Shown here piece by piece: positions 1 to 14,496 of a stretch of 14,496 nucleotides of DNA. Within the stretch, counting starts at the first letter, position 1. Every line of letters starts with the position of its first letter. Both the position numbers and the translations under genes were made by a program. The notes below the pieces were generated by a model. It worked only from the letters and a program-made list of their open reading frames with translations. It was not told where the DNA came from and did not search any database. Source of the DNA: Promethearchaeota archaeon. GTDB taxonomy: Archaea > Asgardarchaeota > Lokiarchaeia > Sigyniarchaeales > SOKP01. The stretch is taken from positions 1 to 14,496 of the forward strand of contig JAHLWH010000121.1 in the NCBI GenBank assembly GCA_019058015.1, given 5' to 3'.

Positions 1-111
1 ATTGGAATGCCTTTTATTTTTTTAGAAAAAGAATATAAGAGAGAATCGTATAGCCAGCTCACGACGAAACTCGAAGCCTTTAAAGAAATTTTGCGAGGTG
101 TTAAAAAATAA
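1..111 (+). CDS. 3' end of a 2-hydroxyacyl-CoA dehydratase family subunit (HgdA/HgdB/FldBC-like), partial
   Basis: Frame 1 reads IGMPFIFLEKEYKRESYSQLTTKLEAFKEILRGVKK*, matching the family C-terminal pattern G.P...LE.(D/E)Y......Q..T(R/K).EAF.E.L; it lies directly upstream of a paralogous subunit. Confidence 0.8.
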   Translation: MGMPFIFLEKEYKRESYSQLTTKLEAFKEILRGVKK

Positions 112-167
112 CAGCACAAAAACCCAAAAGTAAAATATTAAATTCATCTTTAAAAATTAAAAATTTA

Positions 168-1367
168 ATGGGACGCCATTATTTAGCTATAGAACAAGCC
201 TATCGAGATGGAACCCCTACGGCATGGGCTACTAGTGGGACTTCTGTTGAGATGCTTTATACTTTTGATGTTCAACCAATTTTACCTGAAAATGCTGCTA
301 CTATTTCTGCCGCCCAGAAAGTTTCAAAAAAATATATTGAATCTGCTGAAGACTTAGGTTTTTCATATGATTTATGTTCTTATTTTAAAACAAATGTTGG
401 AGCTATGCAAAATAATGCACCTATTGACTTAGGAGGAATAAATCCTCCAACATTTATGGTCGCAGCAGATGTAATTTGTGATACTCATGTGAAATGGTTT
501 CAAGTCCAATCTCAAAGATATAAAGTTCCACTATATATAATTGATGTCCCTCATGTCACTAGCAATACAACAAATAAACAAAAGGAGTATTATCAGTTAT
601 ATGTAGAAGAACAGATGCTTGAATTAAGGGATTGGATCTCAGAAATAACTAAAAAAGAATATAATGAAGAAAAATCAAGAGAGGTTATTACTAATTCCTA
701 CGAGTTAAGTGAATACTGGATTAAGATTTTTGAATTAAGAAAAGCAATACCTTGCCCGGTATCAACCAAAGATACTTTCGGTGGTTTATTTCCACTTTTT
801 ACTATGCCCGGGTTAAAAGAGCCAATTAGAGTATTTAAAAAAATGTATCAAGAGACTCAAGAAAGAGTAGATAATGGAATCGGGGCTTTAGAGAACGAAC
901 AATACAGGCTACTTTTTTCAGGAATCCCATTCTGGTATAATTTAAAATTTTTTAGTATTTTGGAACAATGGGGAGCAATTATTGTATTTGAACCTTATAC
1001 TTATTCTTTTGGAAAATTCTTAGATCCATCAATGAGCAAGGAGTATATAATCAATAATCCGATCAAGGCTATGGCAAAAATTATGTTGTCTTTCTGGTAT
1101 ATATACGATCTTGAAACAAGAGTGAGGGAGTTCAAAAGAGTGATAAAGGAGTGGAAGATTGATGGTTTAATATTGCATAACAATCTTTCCTGTCGACCCA
1201 ATTCATGTGGACTATATGATCTTAAACAACGGCTTATGGAAGAAGAAGGTATTCCCTCTATAGTAATTGACTCAGATATGAATGATCCACGGAAGATGAA
1301 CGAGGAAATATTAAAAAACCGGCTGGAAGTCTTTATGGAAATATTAAGAAAAAGTGAAAAGCGCTAA
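168..1367 (+). CDS. 2-hydroxyacyl-CoA dehydratase subunit (HGD-D / benzoyl-CoA reductase B-C family, [4Fe-4S])
   Basis: Motifs AWATSGTSVE, PEN, GFSYDLCSYFKT, ICDTHVKWFQ, IDGLILHNNLSCRP, GIPSIVIDSDMNDPR; three conserved Cys. The true start may be ATA at 108 (see findings). Confidence 0.92.
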   Translation: MGRHYLAIEQAYRDGTPTAWATSGTSVEMLYTFDVQPILPENAATISAAQKVSKKYIESAEDLGFSYDLCSYFKTNVGAMQNNAPIDLGGINPPTFMVAADVICDTHVKWFQVQSQRYKVPLYIIDVPHVTSNTTNKQKEYYQLYVEEQMLELRDWISEITKKEYNEEKSREVITNSYELSEYWIKIFELRKAIPCPVSTKDTFGGLFPLFTMPGLKEPIRVFKKMYQETQERVDNGIGALENEQYRLLFSGIPFWYNLKFFSILEQWGAIIVFEPYTYSFGKFLDPSMSKEYIINNPIKAMAKIMLSFWYIYDLETRVREFKRVIKEWKIDGLILHNNLSCRPNSCGLYDLKQRLMEEEGIPSIVIDSDMNDPRKMNEEILKNRLEVFMEILRKSEKR

Positions 1368-1389
1368 TTTTATTTCTCTTAAACATAAT
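1236..1389 (+). repeat. Copy 1 of duplicated dehydratase 3' end (last 43 codons, stop and ~20 nt downstream)
   Basis: Aligns without gaps to 3603-3734: 33/43 aa and about 95/132 nt identical; post-stop TAATTTTATTTCTCTTAAACATAAT vs TAATTTTTTCTCTCTTTAACTTAAT. Confidence 0.93.
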
Positions 1390-1402
1390 TATGTTTTTTT
1401 TT
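1381..1402. terminator. 16-bp perfect palindrome AAACATAATTATGTTT running into a T9 tract; likely terminator between convergent genes
   Basis: Palindrome at 1381-1396 and T-tract at 1394-1402, just after the dehydratase stop; oligo-T termination is typical of archaea. Confidence 0.4.
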
Positions 1403-1448
1403 GCAAGCTTTATAATGAGCTTTAAATCCTTGAGGACTGACTTTTCTT

Positions 1449-3278
1449 TTACATATTGGACATGTCTTTTTTAAACTTTCTTCCATTTTTCTTCTTCCAT
1501 TTCCCTGATTCCAGTATTGGATATTTTTTTAGAAAATGTTCTGAATTGGTAGAGTAAGTATTCATTAAATTATCAAAACTTACATATTCATCTGAAAAAA
1601 TTCTTTCATAAAATGCTCTCATTTGCGATGAAGACTTAAATGAAACAGTGAATTTATCTTCCATAATATCCTTAGGGTCTTTACCTTGATTCAATAATTC
1701 CTTTGTTACTCTTTTTCTCAACTCCGTCTTAATTAATTTGAGTGAATCCAATTCTTTTCCAAGAAGTATCCTTGAAAGAGGTTTTACAAATTTCTTTGAA
1801 TAAAGCCAAGCCCAAGATACACCAAGTTGATTTGCTAATTCCTCTTTTTTCATTTTACTTTTAGAACTAATTAACCATGATTTCCATTGTTCAACAGAAT
1901 AACCCTTTAATATTCTCTGAATTTTAGCATTATATATCTTTAAATTCTCCCAATCTATAATATTCGCTTCGACTAAAGCTCTTAAATCTCCGAATTTATT
2001 TCCCTCAAACCATTCTTGTATCTTATAATTTAGTGTTTTTGAGTCCATATCTATTGAGACAGCGATATCTTTTAGATTAAACTTCTCATTATCTTTGATT
2101 AGAGATTCTACAACAGGTTTTAAAACCAATTCTTGTAATTCTTGAGATGAACCAAATTCCTGAGAAAAACGTTCAGAAAATGTACTACTAGCATAATTGT
2201 ATTTATAAGAACTATTAAGAATTTTAATAATTTTCTCATGTTTAACACCAAGAGAAACAAGAGCAATATAATCAAAAATAGGAAGTTCTACTTCAAGTTT
2301 ACTACCTCCACTACCCCCTGAAACCATATTAAGTCCATTAGGCCATAATGTTCCTTTAATTTTTTTGTCTTTTATATAATGAATATAATTTTGAGTTAAA
2401 TCATATTCATGTGAGAGAGCAGCATACCTTTCCTTATGAAGCTCCAACTTAGTTATTTTAAAGTGTTTTTTAATAACTTCTTCTATGATAAAATTATATA
2501 ATTTTTGAGATTTCCAACTACCTCTATTAAAATCCAACCAATTTGATATTGCTTGAAGATCTTGTATATTATCTTCATCAATTTGTGGTTCAATCCGCTG
2601 AATTTCTGTTTGAATCGAATTTAATTCCATTTCTAAAGCAAGGCATGTCGCTTTCATTAAATATCTAGAGATTTCTTCTCCGGTCATAATAGATTTAATT
2701 TTACTATTTAATGTATCATCTATGTGATTCTTTATTCTTCTATTGAAATTCTTAGTATAACCAATATAGGGTAGATTTAAATAAGGAATTAATTTACTCT
2801 CTAATTTATATAACACATATTTATAACCATATTTCAATGGATTCTTAGATATTTTCTCAAAATCAGCTTGACCTTTAACTTTATATCCAGGAATATCAAC
2901 CCAATTTCTTAAATCAGGCTGAATATTTGACTTAGTTGAAAATTTATCCGATATTTGCTTTAAAGAAAGTAAAAAATTCTCAATAACAAATTTTGAATAT
3001 TCAAATAATTTATTATACAGTTTCTTATTTTTATATTCTTTAAGAATTTTAAATTTTAAATCATTATAACCGTCTAAAGTGTATTTTTTATATAATTTTT
3101 CTATTACATCATTATTTTTCTTTTTCTCTAAATCTTTATATTCATTATTGTTTTTTGACCCTCCATCATTTTTTATGATTTGATTTATCTCATTCATTTC
3201 TTCTTCTGATTCTTTGCTATTAGTCTTTTTAATTTTCAAATCATTACTCTTTATTATATTAATAGGGACAATATTCAT
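1449..3278 (-). CDS. Free-standing GIY-YIG endonuclease with C-terminal HTH-like DNA-binding repeats (homing-endonuclease-like)
   Basis: YVLYKL...PYIGYTKNFNRRIKNH (GIY-YIG motifs with catalytic Arg and His), ALSHE (Glu), WPNGLNMVSGG (Asn motif); HTH-like segments NLKDIAVSIDMDSKTLNYKIQEWF and KKEELANQLGVSWAWL. Confidence 0.8.
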   Translation of the reverse strand: MNIVPINIIKSNDLKIKKTNSKESEEEMNEINQIIKNDGGSKNNNEYKDLEKKKNNDVIEKLYKKYTLDGYNDLKFKILKEYKNKKLYNKLFEYSKFVIENFLLSLKQISDKFSTKSNIQPDLRNWVDIPGYKVKGQADFEKISKNPLKYGYKYVLYKLESKLIPYLNLPYIGYTKNFNRRIKNHIDDTLNSKIKSIMTGEEISRYLMKATCLALEMELNSIQTEIQRIEPQIDEDNIQDLQAISNWLDFNRGSWKSQKLYNFIIEEVIKKHFKITKLELHKERYAALSHEYDLTQNYIHYIKDKKIKGTLWPNGLNMVSGGSGGSKLEVELPIFDYIALVSLGVKHEKIIKILNSSYKYNYASSTFSERFSQEFGSSQELQELVLKPVVESLIKDNEKFNLKDIAVSIDMDSKTLNYKIQEWFEGNKFGDLRALVEANIIDWENLKIYNAKIQRILKGYSVEQWKSWLISSKSKMKKEELANQLGVSWAWLYSKKFVKPLSRILLGKELDSLKLIKTELRKRVTKELLNQGKDPKDIMEDKFTVSFKSSSQMRAFYERIFSDEYVSFDNLMNTYSTNSEHFLKKYPILESGKWKKKNGRKFKKDMSNM

Positions 3279-3599
3279 TTTTTTTGAAATTTGGCTATAG
3301 TCTAGATATCGACTAAAATTTGGAGTTTAATCTCTTGATAAAGAGGAACCATCAATAATCTTATAAAACGGGAGCCAAACTCCACTGGTAAGGGATTATT
3401 CAAAGAAAATACACTTATTCTTCTTATTATCTAATACGAAATGTTTTTTTTTAACATATAGAGAGTGTTAAATCTTAGATTTATGGAATATTCATTCTAA
3501 AATATTAGATTTTCACATTTAAAACTTTTTAACCCAAATGAATTTCAAAATATAAAAAATCACTTATTCTCAATAATTATGTTGAATTTATCTTTAATC

Positions 3600-3734
3600 T
3601 TAATGGATGAGGAAGGAATTCCATCCCTTGTTATTGAATCGGATATGAACGATCCAAGAAAAATGAATGAAGAACAACTTAAAAATAAATTAGAAAGCTT
3701 TATGGAAATCTTACAAAAAAACAAAAAAGGATAA
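3600..3734 (+). pseudogene. Orphan (displaced) 3' end of the dehydratase gene
   Basis: Reads LMDEEGIPSLVIESDMNDPRKMNEEQLKNKLESFMEILQKNKKG*, same length as and homologous to 1233-1367; no homologous upstream portion. Confidence 0.92.
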
Positions 3735-3867
3735 TTTTTTCTCTCTTTAACTTAATCGGGTCTTTTTCTAATTTTTTAACTTTCTATTTCTAAATTATTA
3801 GAAAAATTCTATTTTATTTTTAATCATAAGTAACTAAATAAAATGTTAAAATTGTCTGTATACCTTT

Positions 3868-5073
3868 TCAAAGAGTAAAAAATTTTATTGCTGTCATAAC
3901 TGCTCCACTTATTATAGGAACAGAGAAATTGTCATTTATCCTCAATGATAAAACCTCAGTGAGAGCTGCAGTAATTCCACCTAAAATAAGTAGAATTAAA
4001 GGGAATTCCAAAACAGTATAAATTATATATCCGCAGATGAGTGCACAACCAATATATGCTAATGTACCTTCAACTGTTTTTTTAAATATCTTATGTCGAC
4101 CAAAACTTAACCCAAAAATTTTACTAAAGATATCACCAAAGATAAGAAAGGTTAAAGCGGCGAAAGCAATCTCTATCTCAAATAAAAGTATTGTTATGAA
4201 AACTGCAACTAAGAATATTGTCATTGATGAAAATTTTTTAGACTCATCTTTCTTAAATAATGACTTAATTCTTACTGTTAAAAGTTCATTTGTTCCCTTA
4301 TGAATGAATCTAATAATATCAAGGAGTATAAAAACTAAACATACACATCCGATGATTATGAGGGCTACCATTTTTGAGTAACAAATATAAAATACAATGA
4401 AAAAAATGGCAAATGGTCTTAGAGCAACCCTCCACCATGGAGATTTGAATGTTTTATCTTCAATAATTATTTTTTTGAAGACTACTATGTTATAAATACC
4501 AATTGAAATAATGTAAGCAAGAATTAAACAAAAAAAGATATTATGAGGAACATCAGTATAATATATAAAAACAGAATATGCTAATAGAGGAAGTACAATG
4601 ATGCCTATAATTTCTCCAGTTTTAGTAATATAAGCAAAAATTGCTACAATAATAAGCAAAAAACAAAGAAAGTAAAAAATCTCCGGACCGATAAGAATAT
4701 ATTGTACTAAATAAAAAAGCATTATTCCTGTAGCACAAGCTACACCTTGACCACCACGAAAGCTAATATAAAAAGGTAGGATATGCCCAACAATAGCCAC
4801 TAAACCACTTATTTGCGCAAATATATAATCTGCTCCAATACTTTGTGTTAACAAAATAACAAATAATCCCTTTAAAGTATCAAATATTGCCGTAGGAATA
4901 GCATATACAACTCCTAAAGTATGATATACATTTAAGGTACCAGCGTTACAAGTACCTTCTTTTCTTATATCAATGCCTTTTAATCTACCAAAAAAATAAG
5001 CAGGTAAAATCGACCCTATAAAATAACCAATCAAAATACTTAAAATATTTATTATTATTTCACTAAGTTCCAT
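3868..5073 (-). CDS. PlsY-like glycerol-3-phosphate acyltransferase domain fused to a CTP-dependent polyprenol/diacylglycerol kinase-like domain
   Basis: N-half: GYFIGSILP, DIRKEGTCNAGTLN, FDTLKG, GHILPFYISFRGGQGVA. C-half: FGDIFSKIFGLSFGRHKIFKKTVEGT, INDNFSVP (dolichol/phytol kinase/Dgk1-type motifs); polytopic membrane protein. Confidence 0.85.
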   Translation of the reverse strand: MELSEIIINILSILIGYFIGSILPAYFFGRLKGIDIRKEGTCNAGTLNVYHTLGVVYAIPTAIFDTLKGLFVILLTQSIGADYIFAQISGLVAIVGHILPFYISFRGGQGVACATGIMLFYLVQYILIGPEIFYFLCFLLIIVAIFAYITKTGEIIGIIVLPLLAYSVFIYYTDVPHNIFFCLILAYIISIGIYNIVVFKKIIIEDKTFKSPWWRVALRPFAIFFIVFYICYSKMVALIIIGCVCLVFILLDIIRFIHKGTNELLTVRIKSLFKKDESKKFSSMTIFLVAVFITILLFEIEIAFAALTFLIFGDIFSKIFGLSFGRHKIFKKTVEGTLAYIGCALICGYIIYTVLEFPLILLILGGITAALTEVLSLRINDNFSVPIISGAVMTAIKFFTL

Positions 5074-5288
5074 ATATCCCCACCATCATCAATAATCATC
5101 TAGACTTAAAAAATGTTATTGAAAAACTGTTCTACTAAACAAAAGTTAATATATTAGGAAAAGTATCGTTGTTAAATAAAATGAAAATTAAAAAATACGT
5201 ATTTTTACTTATTCAAAAAAAAATATAAGATTTTTTTAGAAAAATGAAAATTAAATCCAACTATAATTACGAATATTAAACAACCATA

Positions 5289-5648
5289 TTAAGATTGCTT
5301 TTTTAATAACTTGAATAAATTCATATATTGCTCAATATAACTCTCATCACCAGTTTCCTCATATTTTACTAATAGTTCTATTGATTTTGATAAAGTAAAA
5401 GATTTTTCTGCGATCTTTGTTTTAATATCCTCTTTCTTCCGCTGCGACATCGTAATCTTAAGTTGATTTTCCATTCTATCTATATCTTTCTGCATTTCTT
5501 CTTGTTGTACTTTTAATGCAGCAGTTCTTTTACGTCTTTCTTCAAGTTTAATACAATTTTCGCAAATTTCGCTTGTAGAGTTTTGATCTCTAAAAAATGG
5601 ATTTGAACAAAGTTTACACCGAACTAATTTTGTTTTGAGTTTTTTCAT
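5289..5648 (-). CDS. Hypothetical protein with N-terminal CxxC-x12-CxxC zinc finger and coiled coil
   Basis: CKLC...CENC followed by a K/E/Q/R-rich helix. ATG at 5648 (MKKLKTK) is preferred over the track's 5669 start because the ATG is kept in the second repeat copy while the upstream frame has indels. Confidence 0.7.
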   Translation of the reverse strand: MKKLKTKLVRCKLCSNPFFRDQNSTSEICENCIKLEERRKRTAALKVQQEEMQKDIDRMENQLKITMSQRKKEDIKTKIAEKSFTLSKSIELLVKYEETGDESYIEQYMNLFKLLKKQS

Positions 5649-5752
5649 ATTTAAAAAAAAAGTATTCAATTTTATGAAAAGTAATAAAATTTAATATTAA
5701 ATATCTTTTTATTTCCAAGAATCTTACAATTATGTTTCTTAAAAATTAGCAT
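5634..5752 (+). repeat. Left direct repeat of island 2 (~119 bp)
   Basis: TTTGAGTTTTTTCAT...TTTTATGAAAAGTAA...TTAAATATCTTTTTATTTCCAAGAATCT...AAATTAGCAT recurs at 9630-9748 at roughly 90% identity; includes the first 5 codons of the Zn-finger gene. Confidence 0.93.
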
Positions 5753-5986
5753 TTTTTTTATTTTCTACATTGATATCACCCAATTCTTTATATTTGGTAA
5801 TTCTATAATCTTTAAATTATTCATATAAAAAGTACCTCATACATTTCGATTTATTCGAATTTTTTTTAATATTTCTTGTTGATTCCTAACGATTAAAACC
5901 GCACGAATGCGTTGTTCAACCTATTCAATCTTTGATTGAATCAGGAGCATTAAAGAATTTTTTAGCGCAAGAACTTAGAAATCATC

Positions 5987-6061
5987 ATAATATTTTTATA
6001 ATAATTTTGAAAGTATACATAATAGTCAACAAATCCTGACTAAAAAAATTTAATATAAAAA
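5987..6061 (+). repeat. Repeat A copy 1 (promoter/operator-like, ~75 bp)
   Basis: ATAATATTTTTATAATAAT...AATAGTCAACAAATCCTGACTAAAAAAATTTAATATAAAAA recurs at 7037-7110; contains TATA-like boxes and inverted repeat TAGTCA-N8-TGACTA (6023-6042). Confidence 0.85.
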
Positions 6062-6113
6062 GTGTGAAAGAATGAAATTAAAAACTAATTTAAAATTTAT
6101 TAGGAGATATTAA

Positions 6114-6364
6114 TTGAAGAAAAGAGATTGGATTATCCTAGGATTCATTAATTCGGTAATTTGGTTTTTTGGAGGCTTAATTTTATTCTTGGTATTAGGA
6201 AATGGAAAAATTTGGTTCTTAACCCCATTATAACATTTGCAGGAGCATTAGGTTATTTTATCAGTTGGTGGTTGATTGGATGGCCCATTTTCAATCTCAA
6301 AAACAAAAAGCGTCTAAGGAAACAAGTAAATGAAATTAATATCAGTTTAATATCTAAAAAAAGG
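6114..6364 (+). pseudogene. Frameshifted small two-TM membrane protein (immunity-like)
   Basis: AGGAGA (6102-6107) then TTG 6114: MKKRDWIILGFINSVIWFFGGLILFLVLGNGKIWFLTP. One extra base at the CCCC run (6223-6226) joins it to IITFAGALGYFISWWLIGWPIFNLKNKKRLRKQ, which resembles the 6661 protein. The original 3' end is uncertain because it runs into repeat B. Confidence 0.65.
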
Positions 6365-6410
6365 ATTTTTTTTATTTGGCGATGTTTAAATCACTTAGAG
6401 AAGGAAGGAA
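6365..6410 (+). repeat. Repeat B copy 1 (46 bp)
   Basis: ATTTTTTTTATTTGGCGATGTTTAAATCACTTAGAGAAGGAAGGAA; 45/46 identical to 6988-7033. Confidence 0.93.
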
Positions 6411-6418
6411 GAAAAAAA

Positions 6419-6631
6419 ATGAATATACTTATTGAATTGGGATGTGGTGTTCCAGGTGCAGTTGTATATGTGTTGACTTGCGGTTCTATTTGTGGTCCCA
6501 GCGGTCCTGGTTTTCCTGTTTGTGCAGTCATATGCGGTACTATTTGTGCTGCTATGGTTATTGCTATTTGCTACTTTATTGGACTTTATGGTATGAGTAC
6601 TGATTGTTGGGGAATATGTGGCATGATTTAA
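6419..6631 (+). CDS. Cys/Gly-rich hydrophobic peptide, halocin-C8-like; probably the truncated C-terminal domain of a larger precursor
   Basis: 70 aa MNILIELGCGVPGAVVYVLTCGSICGPSGPGFPVCAVICGTICAAMVIAICYFIGLYGMSTDCWGICGMI with 9 Cys in CxxxC spacing, almost no charge, GC-richer than flanks. Confidence 0.6.
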   Translation: MNILIELGCGVPGAVVYVLTCGSICGPSGPGFPVCAVICGTICAAMVIAICYFIGLYGMSTDCWGICGMI

Positions 6632-6660
6632 AATAATTTTCAAAAGGGAGATGAAAAGAT

Positions 6661-6936
6661 ATGGAAAAAGATATGGAAAAGGATTATGTTAAAAGGAATG
6701 CGGATATCATGGGATTAACAATTATTATAACTTTCTTCATTGTCGGTTTTTTATTATGGTTTTTCGTAGGAGGTGCGAGTTTACCATTTGCCATTGGAAT
6801 TGCATCTGGATACGCACTTGGTGGTTTAATAGGATGGATCTTAATAAGAGGACACATAATACGAAAAAATAAAAAAAGAATTCAAAAGAAACAAGCAGCA
6901 CTCAACTCAATGAGGAAAAATAAAACAATCGGCTGA
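6661..6936 (+). CDS. Small two-TM membrane protein, putative cognate immunity protein
   Basis: 91 aa, two Gly-rich hydrophobic helices and a basic tail; GGGAG RBS; starts 29 nt after the Cys-rich peptide stop. An alternative start at 6673 comes from a tandem ATGGAAAARGAT duplication. Confidence 0.75.
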   Translation: MEKDMEKDYVKRNADIMGLTIIITFFIVGFLLWFFVGGASLPFAIGIASGYALGGLIGWILIRGHIIRKNKKRIQKKQAALNSMRKNKTIG

Positions 6937-6987
6937 ATAAATAATATTATTAGATTACTGAGAAGAAAATTGAATATCCAATCTAAA

Positions 6988-7033
6988 ATTTTTTTTATTT
7001 GGCGATGTTTAAATCACTTAGAAAAGGAAGGAA
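6988..7033 (+). repeat. Repeat B copy 2
   Basis: 45/46 identical to 6365-6410; lies 3 nt before repeat A copy 2. Confidence 0.93.
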
Positions 7034-7036
7034 TAA

Positions 7037-7110
7037 ATAATATTTTTATAATAATGTTGAATATATTCAAAATGGTCAAAAAATCCTGACTAAAAAATTT
7101 AATATAAAAA
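7037..7110 (+). repeat. Repeat A copy 2 (promoter/operator-like)
   Basis: Matches 5987-6061; TGGTCA-N8-TGACTA at 7073-7092; ends directly at ATG 7111. Confidence 0.85.
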
Positions 7111-7569
7111 ATGTCCTTAATGGGAGTAAAAGAAAAGATCAAGAATTTTTGGAAAAACTATAAGAAAAACACGATATGGGTTAGTATTGGACTTTGTATG
7201 GGCTTGATATACATGAAGTGGGTGTTATTTTATTTCGGAATTATAGACTTGATGCTGGCGATCTTTCTTACAGTTTTGTACCCACTACCAATATTTTTCG
7301 TATATTATGGTAGAAAATTAAAACACCAAAAGATCATTTTTAAAATATGGTTGGTAGGATTAGTCGGATTTGTTTTCGGTGGTATTTTATGGATTTTTCT
7401 CGGCTATGTACTTATTACTGCTCCTTGGGCCCCCTTACGAGTTTTGATTTTGGATGCAGTGTTAAGAGGTAGAATTCTACTCCTCCTCCTACCTACTTTA
7501 TGTGTAATTGCAGGATACATAATGTATAGAATAGGTAAAAAAAGAGAATGGAGACTTCCTTCGACTTAA
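7111..7569 (+). CDS. ~150-aa four-TM membrane protein, paralog 1
   Basis: KEKIKxFWK N-terminus, four hydrophobic segments, APWA loop, GYIMYRxGKKR C-terminus; about 70% identical to 8628-9089. The start could be 7120. Confidence 0.85.
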   Translation: MSLMGVKEKIKNFWKNYKKNTIWVSIGLCMGLIYMKWVLFYFGIIDLMLAIFLTVLYPLPIFFVYYGRKLKHQKIIFKIWLVGLVGFVFGGILWIFLGYVLITAPWAPLRVLILDAVLRGRILLLLLPTLCVIAGYIMYRIGKKREWRLPST

Positions 7570-7604
7570 TAATTTGAAAAATTAAAATATGTTCCTACTC
7601 GTAG

Positions 7605-8054
7605 GTGGTTGTATTGAAGATAAAAGAAAAGATTAAGAAATTTTGGAATGAATTTAAAAAGCGTTGGTTATGGATTAGCATTGGAAATTATATGGGTATA
7701 AATATAACATTGTGGTTATTATATTTTTACGGGTTTGCAATTTTAGGAATGACACTAACTTTTTCACTTGTAGCTCCCTTAATTCTACTAGGTATTTATT
7801 ATATTAGAAAATCTAAATATCAAGCAGATATCTATAAGTATGTTTGGATAATCGGTGGTGCGGCATCTATAGGGGGTTTAATTTGGTTTGGAATCGCTTA
7901 TATTCTTCAAGGTGCACCGTGGGCTTCTTTTCGTGATTATCCTCTTATTTTCAGAATTCCCTTTGATATTATAACAACTGTGCTGTGTTGGGCTTTGGGA
8001 GGGTATATAATGTATAGATTAGGAAAAAAGAGAGACTTCAGACCTTTCATATAG
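7605..8054 (+). CDS. ~150-aa four-TM membrane protein, paralog 2
   Basis: Same motifs (KEKIKKFW, WISIGNYMG, APWAS, GGYIMYRLGKKRDFRP); the most diverged copy; GTG start. Confidence 0.85.
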   Translation: MVVLKIKEKIKKFWNEFKKRWLWISIGNYMGINITLWLLYFYGFAILGMTLTFSLVAPLILLGIYYIRKSKYQADIYKYVWIIGGAASIGGLIWFGIAYILQGAPWASFRDYPLIFRIPFDIITTVLCWALGGYIMYRLGKKRDFRPFI

Positions 8055-8055
8055 A

Positions 8056-8127
8056 GCGTTAGGAGTTATTATCTGCGAAAGACTACGTACTGAATCATGT
8101 TGGGCGATTTGTTGTGAATATGAATAA
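8056..8127 (+). pseudogene. Remnant C-terminal tail of a second Cys-rich peptide
   Basis: Reads ALGVIICERLRTESCWAICCEYE*; CWAIC matches the terminal CWGIC of 6419-6631; followed by a spacer homologous to the one after that peptide. Confidence 0.6.
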
Positions 8128-8171
8128 TAAAAAATCTTTTAAAAAATCTTTCAAATAGGAGTTGATAAGGC

Positions 8172-8453
8172 TTGAAAAAAAGAGGATTAAGAATGTTTAT
8201 CGTTATACCATTAATCAATTCAATCTTTTTATTCTTTTTTATAATTTTACTTTCCTATTTTTTAAGGGGAACAGCCATAATAACCGATATTTTCAGTGCT
8301 TTTTGGAATGCATCTGTATCATTTATAGTATTGTGCTTATTTTTTAGAAGTAAGTGGTTCCAAGGTCAAGTAAAAAAATACAAAAAAATAAAATGTCCCA
8401 TAGATCTAAATGAAAAATATTTCCAGTTAGAGAATGAGACAAATGAAAATTAG
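8172..8453 (+). CDS. Small two-TM membrane protein, putative immunity protein
   Basis: AGGAG RBS, TTG start, MKKR...INS N-terminus like the 6114 gene, two hydrophobic helices, basic tail. Confidence 0.65.
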   Translation: MKKRGLRMFIVIPLINSIFLFFFIILLSYFLRGTAIITDIFSAFWNASVSFIVLCLFFRSKWFQGQVKKYKKIKCPIDLNEKYFQLENETNEN

Positions 8454-8470
8454 TACGAAAAAATATTATA

Positions 8471-8623
8471 ATGGATTACGAATCTAAATTGGATAAAGTA
8501 AAACATAAGAATTCTGAAATAATTGTTTATTGCAAGTCCGGGAAAAGGAGTCAGCAAGCAAGTGAAATTCTCGTCGAGTATGGCTTTACAAAAGTATATT
8601 TGTTACCCATGACATATTCGTAA
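8471..8623 (+). pseudogene. Internal fragment of a rhodanese-like domain
   Basis: Reads MDYESKLDKVKHKNSEIIVYCKSGKRSQQASEILVEYGFTKVYLLPMTYS*; EIIVYCKSGKRS...L...GFTKVY is the rhodanese active-site loop region; lacks the N-terminal DVR...GHI and C-terminal GG...W motifs. Confidence 0.85.
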
Positions 8624-8627
8624 ATAG

Positions 8628-9089
8628 ATGATTGTAATGAATGTAAAAGAAAAGATCAAGGGTTTTTGGAAAGCCTATAAAAAGAACTGGTTATGGATTA
8701 ATATTGGAAATTGTATGGGCTTAACGTTCATGAATTGGTTATTATTTTTTATTGGAGTTATAAATTTGGTGATACCAATCCTTTTAACAGTTTTTTACCC
8801 ATTTGCGATATTTTTAGCGTATTATGGTCGGATATCAAAACACCAAAAGATAATATCTAAAATTGTTTTGATAGGATGTGGCGGATATGGTTTCGGTATT
8901 ATTATGTGGATTTTTCTCGGCTATGTACTTATTGCTGCCCCTTGGGCACCCTTACGAGTTTTGGTTTTGGATGCAGTGTTAAGAGGTAGAATTCTACTCC
9001 TACTTATGGTGACTTGCTGTGTAATTGCAGGATACATAATGTATAGAGTAGGAAAAAAAAGAGAATGGCGACTTCCTTCGATTTATTAA
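8628..9089 (+). CDS. ~150-aa four-TM membrane protein, paralog 3
   Basis: Ungapped alignment to paralog 1 (about 107/152 identical); homology continues ~20 nt past the stop. Confidence 0.85.
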   Translation: MIVMNVKEKIKGFWKAYKKNWLWINIGNCMGLTFMNWLLFFIGVINLVIPILLTVFYPFAIFLAYYGRISKHQKIISKIVLIGCGGYGFGIIMWIFLGYVLIAAPWAPLRVLVLDAVLRGRILLLLMVTCCVIAGYIMYRVGKKREWRLPSIY

Positions 9090-9629
9090 TTTGAAAAATA
9101 AAAATATAATTTTTTTTTTGAAGTAAATTGAATATTTAGAAAGTTCATTATAATCTTTTAAACTTATAATTTTCTTAAGAATTCTTGTTAAATATGATTT
9201 TCTGAATAACTTGAAAAATGAGTAACTTACTTTCTCCTACTTTTACTTATTTAATTATTAATTTCCTTTCATATTTTTCATATTTTTCTTAAAATAAATC
9301 TATAATCTCGAAATATTGGGATTTAAATGCAGAGTTACAAAAATTACTAAAAAGAAGCGAAGAATAAAAAATGGAAAGAATGACTTCGAATAAATAATAT
9401 ATATTTAGATTTAAGATTATAAGAAGAGAAATTTAATAATTATTAGCATCAAACTCAAAATTTATTGATTGAAAACATTAAAATCTTGATTTAAAGTTTT
9501 ATAATATAGATAAAATTTAAATGCAGATATAGAATCTTATATATCTTAATTAATTTAGGTTATTTGATAAAAAAATAAGGAATATAATTCTGGATAGTCA
9601 GTTAAATATATTATAGATTAATTGATTTA

Positions 9630-9748
9630 TTTGAGTTTTTTCATTATTTTAAAAAAAAATATTCGATTTTATGAAAAGTAAAAAAATTTAATGTTAAATA
9701 TCTTTTTATTTCCAAGAATCTCACAATTGTGTTTTTTTAAATTAGCAT
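9630..9748 (+). repeat. Right direct repeat of island 2
   Basis: Copy of 5634-5752; carries an orphan ATG AAA AAA CTC AAA on the minus strand and the upstream region of the hydrolase gene. Confidence 0.93.
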
Positions 9749-9761
9749 AATTCTAAAAAAA

Positions 9762-10547
9762 GTGAAAATATTGTTTTTGGATGATCCTAGAATTTCTAAT
9801 GTTGTGTTTTATCCCCGCAAAATAGCGATTCCGAATAATTTAGATCCAAGCATTAAAGTGTTAAAATTTCAAATTGATAAAAATCTCCTAATTGGTGGAT
9901 TTTTTTTTCTAAATAATCCTAATCTCCCAACGATTTTATTATTCCATGGTAATGGTGAAATTGCACTTGATTATCAATATTTTGCACCACTATTTTTTCA
10001 ATGCGGGGTAAATTTAGCAGTCGTTGATTTTCGGGGTTATGGTTTTAGTACAGGTGATCCAATATATAGCAGTTTAATATCGGACGCAATTCCAATTTAC
10101 AATGAAATGAAAAAATGGATGGATGATAATAATTTAAAAGATTCGTTTTTTGTTTTGGGTCGATCGTTAGGAAGCGTTTGTGCCGCAGAAATCGGAGCTC
10201 ATAATCCAAAAGATTTACGTGGCATTATTTTTGAAAGTGGATTTGGGAGTATTTACAACATGATGACGAGATTATTTAGAGTAAGTGGTCCTAATATCAC
10301 CCCTGAAATATTAAAGCAATACTCAAATGATACTCGTATTGAAAAATTTAAAACACCAGTATTGATTATTCATGGAACAATGGATTGGATTATTCCTTGT
10401 GATGAGGCAAATGTAATATATAATGCCCTCCCTGATGAATTTGAAAAAAAATTAATTATGATTGAAGGGGCTGGACATAATGACATTTTTTCCTATAAGG
10501 AAGAATATTTTTTACCTTTGAAAGAATTCATTGAAACTTTCAAGTAA
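9762..10547 (+). CDS. Alpha/beta hydrolase (ABHD13/Bem46-like)
   Basis: LLFHGNGE, DFRGYGFSTG, nucleophile GRSLG, LIIHGTMD (Asp), GAGHND (His). Confidence 0.93.
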   Translation: MKILFLDDPRISNVVFYPRKIAIPNNLDPSIKVLKFQIDKNLLIGGFFFLNNPNLPTILLFHGNGEIALDYQYFAPLFFQCGVNLAVVDFRGYGFSTGDPIYSSLISDAIPIYNEMKKWMDDNNLKDSFFVLGRSLGSVCAAEIGAHNPKDLRGIIFESGFGSIYNMMTRLFRVSGPNITPEILKQYSNDTRIEKFKTPVLIIHGTMDWIIPCDEANVIYNALPDEFEKKLIMIEGAGHNDIFSYKEEYFLPLKEFIETFK

Positions 10548-10569
10548 AATTCTCAAAAAAACAAGAAGA

Positions 10570-11142
10570 TTAAATTTTCACTGTACTTATGATACTCAAG
10601 ATTATTTTAATTACAGATTCTGCCGCTGTTTGCACTACTTTTGATAATTGAAATTCAAAATAAGGCAGTTCTGGGTTTTCATCATAATTATCTAATGAAA
10701 ATAATCCTTCCTTATAAGGTATTAAAGGGTCAGAAAGGTCAATATTTTTTGGTACTATTCCAATCATAAAAATTTTTATATTTTTTAATTTTTCTTCTAA
10801 AATATTAATAAAAATGGGTATAGGAATAGTATGTGATGATATTGGAACATGATTTAGAATGTCCTCCTTTTCCAAGATTGCTACAGTCCCAGGGGGCTTG
10901 TTTAAGGTGCATGTATCAATTAAAACAATATGAGATGGGGAAAAATCTAGTATATCTTCTATTCTCTCCTCAGGAACAATTCTTGCATTTATATATTGTA
11001 TATTTGATTTGGGATTTTCACTTAATTGAGTAATAATAAACGGACCCACACCATCATCACGTAATTTATCTTCACCAATGCCTATAATAGAAATTTTTTT
11101 AGCATCCTTTAATTTTTCTAATATTTTTTCTTCCAAATCCAT
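10570..11142 (-). CDS. hycI: Hydrogenase maturation protease (HycI-like)
   Basis: IIGIGEDKLRDDGVG, VPE, HIVLIDTC, PPGTV, ISSHTIP, IGIVP motifs; ATG at 11142 (track start 11148 is TTG). Confidence 0.88.
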   Translation of the reverse strand: MDLEEKILEKLKDAKKISIIGIGEDKLRDDGVGPFIITQLSENPKSNIQYINARIVPEERIEDILDFSPSHIVLIDTCTLNKPPGTVAILEKEDILNHVPISSHTIPIPIFINILEEKLKNIKIFMIGIVPKNIDLSDPLIPYKEGLFSLDNYDENPELPYFEFQLSKVVQTAAESVIKIILSIISTVKI

Positions 11143-11247
11143 TTTCAATTTTTCCTATTATTTGAAAATTTTACTCTTAAAAGCAAAAATTTTACTATTT
11201 TCAATTTTTATTATAAATTAGATAATAATAGCCTTAAAATATAATTA

Positions 11248-11868
11248 ATGAATATAATGAATGAAAATAAAGACGGAGAACAATCCGAGGAAAAAGAACA
11301 AGAAAAACTTCTATTTAGAGCATTTTTAAGAGACGATAAAGCAATTATTGAAGATCAAGATGGAATTAATGAATTCTTTGATAACTCTTATCTTGGAAAT
11401 AAAGAGAAGGATGATGAGAAAGATATTTTAACATTGGAATCAATTGAAGTATTATTATTACATGAGCGAGAAAGGATATATATTGTAAAAGATGACTCTA
11501 CTGACGAAAATGATTTACTTTCCTTTGAGGATTTATTAATTTATTTCTCTAAGTGGAATAAAAATTTATGGCAAAAATATGTAGTCTATAATGATTTGAG
11601 AAAAAGAGGTTATTTTGTTAGAGGAGGTTATGGAGAAGGGTTTGAATTCAGAGTATATAAAAGAGGTGCTGATTTTACAACTGAACCTGCTAAATATTTA
11701 ATATATCCCATTTTCGAAGGAACCCCAATCAATTTAAATGAGTTAGATAAAATAACCCAGACTTCTATAAGCTCAAGAAAAGAATTAGTAATTGCAGCAG
11801 TGGACCGTCTAAGTAAACCTATTTATTATCTTGTTAAAAAAATTGCACTTGAGAAAATTGACATTTAG
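11248..11868 (+). CDS. endA: tRNA-splicing endonuclease subunit, probably structural
   Basis: LESIEVLLL, KYVVYNDLRKRGYFVRGG, FRVYKRG, SRKELVIAAVD, PIYY; no His at the catalytic position (EPAKY instead of HSxY). Confidence 0.85.
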   Translation: MNIMNENKDGEQSEEKEQEKLLFRAFLRDDKAIIEDQDGINEFFDNSYLGNKEKDDEKDILTLESIEVLLLHERERIYIVKDDSTDENDLLSFEDLLIYFSKWNKNLWQKYVVYNDLRKRGYFVRGGYGEGFEFRVYKRGADFTTEPAKYLIYPIFEGTPINLNELDKITQTSISSRKELVIAAVDRLSKPIYYLVKKIALEKIDI

Positions 11869-11928
11869 TTTAAATAAATTAAAAATGAAACTGTTTTAAT
11901 CGAATAAATAAAAAAAGGATGAGATTGA

Positions 11929-13563
11929 ATGGAGAAATTTATTGTGGATACATCAGTTATCCTGAATGGAAAAATATTAGAATTGATAGATGAAGAGGAA
12001 CTAGGTAATAAACCCATTATTTTAATATCAAGAATCGTTACCGCAGAAATTGAATTTCAAGCAAATGTAGGCAAAGTAATTGGTAAATATGGATTGGATG
12101 TATTAAAAAAGTTAAGGGAATATCATAATAAAGGGAAAATTAAACTAGAATTAGTAGGAAAACGTCCCACTATGGAACAAATAAAACTTAATTATGGGGG
12201 GGAATTAGATGCAGCCATTCGCCAAGATACGCATGATGCCACTTTAATTACGGGAGATAAAGTTCAATATGATATGGGTATTTTTGAGGGCTTAAATGTG
12301 ATCCTAATTAAAGAAGAAGTCAAAAAGAAGAAAAAAGGATTACCGCATTTAAAATTATTCGATTTTTTTGATGAAAATACAATGTCAGTTCATCTTAAAA
12401 GATATATTCCACCCTACGCGAAAAAAGGGACCCCAGGAAATTGGTATTTAAGCAAGATCAATGATGATTATATAACTACAAAACAAATCGAAGATATTAT
12501 TTATGAAATTCTCGAAGCTGTGAAAGAGGACCCTCGCTCATTTATTGAAATTGAGAAAAAAGGGGCTATTGTAGTAATTTTATATGAGTATAGAATCGTC
12601 ATAACTCGCCCACCGTTCTCAAATGAAGTAGAAATTACTATTGTACGCCCTCTTGTAAAAAAACAAATTAAAGATTATAATCTTACACCCTCATTAATAA
12701 AAAGACTTTCAAAAGCAGAGGGTATATTAATCTCGGGGCAACCTGGAGCTGGAAAAAGCACTTTCGCTGCAGCATTAGCAAATAATTACTTAAAACAAAA
12801 GAAAATTGTTAAAACGTTAGAAAGCGTTAGAGATTTACAAGTTAGCCCCGAAATAACCCAATATACAAAATTGGAAGGTAGTTTAGAGAATTCTGCAGAT
12901 ATACTTCTTTTAACAAGACCAGATTTTACGATTTTTGATGAAGTTAGAACAACTGATGATTTTAAAGTATTTTCAAATTTCAGGCTCAGTGGTGTAGGAA
13001 TGATTGGTGTAGTTCATGCTACTCATGCCATTGATGCTTTAATGCGCTTTATTTCTCACATTGAGCTAGGCATGATTTCGTCCATAATCGACACTATAAT
13101 ATTTATTGAAGGAGGGAAAGTTACGACTGTTTTATCATTAAAAATGACCGTAAAAGTTCCTACGGGTTTTAAAGATGCAGATTTAGCCAGACCAGTCATA
13201 AATGTCCGAGACTACATTTCCCAGACATTATTATATGAGATATATAGTTTTGGACAAGATATTGTTGTTATTCCGGTTTCAAGAGAATACAAAGAAAGTT
13301 ATAATAATTATAGAACAAAAAAAAAATCTAGAAAAAGGGAGCAAATTCAATTAGATTTAGAAATACAAGATGATAATCTCGTGGTTTCTACGAATCCGAT
13401 TTATGCTGGTAAGAACGTAGAGATATATTCTGGGTCGAGAGTAATTTTTACAGGGTGTTTTAGTAAGAGAGGGGATATAACTCTTTCTGTTGATAATAGA
13501 GATGCCCAATTATTATTAGAAAAACTCGATGATAATAAAAAGCTATATGCACGATTAAAATAG
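11929..13563 (+). CDS. PIN-domain/P-loop ATPase (PINA, archaeal PINc/VapC-family ATPase)
   Basis: PIN: IVDTSVIL, GELDAAIR, LITGD; ATPase: GQPGAGKSTFA, VKTLESVRDLQ, RPDFTIFDEVR, GVGMIGVVHA, VKVPTGFKDADLARPV. Confidence 0.93.
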   Translation: MEKFIVDTSVILNGKILELIDEEELGNKPIILISRIVTAEIEFQANVGKVIGKYGLDVLKKLREYHNKGKIKLELVGKRPTMEQIKLNYGGELDAAIRQDTHDATLITGDKVQYDMGIFEGLNVILIKEEVKKKKKGLPHLKLFDFFDENTMSVHLKRYIPPYAKKGTPGNWYLSKINDDYITTKQIEDIIYEILEAVKEDPRSFIEIEKKGAIVVILYEYRIVITRPPFSNEVEITIVRPLVKKQIKDYNLTPSLIKRLSKAEGILISGQPGAGKSTFAAALANNYLKQKKIVKTLESVRDLQVSPEITQYTKLEGSLENSADILLLTRPDFTIFDEVRTTDDFKVFSNFRLSGVGMIGVVHATHAIDALMRFISHIELGMISSIIDTIIFIEGGKVTTVLSLKMTVKVPTGFKDADLARPVINVRDYISQTLLYEIYSFGQDIVVIPVSREYKESYNNYRTKKKSRKREQIQLDLEIQDDNLVVSTNPIYAGKNVEIYSGSRVIFTGCFSKRGDITLSVDNRDAQLLLEKLDDNKKLYARLK

Positions 13564-13673
13564 GTCTTTATGGGCTATACAATTTATTTAAAAAAATAAA
13601 GAAGATAAAAGATTATATTATAATTACCATTTTTTACTCCTGCTAAATCTGTAATTCTTCATTTAAAATTTAA

Positions 13674-13942
13674 TCAATAACTTTCATAATTTTTATCAGA
13701 TACATCCTCACCATCATCCTCTCCTACATCTTTGATATCGCCATCAGATATATATTCATCTTCTTCTCCATCTTCAATATCTCCATCGGATACATCTTCA
13801 TTTTTAACATCCTCTTTTTCTTCATTTATCTCATCCAGTACGCCTTCAAATTCATTCTCTTCTTTTTGTTCTTTAATGCTGATTCTAGTTATTATAATCG
13901 CCCTTTTTGCGTTTTTATGATTATAATTACTTCCTTAGACAT
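13674..13942 (-). pseudogene. Small acidic protein interrupted by a single-base frameshift
   Basis: ATG 13942 gives MSKEVIIIIKTQKG; adding one base at the GGG (13901-13903) continues AIIITRISIKEQKEENEFEGVLDEINEEKEDVKNEDVSDGDIEDGEEDEYISDGDIKDVGEDDGEDVSDKNYESY* (89 aa). Confidence 0.6.
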
Positions 13943-14093
13943 TACCTAATTAAATTTTTTGAATTATGTGTAAAAATATTCTGAAAACCAAATCTTTTTT
14001 TCTTAATAAAAATCTTCCAATGAAAATGTATAAATATGGGAAAATGAAAATATTATACACTTTTAATAATAATTTTCTAAATTAGAGTTAAAG

Positions 14094-14496
14094 ATGGGTA
14101 AAATCATGAAAAAAAAAATGCTTTTAGGTTCATCATTAATACATTTATTCATAATTACAACACTTTTATTTATGATAAATACGTCTCTATTAATTTTTTG
14201 GTCATCAGCGAGTAATAATAACATAACTTCAACGAATTCTATAAAAATTTTGCCTAATTTATCTTGGGGAATTGCTTGGGGAGATGAGAGTAAACCCATA
14301 TGTACTTCAGACAATCATCAAGCTATTCCTCAAATTTGCAGTGATGGGGCAGGCGGTGCAATTATTGTGTGGGCAGATTCAAGAGGAGCGACTGATGATA
14401 TTTACGCTCAGCGAATTAATTCTAATGGAGATGTACAATGGACTTCCAATGGTAGGGCTATATGCGCGGAAAGCGATATTCAATATTCTCCTCAAA
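14094..14496 (+). CDS. Secreted/surface protein with beta-propeller-like repeats, partial (5' part)
   Basis: Open to the window end: basic N-terminus and hydrophobic signal/TM (MKKKMLLGSSLIHLFIITTLLFMINTSLLIFW), then ICTSDNHQAIPQICSDGAGGAIIVWADSRGATDDIYAQRINSNGDVQWTSNGRAICAESDIQYSPQ, which starts a second repeat. The start could be 14106. Confidence 0.85.
   Translation, partial: MGKIMKKKMLLGSSLIHLFIITTLLFMINTSLLIFWSSASNNNITSTNSIKILPNLSWGIAWGDESKPICTSDNHQAIPQICSDGAGGAIIVWADSRGATDDIYAQRINSNGDVQWTSNGRAICAESDIQYSPQ

Follow-up and report, generated by a model that had tools for sequence, protein, structure and literature searches.

A GIY-YIG endonuclease-like gene beside a replaced dehydratase gene end in an Asgard archaeon: a probable homing cassette

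The window, a stretch of 14,496 nt from a contig of a Promethearchaeia (Asgard) archaeon, carries a gene for a 2-hydroxyacyl-CoA dehydratase component whose 3′ end occurs twice, once attached to the gene and once as an orphan beyond a convergent endonuclease-like open reading frame (ORF) (Table 1). The first-pass annotation had claimed that the final 43 codons are present on both sides of this ORF, that the copies share 33 of 43 residues, that 16 of these 33 residues use different codons, and that neither copy contains a stop or an indel; our alignment agrees on each point. Nucleotide identity between the copies is 92 of 129 positions without the stop codon and 95 of 132 with it, and the likeness continues for 33 nt beyond the stop (73% over the whole repeat). 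The repeats have the same orientation and are offset by 2,367 nt. Copy 2 sits in a small plus-strand frame (3579–3734) and by itself matches Pfam HGD-D (E 1.1e-7). The frames of the two copies match in blastp with an E of 2.5e-19, which excludes chance, and comparison with the gene revealed no dehydratase-like sequence 5′ of 3603. Synonymous sites are saturated (Nei-Gojobori pS ∼1) at a pN of 0.131, so each copy evolved in its own lineage as a functional gene end; that both are real gene ends had been supposed from the sequence. The GC3 of copy 1 is 0.37, compared with 0.22 in the first 260 codons of the dehydratase (168–947).

Table 1. Features of the dehydratase locus, in window coordinates
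Feature	Position	Strand	Length	Basis or remark
HGD-D family (2-hydroxyacyl-CoA dehydratase component) gene	168–1367	+	399 aa	Pfam PF06050, E 2.3e-67
Copy 1: attached, expressed gene end (43 codons and stop, 1236–1367) and 33 nt of 3′ flank	1236–1400	+
Out-of-frame remainder of the ORF C-terminus (C2HC zinc-finger-like tail)	1377–1504	−		2-nt deletion near 1492
Free-standing GIY-YIG endonuclease-like ORF	1449–3278	−	609 aa as read here
Predicted GIY-YIG catalytic domain (about residues 154–320) with a helical insertion of ∼100 residues	2319–2819	−		Invariant residues, structural match
ORF upstream spacer and right part of the insert	3279–3602			No likeness to relatives
Copy 2: displaced native gene end (orphan, 3603–3734) and native 3′ flank	3603–3767	+

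The ORF between the copies is encoded on the other strand, is no part of the host reading frame, and does not lie within an intron or intein; a search of the window returned no Rfam family, group I and II introns and tRNA-like elements included. Its description as a convergent GIY-YIG/HTH gene stands as regards the predicted fold and the HTH-like modules, with the correction that the gene is frameshifted near its 3′ end in this genome. The intact form, represented by proteins P0001 and P0002, is 633 aa long and includes the C-terminal tail; its stop would fall at 1377–1379, 9 nt from the dehydratase stop. A tblastn-type match places 1382–1504 at 93% identity to residues 592–633 of P0001, although the tail itself matches Pfam zf-C2HC_2 with an E of only 0.031. 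Contigs of X5, X6, and X7, though not of X1, carry the letters TC inserted behind 1492, i.e., three other populations lack the frameshift.

Alignment of 12 sequences of the ORF family shows Y171, G173, R181, E291, G315, L316, and N317 to be invariant and Y157 and H185 nearly so. In an alignment of 16 sequences, the same GIY-YIG columns are invariant and the leucine is nearly so. We take the conserved Tyr (GIY), Tyr-x-Gly (YIG), Arg, Glu, and Asn to have the motif roles that they have in I-TevI. A model of the domain (pLDDT 89.2) matches the I-TevI catalytic domain best in an exhaustive VIA search (1ln0_A, Z 9.3, rmsd 2.7, 90 of 92 residues aligned), followed by T4 EndoII (Z 6.3) and the UvrC GIY-YIG domain (Z 5.3). 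As modeled, the domain has the GIY-YIG alpha/beta catalytic fold. Profile matches are fainter. The window protein scores 19.1 bits against Pfam PF01541 (E 0.0017), below the gathering cut-off of 22.6, and seven of the 12 ORF family members match this family at E ≤ 0.05 (best E 6.6e-8). Two to three of the 12 match HTH_23, HTH_28, and Sigma70_r4; AraC-type HTH matches reach a probability of 0.8–0.92, but with E > 1. Foldseek returned nothing at E ≤ 0.001 for the domain model and noise only for the full-length 633-aa model (pTM 0.40), a PDB profile search gave no nuclease at a significant E (UPF0213 1zg2, E 0.22), and a PHROGs search with P0001 assigned no family.

Comparison with relatives of the same genus identifies which of the two ends is foreign. 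In three genomes (G001, G002, and G004) the ORF is missing and a single gene end is present, of the copy-2 type. Copy 2 is identical to these functional ends at 122 (G004), 121 (G001), and 130 (G002) of 132 positions, and copy 1 at only 96–100. Since the genomes without the ORF carry the copy-2-type end, copy 2 is the native end, now displaced, and copy 1 the foreign one, the outcome for empty-site relatives that the first-pass annotation had anticipated. The dehydratase gene is a hybrid in sequence: as far as 1255 it resembles the native gene, with ∼97% identity to G004, and from 1256 onward to the stop it is foreign, identity falling to 71%, with 32 mismatches in 1256–1367. Empty sites are visible in G001 and G004, so the cassette shows a presence/absence polymorphism within the genus. 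The alignment of the relatives resumes at 3600–3603, which sets the right junction at 3599–3603, where only ∼3–4 nt (TTA) are common with the native sequence. Across the 61 orthologous loci from GTDB species, no donor lineage for copy 1 emerged: just three loci reach ≥93% identity, all of the copy-2 type, the remainder are ≤68% identical, and the best match of any of these ends to copy 1 is 36 of 43, at the copy-2-type end of G004.

We consider it probable that a GIY-YIG homing cassette swapped the end of the dehydratase gene, as mobile endonuclease ORFs (mORFs) do in fungal mitochondria, where this kind of anatomy has chiefly been found until now. On this reading, a 2,367-bp cassette (∼1236–3602) would have entered the 3′ end of the dehydratase gene, bringing foreign last codons (37 to 43), the convergent free-standing GIY-YIG gene with its stop adjoining that of the host, and the upstream spacer of the nuclease gene. 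The host gene now finishes in the foreign segment, and its own end, pushed downstream as copy 2, would be a recent and unused orphan. The enzyme would cut copy-2-type alleles within the last ∼40 codons, and repair of the break from a cassette-bearing chromosome would copy in the nuclease gene together with the recoded, uncut end. The first insertion would have required one illegitimate join, the origin of the duplication, and later spread of the cassette could proceed through ordinary homology at both sides. Homing and the cleavage resistance of copy 1 are our inference. The reading is favored by the nuclease fold, the polymorphism within the genus, and, as set out below, the patchy occurrence of the ORF family and the return of the layout at other loci; the lack of a donor for copy 1 among the loci compared and the sub-threshold Pfam score of the window protein count against it.

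The strongest alternative treats the nuclease as a passive passenger. Here, DNA of a diverged relative that happened to carry the ORF downstream of its dehydratase would have been integrated by a homologous crossover within the gene and an illegitimate join, i.e., by homology-facilitated illegitimate recombination or C-terminal displacement. The concept is known at Rhs and T6SS loci, going by PMC5361080, and the very short TTA match at the right junction is in keeping with it. Moreover, a scan of the genome returned 26 rows (∼25 loci) of terminal gene-fragment duplications around inserts of 0.35–5.4 kb, and the cargo of these scars consists mostly of ordinary enzymes and transporters. Pfam nuclease families are missing from all 30 insert ORFs of 18 scar loci, and only two of ten re-tested scar ORFs are nuclease-like in PHROGs. 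Such scars thus form here without a nuclease in cis, and the duplication is best seen as a general insertion scar of the lineage rather than as specific evidence of endonuclease action; by itself it does not show nuclease-driven homing. The dehydratase gene illustrates this, as its end was separately duplicated twice more around cargo other than a nuclease: once in G002, where the duplication flanks a PlsY-like gene, and once in a different genus, where it flanks a HEPN/MNT pair.

Several observations nonetheless make the passenger explanation the less likely one, though still a serious possibility. One and the same precise layout recurs at three distinct nuclease-type genes of the genome: the gene is convergent with its host and adjoins the host stop, the extreme end of the host gene is foreign, and the orphan is native. 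In addition to the GIY-YIG locus, two scars hold ORFs assigned to PHROG ‘endonuclease’ or ‘homing endonuclease’ families; both ORFs are convergent, lie 26–39 nt from the stop of the host gene, and have relatives whose empty sites carry the orphan-type extreme end. In contrast, the ordinary-cargo locus C184, the one checked for this, has a native attached end. Compared with relatives, C184 and a second ordinary-cargo scar (C129) give complex or rearranged pictures. The distance of 9 nt between the stops of ORF and host likewise suggests a compact, co-evolved unit, and related ORFs occupy the same position downstream of hypB in two genera, where the orphans remain open.

Of the 135 genomes in the taxonomic family, 29 contain a member of the ORF family, as do none of the four other genomes of the genus, and five of 36 match rows contain internal stops. 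The ORF family is patchy and decaying, and the frameshifted copy in the window shows early decay. A prediction that homologs of the ORF would be flanked by duplicated gene ends held at three of 29 other loci; the flanking duplication is missing at the remaining 26, which counts against the homing reading. Two of the three are the hypB loci, which repeat the anatomy of the window in two genera with orphan junctions ∼5 codons apart, and the third lies at the 5′ end of a radical-SAM gene. At another hypB locus the ORF adjoins the stop and there is no orphan. The search for a native end at hypB found no close empty relative (best 77% aa). In 10 of 11 g2 loci, the orphan is as close or closer to relatives than the attached end, with small margins and among non-independent genomes, which offers a weak hint that the orphan is the native end at hypB as well.

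Site-specific integration by a recombinase, with the gene-end copy serving as the attachment site, would produce the same outcome of an attached substitute end and a displaced native one. A substitute gene end is supplied in this way by prophages integrating at the 3′ end of icd. We regard such an origin as highly improbable here, because the insert is a single ORF with no integrase family match, the repeats are 73% alike without a long identical core, and Rfam detects no tRNA-like or other RNA element. Transposon-type inverted or direct terminal repeats were also sought around the insert, and none were convincing.

Misassembly had been named as a possible source of the arrangement, and the assemblies speak against it, since the junctions are spanned by contigs from three other studies. 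A Logan contig of 5,230 nt, from what is probably the source run, extends across the whole arrangement. A single 8,080-nt contig of X7 spans 4–3734, with 150 additional letters between 3307 and 3308; contigs of X6 and X5 cover 885–2389 and 3073–3638, respectively. The X7 contigs give no cover on 3801–5200, and missing contig cover does not amount to absence. A four-gamete argument from cassettes with and without the PlsY-like block was dropped, as the X7 match ends at 3734 with 151 letters left, and a joint of 3560 to 5387 in X6 was disregarded because only 21 letters support one side. The two direct copies, 2,367 nt apart, might at first sight recall a local tandem duplication with later divergence in situ or a chimeric assembly of two strains, but both are refuted, since copy 2 matches the working G002 end at 130 of 132 positions while copy 1 is synonymously saturated against it, a pattern incompatible with in-place divergence, and independent assemblies of four studies cover the junctions.

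Three known systems resemble the homing cassette that we propose. The closest are the fungal mitochondrial mORFs that carry a foreign gene C-terminus, described for Allomyces atp6 and for Glomus atp6, atp9, cox2, and nad3 in the excerpted text of PMC3630166; C-terminal duplications of atp6 and cob are likewise reported in PMC6279837. The first-pass annotation had drawn this parallel, and, as far as the excerpts of PMC3630166 extend, it is an apt one. In both settings as those excerpts present them, the endonuclease ORF separates an inserted foreign C-terminal segment, which is expressed, from the displaced native one, the native copy matches relatives without the ORF, and the copies are strongly diverged in DNA and alike in protein; GIY-YIG enzymes also occur among the fungal cases. 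The systems also differ. The window belongs to an archaeal chromosome rather than an organelle, and the host is a metabolic dehydratase gene. The fungal ORFs are on the same strand as the host gene and often in phase with it, whereas the archaeal ORF is convergent on the opposite strand and is not fused. Its putative nuclease, known here from sequence and model, comes from a new family of few members, which has a large helical insertion.

T4-like phages carry free-standing homing endonuclease genes of the GIY-YIG (seg) and HNH (mob) types, which are thought to cut a neighboring gene in nuclease-less genomes and to spread with co-conversion of the flanks, according to the sections of PMC2790892 available. 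As in those sections, the nuclease gene of the window is intergenic, outside any intron or intein, and its modeled catalytic domain has I-TevI as its nearest structural match. For the phage genes, these sections describe no gene end that was duplicated and displaced. The host in the present case is a cell rather than a phage, and what appears to be the DNA-binding region consists of different HTH-like modules. C-terminal displacement at Rhs, CDI, and T6SS loci is attributed to homology-facilitated illegitimate recombination in the available part of PMC5361080. There, as in the window, the conserved body of a gene acquires a different 3′ segment and the previous one is orphaned downstream, and serial events are possible, as at the G002 locus. 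The displaced segments in that account are differing toxin domains accompanied by immunity genes, whereas the two ends in the window have the same function and the cargo is a putative nuclease.

To our knowledge, most known homing endonucleases of archaea reside in rRNA introns and inteins. A search of titles and abstracts found no published description of an archaeal free-standing GIY-YIG cassette with gene-end replacement. A homing-endonuclease homolog is mentioned for Asgard archaea in the consulted part of PMC8813620, in another context.

If the enzyme cuts the copy-2 allele, it would represent a new family of nucleases with sequence specificity, from the archaea that, among prokaryotes, are most closely related to eukaryotes, and the mORF strategy would not be restricted to organelles. 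Such cleavage would also explain why the 3′ third of the dehydratase gene is a mosaic of ∼77%-identical alleles within the genus. The genome-wide count of displaced gene ends, for its part, suggests a common, undescribed mode of gene gain in these archaea. It is tempting to speculate, though we judge it somewhat doubtful, that terminal displacement is the main route of gene uptake by Promethearchaeia chromosomes, with each cassette bringing the end of the neighboring gene and orphaning the native one. Homing-type nucleases of at least three unrelated families might then exploit or drive this route, with the ends of conserved housekeeping genes and metabolic genes as targets, as an archaeal chromosomal counterpart of the mitochondrial mORFs and a possible engine of mosaic 3′ gene ends.

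The window, a complete 14,496-bp contig from a 3.84-Mb MAG (G000), carries a dehydratase gene whose last 43 codons occur twice: as the attached end (copy 1) and, beyond a convergent GIY-YIG endonuclease-like gene (the ORF), as copy 2. The copies share 33 of 43 residues and 92 of 129 bases, use different codons at 16 conserved residues, and contain no indels or stops; every figure of the first-pass annotation that was checked here came out right. By Nei-Gojobori counts pN is 0.131 and synonymous sites are saturated. Similarity extends 33 nt beyond the stop (1236-1400 versus 3603-3767, 73%), and upstream of 3603 the likeness to the dehydratase gene stops abruptly.

Features of the window and of two further nuclease-bearing loci in G000
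Feature	Position	Strand	Remarks
HGD-D family dehydratase component gene, 399 aa	168-1367	+	Pfam PF06050, E 2.3e-67
Copy 1, last 43 codons of the dehydratase gene	1236-1364, stop 1365-1367	+	Attached end
The ORF, GIY-YIG endonuclease-like	1449-3278	-	
Copy 2, recurrence of the dehydratase gene end	3603-3734	+	Orphan end
PlsY-like gene, 401 aa	3868-5073	-	In block 3735-5285; PF02660 covers only residues 15-189
Paralogous small membrane-protein genes, ~150 aa each	7111-7569, 7605-8054, 8628-9089		In block 5741-9629
C239 locus, with a 437-aa ORF	G000:C239:27303-30804		PHROG 4645 'endonuclease', E 1.9e-17; behind phosphoglucomutase-like gene
C7 locus, with a 717-aa ORF	G000:C7:17901-23643		PHROG 314/7168 'homing endonuclease', E 5e-13 and 2e-6; behind 217-aa membrane-like gene

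Three same-genus genomes (G001, G002 and G004) encode dehydratase orthologs of 93–96% protein identity, and no homolog of the ORF was found in them; G001 and G004 have one dehydratase gene end each. As the first-pass annotation had anticipated, the end carried by these relatives is of the copy 2 type: identity to the ends of G004, G001 and G002 is 122, 121 and 130 of 132 bases for copy 2, and 100, 96 and 96 for copy 1. G000 and G004 agree near-perfectly to 1255 and then show 32 mismatches in 1256-1367, G004 being copy-1-like through ...GGTATTCC and copy-2-like from there on. The end identities and the switch after 1255 show that copy 2 is the genus's native end, displaced very recently given its two differences from the working end of G002, and that copy 1 came from elsewhere. 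Divergence of the two ends in place is an unlikely alternative account of these patterns. The copy 1 protein is nearest to the genus type (33–36 of 43 residues; at most 30 in other genera), GC3 is 0.37 in copy 1, 0.26 in copy 2 and 0.22 in the gene's first 260 codons (168-947), and a comparison of 61 orthologous loci yielded no donor of copy 1. Within the genus, the gene is mosaic in its 3′ third, with 948-1247 ∼77–80% identical between G000/G004 and G001/G002, and 168-887 ∼97% identical in the same-genus comparison.

Logan contigs aligned to window 1-6000 speak against misassembly, which is unlikely. A 5,230-nt contig from the probable source run spans 486-5715 with three differences, a single 8,080-nt contig from an unrelated study (X7) spans 4-3307 and 3308-3734 at ∼97% identity, and contigs from studies X6 (885-2389) and X5 (3073-3638) cross the left and right junctions, respectively; the arrangement is therefore present in several natural populations. 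The X7 contig has 150 additional letters between 3307 and 3308, in the ORF's upstream spacer, which shows that the non-coding part of the cassette varies too. A ‘TC’ is inserted after 1492 in the X5, X6 and X7 contigs and not in X1, and the window's ORF thus has a 2-nt deletion. Its product is 609 aa long; the database relatives P0001 (99%) and P0002 (94%) are 633 aa and terminate in a C-x2-C...H-x3-C tail, which the window still encodes out of frame (1382-1504). Without the deletion, the ORF would end with a stop at 1377-1379, separated by 9 nt from that of the dehydratase gene.

The window protein scores 19.1 bits against Pfam GIY-YIG, below the cut-off of 22.6, and seven of 12 family members match PF01541 (best E 6.6e-8). 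The Y, Y-x-G, R, E and G-L-N positions are invariant or nearly so in alignments of 12 and 16 members. A model of the GIY-YIG domain (pLDDT 89.2) has as its best structural match the I-TevI catalytic domain (Z 9.3, rmsd 2.7 Å, 90/92 residues), followed by T4 EndoII (Z 6.3), a GIY-YIG restriction enzyme (Z 5.8) and the UvrC N-terminal domain (Z 5.3). A Foldseek search with the model of the ORF failed to find the nuclease fold because the domain holds a helical insertion of ∼100 residues. HTH-like modules lie in the C-terminal half; no introns or other Rfam families were found in the window. The family is rare (seven matches among 5.8 billion clustered proteins) and is present in 29 of 135 genomes of the taxonomic family, with stops in 5 of 36 match rows; contig C149 of G000 holds one further, more distant member. 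Two matches lie within open frames of 9,447 and 13,771 codons (G104:C8:26737-28173 and G118:C74:47714-48436), and the module may thus also occur within giant genes.

At the loci of 29 further family members, fragments running from stop to stop were compared with one another. Flanking duplicated gene ends, expected from the first-pass reading, are present at three. In G145 (genus g2), hypB is followed by a convergent ORF overlapping its stop and by an orphan hypB end (63 codons, 68% identical); G082 (genus g11) has the same layout with a frameshifted ORF and an orphan of 67 codons (70%). These orphans, both open, start ∼5 codons apart, which suggests that they arose separately, close to a common site. 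In G105, an orphan 5′ fragment (64 codons, 72% identical) precedes the ORF and a complete radical-SAM gene. In G067 the ORF abuts hypB and the orphan is absent. Downstream of an ORF homolog, two neighbouring same-strand frames (L035 3039-4534, G009:C32; 205 and 254 aa) resemble halves of one gene separated by 114 nt; no search gave them an identity.

The reading with the best support, and a somewhat probable one, is that the window holds a free-standing homing-endonuclease cassette bringing its own substitute gene end: the nuclease would cleave copy-2 alleles, and copy 1 would be immune to cleavage. Such a cassette would act like the mobile endonuclease ORFs (mORFs) of fungal mitochondria, for which excerpts of two papers describe an expressed foreign C-terminal, a native C-terminal downstream that matches ORF-less relatives, and mobility shown to be driven by the endonuclease (PMC3630166; PMC6279837). 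It also resembles the phage seg and mob genes, which, in an excerpt of PMC2790892, spread with co-conversion of flanks.

Gene-end duplications also occur elsewhere in G000, which tempers the homing reading. We scanned all 255 contigs of at least 3 kb in this one genome for ORFs of at least 150 aa with a terminal fragment repeated on the same strand no more than 6 kb away, and obtained 26 rows (∼25 loci; 22 C-terminal, four N-terminal) with gaps of 0.35–5.4 kb. Duplicated ends lie on contigs C7, C62, C70, C80, C84, C91, C117, C118, C129, C153, C174, C184, C195, C207, C210, C239, C240, C264, C268 and C272. Most inserts carry ordinary genes: the 30 gap ORFs from 18 loci gave no nuclease family in Pfam, eight had no Pfam match, and the others include enoyl-CoA hydratase, N-acetyltransferase, hydrolases, ParB-DUF488, P-type ATPase, MFS transporters, glycoside hydrolase and pyruvate-formate-lyase with its activase. 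The dehydratase end is itself independently duplicated in two other genomes, around a PlsY-like gene in G002 and, in another genus (L105 6194-7368, JAEOUA010000001.1), around a HEPN and minimal-nucleotidyltransferase (MNT) pair, which has the dehydratase stop on one side and an orphan remnant of that gene end on the other. Gene insertion in this lineage therefore leaves displaced gene ends as a general scar. The main rival, passive carriage of the nuclease gene by homology-anchored illegitimate recombination, is possible but clearly the less probable reading; an excerpt of PMC5361080 proposes such recombination for Rhs and T6SS displacement. Recombinase-mediated integration of the insert is unlikely.

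At the window's own locus, block 3735-5285 is a second insertion, absent there in G001 and G004; G002 has the PlsY-like gene (97.8% identity), then a longer decayed dehydratase 3′ fragment (L034 2828-3154). Block 5741-9629 likewise lacks a counterpart in G001 and G004, where alignments jump from ∼5740-5760 to 9630.

When 10 unexplained gap ORFs were re-tested in PHROGs, those of C239 and C7 matched endonuclease families. Both are convergent to their host gene (stop-to-stop distance 26–39 nt), with a displaced native gene end beyond. In relatives with empty sites, the extreme gene end is of the orphan type and runs directly into the downstream flank, and the attached last 10–17 codons fail to align with them. 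A foreign attached end with a native orphan thus occurs in three of three nuclease-bearing scars (the window, C239 and C7), whereas the attached end of C184, the sole readable ordinary-cargo scar, is native sequence up to and including the stop. In this small sample, the foreign-end layout is suggestive of a feature that sets nuclease scars apart from ordinary cargo.

At title and abstract level, we found no archaeal description of a cassette such as the homing-endonuclease element proposed here; an excerpt of an Asgard paper (PMC8813620) refers to a homolog of a homing endonuclease in a different context. The gene-end-swap anatomy itself is already known, from organelles. Here it occurs in a metabolic gene of an archaeal chromosome, and the convergent ORF belongs to a new GIY-YIG family.

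What the first reader, a model, noticed from the sequence alone, without database searches (positions are those of the whole stretch)
5987..9112. Candidate polymorphic Cys-rich toxin / orphan-immunity cassette array in a putative Asgard archaeon
Seen, in order: repeat A, frameshifted 2-TM gene, repeat B, 9-Cys peptide ending CWGIC, 2-TM gene, repeats B+A, two 4-TM paralogs, second Cys tail ending CWAICCEYE, 2-TM gene, rhodanese fragment, third 4-TM paralog. Membrane genes are mostly intact while the Cys-rich and rhodanese sequences are fragments. Established: polymorphic toxin loci (CDI, Rhs, MafB) accumulate truncated toxin C-termini each followed by an immunity gene, and halocin C8 is a Cys-rich hydrophobic C-terminal peptide of a larger precursor. 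Inference: an archive of immunity genes against a family of secreted, variable-tip Cys-rich archaeocins. I know of no description of such a system in this lineage, but I cannot search to confirm.
Basis: partly seen in the sequence, partly recalled or inferred. Interest (0 to 1): 0.88.

Follow-up and report, generated by a model that had tools for sequence, protein, structure and literature searches.

The report
Asgard swappable-tip toxin and immunity array
This stretch is a stripped-down array from a secreted protein family of Asgard and related sediment archaea, in which a variable cysteine-rich tip is swapped together with a matching small membrane gene, most likely a toxin and its antidote.

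Summary
They are ~460-490-aa proteins: signal peptide, optional rhodanese, a ~240-aa carrier with no clear structural match, a Gly/Pro linker and a hydrophobic ~70-aa Cys-rich tip. Cys counts are even in 144 of 163 tips, and 167 tips form 41-64 clusters. A small membrane gene follows in 31 of 37 evaluable units. It tracks the tip (Mantel r 0.55), not the carrier (0.06), and carrier trees reject single origins for cassette classes. Relatives carry orphan tip+TM cassettes. In the window, 'repeat A' is the precursor's 5' end and the rhodanese piece is precursor debris. The 70-aa peptide and next gene match an intact tip/TM pair (75%, 64%). The island lies between 120-nt direct repeats and is absent in 2 of 3 congeners that cover the site. 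It works like a polymorphic toxin/immunity system of halocin C8 style, but fails the C8 model cut-off. Toxicity, binding and immunity are untested, and purifying selection on the 2-TM orphans was not shown. A key 2019 survey of archaeal toxins could not be read.

The parts
5634..5752 (.). Left 120-nt direct repeat bounding the island; single copy at the empty site in congeners
   Evidence: 91% to 9630-9748; G001 and G004 join both flanks through one copy
5961..6099 (+). Precursor 5' region: 'repeat A' (putative promoter) plus the first 9 codons of a precursor whose body is deleted
   Evidence: 88% to L090 759-897, directly before a full precursor; also before precursors in L092, L096, L078
6114..6340 (+). 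2-TM gene tm1 (class II), frameshifted in this strain; cognate of a CWWFCC-type tip
   Evidence: halves 69% and 88% to the gene after the first L090 precursor; HMM iE 9e-8 and 3e-12; 5-nt insertion absent in G002 and X3
6346..6420 (+). 'Repeat B': 3' trailer of a class-II TM gene (T-run, possible terminator)
   Evidence: follows the same gene in L090 (2560-2634)
6419..6631 (+). Orphan Cys-rich tip, N-terminally cut (9 of the 14 Cys of the intact tip), no signal peptide
   Evidence: 75% to the tip of the L095 precursor; junction at 6420/6426; two copies in G002
6661..6936 (+). 2-TM gene tm2, putative immunity to the preceding tip
   Evidence: 64% to the gene after the L095 precursor; tip+gene form one 81% DNA block
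6970..7114 (+). Second repeat B plus second repeat A; puts the precursor 5' region directly before a 4-TM gene
   Evidence: same B+A+4-TM order in G002:C359 (L055)
7111..7569 (+). 4-TM gene a, orphan; cognate of GCFGGDP-type tips
   Evidence: 91% to the gene after the L072 precursor; 83-85% to two own-genome copies that follow tips
7605..8054 (+). 4-TM gene b, orphan; cognate of a second tip subclass
   Evidence: 51% and 48% to the genes after the L074 and L073 precursors
8053..8127 (+). Probable decayed tip end (CWAICC), marginal
   Evidence: best score 47, reached by 13 of 200 shuffles; not found by HMM
8172..8453 (+). 2-TM gene tm2b, distant class-II member
   Evidence: HMM iE 0.005
8505..8599 (+). 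Internal fragment of the precursor's rhodanese domain (about residues 98-131, with the CKSG loop)
   Evidence: 79% aa to the L002 precursor, E 6e-11; 94% DNA to a truncated precursor in L095
8600..8627 (+). Last codons of a tip plus the leader of the next 4-TM gene
   Evidence: aligns to the tip end and spacer in L078
8628..9089 (+). 4-TM gene c, orphan
   Evidence: 78% to the gene after the L078 precursor
9630..9748 (.). Right 120-nt direct repeat

Best explanation
The family is a polymorphic, secreted archaeocin system, and the window is an array of its units from which the precursor bodies were deleted. Shown: an intact unit is [5' region] + precursor (hydrophobic signal peptide, optional rhodanese, conserved sheet-and-helix carrier ending in a conserved Asp, often a Gly/Pro linker, variable ~70-aa hydrophobic Cys-rich tip) + one small 2- to 5-TM gene. 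Tip and TM gene are exchanged together between carriers, and extra tip+TM cassettes collect downstream. Inferred: the precursor is exported, the tip is folded by disulfide bonds and shielded by the carrier, then released at or near the Asp/linker. It damages the membrane or envelope of related archaea, as halocin C8 does, while the cognate TM protein neutralises it in the producer's membrane. The window's island entered between two housekeeping genes with a 120-nt duplication and lost at least four precursor bodies. It now encodes five intact TM genes and one broken one, two of them fused directly behind the precursor 5' region. It would broaden resistance without producing toxin and could donate tips by recombination. 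The cell's working precursor probably lies elsewhere (pieces at the ends of contigs C276, C188, C76).
For: Precursor architecture. Family of 234 clusters at 50% identity. 167 tips fall into 41-64 clusters; median 70 aa, GRAVY 1.36, net charge -3; even Cys in 144 of 163 and 67 of 74 (p 2e-13). Asp at the carrier end in 117 of 125. TM gene next in 31 of 37 evaluable units. In 27 units, tip~next r 0.547 (p 2e-4), carrier~next 0.063 (p 0.27), carrier~tip 0.075 (p 0.18). L059 and L087 have 93% identical carrier ends but unrelated tips and next genes. The carrier tree rejects one clade for the 4-TM class (p-AU 2e-76) and class II (1e-52), with at least 4 changes each. Two tip classes show no profile similarity (5%). 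Precursor, TM4, orphan tip, TM4 arrays occur in L062, L064, L068, L069. Distribution is patchy: 20 of 400 phylum genomes. Empty site in G001 and G004; G002 has a different continuation with a duplicated tip. Weak sub-cut-off hits to halocin C8 models at the tip in 3 of 64 proteins. One member has a Hint-like domain right after the tip.
Against: No tip matches a known toxin domain above cut-off, and no toxicity or rescue data exist. Co-variation also follows from plain linkage once the breakpoint lies in the linker. 6 of 37 units lack a downstream TM gene, 2 of them full-length (L079, L065). The 4-TM family occurs in 10 of 15 genomes where no precursor was found, with a tip remnant clear in only 1 of 11 such loci; this fits orphan immunity but also an independent role. 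Orphan tm2 (9 nonsynonymous, 2 synonymous; dN/dS 1.25) and tm1 show no purifying selection against G002, whereas the flanks give 0.17 and 0.08. Mantel tests on related sequences overstate significance.
Confidence: 0.62

Rival explanations
1. Self/non-self recognition or signalling without killing: the tip is a variable disulfide-bonded ligand and the TM protein its cognate receptor or adhesion partner, as proposed among the options for VARTIG.
For: The same swapping and pairing are expected. Tips are anionic helical peptides with no toxin-family match. PMC8416519 (Discussion) describes a Thermococcales module with paired membrane genes and no identifiable toxin.
Against: The TM proteins have no cytoplasmic signalling domain (66-185 aa). 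Keeping many TM genes while deleting the ligands, and orphan tip+TM tails, are the pattern of immunity arrays. No conserved sensor or regulator was seen next to the loci viewed (not counted systematically).
Confidence: 0.2
2. A surface-anchored extracellular sulfurtransferase or redox protein: the hydrophobic tip is a membrane anchor, the TM protein is its assembly partner, and both diversify to escape viruses.
For: The rhodanese domain is well formed (Z 17.7, rmsd 1.4, 100 aligned) with its active-site Cys in 55 of 57 by pattern. Tips contain TM-like helices. Databases name these proteins rhodanese-related sulfurtransferases.
Against: At least 12 representatives have a signal-like N-terminus joined directly to the carrier with no rhodanese. 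An anchor does not need 41-64 unrelated variants, each with its own partner. Orphan tips and TM genes have no use for an enzyme. Patchy occurrence, 20 of 400.
Confidence: 0.08
3. Whatever the family does, this particular island is unselected debris: an imported array that is decaying, with the TM genes intact only because they are short and young. This rival concerns the window, not the family.
For: dN/dS 1.19 for the peptide, 1.25 for tm2 and 2.2 for the tm1 N-half against G002. The peptide has lost Cys residues differently in G000 and G002. tm1 is frameshifted here. 2 of 3 congeners that cover the site lack the island.
Against: All of at least four precursor bodies are gone while 5 of 6 TM genes are intact, and two deletions end at the TM leader right behind the precursor 5' region. 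The 4-TM orphans give dN/dS 0.26-0.74 (two of five comparisons significant, one of them an old split). TM genes of intact units also evolve fast (0.42-1.66). Counts are small.
Confidence: 0.35

Closest known systems
Polymorphic toxin systems (CDI, Rhs, MafB type)
   Same: Long first gene with conserved carrier and variable C-terminus, dedicated adjacent gene, downstream orphan tip cassettes, patchy distribution (definition as in PMC8416519 Discussion; details of CDI/Rhs/MafB recalled).
   Different: All tips seen are hydrophobic Cys-rich peptides rather than nucleases or other enzymes; partners are all small membrane proteins; the carrier has no Pfam/NCBIfam or clear structural match; an optional rhodanese sits at the N-terminus.
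Halocin C8 / ProC8 (TIGR04449, TIGR04450, PF22862)
   Same: Secreted precursor with a C-terminal ~76-aa peptide and envelope-directed killing (passages of bioRxiv 10.64898/2026.07.27.741052). Its Cys-rich hydrophobic nature is recalled. Three of 64 family members hit C8 models weakly at the tip.
   Different: No match reaches the cut-off. C8 immunity (HalI) is the precursor's own N-terminus and export is by Tat; here a separate, tip-matched membrane gene follows and no twin-arginine motif was seen by eye. Here tips are swapped among dozens of classes.
VARTIG module of Thermococcales (PMC8416519)
   Same: Hypervariable archaeal locus, C-terminal recombination, membrane genes paired with variable-domain subfamilies, function untested.
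   Different: VARTIG's variable part is Ig domains and it is reported only from Thermococcales; here the variable part is a helical Cys-rich peptide in Asgard archaea and Bathyarchaeia.
Single-domain rhodaneses (GlpE/PspE type)
   Same: Fold and Cys-bearing active-site loop in the precursor's N-terminal domain.
   Different: An optional module of a secreted precursor; only a ~32-codon fragment in the window.

Membership tests
Polymorphic toxin system | Secreted protein with conserved N-terminal carrier and interchangeable C-terminal tip | tested here: met
   signal peptide judged by eye, no predictor run
Polymorphic toxin system | Dedicated adjacent gene that co-varies with the tip | tested here: met
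   31 of 37 evaluable units; Mantel r 0.55 against 0.06 for the carrier
Polymorphic toxin system | Orphan tip/immunity cassettes downstream | tested here: met
   L062, L064, L068, L069; L092, L055; the window
Polymorphic toxin system | Tip is a recognised toxin domain | tested here: inconclusive
   only sub-cut-off C8-like hits in 3 of 64; nothing above cut-off
Polymorphic toxin system | Tip kills; adjacent gene neutralises it | not testable with these tools
Polymorphic toxin system | Processing site or protease domain releasing the tip | tested here: inconclusive
   conserved Asp in 117 of 125; Hint-like domain after the tip in one member, E 9e-7, under cut-off
Halocin C8 family | Match to TIGR04449 above the 24-bit cut-off | tested here: not met
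   0 of 161 class genomes, control Haloferax volcanii positive; best 15.2 bits among 64 proteins
Halocin C8 family | C-terminal ~70-80-aa hydrophobic Cys-rich peptide on a larger precursor | tested here: met
   median 70 aa, GRAVY 1.36, mostly 8-14 Cys
Halocin C8 family | N-terminal HalI immunity domain (PF22862) | tested here: inconclusive
   no Pfam hit listed, but HalI-like folds escape this model in bacteria and no HalI model was available for comparison
Halocin C8 family | Tat export; halR and halT1-3 neighbours | tested here: inconclusive
   no twin-arginine motif by eye; a regulator plus ABC transporter seen only beside L065; not counted systematically
VARTIG | Variable region made of Ig domains | tested here: not met
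   tip modelled as helices; no Ig family among the Pfam hits shown
Rhodanese sulfurtransferase | Complete domain with active-site Cys | tested here: not met
   the window has only residues ~98-131; intact precursors do have the full domain

The most novel reading that the evidence does not exclude
Asgard archaea and Bathyarchaeia share an undescribed family of dozens of disulfide-bonded, membrane-active peptide toxins. One carrier with no clear match among solved folds delivers them, an attached rhodanese may help form their bonds, and each is matched by its own small membrane immunity protein. Islands like this one are selected immunity banks built by deleting the toxin and moving the immunity gene behind its promoter. 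This would be a defined kin-killing system in the closest prokaryotic relatives of eukaryotes.
Probability: 0.35. Interest if true: 0.87.

Novelty: new variant of a known kind. Interest (0 to 1): 0.72.

Why it matters
How Asgard archaea compete with or recognise each other is largely unknown, and these proteins are hidden in databases under the label 'rhodanese'. The family supplies matched tip/partner pairs that are short enough to synthesise, so antagonism or kin recognition in Asgard and Bathyarchaeia becomes directly testable. It also supplies a pool of more than 40 classes of candidate disulfide-rich antimicrobial peptides. The island gives nucleotide-level breakpoints for how such arrays are built.

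Tried and rejected
Pfam and NCBIfam gave no family for the window's TM genes or peptide (weak hits such as MakA, E 0.002 at 17 of 320 bits, were taken as hydrophobic chance). Fold searches of the whole precursor returned only rhodaneses. Carrier+tip alone gave no clear match in PDB or BFVD (best Z 7.0, rmsd 2.7, 103 aligned, a beta-barrel wall), which does not prove a new fold. ESM Atlas gave nothing usable, and the 4-TM profile had no solved relative. The one TIGR04449 hit in the class (L112) lies in an unrelated enzyme gene and was rejected. Class-II tips were found only on this carrier or on partial sequences among 8000 scored candidates, which is weak evidence. The sigma-70 promoter scan was at chance level and is not suited to archaea. 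No RNA holder was listed. Complex prediction of tip with TM protein was not available, so there is no verdict on binding. The peptide differs from the L095 tip by 20.5 nonsynonymous and 0.5 synonymous changes (p 0.005 uncorrected among 30 comparisons); the low dS drives this, so it was not used as proof of positive selection. One flank comparison was misframed and ignored. L108 was mislabelled 'other' in the tree because its 4-TM gene is truncated. Three look-ups of earlier scan findings returned nothing. Rejected readings: chance repeats (they are homologous gene ends), a free-standing rhodanese pseudogene, and a stand-alone 70-aa bacteriocin gene (its start is a fusion junction and it lacks a signal peptide and three N-terminal Cys; G002 nevertheless carries it twice).
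Full report
OBSERVATION. The window is one whole contig of a 94%-complete genome. The elements between 5987 and 9112 are present in the stated order. Only the second Cys tail (8053-8127) is statistically marginal. The island sits between 120-nt direct repeats (5634-5752, 9630-9748). Of four congeners searched, G001 and G004 join the two flanks through a single copy of the repeat, G002 has the island, and G003 does not cover the site. G002 matches the window at 93% up to 7043, then repeats 'repeat B + Cys peptide' instead of continuing to the 4-TM gene. So the site is variable in presence and in content.

THE INTACT UNIT. The 4-TM protein found two more copies in the own genome, each directly after a frame that runs off the contig and ends in a Cys-rich hydrophobic tail. 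In relatives (15 of 61 genomes have the 4-TM family) the upstream gene is a ~460-490-aa protein. It has a hydrophobic N-terminal signal (judged by eye), a rhodanese domain, a ~240-aa carrier, often a Gly/Pro linker, and the tip. A carrier profile finds 234 clusters at 50% identity and 20 of 400 phylum genomes. Named members come from Promethearchaeia, Thorarchaeota, Njordarchaeota, Bathyarchaeia and Thermoprotei, plus one Bacteroidota MAG. AlphaFold models (pLDDT 87 and 82) show the carrier as a large antiparallel sheet with two long helices, and the tip as helices at lower confidence. The carrier has no clear match in PDB or BFVD. It ends in Asp in 117 of 125 representatives. Rhodanese is missing in at least 12 that have a signal-like N-terminus, and where present it keeps the active-site Cys in 55 of 57 by pattern. 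Tips have median length 70, GRAVY 1.36 and charge -3. 167 of them form 41 or 64 clusters depending on threshold, and 144 of 163 have an even Cys count (67 of 74, p 2e-13, in the first set). Even counts point to full disulfide bonding (inference).

TIP AND NEXT GENE MOVE TOGETHER. From 56 units in fetched loci I kept 40 distinct ones. I dropped one with no tip and two at contig ends. Of the remaining 37, 31 are followed by a same-strand small membrane gene (hydropathy heuristic) and 6 are not; four of those six are N-terminally truncated precursors and two are full-length. In the 27 units with at least 150 aa of carrier, tip similarity predicts next-gene similarity (rank Mantel r 0.547, p 2e-4; partial 0.545). 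Carrier similarity predicts neither the next gene (0.063) nor the tip (0.075). In 22 units without the five most distant ones the values are 0.668, 0.106 and 0.027. Relatedness inflates such p-values, but single cases are plain: L059 and L087 share 93% of the carrier end with unrelated tips and partners. A carrier tree rejects monophyly of both main cassette classes, each needing at least four changes (L108 mislabelled). The two tip classes are not detectably homologous. Arrays of precursor, 4-TM, orphan tip, 4-TM occur in L062, L064, L068 and L069. The pairing of one tip subclass with a 4-TM homologue also appears in a genome outside the class (L126). This shows joint exchange with a breakpoint at the linker; it does not show binding.

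WHAT THE WINDOW IS. Every piece maps onto intact units. 'Repeat A' plus nine codons is the precursor's 5' end, joined to the leader of tm1: window 5961-6099 matches L090 759-897 and 6102-6420 matches L090 2320-2634, so the precursor between them is cleanly gone. 'Repeat B' is the trailer of that gene. It is fused to the inside of a tip that, with tm2, forms an 81% DNA block with the intact L095 unit (75% and 64% in protein). The peptide keeps 9 of 14 Cys and has no signal peptide, so it is probably inactive. The second repeat A runs straight into 4-TM a. The rhodanese piece is precursor residues ~98-131, joined to the last codons of a tip and the leader of 4-TM c. At least four precursor bodies are lost; five of six TM genes are intact, and the sixth lacks the internal frameshift in G002 and in run X3. 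Against a selected archive: against G002 the peptide, tm2 and the tm1 N-half have dN/dS 1.19, 1.25 and 2.2 on 5, 11 and 9 changes, while flanking genes give 0.17 and 0.08. The 4-TM orphans give 0.26-0.74, and TM genes of intact units give 0.42-1.66. Selection on this island is therefore open.

MECHANISM. Best reading (0.62): a polymorphic archaeocin. Shown: architecture, diversity, joint swapping, orphans, patchiness. Inferred: export, disulfide folding, release near the Asp or linker, envelope damage, and neutralisation by the membrane partner. One member has a Hint-like domain directly after the tip, a module common in polymorphic toxins (recalled). Rivals are non-lethal recognition (0.2), an anchored sulfurtransferase (0.08) and, for this island only, unselected debris (0.35).

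COMPARISON WITH WHAT IS KNOWN. It works like a polymorphic toxin system as defined in PMC8416519 (passages and Discussion read). Its tips resemble halocin C8 in kind (passages of bioRxiv 10.64898/2026.07.27.741052: 283-aa Tat precursor, N-terminal HalI immunity, 76-aa peptide). It is not a C8 member by the curated model: 0 of 161 class genomes pass with the control positive, and 3 of 64 proteins (of 150 listed) hit C8 models below cut-off. The candidate immunity gene here is separate and tip-matched. PMC12893001 (abstract and outline) describes a different haloarchaeal precursor with an N-terminal effector. PMC6393860 (passages) and PMC8619533 (reference list only) do not describe this family in what I saw. 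Eight full-text searches (listings only, apart from the papers named) turned up no description. The main survey of archaeal polymorphic toxins (Makarova 2019, PMC6509191) was not held, and no supplements were read, so prior mention there cannot be excluded.

VERDICT. A real, multi-genome polymorphic system with a carrier unassigned to any family searched and paired membrane genes, and an island whose breakpoints can be read base by base. New variant of a known kind; function inferred, not tested. Interest 0.72.

Noticed in passing
window 1236-3767: A 609-aa gene with a weak GIY-YIG hit (1449-3278, minus strand) lies between the 3' end of the HGD-D gene and a 73% duplicate of that end. In G001 and G004 both copies map to one place, so it is a second insertion bounded by a long direct repeat, like the main island.
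   Followed up: partly
window 3868-5073: A 401-aa membrane protein with a glycerol-3-phosphate acyltransferase (PlsY-type) domain and a long extra C-terminal part; 98% in G002 but not found at this site in G001 or G004.
   Followed up: no
window 8416-8503: An 88-nt segment just before the rhodanese fragment is 91% identical to an intergenic stretch at an unrelated locus of G002 (L114 1148-1234); origin unexplained.
   Followed up: partly
P0184; L065, P0063, P0088, P0093, P0097, P0120, P0173: Some precursors carry extra domains after the tip: a Hint-like domain beginning at a Gly-Cys junction (P0184), or a shared domain that starts with Cys-Pro after a Gly run. Others have a domain inserted before the tip (P0003, P0031, P0037, P0046).
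   Followed up: partly
L005-L014, L020: 4-TM homologues occur in 10 of 15 genomes where no precursor was found, including a one-contig genome (G050) with two copies; only L006 shows a clear tip remnant.
   Followed up: partly
L070, L078 (second unit), L097 (second unit): One tip class was seen on three N-terminally truncated carriers, none followed by a same-strand TM gene; two have a convergent membrane gene instead.
   Followed up: no
window 6419-6628 vs L095 1029-1271: 20.5 nonsynonymous against 0.5 synonymous differences in the tip, while the adjacent TM gene has dS 0.28; possible diversifying selection or recent conversion.
   Followed up: partly
L090 1-5983: Two complete precursor+TM units with different tips lie 3.2 kb apart on one contig, separated by unrelated genes.
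   Followed up: yes
window 5289-5669: A small Cys-motif coiled-coil gene diverges from the island's left repeat and is conserved in congeners (dN/dS 0.17 against G002); no family assigned.
   Followed up: no
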